Positions 1 to 64,000 of a stretch of 64,000 bases of DNA are shown one piece after another. How positions within the stretch are numbered: the stretch's first letter is position 1; each line of letters starts with the position of its first letter. The notes under the pieces are model-generated. The model saw nothing but the letters and a program-made list of their open reading frames with translations. It was not told where the DNA came from and made no database searches. This DNA is from Adineta vaga (taxonomy: Eukaryota > Animalia > Rotifera), in contig CP075496.1 of NCBI GenBank assembly GCA_021613535.1, positions 13,640,001 to 13,704,000 on the forward strand, read 5' to 3'. Made by a program: the position numbers and the translations under genes.

Positions 1-1070
1 TTTCGATATCTTTTTCATTGGCAATGAATTTCCACAGTAACACTCTGATCTAAACACATCAATCAAGATTAAAAGTATCCCTCCGTCCATTTCGTACCTA
101 AATTGTAATCCTGCAAAACTAAAATCATGTTCTGCACAATAATTTGTACATAGTACAATGGTCATCGATGATGATGTCAATGGTTTTTCAAGGCCATTCA
201 ACAAACGTTGATAACGATTATCTTTAAAACATCCTATATAACGTGCATTGGAATCTTTGGAATGAACAATCAATATTCCTAGAACAAAATCATATTTTCG
301 ATTCAATTGATTCTAATCAAGAACACGCTTTCGGGTGTTAGTATCAACTCGATTCACATATAAATTACATCATCTATCTTTGTCCCTTATTCTATAATTC
401 ATAAGTAAAGTTCATTGAAGTTACACTACTCTTCTTTATGCAAGTGTCGGATTCTCTTTTCTTTTTAGTTCAGTTTTTTTTCTTCTTCATACACATTTTT
501 ATATGCGGATCATGACAACGAAGAAACATGTACAATTGTATGTATGTGATTCAGTAAACGTCATCCTCTTTCTTCTTGGTCCCTGCTCATGCAAAGGTTA
601 GCTGCACTGACTAAAATAACGTGCGTGTTAAGCAAGTACAAACAAAACATGTAGAACAAAAAAGAAAAATGACGAAAATGAAATTTTAATACGTCGCGAC
701 CACGCCTTCTCATGTATGTGATTTTCCAACAGTTAATTATCTCTTCATTTTGATATTAATTCAAGTAGAACAGAAGAAAGAGAAAATAAACAAAAAATAT
801 TGATCCATAGATTGTCACACTTCCGTTCTCATTTATTTGCCTGTTCATTACCATCAAAAAGTTCGAAAGAAGCCACAAAAAAGGATTAGGAACAAATAGA
901 CATCTCAGTTTTGTTTTTTCCTCAATTTAGTCCTTATGATCAATCAAGATCAAACGATATTTATTCAACTAAATTACCGAACATCGAAATCTAAGCGAAC
1001 TCAAAACAATCTTTTTTGTAGAAAACTTACCTTCGAGTAGAAGAAGTAATGCAAGTACAACTTTGAGCAT
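1..1070 (-). CDS. Secreted/membrane WSC-domain protein (5' part; runs off the window start)
   Basis: Exon 1031-1070 encodes signal peptide MLKVVLALLLLLE followed by a GTAAG donor. Exon ~99-279 reads ARYIGCFKD...MTIVLCTNYCAEHDFSFAGLQF and the next exon ECYCGN, the WSC cysteine pattern. Confidence 0.85.
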
Positions 1071-1514
1071 ATTGATAGAGGGTCGAGAAGTATTGTTTCA
1101 ATATTCGAATAAGTTCGATGGTATTAGTGATTTTTGTTCTATATGAAAATCATATACCTACTTCTGATTCTCATCGAAAAGAGGAAGGACATATTGTGAC
1201 AGTAGTCATCTTCTTTTATGCTTTTACTTTTATCATCTTTTCTCTTTTCTCTCTTTCTTCTCTCTTCTCTCTATGATGATCGAATAGATAGATTATTAGT
1301 GTTCCTCCCGCCTTCGTTCACTAAGCCAAATGACAACGAGCAATTCTCTCTCTCTCTCCCTCTATCAATGGCTGTGATAAAAGGTGAACGAAATATGTAC
1401 GTGCTTCGTCAATAATAATCCCTTCCTCTGATTCACAAAAAATCATTAGTTCGATTTATCATAAAGGCAAAATACGAATCACATTAAAAAACTGTGTTTT
1501 ATTTAAAAATAAAA

Positions 1515-2166
1515 TTACAAAAAATGACGTGGAACAATCGTTGATGTTGGTACTTTATTGCACAAAGGTATTGAATGAATCATTGTTAATGCTTGATCTA
1601 TACAAAAATCGCCAAATATATCTTCCGGATTTTGATCTTGAAAATAGATTTGATTGATAATAGCTAATTGAAGTTGATCTTCTAGAAAAAAAGAAAGCTT
1701 TTTTCGTTTTCTTTATTCGAATAAAAACGAAAGAAACTTACTTTTTGCCCAATGAGGAATTTTCTTTTTTCGACGACGAATTGTAGCCAATTGTGTACTA
1801 TTCAATTCATCTTCATGTAAAATTGTCATGTCATAATTAGAAGTTGTTTTGCATACTGAATGTGATCTGTCATCAGGATTAACCTCTTGAATAATGTTTG
1901 ATCTAATTCGTAAATAATTAGATTGAAAAGAAAGTAACAAAACTAAACATAAGACAACTTACCCTTTTATACGTCGAAAGCGATGTATTGAGACTTGTTG
2001 ATGTTGAACAGTAGAAGAACGTTTTTGCCAAAATAACGAGAGAGAAAGATTTCACAGCAGATTTACGATTTTTTGATTCTGTTGAAGGAAAACACTAGAA
2101 TAAACAGATATGATTTGTAAATACTTGTAAGAAAGATGAACATACGGAATATGATGAGATTGGCAT
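1515..2166 (-). CDS. Small protein consisting mainly of an INCENP IN-box (Aurora-kinase-binding) region
   Basis: Exons 1742-1902 and 1515-1681 join in phase to give SNYDM...RKKKIPHWAKKDQLQLAIINQIYFQDQNPEDIFG, resembling the IN-box NYGM...RKPIPTWAR...LSQAIIHQYY...LFG. 5' exons (2146-2166, ~1963/1973-2094) have an ambiguous phase. Confidence 0.7.
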
Positions 2167-2559
2167 GATGAACGATTGATTGAGAAGAAGAAGAATATCC
2201 TATGAATGATATCGATGTTCTACATTATATTTAAAGACGTTAATTGACATCAAACTGTTTGAAATTTAGTCTAATCAAGAAAATTGTTTTATGAAGTGTA
2301 ATTAGGAAAGAAATCAATTACAATTGATTGATATTGACGTACTCAGATCAAAAGGATATGGGTGGTTATTTACTACTTCGATGTTTTTATTCAAACCAAT
2401 TGAATTATTGGACATTTCAATGTGTGAATCAATGACATCTGCTTGTGGTGATAGAACGAAAAAAAGTCATGGTATAAACATATTGTAGAATAGACTAATC
2501 AAATCATAGATAGTCACTATTCTTTACATACACAGTAGAAAAACCTTATATTTGATGGT

Positions 2560-3682
2560 ATGGAAAGTTTATCGAATGTTTCCAAAGGTTTGATAGGAAT
2601 TGCATATCTTCCTCATGGTACAATGTTATTAGATCGTACTCGAAAAGATCTTCCAAATGGTGTTGAACAGCTTCATGAAACTTGTATGAAAATTAGTGAA
2701 AAAATTGCAGAATTAAATCCCGATCTTGTGATTCTTTTAACTCCACATGGACTTAATCTTCATCAAAGTTTTAATATTTATCAACCAAGTGTTTCATCAT
2801 GTCGAGCAAGTGGAAATGCTGAATGGAATGATCAATGGAAAGATTATAGTGTTGATGTCAGTATCGATGGTGATGCATCTCAGCAATTATATTCATATTT
2901 GAGACAACGAATGTCCAAAGTTGAAGCAATGTTATCATTTGGTGGAATAAGTACACCATTACGATGGGGTGAAGTTGTACCACTTTATTTTGTTTTACAT
3001 CAAATAGCTTCGAATATACATGGAAGTACAAGTTCATTGAAACATGTGTCAATTCCTTCATCACCTAAAGTAATTATCATTGCACAACCTGCAAAAGGTT
3101 CAACAGGTATTATTAAATTTAACAGATGGATATATTTATAAGTTTAATTTAGTGGAAGAACGAGAATCTTATATGGTGGAACAACGTTCTATTCTAGTAG
3201 AATTCGGACATTTACTTCGATCATGGTGCGATCAATCATCGAATCGAATACTTTTAGTTGTTAGTGGTGATCAAGCTCATACTCATGCATGGTCTTTACA
3301 ATTACCAACGATTTATCAACCTGATCCATCATGTTTTTCAAAGTTTCCACAAATTGGTACGGAAGAATCAAAATTATTCGATGAAATTATTACCAATTGG
3401 ATTACTGGAAAAAGTTCGAATTGTGAAAATAAATTATATCATTTAGATAAGAGATTATTGATTGATCAAGCTGGTAACATCGAAAAAGTTGCATTAAGTT
3501 GTGGTTATGTTGGCTCATTGACGATGCAAGGTGTCATGGACGAAGAATTAATTCAAAATCAAATTGAAGATTCATCTGAAAAAGTAAATCCATCTGTGAA
3601 TTGGTTATTGACAGATTTTATTTCTTCTTGTCCTACGTATTATGGAATGATGGCTGCATTGTATATACGGAATATGCTTTAG
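2560..3682 (+). CDS. LigB/MEMO-fold class III extradiol dioxygenase-like protein
   Basis: Two ORFs joined by a 46-nt GT-AG intron (3107-3152). Motifs YLPHG, PDLVILLTPHG, LRWGEVVPLYF, LVVSGDQAH, SCG and PTYYGM. Confidence 0.75.
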
Positions 3683-4402
3683 AATAAAACTGATCTTTAT
3701 TGTAATTACGATGATTGGGATTACATGTTATGTTTTGTATACGCTTATTGTTTATAATAACACCTATGTTTTCAAGGTGATAAAAATGTGCACATACTCA
3801 GAGAAAAATAAGTATATCAATAAGAATAGATATACCATAGATTGATAAAAATATTTTTGATATTGAAATAAGTCATGTACAACAATGACTCGTGGAATCT
3901 GTTCAGCTGCTTGATGAAAATATTCTCATAAATATCAGAAAAATCAATATAATTTTATCAAATGTTCGATACTTTTCTGTGTTCATGGGTCAAAATATTG
4001 ACAGATTCGACAAAGAATCACTGAGCACGGGGTGATGACACGTGATAACCTGCACAAACAAAACTGTTAACCTTCAATAATCTACGATAGATTTCTTGTT
4101 TTTGTCAATAATCTACACTCGTGATTTTGTTTTGAATGATCTGATTAGATGACAAACTAGAGAAAAAATAATAACTTATTAAGTCATTGATTGGTATCCT
4201 TGATGGTTTTTACATTTTGATAACACATAACCTTGTTCTGTCAAAACATTTTGCTACATCAAATAATCATGATTATAACTTGAAATCATCTAATTGTTAT
4301 TGTGTTGTTGATTACCTTCGTTTATTTGTTTGTCATTTGGTCGCTTTATATATACTTGTACTTTTTAAGAACATTTTTTTATTTATCTTTAATCTAATCG
4401 AT

Positions 4403-7399
4403 ATGAAGTGGAAGGTCTTATTAGCAAGTTTAATTCTTTTTCTTGGTCTTTCAACTATTCATTGTAAAGTAGTAAAAAACAATGAACGAAAAGAGTTCAA
4501 AGGTGGTAATCATGTTCTTGAGAATGGTCGAATTATCTCGACACCTGTAAGTTTTCTTTACATTGTTATACTTTTATAAATACTGATATTTAACTTTTAA
4601 AGGCGTTAGGATCAATGCCGGTCGATCAAATATCAGCATCTAATTTACAACAAGATGATTATAATCGAGCTAATCTTCCCTATGTTGCATATGGTGACAT
4701 TCTTGTTCCAAAAGAAGAAATTGAATCTTTAGGATTTAAACGGTAGATTTCTTGTTCATAATACTGTTTTTATGTCATTCGCTTTTTTTCTCTCGTCATT
4801 TTAATAAATAGAACTAAACGAAAAGTTATAGCTGAAACCAATCGTTTCGGTTCCAGTAATCGATGGCCTGGTGGTGTTGTTCCTTATGATTTTCTTTCAA
4901 ACATTGGTGAGATATTCATAATAAAAAACAAATCGAATCTATTCTGTTTCATTAAAAACTAGATGATCGAGTACGACAAAAAGTATTGCGAGCAATTCAA
5001 CACTGGCATCAACGTACATGCATTCGTTTTGAACCCTATAATCCACAACGTCACTGGGATATAAGTGCAAAAATTACTATTGAAGATAGAGGATCTGGGT
5101 AGGTATTTCTCTATTGAAATGTGAAATTTCTATGAATAATATTTTTTCAAGATGTGCAACATTTGTTGGCTATCGAGCATCGTCTAATATTCCAACATCT
5201 TATTCAGTTTATTTACCACTTCAATGTTCACTTGGTTCAGCTATCCATGAATTAGGACATGTTATTGGTTTTTATCATGAAATGGCACGAACAGATCGTG
5301 ATCAAGAAATTCTATTAAACTTTAATTTAATGTCAACAACTGATGCAATTCAATATAACATAATGCCTAATCCAATGCCTGGTTATTATGGTCAACCATA
5401 TGATCTTGGTTCGATTATGCAATATTATCCAACAGTAAATAATGTTAAAGAGTCAATTGAAAACTAAACAAATGATTTATTGTAGGATGTAATGAATTCT
5501 CGTGATAGTCGACGTACTTTTCTAATGGGTCAACGTGATGCACTCTCGTATTTGGATGCTAAACTAGCAAATTTAGCCTATCATTGTAGTGATAAATGTT
5601 CGTCACCACCCGATTGCTATAATGAAGGTTATATAGATCAATCTTGTCAATGTATTTGTCCTGATGGTTTTTATGGTAAACAATGTGATCGTTTAGAAGG
5701 TTACTCAGGTACAAAACAATCATTCCTAGATATCTAACAATATTTGTTTTGAATAAATCTTTTGTAGCAGAAAGAAAACTTGCACCTGCGACAACTGAAA
5801 CACCTGAAACAACTTCATCACCATCACCCACAACAACAACAACGGCAACAACAATAACAAAAACAACAGCAACAACAACAACAACAACAGAAACATCAAG
5901 TAAATTTGTATTTTATTCCTTTCATATTCATTTTTTTGAATTAATAACAGCTGATCTTCATTGGCTGGAATGGAGTGAATGGTCAAATTGTAGTGAATCA
6001 TGTGGTAGTGGTATTCGTGTTCGAACTCGTCTATGTTCTAATACAACTATTCAAGGCAGTACTAATCCGTGTACAGCATTAGGTGGTGATTCATTTCAAA
6101 TTGAATCATGTCAAAATCCTGAATGTAATCGTATGTATCGAAATTCTTTCGGATATTTCTTGTAAATCTTTTCGTTTATTTAGAAGCGGATATTCTTCTA
6201 AGTTGTACATTTGATCTTGCTGATGAAAAATGTCCATTGAAAAGTACAGATCAGTTACAAATTGAAAAAGGCAAACAAACAGATCAACTTCGACCTATTA
6301 ATGATCATACACGTGGAGGTAAATGAGAACGATTGATTTTTGTTTTTTCTTGAATAATTCTTCTTTGTTTATAATAGATGGAAAATATCTTCTTCTCATT
6401 CCCAATACCGATCAATCCGATTCTGTTCAATCATTTGAATTAGGTGAATTTTCTCGTTCGGAAAAGAATCATTGTTTACAATTTTGGTATTCAATTAATG
6501 GAAAAGCAATTGGTAAATTAATCATTCTAAAAAATAATACGATTAATTTTACATTAACATTTGATGGACAAAATCGAGGTAGATTTCTTTGAATATTGAA
6601 AGTATGTTTAAGAATTTCAAATTCTACAGATACAAATTGGAAATCAATCGAACAATTAATTTCAGCTGATGATGATTATAAAGTTATTTTGGAATATAAA
6701 TCAAATTCAACAGAAGAAAGTTATATTGCAATTGATGATATTAGTATTATTAATGGTACTTGTCGTATGTATTCAGAAAAAAAAGCAAATAAATTTAAAA
6801 GTATTATGATTTTTCTATTCATAGCTTCGAATAAAATCGATAATCAACAACGTCGAAAACGTAGACAAACAAGTAGAAGTAAGAATTGATTGACTTTCTG
6901 ATAATAGAACTATCTAATATCGACACTTTCTCTTACAAATTAAATACTTTCTTTTATTTCTCTAATTATAGGTATAGGTTGTAGTCGTGTTATCAATCTA
7001 TCACAAACAAATCGAGAAGCATCATTAACATCACCAAATTATCCAAATTTATATCCATCAAATGTACAATGTTATTATTATATAATAGCACCATCATCAA
7101 GTCGTGTCGTACTTGAATTTACTGATTTTAATGTACCTACTTCGAATAGAAATGATTGTGATGATACAATTGAAGTTCGTTATTATCATCTCGGTATGTA
7201 TTATTGAATGTTATTTAAATCATTATTTCAATCGAATATATACTTTCAAGGTCAACCAGGTCCTCGATATTGTGGAACAGGTGCAAATTCGAATAATCTT
7301 CGATATCTAAGTACAAATAATTATATTATGCTCGTGTTTCGATCCAATGAACTTTATGCTGGTCGAGGTTTTCGTGCACAGGCAAAACTTTCTTCATAA
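4403..7399 (+). CDS. Astacin (M12A) zinc metalloprotease with EGF, Thr-rich linker, TSP1, MAM and CUB domains
   Basis: Signal peptide MKWKVLL; HELGHVIGFYHEMARTDRD zinc motif; Met-turn SIMQY; CYNEGYID..CQCICPDGFYG (EGF); WSEWSNCSESCGSG (TSP1); CLQFWY and IAIDDISI (MAM); TSPNYP..Y and GRGFRA (CUB). Multiple short introns. Confidence 0.92.
5828..5889 (+). repeat. Imperfect (ACA)n coding repeat (Thr-rich mucin-like linker)
   Basis: acaacaacaacaacggcaacaacaataaca... inside an astacin exon. Confidence 0.85.
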
Positions 7400-8221
7400 A
7401 AATTTTCTTTCTTTATATTGTAAATAACAAATAAAACCGTGTATCATACAATTTTTTGAAATATTTTAATAAAAAAAAACAACGAAATCTATATTAGACT
7501 TCAATAATGAACGTCTATTTCTTCTTTTTAAGTTTATGACTTTTGCTGCATCATATTCTTACCTTATCAGAACGAATTCATAAATCTTCAAAGAAAATAA
7601 TCCTATCAGTAATTCAAGTGTCACTGATTGGTAAAATAAATACTGATTATTTGATGTTATTGACGACATAGATTTTCATATTTCACAAAAAAATAATCAA
7701 ATTTGTTTCTGCAGAAGACTCGCAGAGTATAAAGAAAACAAAATTCGAATTCAAGTATAGACCAAGATAAAAATATCCGAATTGATATTTATTTTTTCAT
7801 TCTCATTGAAAAAAAACAACAACAAGTATTCATAGACGAACGATATATATATATATATAGAAGAATTCAATCAAGGTATGTAATATAATAATACGATCAT
7901 CATAAATGCTTTTTTTTTTCTTTCGATTTCTTCCTATTTTCTTTCGAGTATAGTAACGACAGCATCACTACTAGCTCAACAATGACATTAAAACAACATT
8001 AACAACAGTAGTCAAAAAAAGCAACAATAACAAAAAAAAAGAATCGTTATAATGCTTGTTCAACATTTTTCTCCTTCATTTCTCAACAACGACAATTGCT
8101 AATTCTCTTTTTTCTTCTTGTCATTCGAAACCATTGAGAATAAATCAAAAAGACATCCACTCTACAAAATTTTCAATCGAAAGGATTTCACCTAAGTAGC
8201 AACCAATCGAACGATTCATGT

Positions 8222-9158
8222 ATGGGTTGTAATGAAAAAATCGCAATTCTTCATTCAACTTGTCCAACAAAATTATCATCTGTAATGGAAATTCATCGAA
8301 AACGTTTTTCACAACTTCATCCAAAATTTCAGCAACAAAAACGTACACCTATTACTCTTCTTCAACCGATTCAACAACCTTTTGTTCGTCCACATATACC
8401 TCCAACTGCTCCACGTCCTCAACCTCGTCAACAAACACGTCCTAAACAATATCAAGATCTACAATTATCGCATCGAGCAAATACAGCTTCTATTAAACAT
8501 CAAAAAAATTCATCAACAGACTCCAATCCTTCTTATATAACATTAGCTAATCTAACAAAAGTTTTACATGTTCTTCAAACAAATGCCAAAATCAGTGATA
8601 GTGAAATATCCATAGAAACAAATACATCAACGACAACAAGTTCAAAACAACGTGTTCAACAACATTTACAAGAAACAGCAACACGTTGGTGGAGACCAAT
8701 TCGATCATCTAATGGTCAATCATCTGTATCAGTATCTACTCGATCAACACGATTACCTGAATCAGATTTACATGAACAACAACCAAATTCTTGTAAACCA
8801 TTGTCATCAACTGTAAGCACTTCTATAATTTTTCGTTTAAAGCAAATAAAATGATTTGTTTTTGTTATAGATCGTTGTTTCAAATTCAAGACAACAACTG
8901 GATATACCCTCTGCCATTGTCAATAGAAATCTTAGTACATCTGATGAATCTGATTCATCAACAGAAATTCAATCAATAACAGAAATCACAAAAATTACTC
9001 AACCTTCTTGTATATCAAATACAAAAAGCACGCGACTGGAACCAATAATAATGCCATCACGTGGAATGCGTCTTTATACAAGTAATCATCAACGTTATTT
9101 CAATACTCCACTTCATTTGAATTTTCTTCAACACAATCGTTTAATTCGTCCAACATAA
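8222..9158 (+). CDS. Hypothetical Ser/Thr/Gln/Pro-rich protein, 2 coding exons
   Basis: 210-aa ORF with genome-typical codon usage; GTAAG donor ~8813 and TAG acceptor ~8870 continue the frame to TAA at 9156-9158. No family recognised. Confidence 0.6.
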
Positions 9159-9993
9159 TTGTAAAAGAATAAACAAATCAATGTAGTTTTTCGTTTATAT
9201 ATTTCTTTGATTACAATCAACATGAATGATTATTTCATTCTTTATGTATTTTGAATAGTGTATCATGTTCTATTTTGCTTCTTACTTTTACTTTGTATTA
9301 TATAATGTTCTTATTTTAAATTAGCACTTTTCATTCATTTATTATAAATAAATTCACATGATATTGTAAAAAATATTCATAGCATTTCAAAATAACTGCA
9401 GAGATGTGTAGAGTCATGAATATCCTGATGATGAAATGATTGATGTGTATTTATAATCGACCATTTGTAGACTCATATACTTAGTGTCATGTGGTAAAGA
9501 TTATAGCTGCTTTTTCTGTCCGGAATTATGAATGATCATTGAATTGAAATATATAGTCTCTCTCTCTCTCTCTCATATGTGAGACTTTGATTTAAACGTT
9601 CGAGTTTACATAGTTCTAGATTTCAGATAGTTCTATATCTATTTCTTTCCTACGTCATCAATACAACATGACGAAAGCCACATCATCGTCGGAAAATCCT
9701 TTTGATTACTATTTTTTCGAAAGATGTCGCTGTAAATCATTGAAAACTACTGATAAAATTCCGTATTATAAAATGAATTTATTTTTCTCAAATATTAATT
9801 CAATTGTTCTATTTGGTTTATGTTTTATATTTTCTGACAAGTCTTGATACCTTGCTTGCTGAATGGTTGATATATGAATGACTAATCATGACGATATTTC
9901 TTTTCTTTCAGTCTTTGTATTGTCGCATATTTACGAAAGAAAAACGTTAACTAGTGCAATAATAATTTCTATATAATTATTCAAGTAGTAAAC

Positions 9994-11050
9994 ATGTCTG
10001 TTTCTAATGATCTTGGACAATGGTATAAAACTATTCCACTAATTACTCGTGTATGGTTTACAGCAGCTGCTGTTGTACCTCTTACAGCTCGATTTGGAAT
10101 ACTTCGACCACAGAATTTGATTCTTTTTATTAATCCAATTATCTATAATTTTCAGGTAGATGTTTTTGTTTTGCATAAAACTATTCATAAATTTCTCTTG
10201 TATTTTTTTTCTTCTTAAGATCTGGCGATTACTCACATGTGTACTCTTCTATCCTGTAGGTTTTAATTATTTAATTAATCTCTTTTTTATCTATCAATAT
10301 AGTACACGTCTAGAAACAAGTAGATAAACTAAATAAAATTCTATCAAATATATTTAAATTTCTCTTTCTTTCAAGGTACATTCAATGGAAAACCAGCTGA
10401 TTATATCTTTTGTCTATGTTTTCTTTGGCTATGTAATGTTATTCTTGGTAGTTTATTATCTATATATGTAAGTAATTGTGGATTTAGAATTAAATACGAA
10501 AAAAAGGATGTATATATATTGATTTGAAGGTATTGACAGATGCATTGATTTTAAGTGTTATTTATATTTGGTGTCAATTGAACAAAGAAACAATGATGTC
10601 ATTTTGGTTTGGAATGCAATTTAAAGCGATGTATATGCCATGGGTAATTTTATTATTCAATTGGATTGTTCGAGGATCGTATGTTCGAATAATTGATTTG
10701 AATTAAAGAAAAAATAAGATATCTTTTTTAATTTAGATTCTTAGTTGAATTATGTGGAATTGTTGTTGGTCATCTTTATTTTTTTCTTGTTTTCAAATAT
10801 CCACAAGATTTTGGTGGTACACGTTTTCTACAAACACCCAATTTTTTGTACGAAGAAATCTTATTCTCATTTGAAGTTTATATTTTCTTTCTTCTCATTT
10901 AGATATCGTTATTTTCCCAACGAACGATCAGGTGTGAGTGGTTTTGGTACTGCACCAATTCCACGTCGTCAAACAGATGCAGAAAACAATGAGGCTAATC
11001 GAGGTCGACAAGTTTTTGGTGGCCGTGGTCATGTTTTGGGTGATCATTAG
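9994..11050 (+). CDS. DERL1: Derlin-1 (ERAD rhomboid pseudoprotease)
   Basis: WYKTIPLITRVWF, FQIWRLLT, YQYSTRLET..F.GKPADY, YIWCQLNKE..MSFWFG.QFKAMYMPW, GHLYFFL.FKYPQDFGG, C-terminal SHP box FGGRGHVLG; 6 exons. Confidence 0.93.
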
Positions 11051-11443
11051 TTTTTGCTTTTTCTTATTGTTGAAAAGTCTGAGTGCATTTCTTAACCGTT
11101 CTTAAAACTAATACTCAATCATTTTGTATGCGTGGTGTGTCTTATAATATTCTTCTATTTGGAAACATCTCAATTTTTTGAATATGGTTTTTTTTGTATG
11201 TTATTTACTCATGCTGATTTTTTATTATCTTTTTATCACTAATCTCAGTTCTATTTTTCTGGAGTATATTATACATCTGGATAGTTATGTTTTATTTTAG
11301 TTGATAATTCTCAATCGACTAAATAGATGATGCAATCAATAATGGATCTTATTTTGTTTTCTTTTTTTGTTCAATAACTCTTATTGAAGATTACTATTAT
11401 TATTATTATTATTATCATCATCATCTGAAAAAGCATTTCGAAA

Positions 11444-14400
11444 ATGACGCGCCATAAACGACGTCATTCATCTGATCGATATAGTGATGACGATCGATCA
11501 CGTTCATCATATCATCATAAATCCCGGCGACATTCGCCACTAAATAATGAAACGAACAGTTCCAATGATAGACGAAAACATAGTCGATCACGATCGACAT
11601 CTTCATCAATATCATCGTCATCATCTTCATCGGCGACATCAACATCATCATCGTCATCTCGATCAAATGGTTCTGTTCGACGAAAAAGCTCAACAAGTTC
11701 ACGACATGTTCATTCCAAACGAACACATGATAAAGAACGACGAAGACGAGAAAATCACCATCACCATCATCGACGATTAAGAAAACGGTAAGTTATATAT
11801 TTCTTCGCCTTCTTTTAAGAAATCATTAGAGATTGTTTTAATTTAATTTCAATCATTCATTTTATTCTCTCTTTCTCTCTCTCGATTTGCAATTCAATGT
11901 TCAATTAATACATTAGAGAATAGAATATATGTCAGATTCGTTACTAGAAATTTATGCTCTGTCAAGCGAAAACAATCGTTGTATGTTCTATCAATTAAAT
12001 CTAAGTGAGCAATGAAATGGAATAGCTGTCAGTCTATGTATACGATAGCGTCATATTCGTCTATATTTACCACAAATATTTCAATGAGAATTAGTATCGA
12101 TTCGGTTATTTGTTATCCGATGCAAATCATTTTTACTAATTTTCGTCTAACAGACTTTTTCTACATTGCGACATATTACCCGATTGATTTTTTGAATCAA
12201 TAAGTTGTGCGAAACATCCGTCAATCTATTTATTCTCTATATATTTTGTTTTTTTTTCTAGCTGAAAGTACACGTAAGCAATTGCTAGTAGACGATACGA
12301 TAATTGTACTAATTTCATTAATCATTGTCCGCTTGATTGTATATATTAGTGAAAAAAAAAGATCGTTAGTTTTATAGTTGATTTCTCATACATACATATA
12401 TATATATATGTATTTAAAATCTAGATAAATTAGTTGGTAATTATGAAACTATTAGATATTTTCAAGGAAATATAGTGATGATTTACAATTATTCAAAGAG
12501 ACATAGATTCTTTTTCTTTGAGTCTTCGATTCTGTTTCTATCAACACATGAATACATATGGATATTGATTGAGTCGTTGGTGCTTTATCTAAAAAAGGAC
12601 TTGATGATAAGTTTTTGTTCGACAAAAGTAATTCTAAGTATATATTTAGTAACAAAATTGGCAAATTAACACAATCAGAAAACAAAATCTTTCATTTGAA
12701 TTTTGAATGCCTGATCATTGTTATTACAGATCTAAATGATAAGAATTCTCCTTCATATTTTGAACTATAATAAACATATCTCTAACTTTGCTTCACATTA
12801 GAAATCAAGAGTGACAAATTTATCGTAAATCTTTGCTATTGAACCTTGAATTGCAAAAAAAACATATCTTATCTTAGTCATCTTTCTTGTAAATATTGTG
12901 TATTTATTAAAATTATCTCTAATGATTTCAACATTGATATTCTCAACGAACATATAAGCATCAATAGTTATTTCAGCAATCATTTTTTTCTCTCTTTCTC
13001 ACCTATACCATAATGTTATTTTGTTTTCAGTTTTCTTTTTTTCTCTTCTTCTTCTTCTTGTCTTACCTATCTCATTAGTTAACGTGAACCTAATAACTGT
13101 ACAAATAACACAAAAATAATCGAAAAAAAAAACCACATTATTTACAATGTGTGTTTATACATTAATCGATCGATCGACAATATAGTTTACCTATATTGAA
13201 TCATTTGGTTTTTTTTGTGTCGCTATATGAATTACTAATGATTATCAGTCGACAAGTCTCCTATGGAAATTCTCTTGGTAAAGTATCTTCATTTCATTTT
13301 GGTGAAGATATTGATTATATGACGCAGAAATATGGACAACAATCTTTATCTCGTCATCATCGAAAGAAACATCGAGAATATCCAAATACTTTCATCGAAC
13401 GTATGAAATCCAATAATCGATATTTTACAAAGTATGTTGTATTAGAATAAGAAAAATCGTAAGATTTTTAGTCTGTAAAGAATATAAAATATGTGATGTT
13501 CAATTCTTTATTGATAAATTCTTTGGAGAAACGGATTTATTTTGTTATCTTAAGAGAAATTGTTAATTCTTCTTCTTCTATATCACAACTATAAAGGCAA
13601 TAATAACATCATTGACTTTCTTTTTTTTTCCATAAACTAGAGAATATTCTTCGTATTCTTTTGTAAAGTAATACTTGGAAGTAAATAGTGTCGAATGTAG
13701 GCGGATAAAAAGAGCACAGAGGCTAAGAATTTTCTTCGTCATCACTGTATGTATACGTTTGGCGCAATCGCGAGCGCGCGCGCGTACATATGCTTACTGG
13801 CTTACAATCTTACCATCCTTAGCAAGCGTAATTACTTTGAAAATATCTTCATCCTTTTCTTTTCTTTTCTTTTTCTTTCTTCTGCGTATGTATATCTATC
13901 TGTTGTGTATGATGAAAAAAACGAAGGAGAAGAAAGAGCATACCATATGAGAAAATCTTTCGCCTACATAATATCAATGCTTAACGGATATCGAGAGAGG
14001 AAGAAAGAACGGAAGAAAACAACAACAACAACAACAACAGCAGCAGCAGCAACTACACAAGTTTTCTGAAGATCAACATTTCCTTCTTCTTCTTCTTCTT
14101 CTTCTTCTCGTTGTCTCACTAAGGCAAGGCAAAAAAGAAGGCGTTGTCTCTTTCTTCTTCTGTACATTCATCTATACATATCTCTTGCGTAGTTATTCTC
14201 TCGGTTCGTTATTCATTCTTATCTAATCATCAGGAAAAACGAGTAGAAACCATCGTTAGCTTTTTTTTCTCTCCTTCTACTAACATATATACATACATAT
14301 CTTGATGGTATAAGACGATCAGCAAATGACAAGCAATATCAGTTCAGGCACAACTGGTCACGCATATCGTCTACGACCAATGCCTCTTAATTCAGTAACT

Positions 14401-17400
14401 AATAGTTCAAATTTAACTGGACAATCAACAAATACAAATCTAAATAATAATAGTAATTCTTTATATTATGGTTCATCATCAGCAGCAGCACCGACAGTTA
14501 CTCCTCCAACATGGAGTTATTCAACACCTAGTCAACTAGCTCGTAAATATGCGAATATTGCACCTATATGGTGTCATATCACTAAACCAAGACAATTGAA
14601 AAAAAAATTTGCATCTACCTTTCATCAAGCACAATCATTAGTCAGTTTTTATAACGAAGATCGAGCACCAAGTGAACGACGTGGTTCACTTACTCAATCA
14701 CAAAATTCAAATCAATCTCAACAACAGCAACCGATTGTACATAGTACAAGTTCAAATCCACAATATCATCATACTCCTCATCATCATGAATCCAATAGTT
14801 ATCGTCAACAGTATACTCCCCATTATGCTTCGCATGATCTGGGAAAAGAATCACCAGTAACATCAATTTCCTCATCAGTAGCGTCTTCATCATCACGAGC
14901 TAAAAAGAAATATACAGGTGGTGCTTTAACAATGCATGTATCATCATCATCACGTTTACAATCACCACCACCACCGCCACCTCCACCTCCGCCATTGAAT
15001 ATTGAAGAAAAATTTTCGACTCCAACTGAACGTAAAGCTCGTATTGATCAGTTAAAAGATTTAGTTTTCAATACACGTATTAAAGATACAATGGTCGGAC
15101 GAACAGATTCAAAAAATCGTTCAACAACTAATTTGCATAAAGCAAATTCATTTAAACGTATTGATCAAATAACTAATCCAATGGATGATTATCAACCAAC
15201 AGTCTTTCCACCAACGACACCAACACGAAAAGATTCACATTATTATCATTATCATTTACCATCAAATACGATTTCATCAACAATCAATGATAATCTCAAT
15301 AAATCTACTGTACTTTCACCCCTATCAACTTCAACAACAGCAGCAGCAGCAGCAGCATCTTCTTCTTCTTCAGTAATACCATCAACAACATCACATCCAT
15401 CATATAATTATGATTATTTACGTGCAAAATCAAAAGAACATACACGACCGACATACCATGATTCAAATTATATAACGACTCCTATACATACAACAGAAAT
15501 ACCATCATCTTCCGCTTCTTCTTCACAAATTGGATCAAGTAATTTACCATATATCGGTTCAACAATAGGAACAAATCCTTTGAATTCTTATCGTACATAT
15601 GATGAACATAGTTATATTGGTAAACCGAGTACAACTATTGATAAAAATTCATCGTATTCAGCCGTTACTTCATATCCAAGTTATCAAACACCTGGCTCAT
15701 CAAAACGACGTATTAAAAAATATCTACTTGCTAAAAGTGGTATTGGTACGTCGCTTTCTCATCAAACAGAACCTATTCTGACTAATTTTGAAAACTTATC
15801 TCTACATGATGAAGATAAAACAACAAATGGAGATGGTTCGAGTGTCATCATTGCAAATACACATACAACAACACCACCATCTCCAAGACTTTCAACATCT
15901 CCAAAACCAATAATAACAACAAACAGTGCTACTGTTGTTCCATCAATTGATACAGCAACAACACCTCCGTTACCATCTATTCCAGTAATTCCAACACTTA
16001 GTCCAGCTATTTCACCACCGCCTGTTTCAATTAATAACAATATTGTAGAAAATAATACTTTTTCTACACCCAATGCTCAATTATCACCAAGTCCACCACT
16101 AAATAGTACTAATACTATTATTAATAAAATTCCTCCAGTTATTGTTATACCATCATCGACGTCTCTCACATCTCCAAACAAACAACAGCAACAGTCATTG
16201 AAATCAACAACAAATTCTCTTCTCGAGCTTGTTCCTTCACATAATGGAAAGGAACAATCTCCATCTCGATCGATCGTCTCTTCAACTATCGAGGACGGGT
16301 GGGGATTTTCTCTATGTGTGCGTGTGTTTATGTGTGCATTTTAAGGATAAGAATGATTGCTGTGTTACTATCCGATGCTTGAGATAGAATAAGCCTTATA
16401 TTCCTATACGTTTCCCTTTTTTATTTTTTGCATGTATCAATCTTTTGCATGTGTTTGCAGTTCTTCGACACCGTCTCGCAATAATATACACACTAGCTCA
16501 TCAATTGAACGTCATCGTAGGCGTCGGCATAATCGACATGATTCTTCGGAAAATCGACGTGGCACAAATAACACCGGTGGTACAACACGTGCCGAAAGTA
16601 TTACAAGTAATACTTCAACATCGAAACGTCATAAGAAAACGAGCAATATAACGAATAATCATACAAATAATAATTATCATCATCATCATAAACGATCAAC
16701 TTCATCACCAAATCAAAGAGTAAGTCCTTCTTGTTTCATTTTTTATCCTTAGATTCCGATTATTCATCAGTGTATGAGAACATTATCTTTGTACCTTTGC
16801 ATACATACACACACACTAGTTAACAACCGAGGTTAATGGCACCTTGATATGTCGTGCCAAACGCGTGTACATATATAGAGAAGTATACTGCATATAGAAA
16901 TATACAAAAAAGAAGGAAATTGACCCCACATCGGTTCTTTTTTTTTGTCTTCTTCTTATGCAACTATAAGACTACCATGAGTATGGCATATACTCGACCA
17001 CATTCATAGGACAATGTGAAATAGTCAATGGTCAACTTAATCCTACTTCTTCCTCGTTTACTTAGATATTCTCACATTTAAAATTGTTTGCTAAGCAAAA
17101 GAAGAATAGTATTAGTTGCAGCTGTAGCAGCAATCGTAGTAGTATAGTTTCAATATTCTGAAAAGGCGAAAAGAGAAAAAGAAAGGAAAAAAAGGACGCT
17201 ACTACTACTATTGCTGCTGTTGTTGTTGCTGCCGCTGCCCTTTCTATCGTCCAGATGATCAGTCGGGAAGAAAAAGATGGCGAACACTGTATGCATGAAC
17301 TCTAATGGACAAATGATAAAGAAGTAAGAGAAGCAAAAAAGAAACGAAGAAGAAGAAGAAGAAGAAATAAAGAAAAAGAGAGTGAGAGAACGAACACATA

Positions 17401-20378
17401 TTGATATAGAAGTGGTCACTTGGTCGAATTGATTAATAATTTTCGAGCAAGCAAACTGACGACGACGACCTTCGTCTAAAGTTTTTTGGTGGCGGAAGAA
17501 AAGAAGAGGAAAGACAAAGATTGTTATTCGCTCACGTACATACACATACATACATCCATATATTCTCTTCATATCCATATCGGCGAAGAAACGTACAATA
17601 TACATTCATCTATTATATTCATTCTTTTCAAATCGATATTTTACATATATATATATATATTTCAATGTATTATTCTCTGGGTTCACGAAGGTAATATTTC
17701 AAAGAAGAAAAAAACGCTTCGAAATATTTCCTTGAAGAGAATATGACCTGATTTAATCCGAAAAAAATTCTTTCAACAAAATGCGACTCATTCAATTCAA
17801 TAGTGGTCTTCGTGTTGTATTGAAAGATGTTCAACAACAACAACAAACTGACCCATTACCAAGATATTATCTTGCTCCTCCATTACAACCACCTCCACAT
17901 CATTCATCGAATACATCGATAGCTACCACAAGTTCATCAAGTAAATCAAATATTTCAATAAATACAAATCATGAATATTATATACATCGACAATATCTTT
18001 CATCCACACATTCAACAAATTGTCAGACATCTAATCCAGTAAAAACACCACCCGTATTGAATCCAATACCATCATCAACGCTTACCGTCGAGGTAGGAAT
18101 AAGTCAAACTCTACACGATGTACAATGAAAATAACACGTACACATCTCTAAGTTGTTGTGTGTGTGTGTGTGTGTGTCATCTATTTATTCAAAAGCTTGA
18201 CACGTGTACAGATGTTTGACCTTCTTTACATTTAACTTACATTATAAATCAACGAAGCACATCTTTATTCTAAAAAGGCATACCATATATACTTATGTAA
18301 TTTATACCGACTTGTTTCCTCTTCTTCTTCTTCTTCTTCGTTGTCACCCCTATTAGTAAAGTAAGATGATGTAATAATGATCGGATTCTTTTCCCTGAAG
18401 GCGACATGAAGTGAAAGTAAGTAGATGTGCGTGTGTATGTTCAATCTAAAAAGAATTAAATAATCTGTCTGAGAAAAATGACGATTATATGTGTATGTTT
18501 TTTTCATGTAGAATCGACGAGACAAAAGCGATTCGGGCCATGTCAATATTCGTGATGATGATGAAGGACATTTGATTTATGTTCCAGGTAAATTTATCTA
18601 TTATAATTTTATTGAAAAAAAAAACTTTATTAATTCTTCTTTTAGGTGATATTTTACATCATCAATGTAAGTACGATTTTGTCCTAGTTCAGTTGTTCAC
18701 ATATTAACATCATTTTATCAGAAATAATATTTTGATTGATGAAGAGAGAATTCATTGTTGATAGCCTTTAGCAAATGATTGATAATTGAGTAGTTGAAAT
18801 ATGAAAATTATAATTGATTAATGAGTATATGTTCTTTTGGATAATAGTATAGACATTGATTTTCATCTGATAACTTTATCTCTATATTATAATAATAAAT
18901 CAAACGAAAACATGTTTATTGATTTATCACTTCAATTAGTGATGAGATATTCAATCGATATCGATGTATGAGAATTGAATAAATATATATTTAGATGAAA
19001 TTCGACGAACACTTGGCGAAGGTACATTTGGCAAAGTTGTAGAAGTTCGTGATCTTCGCGGGTAAGAAGAAATTTACAAGATTTTTATTGATAAAAATGT
19101 TCGATTTTGAATCATTTAAGTGATGGTAATAGACGTTTAGCATTGAAAATTATAAAAAATGTTGAAAAATATCGTGAAGCGGCCCGGTTAGAAATCAATG
19201 TACTTAAAACAATCAATGAAAAAGATCCCGATGGTGTTAAGTAAGTTTAAATTAACTTCTACAAACAAAAAATGAAACATTCTTCTTTAGTTTATGTGTT
19301 GCATTACTTGATTCATTTGATTATTATGGTCATATCTGTATTGCTTTTAATATGTTAGGTTTAAGTGTATTTGATTTTTTAAAAGAAAATAATTATATCC
19401 CATATCCAATTGATCAAGTGCGTCATATTTCATATCAATTATGTCTTGCTGTTAAATTTCTTCATGACATTGCATTAACACATACAGATTTAAAAGTAAG
19501 AAGAACAAAATATTGAATATTTCATAATCGATTCCCTTTTTTAGCCTGAAAATATTCTTTTTGTGAATTCGGAATATAATGTTGTATTTAATCATCGAAA
19601 AGTAGGTTTTATTTTGTTAATAAAAGAAGTAAAATGTTGTTTTTGAAGAGAAGAGATGAACGTGTCGTACGTCAAACTGATATTAAAGTCATTGATTTCG
19701 GTTCTGCAACATTCGATTGGGAACATCATTCAACAATTGTTTCAACTCGACATTATCGTGCACCTGAAGTTATTCTCGAATTAGGTTGGTCTCAACCATG
19801 TGATGTTTGGAGTATTGGTTGTATTCTTTTTGAACTTTATCTTGGTTTTACACTTTTTCAAGTAAATTCAATTCAATTCTTTGTTTTTGAAGAAAAAAAA
19901 TAACTTATTTGTTTAGACACATGATAATAAAGAACATTTAGCCATGATGGAACGTATCCTTGGTTCTATTCCATATCGAATGGCAAAACAATCAAAGTAA
20001 AAAGAAAAAAATTCAGAAGATTTTGAAATAAATGAATTTTTTTAGGAAAACGAAATATTTCTATCATGGTCGACTGGATTGGGATGAACGTAGTTCAGCT
20101 GGTCGTTATGTACGCGATAATTGTAAACCATTAAGGGTAAAGATGAATCTTTCGAAAAGAAATATCTATTAAAATTCTTTTCTCTTTAGCGTTATATGAT
20201 GAGTGACGAACAAGATCATCAACAATTATTTGAATTAATTGAAAAAATGCTTGAATATGATCCAAAACGACGAATAACCTTAACTGAGTCTCTTCGACAT
20301 CCATTTTTTGAACGTCTTTTACCAGAACAGCGTATTAGCGAACTTCCTCCAATCGTCAATACAACTTCCAAGTCTTGA
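11444..20378 (+). CDS. CLK: CLK/Doa LAMMER dual-specificity kinase with alternative N-terminal exons
   Basis: RS/His-rich first exon, [60 protein letters not shown]; stop at 20376-20378. Includes a 21-nt micro-exon at 18646-18666. Confidence 0.95.
18157..18177. repeat. (TG)n microsatellite in a CLK intron
   Basis: About 10 TG units seen directly. Confidence 0.9.
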
Positions 20379-20820
20379 TAGTGTTTATCTTGTGTGATAT
20401 ATATTTAACATATATCCTTTCTTTCTATATAAATATATCTGAGGAAATAAAAAACAAAAACTACGTAGAGAAGAGAAATCTAATCGAATATTGGTGTCGC
20501 TTTTTGTTTCTCTTTTTGTGCATGTTCTCTTTTTCTTTTTGTTGTATTACTTTTTCTTCTATTTGTACTGCTATGATGATGAATTATGATTGAAAAAAAA
20601 GAAAACAAACAAGAAAGATAAAGACATTAAAATACAGACCAAACAATTGTTTCCTTCTTTTTCTTCATTCTTTTTTGCTTGTTATCTTTTCATGTAATTC
20701 TCTACTTCTCTTCGTTTTTTCTGTATCCGTCCGGCTAAATATCAAGTTAGCCAGAGAGGATGAGTAAAAAAAAAGAAATCACAAATTAGACAAAAATAAC
20801 TCTTATGTACATACATATAC

Positions 20821-20840
20821 ATATATATATATATATATAT
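20821..20840. repeat. (AT)10 microsatellite
   Basis: Seen directly; similar (AT)n runs occur near 7843, 31742, 58266, 58441 and 63220. Confidence 0.9.
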
Positions 20841-20868
20841 AAACAGATCACTTTTTACAGATTAAATA

Positions 20869-22386
20869 ATGGTTCGCATTGCAGTTTTGGGTTGTGGAAC
20901 TATGGGTTTGAAAATTGCAGGTTTATATCTTCGATTTGATTGTTTATTATTGATCGATTTTTCTTTGTTTCATAGGCAATTTCGCCTATTATGGTCATAT
21001 TGTAAAGATTTTCGATAGTGATTTAAGACAATTGGATAGTGCATGTGAGCGTATTCATCATGATGAAGATCAATTATATCGTGATGGACTTATTGAAATG
21101 CCGAAATTTTTAGTGAGTTTTTTATCTACAAAATCTTCAAATTTCTTTCTTTTTCCATCAGGGTCAAATCTTATGTTTAAATCGTCTTGAAGATGCTGTT
21201 AAAGATGTGGAATTTATTTTCGAATGTATTGTTGAAAATCTAGAACTAAAACAATCATTAATTGAAAGTAGGAATTTTCATGCAAAGAAAATTAGGTTAA
21301 ACAAGAACAGCCTCTTTTTACTTACCTATAGAATGACATACTTTTCAGGTCAGTTTTAACCGATATAATTTTCTTCATTATTCGAGAGAAACGAAAAAAA
21401 GACGATGAATACTTTTATCATAAGGAGTCGACTTTCTACTAGAAAAAAAAAGAATAATTTTAAACTGTCGTCATCAAGAACTCCATTTTCAAAATAAAGA
21501 ACGAAAAAATTAGGTCAAAAAAAATAAATTGTTCTACTTTTCTATTTTTAAGAAGCTGCTCAATCCGCTCCAGCAGATGCTATCATATGCTCAAATACAA
21601 TGCGATTAGATTTAGACAAAATATCGGAAAATCTTCTTCATAAAGAAGTAAATTGATCTTTAGTATTTCTAATTATCCATTAGAAGAAAAATTGTTCAAT
21701 TTAGAATTTTCTTGGAGCACGATTTTTGTATCCCGTATATTATGTATCGGAAGTTGAACTCAATCCAAGTATTTCAACAAGTACACAAACAATCAGTGCT
21801 TGTATGGAAATTCTATTCGTAATTTTCATTGATTAAACTTTCATTTTTTTTAGTAAGAAAATTACTTGAACAGATGGATAAAGTTTTGTACTTTCGTTCA
21901 ACAATGGATCCATTGATTCTCGATGAAGAACAACGTGAAACAAGACGAAAAGGTATTTTTTTTATGGACAAAGAATTTTCAATTGATAATGAATATTTCA
22001 TTTAGCTCGTATTGAACAATTGAAAAAAAGTAGTGGAATTATGGTTGTTCGTGGTCGAACATTACCTGAATTATCATCATCATCACATCGAACTGGTGGT
22101 CATGGTGGAACTCGTAGTGATTTAAGTAAATAATTCAAAACAATATTTTTTCGTTGTTTACAATTAATTTCTTTTAGTTGATAGTGCAACTAATGGAAAT
22201 AATAATTCTTTGGCTAATGAAAATGTTGATTGTTCAATTTGTATGGATCGTCCACGAAATTCTGTTATACGTTCATGTAATCATTTTGTTACATGTTATG
22301 AATGTGCACGTCTTCTATATAATCGAAAAGATCCATGTCCAGTTTGTCGAAAACGTATTGATGATGTTATTCGTGTATATACATGA
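20869..22386 (+). CDS. 3-hydroxyacyl-CoA dehydrogenase-like NAD-binding domain fused to a C-terminal C3HC4 RING finger
   Basis: Eight exons splice in frame. MVRIAVLGCGTMG (GxGxxG), FIFECIVENLELKQ, AIICSNT, FLGARFLYPVYY..EVE; ends CSICMDRPRNSVIRSCNHFVTCYECARLL....CPVCRKRIDDVIRVYT*. Not shown by the ORF track because exons are short. Confidence 0.88.
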
Positions 22387-22789
22387 AAAATTTTCTTATT
22401 TTAATATTGTACGTCGTGTGTCAGATGTATTGTGATATAGAACCACTTTTTTTTTGAATATTTTATAAATATAAATATTATTATATCGATGTATTATGCT
22501 TTGAATCTATTTTAGAGATTATACAAAGAGTTTTATTCTTTTTTTCTGTCTTTTCATAATGATCGAATTAAAACAATCATCATATTGGTAAGTCTTTTTC
22601 AGACATGATGAAGAGTATAGAAACATAAAAATACTGTCGAAAAGATAATAGATATAAAAATGTTCGAGAATTGATGGCAAAAATCTGACCTATTTCTATA
22701 TTAAAACTAGAGCATGTTTGCGTATGTTAGTCTTATCTATGCATTTGGTCTTTCAACCCCCTTTAAAGAAAGTAAATAGACTCGACTAG

Positions 22790-22797
22790 TATATAAA
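22790..22797 (+). promoter_or_regulatory. Possible TATA box upstream of the CDP-transferase fusion gene
   Basis: TATATAAA ~65 nt before ATG 22859; weak evidence in AT-rich DNA. Confidence 0.25.
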
Positions 22798-22858
22798 GAT
22801 CTTCTCATTTGAAATATTTTCATACTAATACCCATACCTTAAAATAAAATACTGAGAA

Positions 22859-24703
22859 ATGACAAATCAAACTCTTAATATACATTTTCGTATGTATTTA
22901 TAAACGTTGTTTTTCTTCCTATAAATATTTTTTTAATTTATATTATTTCCTCTAGGTTTTCAAGGATTATTATCGATAGTTCAATGGTTTCTCAATCTTT
23001 TGATAACAATCAATCAGATTATGACATCATTTATGTTTCATCTGGTGATTTGGTACGATTTATATGTATATACACCATTACAAATGTACCTTTCACCACA
23101 TATGGCTCACATTCCACGTGTTATTCAAATTGGAAATAAAACTATTACTGTATTCAATGCTAATATTGTCACTTATTCACGAACACTTCTTATTATTCCA
23201 ATTGCATGGTGTTTAAAGTAAGTTTTAATCTTAAATTTTCTTGAAAATGTTCATAAATATTCATTTGTATTTAGATTCAATCATCCAATCTCTGCTTGTT
23301 TATTAGTATTATTTCATGATTTTCTTGATCATATTGATGGAATTGTTGCTAAAGTTCATAAACGTATCTATGGTGATAATATTGATGATCCATTATTAGG
23401 CGGTTTTATGGATGCATTTTGCGATAAAATTGTTAATGTTTTCTGTCTTTGGACAATTATACAAGAAACACATTTCGAACAAACATCAACTTTATTTACA
23501 ATGTTATTTGTACTTCTTTGTTATACAATCATTGCACTTGAAACAGCAATTGGTATTGTACGAGTACAAGATTATTTTCATGCTGCTCTTCTTGGAAATA
23601 AGTATAATATTAATTCAACATCTGCTGTTATGGAAGGAAAATTAAAAGAAAAACTTGAATCAATTGGATTAGCATTTTTATGTTTATCAACTGATTATCT
23701 TTCACCATTTGAACATTGGTGTAAGTAAACGAATTCATTTGTTTTATTTATTCTATTCAATTAATCTTATTTAATGATTTATTTTTAGCTGGAATATCTG
23801 GTGTCCTTTGTTTTGCATTAACAATTCGATTAGCATATATTTCTTTAATGAAGAAATTACAAGCACGACAAATAAATGATGAAAAAAAGAAAAGTGTTAC
23901 TATTAATGAACAAATCTGTGAAATTGAAATACCTGTTCAAAAATCAATTGCAGTTATGAATTCATTGAATTTAACAAATGTTACAAAAACACGTCAACGA
24001 GCAATGACAGTCAATTCATCACGAGAAGAAGTATGTGTTCTTTTGAAATGATTTTATATGAATTTTTTCTATCTTTTTTCTTTAATTATAGAATGAAAAA
24101 ATGAAACGTATAAGTTTTTCATCATCTAATGATTCTGAAGATGAAACAAATGAACGTCAAAGTTCAAACTCATCATCATCATCTGAAATTCATAATGAAT
24201 CTTCACCTGTCTATCAACGTAGTGCATCATTACCATCTATTTGGATTGATGGTCGTGCTGATAAAGTTTACACTGTTGGTTGTTTTGATTTATTTCATGA
24301 AGGTCATCGTCTTCTTCTTCAACGTATGAGACAATATGGTCGTCAAGTTATTGTTGGTGTACATGATAGTCGTAGTATTCATAAATTAAAGAAACGTGTA
24401 CCTGTTGATGGAACTGAAACACGTATGTTGAATGTTAAACGATATGCAGATGAAGTTTATTGTGTTGCTGGTACAGATCCATCAAATTTTGTTAAATGTA
24501 TTGTACATTTACGTGAAAATGAAACAGCTGTTTATATACGCGGTGATGATATGGCCGACTTTCCATGTCGTGATATTGTCGAAGAATTAATGCCAGTTAA
24601 ATTTCTACCGTATACAAGTGGTGTTTCGAGTACACAATTACGCAAAGAATTATTTTCACATATTCAAGCAGATGATATAGAACATTTAGAAAAAGTAAAT
24701 TGA
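22859..24703 (+). CDS. Bifunctional CDP-alcohol phosphotransferase (N-terminal, membrane) + TagD/glycerol-3-phosphate cytidylyltransferase-like domain (C-terminal)
   Basis: NANIVTYSR; DFLDHIDGIVAK...GGFMDAFCDK (DxxDGxxA(R/K)..GxxxDxxxD); C-terminal VYTVGCFDLFHEGH (HxGH), VIVGVHD, RGDD, LPYTSGVSSTQLR. Five exons join in frame. Confidence 0.88.
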
Positions 24704-25288
24704 ATCAATTGAGTTATTTTTCTCAATGAATCTCAATTTGAAAAAAAACCTTGTTTCTATTATTTGTATGTATATATATATATCGTTGTATATTGTGTTT
24801 CGATTTGATTTTAATAATAAATATTAGCAATTTATTAATTTCATTCGTTGTTCTTGCCAGAGATAATTGGTAAGAGAACTGCTTTGTTGAAATAATTGAT
24901 AAGAATAGAACAGTCTGTTCACTTTTGATTGATTCAATCATTTCTTTTCTTCGCTTCGAGTAAGCATGCATGTTACTAAATTCGCACATACTTTACAGAA
25001 AAATAACTAACCTATAGTAAATGTCTATGATTATTTTAGATGATTCGCTTTTCGAATTAAAAATTACGTAAGTACAAAAATATTACATTAGAATTAATAA
25101 TTTTCTCTGATACAACAGTGATAACCTTCAGTAGATCATTTTTCTTTCGTTCGTTTGATAGCAAACTGAAGAAGAAAAACATCTATTTGATTCGTGTGAG
25201 TAATATATTTTTTTCTTTCTTTCTGCATAATATTTGTTAAACAAGTCGTGTTTTATAAAAACATCGTTTCTTTAGCATATCTTCCAAA

Positions 25289-27492
25289 ATGCCCGGTATA
25301 CGTTTATTTGGTCGTCGATTTAATTTTGCATCTGATGATTTAACTATTCCATGTATAATTGATATTATACTTCGTCTTCCATTATTAGCGACATTTATTA
25401 TCTTTCGTTTGAAAGATGAATCACCTGATTCAAAATGTCCATCATCATTTTATATGGGATATTTTTATCCACTTTTAAGTGTTTATGCTGCGATTATGAT
25501 TCTTGCATTGATTATGCTTTTTACAAGTTTACGAGGAACACCGGTGAAAAATACTCGACCACGTCGTCATATGCCACTAATGATTTATATTCGTTTACTT
25601 CTTGTTTTAATTGATATCAGTATAAATATATTGGGTTTAATTATAATTGTACAAGTTTTTCAAGTTTGTGCATTAATTTTACGTGCAACAATTGTTACAT
25701 CGATTGCATTAAGTTGGACAGTTGCTGCTGCATTATTTATTATCTTAGCATTCTTTTTCGATTTAAGTGGAGTTGTTAGTCCTGAGAAGAAATGGGAAAT
25801 GAGAATAAAATTAATTTTCTGTTGTGGACGAGGCTATGGTAAGTGATGATTTAATGAAAATGCTCTTTTTTTTAGTTATGAAAAACTTCTTTTTCTTTCT
25901 CGAATAGGAGGACAATCATCAGATATAAAAAATATTGTTAAAACATTAAGATATTTAATTGATGATGAAAGATTTGATCTTGTGCCCAGTGATGTTGCAG
26001 CTGGTCTTATACTTTTACAACAAGAAGATGTTCTTGAAGAACGATCAATTGATATTGTAGAATCAGTACCATTAGACTTACTCAAAGAAGGACTTTATTA
26101 TAATTCCTATGCACAATCTGCTTTTGGATGGTAAATATATTTGTTTTGAATGTTGATTAGTTGTCTTTTTTCTTTCGAAGGTTTTCTTTAGCATATCAAT
26201 ATCGATTAACATTTCTTCCACGAATTCTTTTTGCTATGCGATTTAAGTAAGTAATAAAACGATTTCAGACATGAATTCATTATGAATTCATTTAGAACAA
26301 TCGGTTTTTGTTGTGCATGTTGTTTACCATGTTGTCAAAATCAAGCTAGTCTCAACGATCCATGTGGAAGTCAATATAGTACATTAACATATCTTTTACG
26401 GAAACAAAAACCTGTTATTTTATATGCAAATTTTCTCGGTGCACTTCATCGAGGTAGAAGAATATTTTTTTCTCAGAAAAAATAATCTTTTGAAATTTAT
26501 TCTGTCATTTTAGCTCCATTTTATATTGCTGCTGATAATGATAAGAGAAAAATTATTGTATCTATTCGTGGAACATTAAGTGCAACAGATATATTAACTG
26601 ATATTAATGCAATAGAAGATACTTTAGACACGGAATTATTTGGAAGTGGACATTGTCATAGTGGTAAATATTATTGTTTTTTGAACTAATTGAATAAAGA
26701 ATAATATTATGAAATGTTTTTTATTATTATTCATCGATAGGTATGCATACTGCAGCTAATTATATTCGTGATGATATTTCAACACGTTTAATTGATATAT
26801 TTCTTCAATATCCTGATTATGAATTAGTCATCTGTGGTTATTCACTTGGTGCTGGAATTGCTGCAATACTTGCTCTTTTATTAAAACCGACTTATCCTCA
26901 TTTAAAATGTTATGGTATTGCTATGCCTGGTTCTGTTTTATCAGAAAATTTAGCTTTAGCTACCCGTCATTTTATCTACGCATATGTTGTAGATGTTGAT
27001 ATGATTGGTCGTGCATCAATACGTTCATTAGAACATTTACGTGATCGTATTATTGATGCTCTCGATAAATGTAATCGAAATAAAATGAGAGTATTAACAA
27101 TGACACTTGTTGAAACATTGAGGAAACGACGACAAGCATTTCATTCGATGAATAGTCGTACACAAACATTGATTGATGATTCGTTATTACCTTCAAATAC
27201 AATAGAAACGACAAATACTGAAGCAACTGTTACACAAATTGTTCTTACTCGTCGTTCTGGTGAACGGCAACATTTAGTTATGCCAGGTACAATTATTCAT
27301 CTATATTCAACACATCGTGTGGGATTATTTTCACGAAAAATATCATATCGTGCTTGTATGAGCGCATATAATCATTTTTCTCAGCTGATTGTTCACCCAA
27401 GAATGTGGTTGGATCATTTTCCTGCATCATATAATACGGCATTAACAGATGCTATCAACAATTATGATCAAAATTTACAAGATATTAGCTAG
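25289..27492 (+). CDS. DAGL: Diacylglycerol lipase (DAGL alpha/beta family, lipase class 3)
   Basis: MPGIRLFGRRFNFASDD N-terminus, four TM helices, DLVPSDVAAGLILL, IVSIRGTLS..DILTD, CHSGM, GYSLGAG nucleophile elbow, DMIGR, WLDHFP. Confidence 0.9.
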
Positions 27493-28337
27493 TCGTTTGT
27501 TTTATAAGTAGATATTCGTGTATATTTCTCGATATTTTACTATTGTTTATATGAATAAATGAGCAACAACTCAAATAAAATTTGAAATAGTTTTCATTTT
27601 CACAATGACGAGATGAATAGTTTTGAAAATTTTCTTCTTTCTTTGTTTATTTTGTAATAAACATCAATAAGATCAAAAATCTTGTCTATTGAGTTTTTGT
27701 TCACGTGCACGATCGTATAGTTCGTCTAGAATGGGACATGTGTAGCGACTGAAAAGACAGGTAGAAAAAAATATACTAGATGCTTTATAATCACCTGTCT
27801 ATAAACATCAATGAAGGCAGCTATGAAGCGAGAAGTGAAATTGACCGATTATATTGAACTTAGAAAGAGAACGATATCTAAATAGCAAAATACAAAGCTA
27901 GAACGGAAAAGGTTATAACTGGCAGAAAAGCATATAAGTGATGAATGAACATTGAAGATAGTATGATGCGAAGTATAGATGAAAAGTAAATAAGAACCAA
28001 TCATACATTCATATCTTCATACCTAATATGCATTGATCAATAGTGATAACCTCATTATCAAGATTTTTTAGCATCACAATTCTTAGATATTCTGTTATTC
28101 ATATAAGAGTATTTTTATGTCGAAAGATTGAGTGTTTGAATTAGAAAACAATAATGTATTAATCTTGCGTCAATGTAATTTTATTCGTTAATTCAAACAT
28201 ATTTCATTATTTCAAATGAATAAAGTCAATAACTATTTAAAAACTGATCCACATATATAGAAATACGTCAAACGTTCGTTTTTTTAACAAAATTTGATAA
28301 CAAAAACCATAGTAAACGTGCTTCGTTGAAATAAATT

Positions 28338-31300
28338 TCAATTGTCACTTTCCGATATTGAATTGAAAGCATGAATAGTAAAACCAAATGGTAATTCACT
28401 AACACGTTCACCCTTCAATTTAATACATAAAATACCTTGTTGTGTTGGGATTCGAACAGTACGATTTGAACCAGCTGGTGCATTACTGATATTCGCTGTT
28501 GATGAAAAACCAGCTACAGCAAAACCTTTACGTTCAGCTGCAGGAATTTCAGATGTAAAACAATATTTAAATTTGCCTTTTTTATCAAGAATTGATGCAA
28601 GATTTTGTTCACAATCAAGAATAATTACATCGGTATTGGGTAAAACAGCAACACTGCATGATGGTTTAAGAAGTCGACGAACACGTCGTGATAATTTATT
28701 ACTTTGATCATATATATTACCAATGCCTTCCGACGAAGGAGCTGGAGGTGCAGATGATGATGTTGCTAAAGCTGTAGGTGAAAGTGAACCATTTTCTTCT
28801 GCTGGTAATGATGATCGTGGAGCGGCACCATTTTCAAAAGTAAATTCATTCGTAGGTGGAGTTTCATCCACTGTCTATAAATATACAATCGCACGATATT
28901 CTCTACAAAAACTATATGAGAAAGGTAATGTATTCAAACCTGTATAGATTGTGTTGTGGTTGTGACATCATCTGTTTGAATAGCTATGGAGACAAATGTT
29001 TTGATAGGTTCTGGATTAGCAATTGTTTTATCAGCATTGATATCGATTTCTTTCTTTTGTTCTTCTTCCTCATGTTCTTTTGTATCACCTTCTTCTTCTT
29101 CTTCTTCTCGTTCTTCCTGATTCTCTTCTTCTTCTTCTTCTTCTCCTTCTACTTCTTCCTCATCATCTTCTTCAATTTCACCTTCACGTTCATCATCATC
29201 TACTGGTGTCATTTCACATATTTTCAATGTTCCTAAATGTAACTGTCCCGGTTGAAAATCTAATCTCATACAAATATTTTCCGGTAATGGATCAAGTTCA
29301 ACTGCATCAAGTTCACGGAATTTTTCCACCAATTGTTTTTTAACTAATAACAATTCAATATCTTTTCCATGTATAACAAGTTCTGTTAATGAACATGTAT
29401 TTTTAATTTGTTCAAAATATTCATCCAATTCTTCTCGACGTTTAATAAATTCATTTGTTTCTTCACCATATAATTCCGATATTTGCTGAACAAGTTCTTG
29501 TTCTTTGATACGTAAGGATTTTTCAAATGTACTTGCTAATGCATGAATACTTGCTTCGATTTGTGCAATATTTGCATCACATCGACGAATAACATTTAAA
29601 TAAACTTCCAATTCGTTCATACGAACTTTACAACCATCAAGACATTCATTAATATATGATTTATGATGAGCAGCAGCTGTACGAAAATCAGCTAGATCAT
29701 GATCACGATGATCAACATAAGTACAAGCAATACAAATACATGTTTCACATTGTTCACAATAATATCGAACAAATTCTGATGAATGATGCTTGAATAAAAA
29801 AAAAACATATGAATTAAATATAAAAAAAAGAAATCTTTTGTTCTTTACTTTGCATAAAATATCTTTTTCAATTTCTAATTCATATATTGAATGATCACGT
29901 GTAACAGTGATAGTTTGATGAGCTTGAACACAACTACGACAAAGAAATTTTTGACATTCAAGACACCGTGATGTTGCTTCACTTTCACGATCATGAACTG
30001 TTTTACAAATTTCGCAATTCGTTAGAACTTTTATTGAACTTGTCGAATTGGGATTCTTTTGTGAGATCATTTCGGATAAACCAGCTATAAGAAAGTTGTC
30101 GGGCAATTTGTGAACACCACCCGCTGGAATTGCCGTCTTCTTTCGACAGATTGGACATGCAAATTCACGATAATCAGTATATTTATAGGATCTAAATAGA
30201 TTTTGTTTCTCGAAATAATATGTACAAACAATTAATAAGTTTATTGAAAAAAAAAATTAAAATCTGAGATTTACTTATTAAGAGAATCGAACTCTTAATG
30301 TTTTCTTTATCCATCCGATCAGTATGAATTATGTATGTTGAGATTTCTATATAGACAGATGAATAGAACAGCAAACAGTATCTTTCCTTTAATGATAGAA
30401 GTATTGTTATCAACACAAGTCTCTTCAAGAGATAAGTGATGATTTTTCAACTCAGTCAAGTAAACAATCGACTAAACTACATGATGATCAAGTATTATAA
30501 ACAATGGAAACTGATCTAACAATCATTTGTGAGATATTCATTCGGGATGTAATTTTGTCTATATCCTTTCTGATTTCGAAACGTGAAAAATTTACCTTTG
30601 AGCAGAAACATGATTTTCAATACATTGTTCACAAAATGTATGTAAACAAGTTAAACATTTTGGATCTTTGAATGGTTCCTTCAATACAAAAGAAAGAGAG
30701 AGAGAGAGAGAGATTGCGTAAAAGAATAGTTTTCTATTGAATTTCAATGACATACCAAACAGATTTTACATGTTAAATATTGATCATTAATTTTTTCAGC
30801 TAAACGAAGTACTTGTTGTGACATATTTTCTGAAAGAGCTGGTGTTGTTCTTGTCGATGAATTTCGTGTTACTGTTACTTCTGGTAGAGATAAATGTTCC
30901 GTATCGTCCGTTTTTGTATTGATTAAATTTCTAAATAGATCATTAAGAAATATTTATTTTTTAATACTCATCATCTTCCTATCCTTTTGCTCTCTCATCA
31001 TTATCGACATGGCGTTCTTTTACTTAAGCAATGATGATTTGCTCGTTTCTGTTTGTTAAGATGTACTAGAGAGAAAGAATACGCGTATTTCTTATTTATT
31101 TGACATATGATGAGATAGGGTGTACAATGATGTGCGTATGTTGTTATTAGAAATCGTTAGTAATCATTTGGTGAGTTGGCGACGAATCGAACAGCTAGAT
31201 ATAGAATAATACTCTCGTGAAATTTGTACAATAGAATGAGAGCAACAGAGATCTTCTCTTACAGAAAATACAAACAAACAAACATTTGCAAGGTTATTTG

Positions 31301-33097
31301 ATCTGTAAGATGAAGGTGAAAAAAGAGAAGTGGTTTCTTGCGGTGATCATAGAAATCAATAATAAGAAGAAAAAAAACTCTTTAATATATATTTATCTCA
31401 TTATTCGAAGAAATAATCTTATTTGTTAAATCAACTGAAAATATCTTCTTTTCTCATTATGATTCCATTAGATAAATATAGGATTAATCTTCACTTACTG
31501 ATCATTAGATGAATCATTGTTCGAAGTTATCGATGATATTACACTTAAGTCACTTGCAGATGCTCGATCATCTTTCGATTGTGCAACATTTAACAATGTA
31601 TTTTCTGCAAATGACCATCGATCGACTTTCTGTTTAGAATGGGCCATCTTCAAATGTTAGATTTTCTCTTCTCGACTATTACTATCTTCTATATTCTATG
31701 TTTGATAATATAGGCATATCTTTACGATATGTATACGACGCATATATATATATATATATATATTTTTTTCTCTATATTTGCTTACGTACAACCAATGCAC
31801 ATACATACAATTTGAGATGACAGATTTTGTCATCATATTCCATCGTCTAACTAGTGGATAGAAAGAAAAATACGCACCCACACTCGTGGGAGTTGGGGAT
31901 AATCAAGAAAAAGAAAATGAACTGAATGTTATATACAATTCTGTACAACTAAGATGAAAAGAACTTAATAAAATCTCTTGAGAATTGTTGAGTCCAATCT
32001 ATTTATGTCTAAGATCAAATATAGATATTATGATGTTACAAATGTACTTTGAATGAGAAAGGTCTTTCAGTTTAATTAAGAATACTTAATAAAACGAGTG
32101 CATTGATTAATAGAATCGTTTTTTATTATTATTATTGTATAGATCTATTGCATGCGAGATGAGAGGAATATCTATTAAGAAGTTATTCATGTATGAGTAA
32201 GAATATCATCCACGTGATGGTAGAATTGTTTATTTCTGTCAAATACATAGATTCGCATGAATGAAACAAAGAAAATATTATCCTAATCCAATTATTTTCC
32301 TAATAATATAGACTTCTAGTTTTGAGAATCATCTCAATTGAATTATACTTTAAAATTAATCATCTTATGAAATTCATATTGAAGTTTTGCTTTCTATCTT
32401 ACAGATATATCACTCATTACGAACAGATTAGTATGACATATGGATTATGTGAGTTTTACATTTTAGGATAAAAATAACTGTGCTAACAAGTTCTTTGGAA
32501 TTATTTATGAGTAATCAAATCTTGGTTAGTTATAATGAAACCATGAACGAGAAGATTACTCTATAAAATTAAAACTAGAGTAGATCTTGAAAAGAAAACA
32601 TGATGAATTTGACAAACATCCGATTATTTAATGTAGACATCTTACACTCAATCGACAAAGAAACCCGATTCGAACGGTAATTATTAATTATCTATAAAAG
32701 TACACTAATAGAATATTCTAAATTTCTATTTACAAGGAATCTAATGTCTATATTTTCAAAAAAAAAAAGAAATTCATTCAAGAACATTAAATAGAAGACT
32801 AAACATGTAAATTTACACTAATCATAACCTTTTTTTTGTTCGTTTTTCATCTATTTTCTTTGATTATATAGAACAGATGGATAAAATAATATGATAATTT
32901 TTTCCATTCACTTACCTGTCACTCATTACAATTGTTTGTTCAGTATCTGGAAGTCCTAAAGTAGAATCGATCTTATTGGTTATAATTGTGAGATCTTTAA
33001 CGGGGGATAATCGAGAAAATGTATGAGTTGTTGATGAAAGATTTTCGTCACAAGTCGTGAGCGATATACAACTTGTGAGCTTGCGCAGCACGTGCAT
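28338..33097 (-). CDS. TRIM protein (RING-Bbox-Bbox-coiled coil; TRIM2/3/56-like) with acidic tract and NHL-like remnant; two alternative first exons
   Basis: RING LTCKICLEPFKDPKCLTCLHTFCEQC...CPICR; B-boxes CEIC..CLECQKFLC..C..AH and C.HH....YYCEQCETCIC..C...DH..H; coiled coil; Glu-rich run. First exons 31499-31647 and 32916-33097 are both phase 2 into exon 30736-30930. Confidence 0.88.
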
Positions 33098-36000
33098 TAT
33101 ACATATGCATCGTTGATATCAACTGGCAAATATTGTGATACACACACTGAGAAGGAGAAAAAAGAAACTCAAAGAAAAGAAGAAGAACAACAACAACAAA
33201 AAAGTGCCGAATCATAATCTATCATCAATCATATAACTCTCGATACCTAATCAATATAGGGAGAAAAAAAACCATATGAAGGTTAGGGATAGAATACGGA
33301 GATGATGCTTCTGTATTCATTTATTTGTTCATTAGCTCGACTATGATCGACAAACACATGTATTCATCTTTTATCTTCTGCCAATGTTGTTACATCATTT
33401 ACAAGTAATTATTCAGTTCGATGGATAAATCAAAGAAATACTTTCTGGATCTATCGAATGATGTGTTTACCTAGTTCTTTCTTTTTTTCAACAAATATTG
33501 TTTATTTACCAACTGGAAGATATTCAACTTACCAAGTGACATAAATAATCTTCGTAATAGATTTTCTCTTTAGGTTTTAGTTGATTGAAAGGAATCCGTT
33601 TGGATTATTGTTCGTTATAGTTGACTCTTCTACTACTCCACGGATGGGTCAAAAAACGGCACATTGAGGTTTTTCTTTCTTTCTGCCTCGATATCGACTT
33701 GTACAATATACTCGACGGAGAAAACACACAGAAGCCGAGTAGAAAAGAAAAAGGAGGAGAATATACATTATTGTTCACAGCTACTCTTAGACACATATAT
33801 ACAGATGGAAGAAAGCAAAAGGACAAGAACGAAAGACAGATAAATGAATAATCATTTCTGGAATGGTATGTACAAAAAAAAACTTTTTTTTCTTCTTTTT
33901 CTTCATATTGTTTATTAGAAAGCATCCAAACAGAAGAGAATACATTATCTCTTTACTATCGACGTCAAGACTTGCATTCTGTTCTATTTGGATGAAATTA
34001 CGATGCATATTATGAGTTTTTTTTTCTCCATAGCTAGCTGATGACACATATACTAATCAATTCTTGTCCGCCTCGTGATACCTAAGAAAAAATGCAATTA
34101 AACAAATCAAAAATCTGAAAGAGATTTCTTTGTATAAAGAATAAAACCTAAATCATTGAATTATTATTCATCTATCATCTGATATATTTTGAATGACATT
34201 TCCGTTCATGACTTTTCTCATAATTATGGTACTTGCACTTAATATTTCTCTTGTTTTACAAAGTTCATTTGATTAAATGAACCTTTTATCTAATAAAAAA
34301 ACAAAGAACTGAATGAAATCGTCTTTTAGATTAAATCAAAATAATTAAATGTATTCAATCAGAAATTTCTTTTCGTAAAATTCTATTTCCTTCAACCTCC
34401 GTTGAAATCATCTTGTTTTTATGCTGATTTGACATTAACGTTTCGAACTATTCGACAAAACCTTGAACAAAACAATTTCCGTTGTAATTTACATTTTTTT
34501 TGTTCTTTTAATCTAGAAAGTTTTTCAATAATAATATTAGTATTTTACTCAGATTGTCTTTTTTTTATATATTATCATGATCTAAATCATATTTGAGGTG
34601 TGATAAACACGTAATAGAAAATGTTAATATTATATTATTCTTTCTGGCGTTCTCTACTGTTGTTTTTCGACTGTTAATGACAAGACTAGTCAGACTGAAG
34701 ATTCTATTGAGAAAATGAGGAAAACCCGAGAGAGAGAGAGAAAAGGTTTGCGTTTTCTCTCTACCATTTACAAAGTGAAAATGAAGGAATATATGTTTGT
34801 TAATTTGATTGTTTGCTTTTATTGTTTTTTCCTTTCTCTCTTTTTCCATTGTATAATCACAATTATTAGTGCAATTGCAATTGAAATATTTCCGTATATA
34901 TACTCGTCTATGTGTAAAACAAAACATACTTCATAGAAAATACAAAAGGTAACTAATATATTTGAAACGAATGAAAATAATTAAGAGTCAAAAGGTATAT
35001 AATTGATATCATGTATCCTAAAAACAAAACATATTGAATTTCAATTTTAGATTTAAAGATCATATGAAACTATTAATAATGTAATTATCTTTGATTTTTT
35101 TAGACATTGTTTAGATGTATTTTGAATGATTTATTCGAATTGATAAATATTTTTTATTTTATTTTGTTGATCGATGACAGATAGACGTGACTATTCATAA
35201 ACTAACTTTATTGCTTTTTTACATATAGAATTTCTTGCTTCTTCTTCCTCTTTTTTTTTGTCTATATCTATCATTCAAATATATGAAATACTCTGGTTGA
35301 CAGCTTCCAAATAACCCTTGTGTACTTTTTTCCTTTATTATAATATTTGAAAAGCTTTTTTCCAGATCAGTTATGTTCGATTTCATTTGCTCAGTGCATC
35401 GATTGATTATCTAATGGTAGCAATATGATTCCTAGGGAATTTTTATAGATTTTATCGGAATATTAGTTGGATATAAAGAGTTTCGTTGTATTTACGTCGT
35501 TTAAGTTAAAACTATTCTTTCAGTAGTCTTAAAAGCAATTTCCTGTTTTTGAAGAAAACGAACAAAGGATAACTGATGTTCTAATTATCGCATAACACTT
35601 ATCTTTAGTTAAGTATTCATACGAAAACGAAGTATAGTCTCAATCAATATTATTGTAAGTTCGTCGCTATTTTCTCTTTGTCGAAACTATTTATTGATTA
35701 AAAAGTACAAAAGAGAAACAGAGAGAGAGAGAAAGAGGGTCGTTTGTGAAGAAATGATTAAGATGCTTGTTGATTAGAAGTCACGCATATGGGATCATAA
35801 AATATACATGACATATATTTGTAATTAAAGAAGATTGAGAAAGAGAGAAAGACAGAAGAGTCTTTTTTCTCCTTCTTTCATATAGGCTTTCGCACATTTT
35901 TTGTTTCATCTTCGATGAAATTTTTGCATAAAAGAGTATATTCATATTTTTCTTGCGTGATAGAAAACCAACGACGTCAACAATGATGGCAGTGCGATTG

Positions 36001-36186
36001 AAAAGACACAGACACTCATTTACTTACTCAGACATTTACTTTCTTTCGCATCAAAATACATCATCTAGTCACTCACTCTATTAGTATTCCAGCAAACAAA
36101 ATTTCAAGAACAACATGTTAATATCTTCGTGCTTATACATGCTGAATAATATTCATTAACACATTAAATAGTATTAAACGATTGAA

Positions 36187-39100
36187 ATGGTAAGTAAAAA
36201 AAGAAGATCTGTTTATGTTTTTATAAATATATATTTATCTACTTTCTATTTCTCTTGATTATTTGTTTAATGATTAGACAAAGAAGAAAACATAGCGAAT
36301 CTCATGAGAGTTTAATCAACATTTGTTCAGTTTTTTTTCTTCTTCGCTTTATCGTTATTACCATTCAGAATAGTTCTTTTTTCTTCCGTTTGTTTTTTTC
36401 TATTAAGCATTATAATTACACAGCAGTTGTTTCTGTTTTTTAAAGAATTTTAATTGTGTCTTACACATTATTATAATGATAGATCGTTGAACGTCAACTT
36501 GGCGTGCAAACCTTGATACACGAAATAAGCATCGTACTTTTTCTTTCAAAACATACAATTGAAAAAACATAAAGTAGTATAGGCAATGTTCGATAAGGAC
36601 TTGTATTTATCTCGACATTTAACGAGTCATGGCCTTTTGTTAATCACATTTGTTGTTCTTATTTCTTGTGAACGATGTGGATATAGAAGACGAAGAAGAA
36701 GAAGAAAAAAAAAGGGAGAAAATTCATTGCTTATATTCCTACTCTGAGGAATACAATAGAATATGAAAGAAGAGAGAAAGAGAAGCAAGGTGTCTGAGTT
36801 TTTTCTTCTTCTTATTTCTTTTGATAATATTTTTCTGAGGCAATATTGAACATTTGTTAATCAAACATCAATATCATTGTTCAAAAACTAATCTTACATA
36901 GAAATAGATTTATCTCCTGACGTGTAAATAACATTTTTTAGATAAAGAGTTTAATTCCAGGTGATAATTATTTCAAAAAAGAATAATGAACATATATGTT
37001 ATTAACCATTAGTTTAAATCTTGAAATGTACATGATCATTCCAAAATGAAAGTAAGTATGAACGAGAAATCATTGGAATAAGATATCTACTCATGTTAAT
37101 TAGTTTTCCTTTTTTTTCCATGTTGTACTCGACAGATGACATGAATATTTAGTTTGATGTTGAAGAATGATCATCTTTGTTGCCTTTCTTTTTTGTTCCT
37201 TCGGCAAAGGTTGAAAGTCATATTTCATATAGAAATATTTCTATTTAGAGTCCACGTACACAATTAAATCACAGAAGTCTGGCATTCATCGTTCTTATAA
37301 CAGGAATTCTCGGCGGTCTTTTGATTGTTTTTTCGATTTTATTATTATGCAAATATTGTTTAAATCGAAGAAGTTTAAGGTAATTTATTGAAATCGATTG
37401 ATTTTTGAATTGACGATCTATTTGCTTTGGATTTTGTTTTTCTCTAGAGAAGCCGAGCAAATGAAGCTTCTCTACGAAACTTTAAATCAAGCTTCATTAA
37501 TCGATGCAAATCGATTATATAAGGGTGCATTTCGTGAATCATCACCACTTGAACCACGTCGATCGAATCCACTTGATCGATATCTTTTGCAAGAGTATGT
37601 TAATCATTAATAAATAAATAAAATTTCATTAAGTTTTTTAATTAGAAATCAATGGCAAATACCAAGTTCAAAACAAATTCCATCTGATTATCATTTGTCT
37701 GGAGGTCAAACGACACATAATCAATCTTATCATAGTAGTCGAGAATATCTTGGTAGGTGTGAATAGAGCATTTTGATTAATTAGTCACGTAGACTGTCGC
37801 ACGAATGTCAGTTCATTTCTTTTTCTATCGGCAATAAAAAAAACGGGGGCGAATAGGACTAGTAGTTTCCTGTTGATAGAATACCGAACCTGACTTTTTT
37901 TTCTAATATGAAGAAGAATTTCCCTATTGAACGATAACTATTGATTAATAATGGATTCTTTCTTTTTGAAATTTTAGGTAACAAGTCTTATGAATCGTAA
38001 GTATCATCGAATGATTAAGTTTAATTGTCTTTTTTGAAATTTTATTTCTGTTTATTATTTAGAAATATTGTTATTGATGATGAACAAGCTTATTTACAAG
38101 TTGATCCACGTTGTTATGTTCGACAAAATTCGAATATTAATTTATTAGCACAAAGAAAATCAGATACACCACGTCTTGAAAAAGGTCATTCGCTTAATGT
38201 AGATACTCGCCCATCACCATCATCAACTTCCTTATCACCTTATCGTCAGAGTAGTTTTGATGTTACTTTAGCTTATCGTTCTCAACAACATCCTTCAACA
38301 CCAACATCTCTAGCATCAACACAACCAGATATATATTATACACCACGTGGATCAAGTCTTTCCGTTGTTGGTAATCCGCTATCTAATACACCAACAAGTT
38401 CTCAACATTTATCACCACTTACGCCAACAGCAAGTCGAAAAAATTCTATTGCACTTATCATAGAAAAGAAAGATCTTACAGCGACACTTGATACATTTGG
38501 TAAAGAACAAAATTCTAAATTGAATTTTTTTATTCTTTTATTTTTCTAGGAAATCAACCATCAACAGTTCGTTCATCTGTTGTACAACGAGAACATGAAC
38601 ATTCTCGATCATTGGAATATTCTTCACCACCAGTGCAACAACATTCTCCAACAAATTGTTCAGCAAACGATAAACAATCTCGTAGTTTTGATGCTGTCCA
38701 TCTTCTACGACCTGGTGTAAATCGATCCGATGTAGTTAATCGACGAACGAAATCTTACGAATGTGCTGATGATCGTCGTCCATCAACATCATCAATTGCA
38801 CCAGCACCAATTGTAATTAAGATTCCAGATATGACTGAACTTGTTCATGCTGCTAAATTATCTTGTATACAAAGTCGACGTGAAAGCACGAATATGGTAT
38901 TTAGATAGTCTTTTCTTTTCCATCTTTAAATGGAAAATTTTGTCTGTTTAGGAAGACTATCAAAATAATAAAGGTCGAAAAGAAACTCTCGTTCAACAAT
39001 TTAGTAACAATGATCATGAAAATGATGTTGAAGCAGCAGCTTGTACAGCATCTAAAGATCTTTGGCGTTTACGACAATCTTATGAACTTGAAGAACAACA

Positions 39101-41393
39101 ACGATTAGGTCAAACATCACCAGAAGATTTTTCACCAGATTTATTAACATCAACATCCATTGATTCAGCAGGAGCCATGCCTATTCATCATTTAAATAAT
39201 CATAATTCGTTGAATAATAATGATGATGATCTATTAAAATATCAACATCGACGAAAAAGTTCATCGAATCTTCTTTTACCACCACCTGAAGTTCGTCGTC
39301 AAGCATTACGACGTACTTGTGAAAAACGTCGTAGCTGTATAAATCAATCGAATGCTCGACGTGAACAACAATTACTTAATAATCTAACTGGTTTAGATGA
39401 CGAAAATTTACGAAATCCTCTAACAAAATTTTCAAGTTTATTACATAATTTCAATTCTAAAAGTGAAAATTCAAGTTTTGAACGAAGTCTAGAGACAGAT
39501 TTTGATATGCAATCAGATACAAGTAGTCGAGGGCCGAATGATCAATTTACATCAATTGAATCATCCGGAAATGAAAATGCTCTACCTGATGTTAATAATC
39601 GTTTTATAACAAATCGTCGACAACAACCACCACAACAATCATCACCACAAATATCACCACAACAAGATGATAGTGGTTATAAATCATTAGAAAGTCAAAA
39701 TAGTCAAAATCGAACAATAAGTTTAGATTGGATGTCAACAGATGGTGGTGAAAGTGTTATTTATGTAGGTGATTCACGAATACAACAAAGAAGTGTCGAT
39801 GTAAAAGATTTAGATGAAGATTTAGCTGAACAACAACAACAACAGAATCTATTAAATCATAATCGGTAATGATGAAACATTGTTACAATATGAAACGATC
39901 TCACCTTTTTTTATTATTATAGACGTAGTCCAAAACTTCTTCATACTGGTCTTCAACATTCCTATCAAGAATCGTCGAAAAATCTTATTCTACCAAATTC
40001 TTCTCATTCTCCTATGATGCAACATCGTAGTTTATCAACGAATATTCCATTTGTTGATCATTCAAAACCAAGCCCTATTAATCTTTCAGTTACATCATAT
40101 TTAAATCCAATGAATTCTTCGACGAATAATTCAAATAAATTGACAACATCTACATCATTCATTCGAACTGCAAGTAAAAAACGACGAGAATTCGGAAAAG
40201 ATAAAAAACATGCACAATCAAATGTTGGTTTTTCTTCTTTAACTAATGATGAACATCAAACAAATGTCCATCAAGTAAGATTTAAATATTTTCCTTTTTT
40301 TTTATAAGTAGTCGTATTTCTACATTTAATTAGATTAATGAAACAAATATGAAATCTTCATCTCTACACGTTCGACATCCTGATCTTCGTCGAACGAGAT
40401 CAGATGGTTCAAGAAATCTTCCACAAAACCATGAAGGTTAATTTCTATTCTTCCTTAACATGACACACATATATTCTTATCCTATTTTCAGTTGATTCTT
40501 CAACAAACGAATCAACAGCAAATACAAATAGTCGTTTATCATCAAGTGCCGATGGTTTACCTGTTTCACATTCTTCTCCACATCCTATTCGTCAACATCT
40601 TTCTCCAAATATAACTGATATACAAAATTCACGTCATATTCTTCAACGTTCACCATCTTCAACCACCTCACCTGTAACATTGACACCTCACGTTGAAGCA
40701 TTTCGTTCTCAACGTGGTTCACTTTCATTTGATACACATGCACCATCGAACACATCTTCATCCCCAACGAAAATCAAAGCTCCTCCAACAACATATTCGA
40801 TCTTTCCGACATGTATAACTAAACCACGTTTTAAATTCAGTATGGTACGTGATTCAGCAATGGCTAGTTTTGGTCATAGTACACCGGTGTATTCAATGCC
40901 AATCACACGAGATTATAGTATTGATAAGAAAACGAATCGAATTGTCAATGAATTTCTTATGCATGATCCCACATTAGATGGAAAGAAGAACATTTTAGAT
41001 GAAAGTTCACATAGAGTGACACCAAAACGTCATCATCATCGAATACGACCGAAAACATTTGATGAAACAACAACAACAACTTCACCAAAACAATCTCGTT
41101 CAACTGTAAATAAACAACGCCATCAAAATTCTCCACAAACAAATATACGTAAACATTCTCAATATCATTATCCATCTGTACATCTTTCGGATAATGTCGA
41201 ACAAGGAGAAAAGGTAGAAGAAGAAGAAGAAGAAGATGACGACGACGACGACGGTGAAGAAGAAGACAGTAGTGATCCTGCTACACCTGCATTATTATCT
41301 CACCAACAATCCATAGCTACAACTCGACGAGACATTAGTATGGCATCGGGATCTCCATCAATAATTATCACCGGTGATGATAGTGGAAGTTAA
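36187..41393 (+). CDS. Single-pass (type III) membrane protein with a long disordered cytoplasmic tail
   Basis: ATG|GTAAG at 36187-36189 joins exon ~37249-37379 (MSPRTQLNHRSLAFIVLITGILGGLLIVFSILLLCKYCLNRR), then several Ser/Gln/Arg-rich exons to TAA 41393. Requires a 19-nt micro-exon at 37978-37996. Confidence 0.7.
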
Positions 41394-42181
41394 AAAAAAG
41401 ATCAAAACAAAAAAATTCGTTTTGTTTTTCTATGTATATAGTATTCTCATCATGTTGCGTCTATTTTTCTATAATATATCTATTGAAAAGTTTGTTTTAT
41501 TTTTGTTGCTTGATACATTCGGTTTTTCATTGTTTGTGTGTGTTGATGTACGGTTACTAAAACTATCTCTACATACATATATTTTATGATTTATCATGAA
41601 AAAATCGGTCTGTATAATAAAAATGATTATGGTTGCTTTCAATCAACTTAAAAATAATTACTTTTTCTTTGTACAATGAAAATTCTCTATAGAGATTAGA
41701 TTTCTTCTTAGACAACTGTTTTACATACGTAGTAAATGTGTTTTCACGATATCTGTAGATCCCTAGTGAATAGGATAGCATGGCATTTCTTATCATTACC
41801 TTTCTTCATATTAAGTTTTAATAGCGAAACATGAATAGTTATTAGGATATAGTAAAATCTCTCTCTTTCTTATAAATACGATTAGACTTTTCAAAAGTCT
41901 TTATCATATAGAATTATATAAGAATGTTCACTAAAGGGAGGTTCATTTCTAGCAAAAACTAGTATCTGAGAGTCTCAAAACTGTCCACTATGAGAATTTT
42001 TACTTTACTCGCACTTAAATCATTAGGGATTGGACATGATTGAAATGTCACTGTGCTCTTCTTTTGTATGCAAAAACAATCGATGATAAAAATAGAATCT
42101 TAATCGAAAGGACAAAACAGGAAGTGTAATTATGAAAAAATAAAGTGAAACATTTCCTTTTTTTTACTGTCATTATACGAA

Positions 42182-44166
42182 TCATTTATGTTCATTGAAA
42201 TACCGAGTTTCTATACGTTTGATGACTATTTGTAATTTTTGTTGATTGAAAGAAAGTTTCTGAGCAGATGATAAAGCATGATATTTATCGGTAGGTAACA
42301 TTCGTCTAATAACTTCTTGTTCTGCCAATTTCAAATCGAATTGATAGATTTGAAGACTTCTTTTTGTTTGTTCATTTAATATTTGACAAATTGTTTCGTC
42401 ACCATGTGTTACTATAAATTTAAAGAGAATTGAATGTCATTATTCATGCTTGAATACAAAGTACTTCGATTGCATGCGTTTGCTATTGAAGAAAGAAGAT
42501 CACGAACTGGATTCTTTGTTTGAGTAACTGACGAAACTAAAAGTCCAAAGTCATGAAGAGTTCTATTATTCTCGACAAACTTTGAATGTGTTCAAGTACA
42601 TTGGATTTTGAGGATAAATCAAGAAGAAAGAAACGAAACAGAATAGATTGTAATTGATGTGTTTCAATCAAACGCGGTTTATTGTTTAAAACTGATTGAA
42701 TCTCTGATAACTACAAAGATCATATTTGTAATTATAAAAAATTTCAATTATTCATGTCAAACCTGTTTACATTCGACTAATTGATCTTTCAATATTAAAA
42801 TAATTGCTGTTGCAATAGCTGGAAATAATTCATCATGAAAATTCGGTATATCATTGCTTATTAAATATTGATCCCAAACAAACAATAAAGGATCCATTGA
42901 CAAGCAATCTAAATAATTCCTTATCAATCAAATATTATACATCAACTTACCAATAAATAGATATTGAAACCAAGTGTCACAACATTTTCTCAACAGATAA
43001 TGATTGTCAATATTAGTTGAATTTGAATCTGAAAAGAACAAACATTCTTGTTGAAGAATAGTTTGAAAATGATTGTAAATTATTGGATCAATTCTGTTTA
43101 AATGATAATCAATTTTACGAAACCATAGATCCATCGAATTCTAAATAAGATAACAAAACAAATCATTTGAAATCTATGTTCATATTTTGATGTTTTTACA
43201 TTGAAATCAATGTATCGTAATACTATTGGAAGTATATCCATAAATGTTCGATACATTTCAATTGAATCTGCTAGAAATAGTTCATAAGATCTAACAGATA
43301 ATAGTATAGAAGAAATATTCAATTCGATTTACTTGGAAAGACATGATTTTTGTGCAAGAAGAATTGGAATAACGTAATAATATTCTGCTTTAGTTAAATC
43401 ACGTTGATTAATAAAATGACAACGATAATAAGAAAGAGTACTTTTCATTGCTTTCATACTTTCTAATACAAAATGTGTTTGTCTTCTCGTTTGGTTGAAA
43501 GATGTAGAGATAATATTTACTTGAACAGTTTTTTATTTTTGATGCAAGCGGTAACAATGAAACGAAATGATCACATTTTTGTTGAATTTCAATATCCATT
43601 GGAGAGAAAATACTTTGAGGATGATTTGATAGATCATCAAGAAATTTCTGACGGTCTACGAATACAAAAAGACAAAGGAGAAGAAGTCTTTTTTTGGTCA
43701 TAACTTACGATGAGCATTGGATAAATATAAGTACCAACTAATAGAACGTATTGGTTGCGGTAATGTATAATTGAAGAAAGCATAGAATTTTGATTTTTCA
43801 TTAGACCAATTGTGTAAAAGAGCAATAATATCATCACTGATCTTATTCAGATTATCATTCATTGTAGTTGATTGCGTCGAAATAACTATAATGAATCATG
43901 GAAGATATTGATCAGTTGAAAGGATTATACCTTCTTCTATAGAAATTGTTTGCCATTGTCGTGTAATTTTATCAAGGACATGATGTTTTTCAACATTTGA
44001 TAAATGAATAAACTTTTGTATTGATTGATCATTGACATGATGAATTGCTATTGCTAAATGATACCATCCCTATAAGAATCATCAATTTGATCAAATGTTT
44101 TTTATGTTATTTTATTCAGAGAAAAACCTGTGAATTGATATTATGATTTGAATTGTCTTTCGACAT
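42182..44166 (-). CDS. Rab-GAP TBC-like domain protein (divergent)
   Basis: Multi-exon ORF from MSKDNSNHN to ..FNEHK*; HLNRIDPIIYNHF..., CDTWFQYLFIGCLS...LLFVWDQYL...[13 protein letters not shown] resemble TBC C-terminal helices. Confidence 0.55.
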
Positions 44167-44364
44167 CGTCTTATTCTTTTTGATGTTATCTTTGTTGTTT
44201 GAAGAAATTTAGTTTAAGTTAGGAATGGGAGGCATCTATTGAAAGAAAGAAGAATGGGAAGAAAAGAGGTAATGTTAAGTGAAATAAAATGAAGAATGGT
44301 TGAAGAAAAAGAATACAATACGTCAAAGTAGAAGATTCTTTTCTTGAAAAAAAGAGAGAAAGAA

Positions 44365-47300
44365 ATGACATCAACATTACGATCAGCTGCTTCTGTACGT
44401 ACTGGTGTTTCAGGTGGTGGACGATCTGGTGGACAAGCATCAGGTGTAACACGAAAAACTGCACCTACCACACGATCTGCTCGTGGTTATCCAAAACTTA
44501 TAGAAAATGATCAAGATGTAACACCAAAACGTCTGATAGATCCGGAACAATACTTTAATAAAGTCAAAGATTCCGTTCTTACAAATGATGCTTCATCTAC
44601 TGTATGTATTCGAATCTGTCACAAAGAAATCTCATTTCTAATTGATTTAGCCAAGTGAAACAACGTATTCAACTGCTCAACCACAAGTTTTCTCTGCAAC
44701 AAAGTAAATAAATCAGAACACTTCAAACATATATATTTATGCATTGACTATTTCTTATAGATCATTGATGGGTCATAGTCATGGCGGAGCAGCAAATTCA
44801 CATGGAACTGATGCTGAAAGTTTTCCATCAGATCATGATACAGATCAACTTGCTCAAAGTGTTGCTACACATGCTGTTGGAGAAGGTAAATATCGATAAA
44901 TTGAATCATCAATGAATGCATTTCTATGAATATTTATAGATGAAACTTTATTATCCATTGATGGAGAAGCATCTCAGCCATTATTAACTCTTACTGAAAC
45001 GGAGACCATGTTTATTTTAAGTATCGATAGTTATATTGTTGCAAATGATGCAACAGATTTAGAAACAATTCAAAAACAAAATGAACGATATGTTGAAGTA
45101 AAATGAAGAGTTTCTTTTTTCGAACAGAAAAAAATTCTACGTTGTAATCTATTCTCTAGTTATGTAAAAGTCGACAGGGTAGTGATGTATTTAGTGATCG
45201 TGGTATGAATACATTCAATAATACGGTTAAAAATAAAGAAGTTCAATCGGAAAAAATCTATTCTCAAGTATATTAATATTATCGAAGAAATATAGAATAA
45301 AACATTAAATTTTCTTTTCATAGAGTCGAGAAGCTTATGCATCAATAGCAGATATGTATGATTCTGAACGAGGTGAAAGTAAAAGTATGTTTTCATTCAA
45401 TTTCGATAAATATCAATACAATCCTATTGACCATTTAGTTATTCTTGGCAAGAGTACACACGATACACAAACACAAGATGAACCATTGACTCATACTGGT
45501 TTGTTGTTTATCCAAAAGAAATTTTTGATGAATTAATACATGCTTTTTCTGTTTACAGATGTAACACGTTCGGTAAGTTCAGGAGTTGATAAGTCACATG
45601 GTACACGTCTTTCCGAACAATCTATTGATGAAACAATGAGAAAACAAGCAGTAACAAAGAGTACAAATGAACAAGTTGAAGATCCTCAATTATTCGATGT
45701 AAACTTTATTGTAAAACTAATTGAAAAATACTCGAATTCAATATCTTTTAGTCATCGAAAATTGCTATGAGTGTGTTTGTTATGGAACGAATACTTAATT
45801 CAAATACAAATCAATTAAAACAAGCTGTTTATCGTGGATTAACTCCCTTAACAGACAGAGAAGAAAGTAAATTAAGAAAAAAAAAGATTCAATCATCTTT
45901 CATTTTACGTTTAGAGACTATTGCGTATTCTGGTTTAACTCTTGATAAATTATTCGGTAAGTAAAATCGAAATAGAATATTGATGACAATCAAGTTTTTG
46001 AATAGCTTATTCTGCTGATCTAACGAATAATAAAAATGTAAGTGCATTAGCATGGAATAAGAAAAATTCGGATCTATTAGCTGTTGGTTATGGGCCTTTT
46101 GAATATAATGATCAACGTGATGGTCTAGTTTGTTGTTGGTGTTTGAAAAATCAAGAGGTATGTATTTCTTTAGAAATTATTTCTTCAATAGATTTGTTTA
46201 TTTTAGTATCCTGAAAGATACTATCATACACCATCAGCTGTAACAACAATTGCTTTTTCTGTGAAATTTCCATCATTATTAGCTGTAAGAATTGTATTAC
46301 TTTCTATTCCGAAGTTATATTTACTTTCTGCTATTATAGGTTGGTCTTTTCGATGGTACAGTTAATGTTTATAATGTACAAAATAATGTTGATAAACCAT
46401 TACTTGATACTGAGTATGTAATAATTTTCTTGTTTTGTAATTTTATTTTGTTTTCTTTTGATATTGAATAGAGAAGTTCCGGGTAAACATACAGCACCTG
46501 TTTGGCAACTCTATTGGTTAGGAGTAGAAAAAAGTCGTGATGATGATACTGGCGAAGTGTTGATGTCGGTTTCTACTGGTTTGTTTTGTCTTATTTTCTA
46601 TAAGTTTGCTTATTCTGATTTTGTATTTGAAGATGGTCGAGTAACTCAATGGTTATTACGTAAAGGTTTCGAATCGAATGGTAAATGAATCAAACGTAAT
46701 TCTGAAAGATTGATTTCATTTTTTGATGAATTTTATTTAGATTTTATGAAATTAAAACGTATATTAACTAAACAAACAATTCAAAGACGTGATAATTCAA
46801 GAGAACCAAGAATATCCAAATCAGAAAATTTATTATATCGTGCATCGGGTGGTCTTTGTTTTGATGTTTGTCCAGATGATTCCACTATGTATGTAAAACA
46901 ACTCTTGAATCAATTCATATATTCATATATTCATATGTTTTTAGATATCTATGTGGTACAGAAGAAGGTCTTATTCATCGGTGTTCATTCGCAAATAATG
47001 AACAATATTTAGATACTTATTCCGGACATTCAGTAATTGGAGATAGTTGAATGAGAATTTAAGATATGTTATTTTGTTTTGTAATTAGGGTCCAATTTAT
47101 CGTCTAGTTTGGAGTCCTTTAGCTAAGGATGTTTTTCTTTCATCATCTGCTGATTGGAGTGTATCATTATGGACAATTGATCGAACTCAGCCATGTATTA
47201 CATTTTCATCAAGAAAGGTATTGATCAATACTTTTCTATGAAAGAAACAATGCTTTTTTTATTCTTTAGAAACCAGTCTTTGATATTTGTTGGTCACCAA

Positions 47301-47865
47301 AATCAGCAACAATGTTTTGTTGTGCTAATGAAGACGCTGTAGAAGTATGGGATATATCACGAAATACGTAAGTCTATGATAGGTTGTTCTGATCACGATA
47401 GATGAAATATTTTCGAAGAGTTTAGATTTATCTATGAATAGAGATTGTCATTAAGATTTCGATATCATATGTCTTTTTTCTTTTACTAGACTTGAACCAA
47501 TCGATGTTATATTAACTACACATCCATATATATTCACTTCAATTACCTATGCTCCCAACTCTGAAGTATTCTTTTCTTCTTCTTTTTGCTAATTCCTAAA
47601 TCGTCTTTCTTTCTTTAAGTGTGTACTTGCTGGTACTAACCTTGGATCAGTTGTCGTTTACAATTTAACCAATCTTCCAAAACCAACAGACGTATGTTTA
47701 TCTTTCTCCATTCGCTACAATGAAAGATTTCATTGATTTTTTTTCTTCTCATAGGCCAATGAATTAATGAACATCATCAAACAACAGACACATCAAATAT
47801 CTGTATCTGAAGATCCAACTGTCGAAGCAGCTTCTGCTATGAAACCCAAAGAAAATATTCCGTAA
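44365..47865 (+). CDS. DNAI4: Axonemal dynein intermediate chain (WD40), DNAI4/WDR78-like
   Basis: LTLTETET, VMERILNSN, NVSALAWNKKNSDLLAVGYG...GLVCCWCLKNQEYPERYY, KHTAPVWQL.W, DGRVTQWLLRKG, YLCGTEEGLIHRC, FLSSSADW, WSPKSATMF. Confidence 0.88.
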
Positions 47866-48071
47866 CTAATGAACTAAAACAAAGATAAGTTTGTCGAATT
47901 TTTACTACGTTTTTATTAAATAAGAAAGAACGAATTACATATCTGCCGAAACAGAATACAAAGAAGAAAAAGTCACCGGGATTGTCATCTCATTTTAGTT
48001 CTGCATCAAAATTGATTTAATAAAACTAAGAAACGTATTCGTTGAATCGAATATGAAACTTTCTCAATCGA

Positions 48072-49351
48072 TTAAAATACCGTTGAACTATTTGTTAAAT
48101 ATTCAATTACACCTCGATATGTTGTAAATGCATAATCTATATCTTGTGGAAGAGAAAGAAATCGAAAATATTCGGTATAATATTCATGTGCAGCTAGATG
48201 CATCGTCGAATTTGTATCTGCTGTTAATATTAATTGACAGATGAGATCAATAAATGCAGTTAACGTTTCATCTGCTGCCATAGGCATTGCATTTGATGAT
48301 GAATGATAAGTAACAGCTGAATTCTTTGCATCAACAACCATTAATGATTTTGCTGCAATAGTTAAATCCAGTGTCGAACGAATACATTTCGCTTTTTCAA
48401 AAGATGTTTTAAGATCATCAAGTTTTTTTAATTCACTCAAAGCACTTTGATTAGAATTGGAAGGAAATTCATTGGAATTTGTTCGTTGTTTTCTTTGTCG
48501 TATTCGAATATTTTCCAAGAGAAGTTTATCTTTAGTTTCTGTATGTTGAATTATAGTTGGCCAAACTTTTGTATAAGTATTTCCTGTAATATAAATCTCA
48601 CTAGCTAATTCAATATCACGATCTTCATATGGTCGATTTAATAATTTGTATGATTCTTGAAGAAATTGAAGACGTAATTGACGAAGTTTATCAATGGCAT
48701 TGTTAACAAATTTCGGTAGAATAACATAAGTTTCATTAAATAAAAATAATGCCGTACGTAAACGAGCAAATGCAGGTTCAATTTGACGAAGAGAATCAAG
48801 AAACATAAATGATGATTCATAACTACCTGCTGATGCATTGAATCGACTTACCTAGAAAAAAGAATTTTATGTAGTAAAACAAAAAGATAAGAAAACAAAT
48901 TTACTGAAGGTAATAGAGGTCTAATTATTGTTTTAAATGAAGTTGTATTTGGTACATGTTCTAATCCATTAAGATCAATTAATGGTTGTTCAATGATTAA
49001 TATACTATAAGCACGTTGTCGAATACTATCACGAACATCTTCTTGACTTAAAATTTTTATACGTTTTTCACCTACACCTTCTTTTTTATAGAAAAATCGT
49101 ATTGTACGATTATTATCAAATTCAATTTCATATTTATCATTCAAAGAAACATGTTTACGTAAATACATTGGTGATGGACGGAAAATATGTGATTCAAAAG
49201 CATCACGTTTTAATATAACAGTATTTAAATATTGAGGTATAACAACAATCGAACAAGCTTCTTGAACTTTTGTATATAAATCGGAAAAATTTGATGTTAA
49301 TTGTTGATAAAATAGAAGATCTTCAAGTTCGGGAATGTCCTGTTGAGCCAT
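48072..49351 (-). CDS. VPS9-domain protein resembling the N-terminal half of ANKRD27/VARP
   Basis: LEDLLFYQQL...IVVIP...FESHIF and IKILSQE...ILIIEQPL match the VARP N-terminus; MAADETL and DYAFTTYRGVIEYL match VPS9 motifs; 2 exons. Confidence 0.75.
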
Positions 49352-49691
49352 ATCTAATATAGAAATAAAAACGAATTAGTTAAAAGTAAATAGAATAGAA
49401 TAAGAAGAACAAAACGAAACGGAGTTACTATCAATGTGAGAAAAGTCATTTTACATTGATTTGATAGAATGATGAACCAATTAGAATTCAAAGTACTGTG
49501 TTTGATTATTTGAAAACAGATTGTCTGTTTTATTTGCTAACTCATATCTCTTTGAGATATGATAAAATGAAAAAGAATACTTTGTTCGAAGTAAGATGAA
49601 TAAGAAAAGTGTTATCGAAGAGTCAAAAAACCGAAGCAGATAGAAGGAAGAGCAAATGAGTACATATGTAATTCTAAATTTTAGATTGTAA

Positions 49692-51977
49692 ATGACTTCT
49701 GTCAATTCAGTAGATACAAATGAAGATATAATAACAACAAATGAACAATCACGATTACTTATCAAGGACCACAGCAGACATTTTCATCAATAAATCGTAA
49801 TGGACCAAGACATTCCATTAGTTGGGTAAAGTTTTCTTTAAATTTTTCAATCAATTGAAAATGAATTTTTTGTTCATTTAGGAATTTCCAGGACGATGGG
49901 GTGAGATCAAACGACTTGATCTATCTGAATATGCCGCAGATTCCATTACATCATCAGCAGCATTGAATGATGTCTATGTTGTTTCAGCATCACCAACAAC
50001 AACAACGACAACGACAGCAGCAGTAATTCCTTTAAGAAATCGTCTTCGAAATTTAGTTCGAAAAAACCCTGATACTACCGATAAAGATAAAAATCATAAA
50101 TTATTAGGTGAATGGCGTGCAACTGCCATTGCTGGTAATGATATTTCGTCTTCATGTCTTTATACAGCTGGTATTTGTGCACAACGAGGTAATACGAAAT
50201 GAATCCATATATTTTTTTTCTCATTTCTTCTTGCCTTTTCTAGCTGGTCAATATTCGTTTATATCATTGTATCTCGTAGCTTTAGTTCTTTATTTATATC
50301 GAAATATTTATTCCGAAGTTGGTCTTGCACTTCCATTAAATGGTGGTGCATACAACGTTTTACTAAATTGTACATCAAAATTTATTGCTTCCATTGCTGC
50401 TTGTCTTACATTAGTTTCATATATTGCAACAGCTGTTGTTTCGGCAAGTTCAGCAATAGCTTATGGACAAAATCTTTGGTCGGGATTAGATCCTTCATGG
50501 GCAGTTATGGCATTATTAGGTTTTTTTTGTTTGATTACTTTATTTGGTTTAAAAGAATCAGCTAATGTTGCATTGGTAATATTCGTAATACATATTGGTA
50601 CAATGACGATCTTATTAGTGATGTGTTTGTATAAATTAATGGAATCTTATGATTCAATAATAATGTTTAAAAAGAATTGGGCAACAAAACCATTAGAAAA
50701 TATACCGACGGATATTTATTATGGATTTGCATTAGCTTTATTAGGTGTCAGTGGTTTTGAAACTTCATCAAATTATATTGAAGAACAAGGACCAGGTATA
50801 TTTCCAAAAACATTACGGAATATGTGGTATGTGGTTTCATTATTTAATCCATGTAAGTCATTCATTCAAACTTAATATTTTTTTTTGTTATATATAGTTT
50901 TTAGTATTTGCTTTATTATCTTTATTTATTATGCCAATGGATATAATCCGTCAACATCGTGATGATCTTCTAGCGGCAATGGGTACGGCAACAAGTCAAC
51001 CACCTTCATCGATATGGTTAAATAAATTAATATCAGCTGATGCATTACTTGTTTTATCTGGTTCTGTATTAACTTCATATGTTGGTATAACTGGTTTAAT
51101 CCGTCGTATGAGTTATGATCGATGTTTACCTATGTTTTTATCTTATACAAATCCATGGCGTAAAACAAATCATTTTATCATAATTGGCTTTTTTCTTGTA
51201 ACAAGTTTACTTCATTTTCTTGTTCGTGGAAATTTAGAAAGTCTTGCTGGAGTTTATACTATGTCATTTTTAAGTGTCATGTCTTTATTTGCCATAGGGA
51301 ATATGATATTAAAATATAAACGTGGAACATTACCACGAACAATCTATGCACCATGGCCACATGTGATACTTGGATTTCTTTTCGTTCTTGTTGGTCTTAT
51401 TGGTGAAATAATATTAAATTTTCAACATATCAGTTATTTTATTCTCTATTTTGGTATAACATTTCTTATTGTTATGTTAATGTTCTCAAGAAATCGCGTG
51501 TTAAAATTATTTATGTATTTTGGTGGACCAAAAAGTTGGAAAGACATGTTAAATCGACAATATAAGAGAATTGAAGATCGTCCAATGTTATTTTTTACAC
51601 GAACTGATGATCCATCAGTTTTAAATAAAGCAATTTTATATGTTCGTGAAAATGAAGTGACAAATTTTCTAAAAATTTGTCATGTTTATGAACATGAGGA
51701 AGATATTCCTGCTTCATTAGAAGCAAATGTGAAATTTCTTGATCGACAATATCCAAAGATGTGTATTGATTTAGTAAGAGAAATGATTATATCATTTTAG
51801 AAACGATTTGTTTTGTTTTAGTTATTAGTTAAAGGTCGATTTGATCCTCCGACAGTGAAAATTCTTAGTGAACGACTTGATATTCCAACAAATTTTATGT
51901 TTATTACCTGCCCTGCAGGAAATTTTTCACATCATCTAGCAGAAATGGGTGGTATACGATTAATAACTCATTCCTAA
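49692..51977 (+). CDS. APC-superfamily amino acid permease (non-metazoan type)
   Basis: LGEWRATAIAGNDISSSCLY, ALPLNGGAYNVLLN, LGVSGFETSSNYIEEQ..GIFPKTLRNMW, VLSGSVLTSYVG, LAGVYTMSFL, LNKAILYVRENE, IPTNFMFI.CP; about 12 TMs. First exon ambiguous (see findings). Confidence 0.85.
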
Positions 51978-52166
51978 ATTGATACAAATTTTTCTATTTT
52001 GTCAGATTTATCGAATAAATTTCTTCGTTTTTTTTTCATTTTGCATAAATTAGTTCATTTGTGATTCGATGCTTTTCTTATAATCGTTTAGTTATTTTTA
52101 TAAAAGAATTATTTCAAAACAAAGATCAAGAATAACAAAGAAAATCTCTTGGTTCTTTTTTCCTTT

Positions 52167-54267
52167 TTAAATCAAATATATTGAATCAATATAACCTTGA
52201 CCAGATGCAATACCACCTTCAATATTCATTGATGGTTTACTTCGTAATAAATAACCACCAGTTCGTTCGAATAGAATTCGTTCATTTTGACTGATTAAAC
52301 TACCGAATATACCTAATTCACTGTTGATTTGTTGTTCGATGATATTTCCATTTGCTGTCGGTGAACGTATTAAACTCTGTTGAATTGGAGCATATATTCG
52401 AGACATCAGAAAATAACGTTTCGATTGTTTAGCAATCAAAATCTGTTCAAGACGTTCTCTAGAAAAACATCGAAATAGAATTGAAAAGATGATCATTAAG
52501 TTATGATTACTTGAGTAGCGGACCACAATACACATTTCCACCTGAAGAATAACAAAGAACGTTGTTAGAGTTATTGTTTCGATTATCCATAAGATTATAA
52601 CAAATCATTTACCTCCTTCTCGACTTTGTTTCAAATAGAAAGATTCTGGTTTATCTAATATTCTTTGTTGTATAACCGGATCATTCATTGCCTAAATATC
52701 CAACAAACAACCACATGAATTCAATCGTATTGATTTGATATTACCTGTTCAATTGTAAACATTTCTTCTGTAATATCTTTCATATCATCAATAAACTGTT
52801 CTTTTTCTTGAAAAATTTCTTCCAAAAAGCTTTCTTTCGTCAATGCTAATTGAAAACATTTCATTCCAGCTAGATGATATCTTAAACTTGGACATTTAAT
52901 CGCTCGTGATGATTCTAACATAATATAAGCTTGCCAAATCTAAAAAAATCAACCAAATAAATGATATTCTAATAAAACTACATTGTTTTAATCTTCATTG
53001 TAGAAATGTTTTGGATCATACGCTGTTCGATAATACACCAGTGCAACTTCGAATTCATTACTAAATTATAAACAAAAGATTCAATTTAATTCCTTTGCTT
53101 ATCTTATCTAATGAAAGATAAGCTCACAAGAAAAGAGTGCCTTTAGAATTCAAAGAACAATGATGAAAAATATCGATTAATGTTACATGTTTAACAAGCA
53201 AAGAAGAATGTTGATATAAAGATAAAAGACCTTGTTCAATGAGCATTTGATCACCTATATTAAATTCACGTTCGGGTATAACGAAAAGAATAATTGCTCT
53301 GAAAAAAAAATAATTAAAGATAACAATAAATCATTCGTGAAAGAAAACTTCGATGTTTCAAACTTTGTATTATCATAAATTTTCCATGATTCAAATAAAG
53401 TTTCAATAATTAGATCTTGAGATTCATTTTCCGGTAACTTCAATGAATAAGAGGCGATCAATTTTTCAATTTTAATTTTATTATTTATTAAATTTACCTG
53501 TGATACTAAATTTGATTGAACATTAGTTAGAAATTTCCTAAAAATACAAATATTCTTCTTCATTTCTACTTGAAAAAAGAAACTAGTCGATAATTTGATT
53601 TACTTATGCCATGTATACATCAATTTTGCTGCTGCACCAAGACCAATAGCAATTGTATTGATTTCAATAAGACGAAGTTGAGTTCTTTTTGGAAGTGTAT
53701 TCATTTGTTGTAACATATAATCTGTTCGAATGATACAAGTTTCAGCAATACTCTACTATACAAAACGAAAACTAATCGTTTTAAATCAATCTTGATTTAC
53801 TTGATATGGAAGTTGTTGAATTTGATCATAAATCTGTCGTAATCGTTTTAGAAATGGATCACAATCAATTAAACTAAATAGAGGAGATGATTTTCTTCTA
53901 AAATTTATCTCTTTCGATATTTATTTACTTTTCTAAAACTGAATCCATTATATTCATATTCGATGCAAGACGTTGAACAAGTCGATTGATTCCATATTGA
54001 ATTTGACGAGCTTTTTCATATTCATTTCGTGGATATGACGATGGATAGATTGTAAATGGATAGGGAATAACATTCGAATCATCATTAAGTGTAAAACAAC
54101 GTTGAACAAAACCTTTAAATCAATCCAACAAGAAAGCACATGAGAAAAATATTTGTAAGAACACACTTGCCATGAGCTAAAGCCCATTGTTGACATTCAA
54201 CATTGAGTTCATTTCGATTTAAATTTTGAATAGATTGTTCGAGAGATAACCTCGTACTGTCTGACAT
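52167..54267 (-). CDS. GSS: Glutathione synthetase (eukaryotic type)
   Basis: WALAHG, PFTIYPS.YPR, IRTDYM, IEINTIA, VYYRTAY.P.H, LESSRAIKCP...HLAG.K..Q, KQSREGGGN, LMSRI, SELGIFG, GYLLRSK....EGGIASG...DS..L. Confidence 0.92.
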
Positions 54268-56260
54268 TCTGAAATATTCGAAATGAAAAGATAAAACTAT
54301 GTATATCTGCTTGTACGTGACTTTGTTGGATTAAAAAGAAAATGTTTACTTCCTAGATCATCATTTTTTCCTTTCTTATGCAACTGATAAGTTCAAGGAC
54401 ATAATTTTCGATATAGTACAAATATCGTAACATAATCAAATGAGTCATCATATGTAATCATCAAGGTTTTATTCTTCCTCGCCACTGGTGAATGCAGATG
54501 ACCAACGAAAGGCAATAAACTATAGAGTACTCTTGTAGTAAATGTTTTCATTCGCATTGTATAGAAGATCAAAATGACAATCATCTTCTTCGTAGTTTGT
54601 TTTACTTTATTGTTTTATTAGATGACGCGAGAGTATAATATGAATACTTTCAAAATGCACTGAATAAACTAAATATCTGAATGCGATAAGATATAAAGTT
54701 CTTTTGCAGCAGAGTTATTTTGATGTGATTATTAGATTAAAAAAACATTCATAAACAATAGATCTCTATTCATCTTGGGGCAATGATGTATATCATGTCA
54801 ATAGATCAAAGAGAATACAAGCTAGTTGATTTACGTTCTTCCTAGAGATATTAATACTCATAGAGAGAGAAAGAGAATCTAAGGATGTGTAGTTCTAGTC
54901 AATCATTGATAGAACACGTGTTTAACTTTTATGTATATTGAGAAATAATGTATTGTCATATGAAATGATAATGAACAGAGATCAGATTCTGTTTTTTGTC
55001 TTTTTTTATATGAATTTTTAATCATTGTACGAATAGTATAATCTTTTTTTCCATATCTCGTTATTTTCAAACGAAACAGAATGACTTTTCATAAATGATT
55101 TATAAAGCAAAAAAAATGAGTTGTTTTCTGAGTTTAAACACGAATAAACAGATTCAGTTTATAGCGATAGAACCATTAGTTTCTCTTAACATTTTTTATA
55201 TCTTTAAATCCCATAGGAAGATCTTTTTATTCTTGAAAAACATATAAGAATTGCGATACATTTCGTTTAAGTATTCCTTCTACATGTACGATATTCACAT
55301 TTATCTTAATTTCTGATCTCATTGATCGAGAAAAATTCTTTGATATTCACCTTCAGATATAAAGAAAAAAAAAACCCACTTCTTTTATGATGTAAATAAC
55401 AACTAGTACTCGTTCGTATGTCTACTCGAATCTAAATGAGTTTTTTAGATAATGTATTGATGTATCATAGTCAAGGAAATGAACAAGTAATGATTCGAAC
55501 CCGCACATCTAGAAATTCTCATTAATGTACTCATCTTTTTTTAGTTCAAAAAGATATCCGGTTCTATTAAAAGCACTTCTATTCCATTAGAATCATAGAA
55601 ACTTGTTTTAAAAGAGAGTAGAAAATCATATTTCTTCGTAAATATTCTATCTCTACAAAAAAAAGATGTTTCTTGTTTAAAATAGAATAAAACCCAGGTA
55701 TTCTACGCATCAAACATTTCTGATATTAGGTTATTTCTGCATCTGAATTGTAAGTACGACAATTTATATGATCTTTCATATAAATTTCATTTATTTCAAC
55801 GAGAAGTTCGATTAAAAATATCCAAGCGAATCTTCGTATAGGAAAAAGCAAACGAGTAACGATGATAATCATATTAAATAACTAAAAAAAATGAAGAGGA
55901 GTTTTTGATTATATTAAAAAAGATCATCGATATGTAATTAAATGAAGGAGGAAAATATTGAACGAACATAAACAATATTATACATTCATCAAGAAAACAT
56001 TGTTGAATTATTTATATCAACGAATAAAAACCTAATGATACGAGCGGTAAGAAAATCTTTTCTTCTAGAAATTAATTATTTATTTCAAAAAATCATATCT
56101 TATCGATTGTTTCAATAGATATTCTTTTCCTCTCTTTTTTTTTCTTTGACACAAATCTTTCATGCATATATTTATCATCTGTCAAAATTCTCATTTTTCA
56201 ATAGATATTCAGAACGCCCGTCGAAGTACAATACTACATGTTCAGTGAATAAATCTGATA

Positions 56261-57448
56261 ATGTTAAATTCAACAACCAATGGAAATAGTTCATTAACTT
56301 TAGAAAGTATTGTTTGTTCACAATTAGAATTAAAACGACATGCAGCTTCTTTTTCACGTCGTCGAAGTACAATGTGTCATCGACCATCCTTATATGTTCC
56401 TGGACAAGCACCGCCAATGTTAACAATCTCTTCATCAAATCCTCGACGATCCACTTCAACTATTGCTGATCTATCAGTTCAACTTTTAAAAACGAAAAGT
56501 TTAAATCATGATGGAAAACGAAGTCGAGCAGCATCGATTAATTCAGCAGTTGGTTCAACATTACGTAATAGTCTTGGAGAACGACAATCACTTGTTTCAA
56601 TGTTATATTGGGATTCAACACGAAATATAACAACTAAAAAAGTATTATTAATTAGTTTAGAAATTGATAAATCAATTTCTTTTTTCAAGGATGAATCAAA
56701 TACATCAAAATGGAGTATTGATTATCAGCATGATACGGCTCATTATGGTAGTTTAAGAGCACGTTTAGTTGAAGAATATAACGATTGTGAATCATTATTT
56801 GAATTTTCAAAAAAAACCATCTTTGTACTTGTACATACAAGTAAGTTTGTTCTCTTTCGCAAATCTAAATTCTTCACATCAATTTATTTAGAAATTGCAA
56901 CCGTTTGTCTTGGTCTTATTCTTATTCTTCCTATCATTATGATAAGTATTGGTATTTTAATCGAAATATTCACATTGTTTTATTTGTTTTGTTTCATATA
57001 TTTTGTTTTCAATTTAGGTGTTAGTCATTTAAGTGATTGTCCACGTCAAACATATTTACCTATTTATTTATTCGTTGCCGGAATTGTTTGGACAACAAAA
57101 CTTCTACAAAATATTTGGCATAAATATCGAATGCAACAAAAAGCATCGAATGATGAAGAAACTCCATCCGAAAGAAATGATGGTCATGCATTTATTGATG
57201 GTTTAATGACTTCATTTTTGATTATTTGGTTCTTCTTAGGACATTATTGGTTAATAACAATCGGTTATCCACCACATTTTGAACAACCTTTGGAAACACC
57301 AGAGATTTGGTGTGATAAATCAGTTGTTTTATGTGCATTTGCATCGATCGTGATTACATATTTTTTATTAATTATATTTCTTATTATTGTAATGTTGTTA
57401 GTTTGTTGTACTCGATGTACGATTATAAAAGAAATATCGACAAGTTGA
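56261..57448 (+). CDS. TMEM272-like multi-pass membrane protein with long N-terminal cytoplasmic region
   Basis: ILPIIMISIG...CPRQTYLPIYLFVAG...FLIIWFFLG.YW...CDK..; the ORF reads through two in-frame introns (~56841-56892, ~56952-57018). Confidence 0.7.
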   Translation: MLNSTTNGNSSLTLESIVCSQLELKRHAASFSRRRSTMCHRPSLYVPGQAPPMLTISSSNPRRSTSTIADLSVQLLKTKSLNHDGKRSRAASINSAVGSTLRNSLGERQSLVSMLYWDSTRNITTKKVLLISLEIDKSISFFKDESNTSKWSIDYQHDTAHYGSLRARLVEEYNDCESLFEFSKKTIFVLVHTSKFVLFRKSKFFTSIYLEIATVCLGLILILPIIMISIGILIEIFTLFYLFCFIYFVFNLGVSHLSDCPRQTYLPIYLFVAGIVWTTKLLQNIWHKYRMQQKASNDEETPSERNDGHAFIDGLMTSFLIIWFFLGHYWLITIGYPPHFEQPLETPEIWCDKSVVLCAFASIVITYFLLIIFLIIVMLLVCCTRCTIIKEISTS

Positions 57449-57782
57449 ATGTATGTGTATAAATAAAAGGAAAAAAACACATTTTACGATGGAGAATGAT
57501 GGTTTTCTATGTTGATAAAAGAATATAGTGTTTATTTTCCTAGCTTTATCATGAGTAGGTAGAATACTACTCATATCATTTGAAGTCAATTATATAGATC
57601 GAAAGAAAGAACTCTTATTTTAATTATTGGAAATTTTATGAATGAAACAATTATTCAGAATGATTACGAAGAGATTGTATAGAAAATAACTATATTCATT
57701 CGTTTAGAATATCAACAATATGTAAATCAAGCTCGTTTAGTTGATAATCTATCATAATGCTAAAATCAAAAGTTTTTTCGAA

Positions 57783-57828
57783 GCAGGGGGACGTTACGCC
57801 CCTCGCGCCACCCCTCGGGACGCCACTG
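57783..57828 (-). mobile_element. Probable terminal/subterminal end of a hAT-family DNA transposon or MITE
   Basis: Isolated GC-rich 46-mer; minus strand reads CAGTGGCGTCCCGAGGGGTGGCGCGAGGGGCGTAACGTCCCCCTGC, a CAGTGGCG...GGGG-type hAT terminus. No partner TIR found. Confidence 0.5.
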
Positions 57829-58989
57829 ACAATGAATATCGTTTCTTGTTTGTAAATCTTTATACTCAAATAAAAATGTTTAAGTTTTTAAACTATTTAC
57901 TTAGTTATAACATAGGACAAAGTGGATTTTCTTAATAGAATGTTCTCGATCAAAAATATATTTTCTTATGAATCTGATTCATAGATTAGTCAGCTTTCTA
58001 TAATGACGTGTTCTAGATAGAAAGGATCAGAGAGAGAAGAAAAGGAAGAAAAGCAGCAATATTCGACCGGAACGTTGGACTACGTCAAGTCTCTCTCATT
58101 TTCTTTATCGGAGACTTTTTTTTATGACGATTTATATCTGTAGATTAGTGATAGAAATGAAAGGTAATCGAATTGCATCATTGTCTAGGTTAACATTATT
58201 GTGTGACAACGTGTTTTCTTTTTTTCCTGTAGAGAATTAGTCATCTTGGAAATATGTTCTTGTTTCTATATATATATATATATGTGCATGGAAATTTCCA
58301 ACATTATACAAAAATAAGAGTATATATATATCAATTCATTCAGTATAGTTGAATTTTATTTCTTACAAGAGATTTTGTTTGTAATTGAGTAATAACGAAA
58401 TGATACCCGCCCACTTTCTCTTTTTTTTCTTCTTCCTGCTATATATATATATATATATGTAAGTATTCTTGAGCGCTATATCTTATATGAATTGGGACAT
58501 ACATAAATATAAGAAAGAAAAAAAATCACGGATTTTGTCTATCCTATTCTATTCTTGCATCATCCATTTACATCGTTGGAAATTTCACAATCAAAATCAA
58601 GAACGAAGAGAAAAAAAAAGCTTATTTCTCTATTCAAAAGATTTTTTCCCAGCATTACTTCTTCTCTTTTCTTCCTGCTCTTCCGATTAATTTTATTTTT
58701 GTTTTTACTGAAAATGGGCATAACAATTACGATGAGATTTACTTCTTCATTTCAAGCTCTGAAAGAGACAAGGAGGATTTTTTTCCACTGTTGTAAATAT
58801 ATACACACGTAGACATAATATTTGTTTTTGCTTTTCGCTGAAAACGAAATCTTTAGTGGTATGCCACAACGTTGTTTCATTTCTTTCTTTTCATAATCGG
58901 CATGTGTAAAATTTACAATTTCTTTTTTTCCAATCTATTTCAGATACATACGTCTTTCATTTGTTTTGAAAAACATAAACAATCGAGCG

Positions 58990-60037
58990 ATGACTGGTTC
59001 ATTTTTGTTTGATCGTCAACATAGTTTGGCAGCAGGTTATTCAAATATTAATAAAGTGGAACGGTCAAAGCTTCGTCGTTGGTCATCAGCTGAATCACCC
59101 TATTTATCCGATGATCAACAAAAAGTTGAAGAAATACAAAGTTTTCAACGTAATCAAACACCAAGTGATTTCGATTCAGGTTTAGAAGATTCTGATCAAC
59201 AAAATGGAAATGATATTAATGATGATGAACCCATTGGCGATTTTGAGGCTGATACAGATGAATGTATTGAAGAGAATTTACTTACACCTATTGCTACTGA
59301 AAAACATACAGTTGACAATAACTATTCACGTAAGTGTAATTCATTGGGTGTTTTCCTATGTTGTGATAATTTTGTTCTGTAGATTTGGTTGAACTTGCTT
59401 CAAGTGTACCTAATATTGATAAAAAAGAATTTTGTGATAATACAATGGTCGTCTTTCATGCTGAATGTGCTCTACAAGTTAGTCGTATTGTGAATTCAAT
59501 TAATCCTAATTATCAATATTATCTATGGAGTGAAGAGGAAGTCAATAGTGATGCATGCCAATGGCCTGGATGTGGTTTCTTAAAACTTGACAATGCTAAA
59601 GCTCAGTTTCGATGTACAAATCCTTCTTGTCAACGTTTATGGACATCAATGCGTGCTCGAATTTTATTTAAAGTTAGTTATCCTCAACCAAATGGTTACA
59701 TTGTTCTCAAAATCTTAGGACAAAATTGTCGAAATTGTCATGCATTCGCTGATGCTTTATGGTATATGGGTAAGTTTTTATCGAAAAATTCGTTTGATAA
59801 TTAAACAAAATCTTTACTTTGATTTTAGACGAAGTTTGTCGTGTGATGAAAAATTTATTTGATTCAATTTTAGCAATATATTTTCCTTGGATGGTTGACT
59901 TTGATTTAGAAAATACAATTGAAAATCAATCGTTTCAACGTCCACGACATGATCCAAAGCAACGTAAAGGAGCAATGCGTGCACAACATAATCGAAATCT
60001 TTGTGAAGCATGTCGAGTTGGTGCTTGTTTTGCTTGA
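58990..60037 (+). CDS. zf-3CxxC (RTP/ZAR1-like zinc-binding domain) protein with acidic N-terminus
   Basis: AKAQFRCTNPSCQRLWTS...F....GQNCRNC...W...HNRNLCEACRVGAC; 3 exons. Confidence 0.85.
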
Positions 60038-60538
60038 AAGAAAAAGGATAACATGTGTACATTAGTCTATAGCTTTGTAAACTTTGGACTCTTCTTTATT
60101 TTGTTCTTGTTCTTTAGCTTATCTATCTAGGTTGTTTCGCACTATAGTGTTTTTTATGATACCATAATGGCGATATGAAGTTCTTCTCTGTATGCACATA
60201 TATCTTCTAGCTTTTTTTTTCCTGTGTGTTTATTCAGTGTTGTTGTTTTTTTCTTCACTAAAAGAAGCTTTATTCGTTGATTTCCTACACTTTTTAGTTA
60301 CGTTATATGATACTTATTCTGTAGAACTGTGTCTCTTCGTGTTGAATAAAACGAAAACTAAACGACAAAAATTTATTTTATTCAGAATAAGAGCACAAAA
60401 TGAATAACATCTACATTCTATTTCTTGGTTTGTTGAAGAAAGAAAACACAAGATGTAAGTTTCTTTATAAACAAGCGAGTATAAAATAAAAACAAAACAT
60501 CATTTGATGAAGAAAATCTAAGTTTATTTTTATTCAGT

Positions 60539-61161
60539 TTAGAATTTTGGAACATCAATCTTCGAAACCATTAATGCTGCTAGAGCAATCATAATAAGTG
60601 GTGAAACGTAGGAAAATATTGCTAAAAATGCAACTGTTAAACCAGCAGCTGGAATTGGAAGACCAATGAAATGTCCTTCAGTTGGATTAACATTGAATCG
60701 AGCTAAACGCCAAGCACCGGCTAGACTAAAAACAACAAATAAATGTGTTTTAATAAAAAAAAAGAAACAATTCAGACTTACGGAAAACTAAAAAATGCGA
60801 TTATCATAAAAAATGACCATTGTGAAATTGAATAAGCTAGTATAGTTGGTGCAACACCGAACGAAACAACATCTGCTAATGAATCTAATTGTGCACCAAT
60901 TTTTGTTGTCAAACCAAGCATTCGTGCAACACGTCCATCGAAGAAGTCACATGCAGCCGCAATAAAAATAAATAAAGCTGAAAATCGATGAAGACCATTC
61001 ATAGCCATGATTAGAGAAAAAAGGCCACAAGCTAAATTTCCTAATGTTAATGCATTAGGCGCAGAAAGACGAAGTTTTCGTCCATATTCATCAATTAATT
61101 TTACATAAACATTATCCGATGATGGCGATGTTTTGATTTCAATTTCATCTGTATTCGACAT
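60539..61161 (-). CDS. pssA: CDP-diacylglycerol-serine O-phosphatidyltransferase (PssA, type II, bacterial-like)
   Basis: PNALTLGNLACG, DFFDGRVARML...IGAQLDSLADVVSFGVAP, AGAWRLARFN, FIGLPIPAAG, LMVS...PK; one 56-nt GT-AG intron (60726-60781). Confidence 0.9.
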
Positions 61162-61715
61162 TGTTATTGATTTGATCAATCTGAATTTACATAAAATGTT
61201 ACAGTTGACTAGTCGCAAGATTAATGACTCATGGAAATCGATTAGTGATTTTGTTAAGATTCGAAAATCAGGTAATGAAATTTTTCATATATCTGTTTGA
61301 AAAAAAAACGATATATGAAAAATAAGAATATTCAAATTTCTTATTTCTTCTTATAGATATAGAGAGATCCGATCAATAAAATGATTGGCTTACATATACA
61401 TATAATATTAGAAAATTTTTATTTTTAAATTTATTAATTCGAAAAAATATTTTTTTATTTTAGAAAATCGTTATAAAACAGAAATGGATTCAAAATTTCA
61501 TTATCAATTTAGCGACATCTTTTGAACCAATAGTGAGCTATAGCAAATATTTTTCTTCTTCTTCTTCATATATTATTACTACTGCTACCCCACCCTCACC
61601 CTACTTTCTTTTTAACGCATCTGCATCGATGGTACGATCATGGAAGTAGAAAGAAAGCTCGTTACTATGTTAATATCACGTTTTCTTTCTAAACTTTTAA
61701 TGGTTATGAAAAAAA

Positions 61716-63560
61716 ATGAATAATATAGCAACAGTTGATTTATTTCCAATGGAAACGAGTTTATCATCCCGATCGAAAAAATTACCACCACCACCTTTAT
61801 GTTTACCGGCAACAACAACGATAACAGACGAAGACAAACTATCAAATTCAAGTCAACAACGAGAACGAAAAAAATCTGCTAATAATTGTTGCCTACCATC
61901 ATCATCAGACGATTGTCCACATAAATCTGTTACATATGTAAGTAGATCATTTTTGTTTCCTAATCAATCACAATTCATATTGTATGATAAGATCCTTCCT
62001 GTTAGTCGACGTACAGAAATATTGAAAACTTTAGTATCTTCATCATCAACATTATTAGCACCACCATTATCGGAAGCAAAATCTAGAAAATCGAGTAATG
62101 CAACTTATGCTAATCAAATCAATTTACTTAAGTAAGAATAGAATTAATCTGGAATTGGAAGAGATTGAATTTATATTTTGACGTTTTAGACAACGTCAAC
62201 CAATATCAAAATCAACTGTCGATGATGCTGAATGGATTGATTTTATGCGTTTAATTATACACAAACCTTTGGAAGATGATTTGAAATCATTACTCGATAA
62301 ATATAAAACGGTAAATTTGATCTATGTATTTTCAATAAAAATAATATTTTCGAAATATATATTAGGCTTATTTTGATCAAGTCAATGCACCGAATGCATC
62401 CGATGATACGATTCGTTCAAGTTTATGTACCATTGTTACCGAGGTATGTTTTTTTGAGTTCATTCATGTGGAAGTTCGAGCCCCAACTCTTAGAATAGTT
62501 TAGTTCAATAATGAAGGCTGATGCTTTAATCTATTAGATTAGATGAGTAAAATTGAGTTTCTGATGAATCATTCTTTTCCAAAAGAATATACAAGGTTTA
62601 TTGCGCACTTCTTTTGTCTTTATATATCCTTGTCGTTCATTTAATCGTTGACATATGAAGAAAAAAGAAAAGAAAAGAGCAATGAACAGAAGAACAAAAT
62701 ATTAAGGCACCCGCGCCGGGACTCGAACCCGGACTCTTCGGATGTCTCTTGTTTTATAAGAAATTTAGGAGTCCGACGCCTTAATCCATTAGGCCACGCG
62801 GGCTTGTCTCTTTCATATGCTCATGATATGTGTTATCATAGGCTTTGACTACATACTCATCAAGTTCAATCCAATCAGCATCATCATCAACTTCAACAAC
62901 AACAGATGATCTAACCACAAATGTTTCTTCTCCTATCTCAACAACAGCAACAACAACTTCTCTAAACAATGGCAGTGCAAAGTAAATCTATTGACCAAAC
63001 TTTTTTCTCAAAGAAATATTTTCAATTAAAGACGAAAACGTAAAAGTATCGGTCCAACTTCATCCTTGTCTCTACCTATTCCAATCAATAGTCAAACAAA
63101 ATTTGTTATTAGTCATATCATACCCGGTAAATATGATAATTGTAATGGTAATAAAACAAACAATCAACAGCATAAACAATTTCAAAAGAAATACAGTCAT
63201 TTATTTAAAGTACGTTTTCATATATATATATATATATATATTTCTCGACGAATTAAACTTTTGTTTTTAGTATATACCTGACAAAGACGAACACACATAT
63301 CTTTTACGTGAAGATCATTTGAAAAGTACATTCTTTTCTTCTTCTGGTTCGCCAATAAATCAAAATATTTGTTTAATGTTATACGATGAAGTTTATAATA
63401 ATATGGATGATTATGATCTTGAATTAAGGTAGAAAACATTTCTTAACTTGTTTTTTTTTAAAATTTATATTTCGATTTTTTGTTTAGTGGAATATCAATG
63501 GATGATTCTTTTACTTTACCTGAATCACTTCTTGTACATATTAATTCAATTTATCAATAA
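61716..63560 (+). CDS. DNTTIP1/SAEG-2-like (MiDAC HDAC-complex subunit)
   Basis: IDFMRLIIHKPLEDDLKSLLDKYK.AYF resembles the dimerisation domain; TKFVI...KKYSHLFKYIPD...L and FTLPE resemble the C-terminal DNA-binding domain. Start may be 61749. Confidence 0.65.
62708..62803 (-). tRNA. trnR-CCT: tRNA-Arg(CCT) with a 22-nt intron after position 37
   Basis: GCCCGCG acceptor pairs with CGCGGGT; D arm TGGCCTAATGGATTAAGGC; anticodon stem TCGGA/TCCGA with CT-CCT-A; intron 62765-62744; T arm CCGGG-TTCGAGT-CCCGG; discriminator G; T-run downstream. Confidence 0.92.
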
Positions 63561-63828
63561 TCTGTGTTACAGTGATGTCAAGTACGGACATCGTCTTTTC
63601 CTTTCTCTGACTTTGTTTCGTTTTTTTTATCTTAAAAATTGTACATACACATGTTTTCTCGTCTCAATCTTCTATTTTAATAACCTGTATGAATCGATTT
63701 CTATATTGATTTGGCCTTTTTTTTTGTCTTGTTTTGTTTTTAGAATATATATATCTATATGTCTATAAGTTTATTTCAAAGAATCAAAATTCAAATCTAT
63801 TTTATTTCATTTCAGATCAATTAAAACC

Positions 63829-64000
63829 ATGACTTGGTTGAATGAATGGTTTAAAGAACAGTTTCCATCCTATAAACTTGCTTTAAAACATGGTGATCCT
63901 CGAACAAAAGATTGGTTTTTATTATGGCGTGATCCTGTTCCAGCAGTGACATTAGCTCTAATCTATTTAGCTATTGTTATCTTAGGTCCACGTTATATGC
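63829..64000 (+). CDS. ELOVL very-long-chain fatty acid elongase (5' part; runs off the window end)
   Basis: MTW...GDPRTKDWFLL..P.P...LALIYLAIVILGPRYM, the typical ELOVL N-terminus. Confidence 0.85.
   Translation, partial: MTWLNEWFKEQFPSYKLALKHGDPRTKDWFLLWRDPVPAVTLALIYLAIVILGPRYM

Follow-up and report, generated by a model that had tools for sequence, protein, structure and literature searches.

Gene structure and expression

The locus raises the question of what a Rossmann domain of the 3-hydroxyacyl-CoA dehydrogenase (HAD) type would be doing in front of a RING ubiquitin ligase domain, and whether the two belong to one protein at all. In the window, by which we mean the whole 64,000-nucleotide stretch of Adineta vaga DNA that was analyzed, positions 20869-22386 of the plus strand hold one gene of eight exons, with 915 coding nucleotides and a product of 304 amino acids, arranged as follows.

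Exon 1, 20869..20920, plus strand: start codon, strand 1, and GxGxxG loop; ends in phase 1; joint 20920/20976 present in an X1 contig
Exon 2, 20976..21112, plus strand: helix A, strand 2 to Asp31 (21014-21016), and invariant Asp47; joints present in transcript contigs
Exon 3, 21162..21267, plus strand: Gly64, Glu84 (21222-21224), Glu88, and Lys93 (21249-21251); joints present in transcript contigs
Exon 4, 21553..21647, plus strand: SNT motif, followed by Met115 (21600-21602); joints present in transcript contigs
Exon 5, 21705..21801, plus strand: GARFLYPVYYVSEVE; Arg136 (21720-21722) and Glu148 (21756-21758); joint 21801/21854 present in three runs
Exon 6, 21854..21952, plus strand: the NAD domain's final helix and strand (MDKVLYFRS), followed by a conserved PLILxEEQRExRK helix
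Exon 7, 22006..22125, plus strand: linker, predicted to be disordered, with a short conserved P-x-L motif (LPEL)
Exon 8, 22178..22386, plus strand: end of the linker, C3HC4 RING (22231-22383), and stop codon (22384-22386)
3′ UTR, 22387..22518 at least, plus strand: record 2 of the X1 contigs extends to 22518

All seven introns are of the GT..AG type, and each is spliced out in contigs from three studies (runs X1, X5, and X6); in the DNA-like run X15 the introns are present. One contig of 1057 bases covers the gene from exon 1 into the 3′ UTR and is in frame throughout, which puts the Rossmann and RING parts on one mRNA, and the gene is expressed. The original prediction had proposed one spliced reading frame of about 280 residues; the transcript contigs of the three studies bear out the single spliced gene, with the length amended to 304 residues, and the proposed fusion lies on one transcript and not on two. 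An isoform that keeps intron 2 was seen in run X5. For exon 5, a stronger-looking donor at 21819 (GTAATT) was considered and rejected, as it has no acceptor in frame and its intron would be 35-39 nucleotides long. Transcripts of three runs place the donor at 21802, so that the in-frame CMEILF that follows it is intron. A scan of 20300-22900 against Rfam, the long intron 3 included, returned chance-level matches only, all below the gathering scores.

Compared with a related Adineta-like contig, dN/dS is 0.165 at a dS of 0.44, and the 51 residues of the RING show no amino acid change relative to locus L020, for which the exon dS is 0.48; the gene is under purifying selection. Searches were made with the window gene exon by exon, or through its database orthologs. 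With exon 2 and the RING exon as queries, no paralog or ohnolog was found in the same genome, and exon 3 is only 43-52% identical to two 3HCDH_N loci of that genome (L005 and L006). At locus L021 an ortholog lies in the same gene neighborhood.

Homologs of the fusion protein

The exons map in order on about 130 proteins of 280-330 amino acids that combine 3HCDH_N with zf-C3HC4_3, and the window protein is a colinear, whole-length match to this unnamed animal family. The Adineta ricciae ortholog (P0278, 303 amino acids) is 90% identical and is tiled by the window exons, with identities of 100% for exon 1 (residues 1-17), 93% for exon 2 (residues 19-63), and 94% for exon 6 (residues 164-195), and about 40 other family members are tiled in the same manner at 40-80% identity per exon. 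Members come from Trichoplax, corals, amphioxus, echinoderms, hemichordates, molluscs, annelids, mites, and rotifers, a span from Placozoa to Cephalochordata, and include Lymnaea CAL1533879.1 and S. purpuratus LOC100892111; among the family members listed, there are none from vertebrates, insects, or nematodes. Scores of family members range over 88-142 bits for PF02737 and 49-58 bits for PF13920, and in the Atlas the family forms one eukaryote-only cluster of 152 members. Residues that are invariant in the family (Asp47, Gly64, Glu84, Lys93, Arg136, Leu138, Pro140, Val141, Glu148, and the RING ligands) are all the same in the window protein, which differs from the consensus of the family at about 10 positions with 90% or higher conservation (R131N, L135A, G171D, T173V, and G179T, with others).

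A quick tree roughly follows the species tree; the family's branch in it is long and lies away from those of four bacterial Hbd-type enzymes. The gene belongs to an ancient, unnamed, and unstudied animal family: the literature that was searched yielded nothing relevant on this architecture or on five ortholog accessions, and no characterized ortholog. The original prediction, which knew of no characterized protein with this architecture and allowed that uncharacterized invertebrate homologs might exist, agrees with this outcome. The names that members carry are all automatic ("3-hydroxybutyryl-CoA dehydrogenase-like," "peroxisomal multifunctional protein AIM1-like," and "lambda-crystallin homolog"); these names are misleading, and it would be inadvisable to propagate them. 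No canonical subfamily stands out in the ranking of PDB matches, in which PaaH, MFP2, diketoreductase, HADH, and CRYL1 all fall at 1e-10 to 1e-15, and we make no claim on the parent subfamily. An origin from lambda-crystallin, suggested by one weak exon match, was considered and dropped.

The Rossmann domain and its predicted NAD-contact residues

The two features that define the dinucleotide-binding part of 3HCDH_N (PF02737) in 3-hydroxyacyl-CoA dehydrogenases (EC 1.1.1.35/157), a GxGxxG loop and an acidic residue after strand 2, are read directly from the DNA as GCGTMG at 20890-20907 and as the Asp of IFD at 21014-21016, both as they had been predicted. Single exons match the Pfam profile weakly (exon 3, E 4.6e-4, profile positions 70-97; exon 4, E 0.031, positions 102-129), for 25.6 bits when summed over the window exons, and the A. 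ricciae ortholog scores 128.8 bits. The best PDB match of exon 3 is the lambda-crystallin structure 3ADO. Exons 2, 5, 6, and 7 gave nothing in the per-exon Pfam and PDB searches, exon 5 being without a PDB match at E 10, because the exons are too short; the homology is shown by the full-length orthologs.

The fold is supported by AF2 models of family orthologs, computed as single chains without ligand, which have a pLDDT of 87 overall and above 90 in the NAD domain. Foldseek superposes about 182 residues on 6AA8 and 9FBD, both structures of Hbd with NAD+, at 1.8-2.1 Å. A strand at 173-176 and a helix at 187-204 are modeled at pLDDT 90-95, residues 208-248 of the P0278 model fall below 50, and in the P-x-L motif of the linker the Pro and the Leu are at least 90% conserved.

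Residue columns were read from an alignment of 43 family members, six canonical enzymes, and the window protein. The canonical enzyme contacts NAD through Asp31, Glu90, Lys95, Asn115, and Ser117 (PMC11476959). The strand-2 Asp is present in 40 of the 43 members and in all six canonical enzymes, and Glu88 and Lys93 align with Glu90 and Lys95, which contact the NAD ribose, residue 88 being Glu or Asp across the family. Kept are Gly8, Gly10, Gly13, Asp31, Glu88, Lys93, Asn113, and Glu148. Judged by alignment, then, the family keeps the GxGxxG loop, the strand-2 Asp, and most of the residues predicted to contact NAD.

Loss of the catalytic residues

In human HAD the catalytic residue is His158, which is anchored by Glu170, and Asn208 is a further active-site residue (PMC10988713). 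The active site of the canonical enzyme comprises Ser117, His136, Glu148, and Asn186, and the Ser of NTS(S) and the Asn of GFxxNR hold the substrate carbonyl (PMC11476959). The catalytic His column (alignment column 159) is His in all six canonical enzymes and Arg in every one of the 43 family members and in the window, where this residue is the Arg of GARFLYP at 21720-21722. The Glu that anchors the His is kept, column 171 being Glu in all sequences, family and canonical. Arg136 and Glu148 are invariant in 64 sequences, and, judging by the alignment, the invariant Arg probably pairs with the retained Glu. The catalytic Ser (column 138; Ser in six of six canonical enzymes) is Leu in 37 family members, Met in six, and Met in the window, and the GFxxNR segment that supplies the Asn is a gap in all 43 members, so neither of the residues that hold the substrate carbonyl is found in the family. 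The helical C-terminal domain is missing as well: a scan of 14 family members gave no match to PF00725, and in the alignment the canonical residues from about 185 onward face the linker and the RING.

The replacement of the His by Arg and the missing helical domain had both been foreseen in the original prediction, which underestimated the loss, since the Ser and the GFxxNR Asn segment have gone too. The catalytic center thus appears to be dismantled, with Ser changed to Met or Leu, His to Arg, and the Asn lost together with the whole C-terminal domain, and the domain is putatively catalytically dead.

The C-terminal RING

The RING (22231-22383) ends the protein with VIRVYT and scores 56.6 bits on zf-C3HC4_3 (PF13920; E 2.3e-15), against a cutoff of 27. 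All eight zinc ligands are present in C3HC4 order with correct spacing and are invariant in the family, as are the Pro and Arg of CPxCR, and the Ile after the first Cys is at least 90% conserved; the window motif is CSIC...CPVCR. We take the Arg after the last Cys to be the linchpin position, and we place the E2 contacts where RING domains usually have them. On this assignment both the E2 contacts and the cationic linchpin are present in the window and conserved in the family. The role of the linchpin in RING E3s has been described (PMC12326332). The closest PDB sequences are cIAP1, cIAP2, MDM4, XIAP, and MDM2, which is in keeping with the IAP/MDM2 type that had been proposed for this RING, and it looks active as an E3.

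Discussion

The reading toward which we lean, if only modestly, is that of a 304-residue soluble RING E3 whose HAD-fold N-terminal domain would bind NAD(H) as a ligand. Residues 1 to about 205 would form this NAD(H)-binding domain, with the dinucleotide-binding residues kept; NAD+ or NADH would be bound as a ligand and not as a cofactor; and the domain would act as a regulatory or substrate-choosing module of the E3. From it the conserved helix, and after that about 45 residues of disordered linker, would lead to the C-terminal RING, and nucleotide occupancy might alter either RING activity, perhaps via RING dimerization, or the recruitment of targets. More tentatively, we suggest the possibility of a ubiquitin ligase gated by NAD+/NADH, or by a related dinucleotide or metabolite, in which the Arg136-Glu148 pair of the disabled HAD pocket would read the ligand and switch the RING or the capture of substrate. 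The joining of an NAD domain to a RING may in this way connect the metabolic state with the tagging of proteins. Acyl-CoA seems a less likely ligand than NAD(H), since the family has lost the Ser, His, and Asn that touch the substrate, along with the second domain, which closes the substrate cleft, and most NAD contacts are kept.

One important consideration is the loss of the Ser that bridges cofactor and substrate, which may mean a low affinity for NAD or a different ligand. This loss, together with the drift of the window copy at several conserved positions, would suit a Rossmann-like domain that binds no nucleotide and serves the RING only as a folded module for protein-protein interaction or substrate recognition, and pseudoenzyme domains are indeed often reused as scaffolds. 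We nevertheless consider such a module unlikely, because the GxGxxG loop, the strand-2 Asp, Lys93, Glu/Asp88, and Asn113 have been conserved over the depth of animal evolution, a pattern not easily accounted for unless a dinucleotide is bound. The conserved NAD contacts also speak for a domain that would still be an NAD-dependent enzyme, with Arg136, Tyr142, and Glu146/Glu148 as a new catalytic set, a substrate other than a CoA ester, and a RING that controls the turnover of the enzyme itself or tags its partners. Arg or Tyr can act as acid/base in some dehydrogenases, and several family-specific residues round the former active site are unchanged all the way from Trichoplax to amphioxus, which goes beyond simple decay; the family-specific invariants Arg136, Tyr142, Glu146, and Asp47 could form a new active site and not a sensor pocket. 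Continued catalysis is nonetheless quite improbable: three of the four substrate-carbonyl contacts are gone, Tyr142 is Phe in one of 43 members, and the scanned members have no match to PF00725, the second domain that in the human enzyme closes the cleft and supplies Asn208 (PMC10988713).

It is scarcely credible that the locus is an artifact, whether two neighboring genes wrongly joined or a decaying pseudogene. Weak per-exon 3HCDH_N scores and the lack of a paralog in the same genome could be cited in its favor, but the spliced contigs of three studies keep the reading frame between exon 1 and the 3′ UTR, orthologs of equal length have been annotated independently in many phyla, dN/dS is low, and the ortholog at L021 keeps the neighborhood; the contigs, the dN/dS value, and the orthologs have already refuted it.

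The residue pattern behind the preferred reading, an E3 with an NAD(H)-binding module, is uniform across the family, with cofactor contacts kept and substrate contacts replaced, and it yields a sharp hypothesis. A domain whose fold and ligand chemistry are known adjoins an active-looking RING, an arrangement conserved over most animal phyla. No family member was detected in the standard model organisms, and the lack of a detected copy in vertebrates, insects, and nematodes may explain why the family was overlooked. If the reading is true, NAD(H) or a related nucleotide would be a new input to ubiquitin signaling, redox or metabolic state would be linked to ubiquitination within one protein from Placozoa to amphioxus, and the family would show clearly how a domain of a metabolic enzyme can become a sensor. 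If the domain is instead still an enzyme, it would represent new chemistry on the HAD fold.

Comparison with known systems

The family shares the N-terminal NAD-binding fold of HADH, Hbd, PaaH, and CRYL1 (PF02737 plus PF00725), as seen in the 1.8-2.1 Å fit to 6AA8 and 9FBD and in sequence matches at E 1e-10 to 3e-15, and it has in common with them the GxGxxG loop, strand-2 Asp, Glu/Asp88, Lys93, Asn-Thr, and the Glu of the His-Glu pair. It differs in being without the C-terminal dimerization and substrate domain and the Asn segment, in having Leu or Met for the Ser and Arg for the His, and in the added RING. With the IAP/MDM2-type E3s (cIAP1/2, XIAP, MDM2/MDM4) it shares a RING at the extreme C terminus, the Arg of CPxCR, and an aromatic residue in the tail, which in IAPs and MDM2 supports the RING dimer and the donor ubiquitin. 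Such a dimer has been described for the cIAP1 RING (PMC6349121). Unlike these E3s, the family is without BIR, p53-binding, or other known N-terminal modules, and the bdelloid RING tail, VYT, is one residue shorter than the VYHS of the family.

To our knowledge, RING ligases that are directly controlled by small metabolites are few, the main examples being RNF146 and the Deltex proteins. RNF146 (WWE-RING) is switched on by iso-ADP-ribose and the Deltex RING-DTC binds NAD+, and the bound ligand controls the transfer of ubiquitin (PMC10877565, PMC7500938). What is shared with both is the placing of an adenine-nucleotide-binding domain beside a RING, whereas their ligand domains have unrelated folds, and the coupling proposed for the rotifer family is hypothetical. 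CtBP, NmrA, and HSCARG/NMRAL1 come from different branches of the Rossmann superfamily and none of them has a RING, but they are dehydrogenase-fold NAD(P)H sensors that have kept dinucleotide binding, with catalysis reduced or lost, and are used in signaling.

Gene structure and transcript

The window gene lies in AT-rich DNA (30% G+C), and reading of the three forward frames gave one consistent model of eight exons, with a coding sequence of 915 nt comprising 304 codons and a stop.

Exons of the window gene, all from frame reading
20869-20920, +, exon 1
20976-21112, +, exon 2
21162-21267, +, exon 3
21553-21647, +, exon 4
21705-21801, +, exon 5 (donor at 21802 according to transcripts)
21854-21952, +, exon 6
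22006-22125, +, exon 7
22178-22386, +, exon 8

All introns are GT..AG, and six are 49-57 nt long; intron 3 (21268-21552), at 285 nt, is five times the length of the others, gave nothing in an Rfam scan, and lies in a region where two variant contigs of the DNA-like run X15 cross 21257-21376. A stronger-looking GT at 21819 was considered as the exon 5 donor and is unused in the transcripts.

Contigs from four public runs were placed on 20400-22800. In the transcript-like runs X1, X5, and X6, which come from three different studies, about 0.36-0.45 of the sampled words were present, equal to the exon share, and the contigs carry all seven exon joints exactly where predicted, whereas in X15 the introns are covered and none of the seven joints was seen. 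A single X1 contig of 1057 bases spans exon 1 to 22518, and in X6 the gene is covered by two pieces. The original prediction had named separate transcripts for the Rossmann and RING parts as its main refutation; one spliced mRNA carries both. Coding differences among the runs, checked by hand, are two synonymous changes, one Val/Ile exchange, and a stop codon change from TGA to TAA. The X5 contig (20964-22436) starts within intron 1 and retains intron 2, which would bring in-frame stop codons; its differences at 21130 (A>T), 21131 (A>C), and after 21149 (+T) are also present in X15, and across 20964-21267 it may come from another allele or strain, as an isoform that retains the intron.

Upstream of the gene, a polypyrimidine-CAG site resembling an acceptor (20852-20859) comes after a (TA)n microsatellite (20803-20851) and lies 10 nt ahead of the ATG. 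Bdelloids use spliced-leader trans-splicing, and this site could be a spliced-leader acceptor; the X1 contig begins at about 20861, with no leader letters seen at its start, and contigs of the upstream gene stop at 20774. The C-terminal end of that neighbor (20196-20378, +) is the last protein kinase subdomain (Pkinase positions 233-263, E 1.2e-4) and looks CLK/DYRK-like by eye, and its 3' UTR reaches about 20774.

An animal protein family with the same architecture

The exons were searched one by one, never as a joined protein, and later work used database orthologues. The RING exon (exon 8) matches zf-C3HC4_3 with 56.6 bits (E 2.3e-15), the 3HCDH_N matches of exons 3 and 4 are weak (profile positions 70-97 and 102-129), and in a six-frame PF02737 scan of the assembly (100.8 Mb in six contigs) neighboring pieces of the gene sum to 25.6 bits. 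The best matches in an exhaustive RING-exon search include full-length proteins with the same N-terminal sequence, for example those of Lymnaea stagnalis (CAL1533879.1, P0042) and Amphibalanus amphitrite (XP_043191083.1, P0032). A word search with P0042 and a profile search from a 70-sequence alignment found about 130 family proteins, the full-length ones being 280-330 aa with PF02737 and PF13920. In the P0042 search, family members fall below E 1e-37, and the next matches are bacterial 3-hydroxybutyryl-CoA dehydrogenases with PF00725 (E about 1e-18).

The family is found in Trichoplax, two corals, three Branchiostoma species, hemichordates, echinoderms, molluscs of all major classes, annelids, nemerteans, a brachiopod, Macrostomum, a priapulid, a pycnogonid, horseshoe crabs, mites, myriapods, and a barnacle, and among rotifers in the monogonont Brachionus and the bdelloids Adineta ricciae and A. 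steineri. Vertebrate, insect, and nematode members were not detected among the proteins found by these searches, which does not prove absence. One ESM Atlas cluster, eukaryote-only with 152 members, has the architecture. Source names are all automatic ("3-hydroxybutyryl-CoA dehydrogenase-like," "RING-type domain-containing protein," "AIM1-like," "lambda-crystallin homolog"), and a literature search for the architecture and orthologue accessions found nothing. A member from the millipede Chamberlinius hualienensis (P0275, 478 aa) has an extra annotated PX domain (PF00787), the result either of one more fusion or of gene models having been merged.

Protein identity to the A. ricciae and A. steineri orthologues is 86-90%. 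The eight exon pieces tile the A. ricciae protein (P0278, 303 aa) in order at 90% overall identity, with one residue missing at each of four phase-1 junctions and the other three, in phase 0, abutting; about 40 other members are tiled as well, each exon being 40-80% identical. On a metagenome contig (L021, 46% G+C) lies an orthologue whose exons come in the same order, followed downstream by a gene with a weak CDP-OH_P_transf match (CDP-alcohol phosphotransferase-like, 4792-5091); against it dN is 0.22 and dS is saturated. Against an Adineta-like contig (L020, exons 6-8), dN/dS is 0.165 with dS 0.44 over 138 codons, and the RING proper shows no change in any of its 51 residues though the exon dS is 0.48. 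In a quick maximum-likelihood tree, which is indicative, Adineta and Brachionus group together (SH-aLRT 97), ambulacrarians, mites, cephalopods, and gastropods each form a group, and a long branch sets the whole family apart from the bacterial enzymes. No paralogue was found within the genome. Two apparently canonical 3HCDH_N genes on different contigs (L005, G000:C3:8463290-8464002; L006, G000:C6:7851160-7852214) share an exon pattern and are probably ohnologues; window exon 3 matches the pair at 43-52% identity, above other 3HCDH_N loci in the genome.

Residue pattern of the NAD domain

In the Faecalibacterium prausnitzii enzyme, NAD is held by Asp31, Glu90, Lys95, Asn115, and Ser117, catalysis involves Ser117, His136, and Glu148, and the second domain contributes Asn186, which holds the substrate (PMC11476959); in human HAD, His158, anchored by Glu170, takes the proton, and Asn208 of the dimerization domain packs on the substrate (PMC10988713). 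Forty-three family members were aligned with six canonical bacterial enzymes and the window exon pieces as separate fragments. The family keeps all three glycines of GxGxxG, the Asp after strand 2 (40 of 43), Glu84, Lys93, and Glu148 (43 of 43 each), an acidic residue at the Glu90 equivalent (Glu/Asp88), and Asn113-Thr114. The catalytic Ser column holds Leu (37) or Met (6, and Met in the window protein), and the His-to-Arg change first noticed in the window is present in every family sequence. No GFxxNR segment is present in the family, and linker and RING take the place of the remaining second domain, in agreement with the loss of the C-terminal domain first noticed in the window. In a set widened to 64 sequences by corals, Trichoplax, and amphioxus, E84, K93, R136, L138, P140, V141, E146, and E148 are invariant, as are the eight zinc ligands, R261, P289, and R292 of the RING. 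The family has therefore retained most cofactor contacts and exchanged its substrate contacts, and where the active site used to be it carries a new invariant motif, RFLxPVYxIPEVE. The window copy has every invariant residue; at about ten positions with conservation of at least 90% it carries a non-consensus residue, and it is thus a somewhat diverged member.

Predicted structure and RING

AlphaFold2 models of P0278 and P0233, the best non-bdelloid match, each have mean pLDDT 87; values exceed 90 over the NAD domain (residues 1 to about 205) and are 90-95 in a conserved helix (187-204), the RING is confident, and the linker (about 208-248 in P0278) is disordered. All top Foldseek matches are HAD-family NAD domains, and about 182 residues superpose on the NAD+-bound Hbd structures 6AA8 and 9FBD at 1.8-2.1 Å. 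By sequence the RING is closest to those of cIAP1, cIAP2, MDM4, XIAP, and MDM2, and an aromatic near the C-terminal end recalls the tail aromatic residue of dimeric IAP and MDM2 RINGs. The cIAP1 RING forms a dimer (PMC6349121). We read the invariant Arg that follows the last Cys as the cationic linchpin, which stabilizes the closed E2~ubiquitin state (PMC12326332). With strand 1 right at the start and the RING at the end, there is no room for a presequence, membrane span, or C-terminal peroxisomal signal, suggesting a cytosolic or nuclear protein.

Discussion

Most likely, the window protein is an active RING E3 with a catalytically disabled, dinucleotide-binding HAD domain at its N-terminus; this domain would serve to bind a ligand, to regulate the ligase, or to select substrates. 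Alternatives are an enzyme re-tooled around the Arg, Tyr, and Glu of the new motif, and a scaffold that binds no nucleotide; an artefact is excluded. The original observation is confirmed and made more precise, and its interpretation is supported in part: architecture, conservation, and catalytic-residue loss stand, and the function stays putative.

For the dinucleotide-binding ligase, NAD(H) would be the likeliest ligand; in Rossmann folds an Asp after strand 2 favors NAD over NADP. Acyl-CoA is a less likely ligand, its binding cleft having been lost. That ligand binding is coupled to ligase activity is our hypothesis, drawn from two analogies: RNF146 and Deltex (PMC10877565, PMC7500938), and dehydrogenase-fold sensors, CtBP and NmrA among them. 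The window gene is itself an ordinary orthologue within an existing, uncharacterized family; compared with characterized systems, what would be new is a RING E3 carrying a dead-dehydrogenase NAD domain.

What the first reader, a model, noticed from the sequence alone, without database searches (positions are those of the whole stretch)
22859..24703. One-gene activate-and-transfer pathway: CDP-alcohol phosphotransferase fused to a TagD-like cytidylyltransferase
Seen: membrane domain with a complete signature D-HI-DG-IV-AK-x15-G-GFM-D-AFC-D (long spacer), a Ser-rich linker, then a single HxGH domain (FDLFHEGH, RGDD, YTSGVSST). Established: HxGH cytidylyltransferases make CDP-glycerol/-choline/-ethanolamine and CDP-alcohol transferases consume such donors. 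Animal PCYT1/PCYT2 and CEPT1/PIS/CRLS1 are separate proteins. The functional precedent IPCT/DIPPS makes stress solutes (di-myo-inositol phosphate) in thermophiles but uses a different cytidylyltransferase fold and the opposite domain order. Inference: this enzyme makes an unusual phosphodiester, either a lipid head group (ceramide- or DAG-linked polyol phosphate, ethanolamine phosphate or aminoethylphosphonate) or a polyol-phosphodiester osmolyte. That would matter in bdelloids, which survive desiccation without trehalose accumulation.
Basis: partly seen in the sequence, partly recalled or inferred. Interest (0 to 1): 0.8.

Follow-up and report, generated by a model that had tools for sequence, protein, structure and literature searches.

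The report
Fused head-group activating and transferring enzyme
This is a real, expressed rotifer gene that joins a membrane CDP-alcohol phosphotransferase to a cytidylyltransferase in one protein; it belongs to an old, unstudied family found in many invertebrates and some protists, so it is not a bdelloid speciality, and what it makes is still unknown.

Summary
Five exons (22859-24703, + strand) encode a 530-residue protein. RNA contigs from three studies show all four GT..AG splices, including the 61-nt intron that joins the membrane domain in frame to the HxGH domain. A DNA-like run keeps the introns. The database protein P0214 (A. vaga hypothetical protein) equals the exons piece by piece.

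Both Pfam domains pass their cut-offs. All four catalytic Asp of the membrane motif and the HxGH motif are invariant or nearly so in 35 orthologues. Between the two A. vaga ohnologues both domains are under purifying selection (dN/dS 0.13-0.30) and the linker is neutral (about 1).

The gene is not bdelloid-specific or foreign. Orthologues occur in monogononts, molluscs, Lingula, a nemertean, amphioxus and the sponge Sycon, and degenerate versions in two protists. The desiccation framing is therefore unsupported.

The cytidylyltransferase belongs to an uncharacterised clade that is repeatedly fused to CDP-alcohol or LicD transferases. That supports an "activate then transfer" mechanism.

The substrate is unresolved. 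My leading guess is a phosphoethanolamine or aminoethylphosphonate head group transferred to a lipid. A. vaga has PEP mutase and phosphonopyruvate decarboxylase, but cnidarians have PEP mutase without this fusion. I found no paper on the family.

The parts
22859..22889 (+). Exon 1. Start codon at 22859, residues 1-10 plus the first base of codon 11. An in-frame TGA lies at 22853-22855 upstream.
   Evidence: Joint 22889|22956 in RNA contig X3 record 16.
22890..22955 (+). Intron 1, 66 nt, GT..AG.
   Evidence: table 5 (X3).
22956..23217 (+). Exon 2. Contains an extra N-terminal hydrophobic helix (residues about 13-43), the conserved WYD-Y-Y-PLQ...IPR segment, a beta-hairpin, and the start of the CDP-OH domain (F77, A79, N80 and R86 invariant).
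23218..23274 (+). Intron 2, 57 nt, GT..AG. It splits the CDP-OH domain.
   Evidence: X1, X3.
23275..23720 (+). Exon 3. Core of the CDP-alcohol phosphotransferase domain (TM2-TM5), with the conserved RVQDYF and MEGKLKEKLES segments.
23318..23425 (+). Catalytic motif: D113, D116-x2-D119-G120-x2-A-K124, a 15-residue spacer holding the D135-D136-P137 triplet (D135 invariant; D136 and P137 conserved in at least 90% of sequences), G140-x3-D144-x3-D148.
   Evidence: for coordinates. D113, D116, D119, D135 and D148 invariant; G120, G140 and D144 conserved in at least 90% of 35 sequences.
23721..23788 (+). Intron 3, 68 nt, GT..AG.
   Evidence: X1, X3, X6.
23789..24030 (+). Exon 4. Last transmembrane helix (residues about 247-270) and the first half of the disordered linker.
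24031..24091 (+). Intron 4, 61 nt, GT..AG. Removing it joins the membrane domain to the cytidylyltransferase domain in frame (...SSREE|NEKMKR...).
   Evidence: joint 24030|24092 in X1, X3 and X6, with 237-242 letters on the shorter side. It is absent from the DNA-like run X11.
24092..24703 (+). Exon 5. Ser-rich linker (residues 328 to about 377), the CTP_transf_like domain (about 383-514), a short C-terminal helix and the TGA stop.
24296..24307 (+). HxGH motif (H396-E-G398-H399). H396, G398 and H399 are invariant; the second position varies.
24611..24643 (+). YTSGVSSTQLR, the clade's version of the RTEGISTT motif. Tyr replaces the Arg, and R511 is invariant.
24704..24838 (+). 3' UTR up to the poly(A) addition site.
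   Evidence: table 7: X6 contig ends at 24838 followed by 20 A.

Best explanation
The gene encodes a bifunctional membrane enzyme.

Inferred mechanism:
- The C-terminal HxGH domain, in the cytosol, condenses CTP with a small phosphorylated (or phosphonylated) alcohol to give a CDP- (or CMP-) activated head group plus pyrophosphate.
- The N-terminal six-helix CDP-alcohol phosphotransferase domain has its Asp-rich metal site at the cytosolic membrane face. It then transfers the phospho-head group to a hydroxyl acceptor and releases CMP.
- A roughly 90-residue disordered tether keeps the two active sites close, so the activated intermediate is made where it is used.

Shown here: one spliced in-frame transcript; both domains present with intact catalytic residues; purifying selection on both domains; an old, vertically inherited family.

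Inferred: use of CTP, the sidedness, the hand-over between the domains, and the substrates.

My ranking for the head group and acceptor:
- Phosphoethanolamine or its phosphonate analogue 2-aminoethylphosphonate onto a lipid alcohol (ceramide or diradylglycerol): about 0.35.
- A glycerol- or polyol-phosphate donor: about 0.2.
- A soluble phosphodiester product: about 0.15.
- Something else: the remainder.
For: - Transcript and frame: one search gives four GT..AG joints in RNA contigs of three studies and a poly(A) tail. One search shows that every exon peptide maps onto P0214.
- Domains: (Pfam 30.7 and 54.8 bits).
- Fold. The membrane part is closest to PgsA 7drj (Z 15.8), PIP synthase 5d92 (Z 14.8) and IPCT-DIPPS 4mnd (Z 12.6). 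The C-terminal part is closest to TagD 1coz (TM 0.82), Fom1 CyTase 5x3d and TarD 2b7l (Z 13.3 each).
- Conservation: (catalytic Asp and HxGH invariant in 35 sequences from at least 6 phyla).
- Selection. dN/dS is 0.13-0.30 for the membrane parts, 0.135 for the cytidylyltransferase domain and 1.0-1.1 for the linker.
- Ohnologue. The copy on C1 keeps the same order and an in-frame junction.
- Rosetta-stone support: of 40 multi-domain relatives of this cytidylyltransferase domain scanned are CDP-OH + CT, 3 are CT + CDP-OH, 11 are fused to LicD, and 1 is CT + PS decarboxylase with a CDP-OH gene next door. A stand-alone relative lies between LicD and glycosyltransferase genes.
- Sidedness: by homology with the six-helix enzymes, both termini and the active site face the cytoplasm (established knowledge of those structures).
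- Ethanolamine/AEP idea: the family profile hits human ECT best among solved proteins (3.9e-18). HxGH cytidylyltransferases that activate phosphonates exist (Fom1, PhpF; PMC6697681). A. vaga has PEP mutase (341.5 bits against 319.55) and phosphonopyruvate decarboxylase (exon scores sum to about 353 bits against 312.5). AEP-pathway transcripts were seen in A. ricciae (PMC3499245).
Against: - No activity was measured and no substrate is known for any member of this cytidylyltransferase clade.
- The clade replaces the Arg of the RTEGISTT motif by Tyr.
- No curated equivalog model comes near its cut-off (TagD 42.9 against 165.4; RfaE domain II 48.3 against 181.5).
- The membrane domain has a 15-residue spacer where the canonical motif has about 8. 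It matches no solved CDP-alcohol enzyme by sequence profile at E up to 1.
- The protist homologues Thecamonas and Nutomonas keep the cytidylyltransferase domain but have lost the catalytic Asp of the membrane domain. So the membrane part can serve as a mere anchor, and the activated product can be used by other enzymes.
- Against the AEP idea: PEP mutase is present in cnidarians, locusts, a barnacle and Capsaspora, and none of these appeared among the 112 hits of the fusion family. None of the 40 multi-domain relatives scanned was fused to PEP mutase.
Confidence: 0.7

Rival explanations
1. It is a soluble phosphodiester synthase, as IPCT/DIPPS is. The cytidylyltransferase domain makes a CDP-polyol (for example CDP-glycerol). 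The membrane domain couples it to a soluble phosphorylated alcohol, giving a compatible-solute-like phosphodiester after dephosphorylation.
For: The closest solved folds of the membrane domain are enzymes with soluble phosphorylated acceptors: PgsA, PIP synthase and DIPPS (Z 15.8-12.6). CHPT1, whose acceptor is a lipid, scores only 8.8. The best NCBIfam hits are archaetidylinositol-phosphate synthase and IPCT/DIPPS. Invariant basic residues K149 and R194 sit near the site.
Against: All those scores are far below family cut-offs (31 against 180 bits; 20.9 against 580). The low Z for CHPT1 may only reflect its ten-helix size. I know of no such solute in molluscs, amphioxus or rotifers. The hosts live in very different osmotic settings, including land snails and freshwater rotifers.
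Confidence: 0.15
2. Only the cytidylyltransferase is catalytic. The membrane domain is an anchor or regulator that places it on a membrane, and the CDP-product is consumed by the ordinary separate transferases (CEPT1/EPT1-like).
For: The Thecamonas and Nutomonas homologues keep a well conserved cytidylyltransferase domain but have a degenerate Asp motif. A. vaga has many separate CDP-OH genes. SPX + CT fusions show that this clade is often joined to purely regulatory domains.
Against: In animals D113, D116, D119 and D148 are invariant, and G120, G140 and D144 are conserved in at least 90% of sequences from sponge to amphioxus. The membrane core has dN/dS 0.13-0.30 between ohnologues. The stand-alone membrane homologue of Chromosphaera keeps the full motif.
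Confidence: 0.12
3. There are two separate genes (or an operon resolved by trans-splicing): a CDP-alcohol transferase ending at the in-frame stop 24049-24051, and a cytidylyltransferase starting at ATG 24101.
For: The unspliced reading has a stop 19 nt into intron 4 and an ATG 10 nt into exon 5.
Against: RNA contigs of three studies span the 24030|24092 joint with more than 230 letters on each side, and none retains the intron. The same in-frame junction exists in the ohnologue and in the fused proteins of at least 6 phyla, including a Sycon transcriptome model. Contigs cannot exclude a minor shorter isoform.
Confidence: 0.03
4. It is a bdelloid-specific or horizontally acquired adaptation to desiccation.
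For: Bdelloids carry many foreign genes, and the closest solved folds of the membrane domain are prokaryotic.
Against: The nearest relatives are all animal proteins. The tree follows animal groups: bdelloids, monogononts, molluscs, amphioxus and the sponge are each together. The gene has four spliceosomal introns. It is present in non-anhydrobiotic marine animals. I retrieved no expression data on drying.
Confidence: 0.03

Closest known systems
IPCT/DIPPS of hyperthermophiles (Archaeoglobus fulgidus, PDB 4mnd)
   Same: One polypeptide carries a cytidylyltransferase and a six-helix CDP-alcohol phosphotransferase that uses the first domain's product. The membrane fold is similar (Z 12.6, 190 residues aligned).
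   Different: The cytidylyltransferase there is an N-terminal NTP_transferase (GlmU-like) fold. Here it is a C-terminal HxGH Rossmann-like fold. NF041135 scores 20.9 bits against a cut-off of 580. The hosts here are eukaryotes. The substrates here are unknown.
TagD/TarD glycerol-3-phosphate cytidylyltransferase (PDB 1coz, 2b7l)
   Same: This is the best structural match of the C-terminal domain (TM 0.82; Z 13.3). It shares HxGH, the K-x-K pair and the GDD segment.
   Different: Sequence identity is 24-29%. TIGR01518 scores 42.9 bits against 165.4. The RTEGISTT Arg is replaced by Tyr. TagD is a stand-alone bacterial enzyme.
Human ethanolamine-phosphate cytidylyltransferase PCYT2 (PDB 3elb, 4xsv)
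   Same: It is the best sequence match among solved proteins (3e-13 with the single sequence, 3.9e-18 with the family profile). It acts in animal lipid head-group activation.
   Different: PCYT2 is a soluble tandem of two cytidylyltransferase domains. A. vaga has its own separate PCYT2-like and PCYT1-like loci. One amphioxus member of this family is auto-named PCYT2, which is a misnomer.
Fom1 CyTase domain (PDB 5x3d) and PhpF, phosphonate-activating HxGH cytidylyltransferases
   Same: Same fold (Z 13.3, rmsd 2.5 over 116 residues, 26% identity). They show that this fold can activate phosphonates (PMC6697681).
   Different: The family profile gives only 1.3e-6. Fom1 is fused to PEP mutase, not to a transferase. 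No PEP-mutase fusion was seen among the relatives scanned.
PgsA and PIP synthase (PDB 7drj, 5d92, 6h5a)
   Same: These are the closest solved folds of the membrane domain (Z 15.8, 14.8 and 13.0). They share the Asp-rich motif on TM2-TM3.
   Different: They use CDP-diacylglycerol as donor and have no cytidylyltransferase domain. There is no sequence-profile match at E up to 1. The spacer in the motif here is 15 residues.
Drosophila CPES and CEPT1/CHPT1 (animal CDP-alcohol phosphotransferases that use soluble CDP-donors)
   Same: The same superfamily and the same type of reaction as inferred here: a soluble CDP-head group transferred to a lipid alcohol.
   Different: CHPT1 matches only at Z 8.8. 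I could not compare CPES, because no reference sequence was available through the tools. Neither is fused to a cytidylyltransferase (own knowledge).

Membership tests
CDP-alcohol phosphotransferase (Pfam PF01066) | Profile match above the gathering score | tested here: met
   P0214 scores 30.7 bits and P0222 31.0 bits against a cut-off of 22. Exon 3 alone scores 17 bits.
CDP-alcohol phosphotransferase (Pfam PF01066) | Motif D-x2-D-G-x2-A-R...G-x3-D-x3-D on TM2-TM3 | tested here: met
   All four Asp and both Gly are present, and each is invariant or conserved in at least 90% of sequences. Two variations: Lys replaces Arg in rotifers and molluscs (Arg in amphioxus and Sycon), and the spacer is 15 residues rather than about 8.
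CDP-alcohol phosphotransferase (Pfam PF01066) | Six-helix membrane fold of the solved members | tested here: met
   The AF2 model has pLDDT 83-96 over the core. Z is 15.8 to PgsA, 14.8 to PIP synthase and 12.6 to DIPPS.
CDP-alcohol phosphotransferase (Pfam PF01066) | Transfer of a substituted phosphate from a CDP-donor to an alcohol | not testable with these tools
   This needs an enzyme assay.
HxGH nucleotidyltransferase, cytidylyltransferase branch (Pfam PF01467) | Profile match above the gathering score, and the HxGH motif | tested here: met
   54.8-57.3 bits against a cut-off of 21. H396, G398 and H399 are invariant.
HxGH nucleotidyltransferase, cytidylyltransferase branch (Pfam PF01467) | RTEGISTT-type C-terminal motif | tested here: inconclusive
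   The T-x-G-x-S-S/T core is kept (S506 and T508 invariant), but the Arg is replaced by the invariant Y501. An invariant R511 follows. The whole clade shares this change.
HxGH nucleotidyltransferase, cytidylyltransferase branch (Pfam PF01467) | Use of CTP rather than ATP | not testable with these tools
   CTP use is inferred from the nearest characterised relatives (ECT, TagD) and from fusion partners that use CDP-donors. HldC, an adenylyltransferase, is also a neighbour.
TagD glycerol-3-phosphate cytidylyltransferase (TIGR01518 equivalog) | Score above the equivalog cut-off | tested here: not met
   42.9 bits against 165.4. The closest stand-alone relatives also fail.
IPCT/DIPPS (NF041135 equivalog) | Score above the cut-off; N-terminal NTP_transferase-fold cytidylyltransferase | tested here: not met
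   19.4-20.9 bits against 580, covering the membrane part only. The cytidylyltransferase domain here has the HxGH fold and is C-terminal.

The most novel reading that the evidence does not exclude
This family is the missing animal enzyme of phosphonolipid or ceramide-phosphoethanolamine-type synthesis. One polypeptide would make CMP-aminoethylphosphonate (or CDP-ethanolamine) and hand it to ceramide or diradylglycerol at the cytosolic face. That would give the CAEP/CPE-type lipids that dominate mollusc membranes, and it would predict such lipids in rotifers, brachiopods, nemerteans, amphioxus and calcareous sponges.
Probability: 0.15. Interest if true: 0.8.

Novelty: new variant of a known kind. 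Interest (0 to 1): 0.6.

Why it matters
Animals were thought to keep head-group activation (PCYT1/2) and head-group transfer (CEPT1, EPT1, CPES) on separate proteins. Here a conserved family in at least six animal phyla, with relatives in two protist lineages, fuses the two steps. It uses a cytidylyltransferase clade for which no substrate is known.

The genes are in public databases only as "uncharacterized" or, wrongly, as PCYT2. I found no paper on them.

Carriers include oysters, mussels, snails that host schistosomes, and amphioxus. Assigning the product would therefore fill a gap in invertebrate lipid or metabolite biochemistry. It may also identify the gene for an orphan activity such as ceramide aminoethylphosphonate synthesis. 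The enzyme is absent from vertebrates among the hits seen here.

Tried and rejected
- Two genes or an operon: rejected, because spliced RNA contigs span the junction.
- Horizontal transfer or a bdelloid speciality: rejected by the hit list and the tree.
- TagD, RfaE domain II or IPCT/DIPPS orthology: rejected, because scores lie far below the equivalog cut-offs.
- Strict co-occurrence with the phosphonate pathway: A. vaga has PEP mutase and phosphonopyruvate decarboxylase. The AEP transaminase was ambiguous. PEP mutase is also in cnidarians, locusts, a barnacle, another sponge and Capsaspora, which did not show the fusion. The PEP mutase list was cut at 120 of 5169 hits, so I could not tell whether amphioxus, Lingula, Tubulanus and Sycon have it. 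The test is inconclusive.
- Gene context of prokaryotic or metagenomic relatives confirmed links to LicD and CDP-OH genes but named no substrate.
- The ESM Atlas look-up of the membrane part only returned generic bacterial CDP-OH clusters.
- Ten paper searches found nothing on this architecture, on a CAEP synthase gene, or on expression of this gene during drying.
- Simple hydropathy and positive-inside counts did not settle the topology by themselves.
Searches were made exon by exon by reference. The full-length protein was used only as the database entry P0214 that a search returned.
Full report
**What is in the window.** The region is AT-rich eukaryotic DNA (26-31% G+C). The genome (G000) has 100.8 Mb in 6 contigs. 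Reading the three frames gives a five-exon model on the + strand:
- exon 1, 22859-22889
- exon 2, 22956-23217
- exon 3, 23275-23720
- exon 4, 23789-24030
- exon 5, 24092-24703

All four introns are 57-68 nt and GT..AG.

Every search on the window was made exon by exon by reference. A search later returned the database protein P0214 (530 aa, 'hypothetical protein I4U23_021510 [Adineta vaga]'). Each exon peptide maps onto it exactly, with split codons at residues 11, 98 and 247. Work on the whole protein used that entry.

**Is the fusion real?** This was the key risk. Without removal of intron 4 (24031-24091) the membrane protein would stop at 24049-24051, and an ATG at 24101 could start a separate cytidylyltransferase.
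- Laying contigs of four public runs on 22100-25400 showed the joints 23217|23275, 23720|23789 and 24030|24092 in RNA-like runs of three different studies. Only X1 and X3 cover the first of these; all three runs (X1, X3, X6) carry the other two.
- The joint 22889|22956 appears in X3.
- X6 record 23 runs from exon 3 through exons 4 and 5 into a poly(A) tail at about 24838.
- The DNA-like run X11 covers the introns and has none of these joints.
- Between the upstream RING gene (transcript ends near 22441-22518) and exon 1 the RNA runs have no depth. This is therefore a separate transcription unit.
- Contigs cannot exclude a minor shorter isoform.

**Domains and residues.**
- Pfam on P0214 gives CDP-OH_P_transf 30.7 bits (cut-off 22, residues 79-186) and CTP_transf_like 54.8 bits (cut-off 21, residues 387-511).
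The Asp motif is complete but has a 15-residue spacer that holds a conserved DDP triplet (D135 invariant; D136 and P137 in at least 90% of sequences).
- In an alignment of 35 full-length orthologues (A1) the following are invariant: D113, D116, D119, A123, D135, G141, D148, K149 and R194 in the membrane half; H396, G398, H399, K427, R477, D480, S506, T508 and R511 in the other half.
- G120, G140 and D144 are conserved in at least 90% of the sequences.
- The Arg of the classical RTEGISTT motif is replaced by the invariant Tyr 501. This change is shared by the whole clade.

**Second copy and selection.** A second copy lies on G000 contig 1 (P0222, 560 aa). It has the same domain order and the same in-frame junction. 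It also has one extra intron inside the region matching exon 3 and another after residue 37. Nei-Gojobori estimates between the two copies:

| Region | dN/dS |
|---|---|
| N-region and TM1 | 0.13 |
| CDP-OH core | 0.27 |
| TM6 | 0.30 |
| Cytidylyltransferase domain | 0.135 |
| Two linker pieces | 1.04 and 1.14 |

dS is about 0.5-0.6 throughout. Both domains are kept by selection, and the tether is free to vary.

**Structure.**
- The AF2 model built on A1 has mean pLDDT 76. The two domains score 80-96, and residues 286-377 are disordered.
- Foldseek is dominated by the C-terminal domain: TagD 1coz (TM 0.82), then the Fom1 cytidylyltransferase domain 5x3d (0.75), HldC, CCT and ECT.
- The Foldseek-independent search places the membrane part next to PgsA 7drj (Z 15.8), PIP synthases 5d92 and 6h5a (14.8, 13.0) and IPCT-DIPPS 4mnd (12.6). 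CHPT1 scores only 8.8.
- By sequence profile no solved CDP-alcohol enzyme is reached at E up to 1. The cytidylyltransferase half hits human ECT (3.9e-18) and TagD (1.2e-11).
- In the solved six-helix enzymes both termini and the active site face the cytoplasm (established knowledge). A C-terminal cytidylyltransferase domain would therefore sit on the same side as the Asp site. The extra N-terminal hydrophobic helix (about 13-43) would put the N-terminus on the other side. My hydropathy and charge count did not settle this independently.

**Who else has it.**
- The exon-5 word search found mostly metagenomic rotifer fragments, but also sea-slug proteins. One of these (P0052) carries the end of the membrane domain.
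- The exhaustive representative search found 2001 relatives of the cytidylyltransferase domain, 46 of them at E 1e-30 or better.
- The top full-length relatives have both Pfam domains. They come from Adineta ricciae, Lingula, Tubulanus, Crassostrea and the sponge Sycon.
- A full-length search added all sampled bdelloid genera, Brachionus, about 35 molluscs (bivalves, gastropods including land and freshwater snails, a chiton) and three Branchiostoma entries. One of those is auto-named PCYT2.
- It also found a Chromosphaera (ichthyosporean) protein that has only the membrane domain.
- No cnidarian, annelid, arthropod, nematode, echinoderm or vertebrate protein was among the 112 hits.
- A quick maximum-likelihood tree groups bdelloids, monogononts, molluscs and amphioxus each together, with the sponge outside. 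The careful search did not finish. This indicates vertical descent with losses, not horizontal transfer.
- Profile comparison shows the same fusion in Thecamonas and Nutomonas. There the Asp motif of the membrane domain is degenerate while the cytidylyltransferase domain is well kept.
- A reversed CT + CDP-OH protein (P0160) and a same-order protein in another eukaryote (P0185) share only the cytidylyltransferase domain with this family. They are independent fusions.

**What the cytidylyltransferase clade tells us.**
- No curated model claims it. TagD scores 42.9 against 165.4 and RfaE domain II 48.3 against 181.5. The closest 140-aa stand-alone relatives fail as well.
- The 40 multi-domain relatives scanned were:

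| Architecture | Number |
|---|---|
| CDP-OH + CT | 6 |
| CT + CDP-OH | 3 |
| fused to LicD | 11 |
| SPX + CT (e.g. Cafeteria) | 9 |
| CT + phosphatidylserine decarboxylase, followed by a CDP-OH gene | 1 |
| HNH + CT | 1 |
| no second Pfam domain | 9 |

- A stand-alone relative sits between LicD and glycosyltransferase genes on a phage-like contig.
- CDP-OH and LicD enzymes both consume CDP-activated alcohols. This repeated pairing is the strongest computational support for 'activate, then transfer'.

**Which substrate?** This remains open.
- In favour of an ethanolamine-type head group, including its phosphonate analogue AEP:
  - ECT is the best solved sequence match.
  - HxGH enzymes that activate phosphonates exist (Fom1, PhpF; PMC6697681).
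  - Molluscs, the main carriers, have ceramide aminoethylphosphonate as a major lipid (PMC9174665).
  - A. vaga itself has a bona fide PEP mutase (TIGR02320 341.5 against 319.55 on one exon) and a phosphonopyruvate decarboxylase (four exons summing to about 353 against 312.5 bits).
  - AEP-pathway transcripts were reported from A. ricciae (PMC3499245).
- Against it:
  - PEP mutase is wider than the fusion (cnidarians, locusts, a barnacle, Corticium, Capsaspora).
  - No PEP-mutase fusion appeared among the relatives scanned.
  - I could not test whether amphioxus, Lingula, Tubulanus and Sycon have PEP mutase.
- The structural neighbours of the membrane domain have soluble phosphorylated acceptors.
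- The protist forms with a dead membrane domain show that the cytidylyltransferase product can also be used elsewhere.
- A. vaga keeps separate canonical loci of both families, so this gene is an addition to the ordinary Kennedy enzymes, not a replacement.

**Verdict.**
- It is a genuine one-polypeptide activate-and-transfer enzyme of unknown product.
- It is analogous to IPCT/DIPPS but has a different cytidylyltransferase fold, the opposite domain order and eukaryotic hosts.
- It is not a bdelloid or desiccation feature.
- I found no publication on the family in ten searches of the held library.
- I class it as a new variant of a known kind, with interest 0.6.

Noticed in passing
window 60778-61218 (- strand): This is an exon of a second CDP-alcohol phosphotransferase. 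It is of the PssA/CHO1 type (CDP-diacylglycerol-serine O-phosphatidyltransferase). TIGR00473 scores 73.9 bits on this exon alone, and PF01066 scores 70 bits in the genome scan. Animals normally make phosphatidylserine by base exchange, so this gene may deserve its own look (ancient retention or acquired).
   Followed up: partly
G000:C2:1855283-1855933 (L010 1372-2121, -) and G000:C3:5960270-5961544: A. vaga has a bona fide PEP mutase (TIGR02320 341.5 against 319.55 bits, EDKxxxxxNS motif, N-terminal presequence-like exon) and a phosphonopyruvate decarboxylase. So it can probably make phosphonates. Close PEP mutase homologues (69-76% identity) occur in cnidarians, molluscs, locusts, a barnacle, a sponge and Capsaspora. 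An earlier paper read the bdelloid transcripts as foreign genes for phosphonate use.
   Followed up: partly
P0090, P0094, P0096, P0100, P0109, P0112, P0113, P0119, P0147 (e.g. Cafeteria roenbergensis): Protists have SPX domain + cytidylyltransferase fusions of the same clade. This suggests phosphate-status control of an unknown CDP-alcohol synthesis.
   Followed up: no
L019 348-2531: In a MAG with Arf/Ras-type GTPase neighbours, a cytidylyltransferase + phosphatidylserine decarboxylase fusion is followed directly by a 250-aa CDP-alcohol phosphotransferase gene.
   Followed up: no
P0079 (Thecamonas trahens), P0084/P0212 (Nutomonas longa): These are homologues of the whole fusion. The membrane domain has lost the catalytic Asp motif, while the cytidylyltransferase domain stays highly conserved.
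   Followed up: partly
window 25067-25276: The downstream gene (ORF from 25289) has alternative 5'-UTR splicing. Joints 25067|25132 plus 25195|25276 occur in one run, and 25067|25276 in another.
   Followed up: no
window 23827-24486: The DNA-like run X11 has one short contig joining 23827 to 24486, with 35 foreign letters between and non-canonical ends. It is probably an assembly chimera or a repeat-related artefact, and it is not seen in the RNA runs.
   Followed up: no
P0266 (Branchiostoma lanceolatum): A member of this fusion family is named 'PCYT2' in the public record. It has the CDP-OH + single cytidylyltransferase architecture and is not a PCYT2 orthologue.
   Followed up: partly
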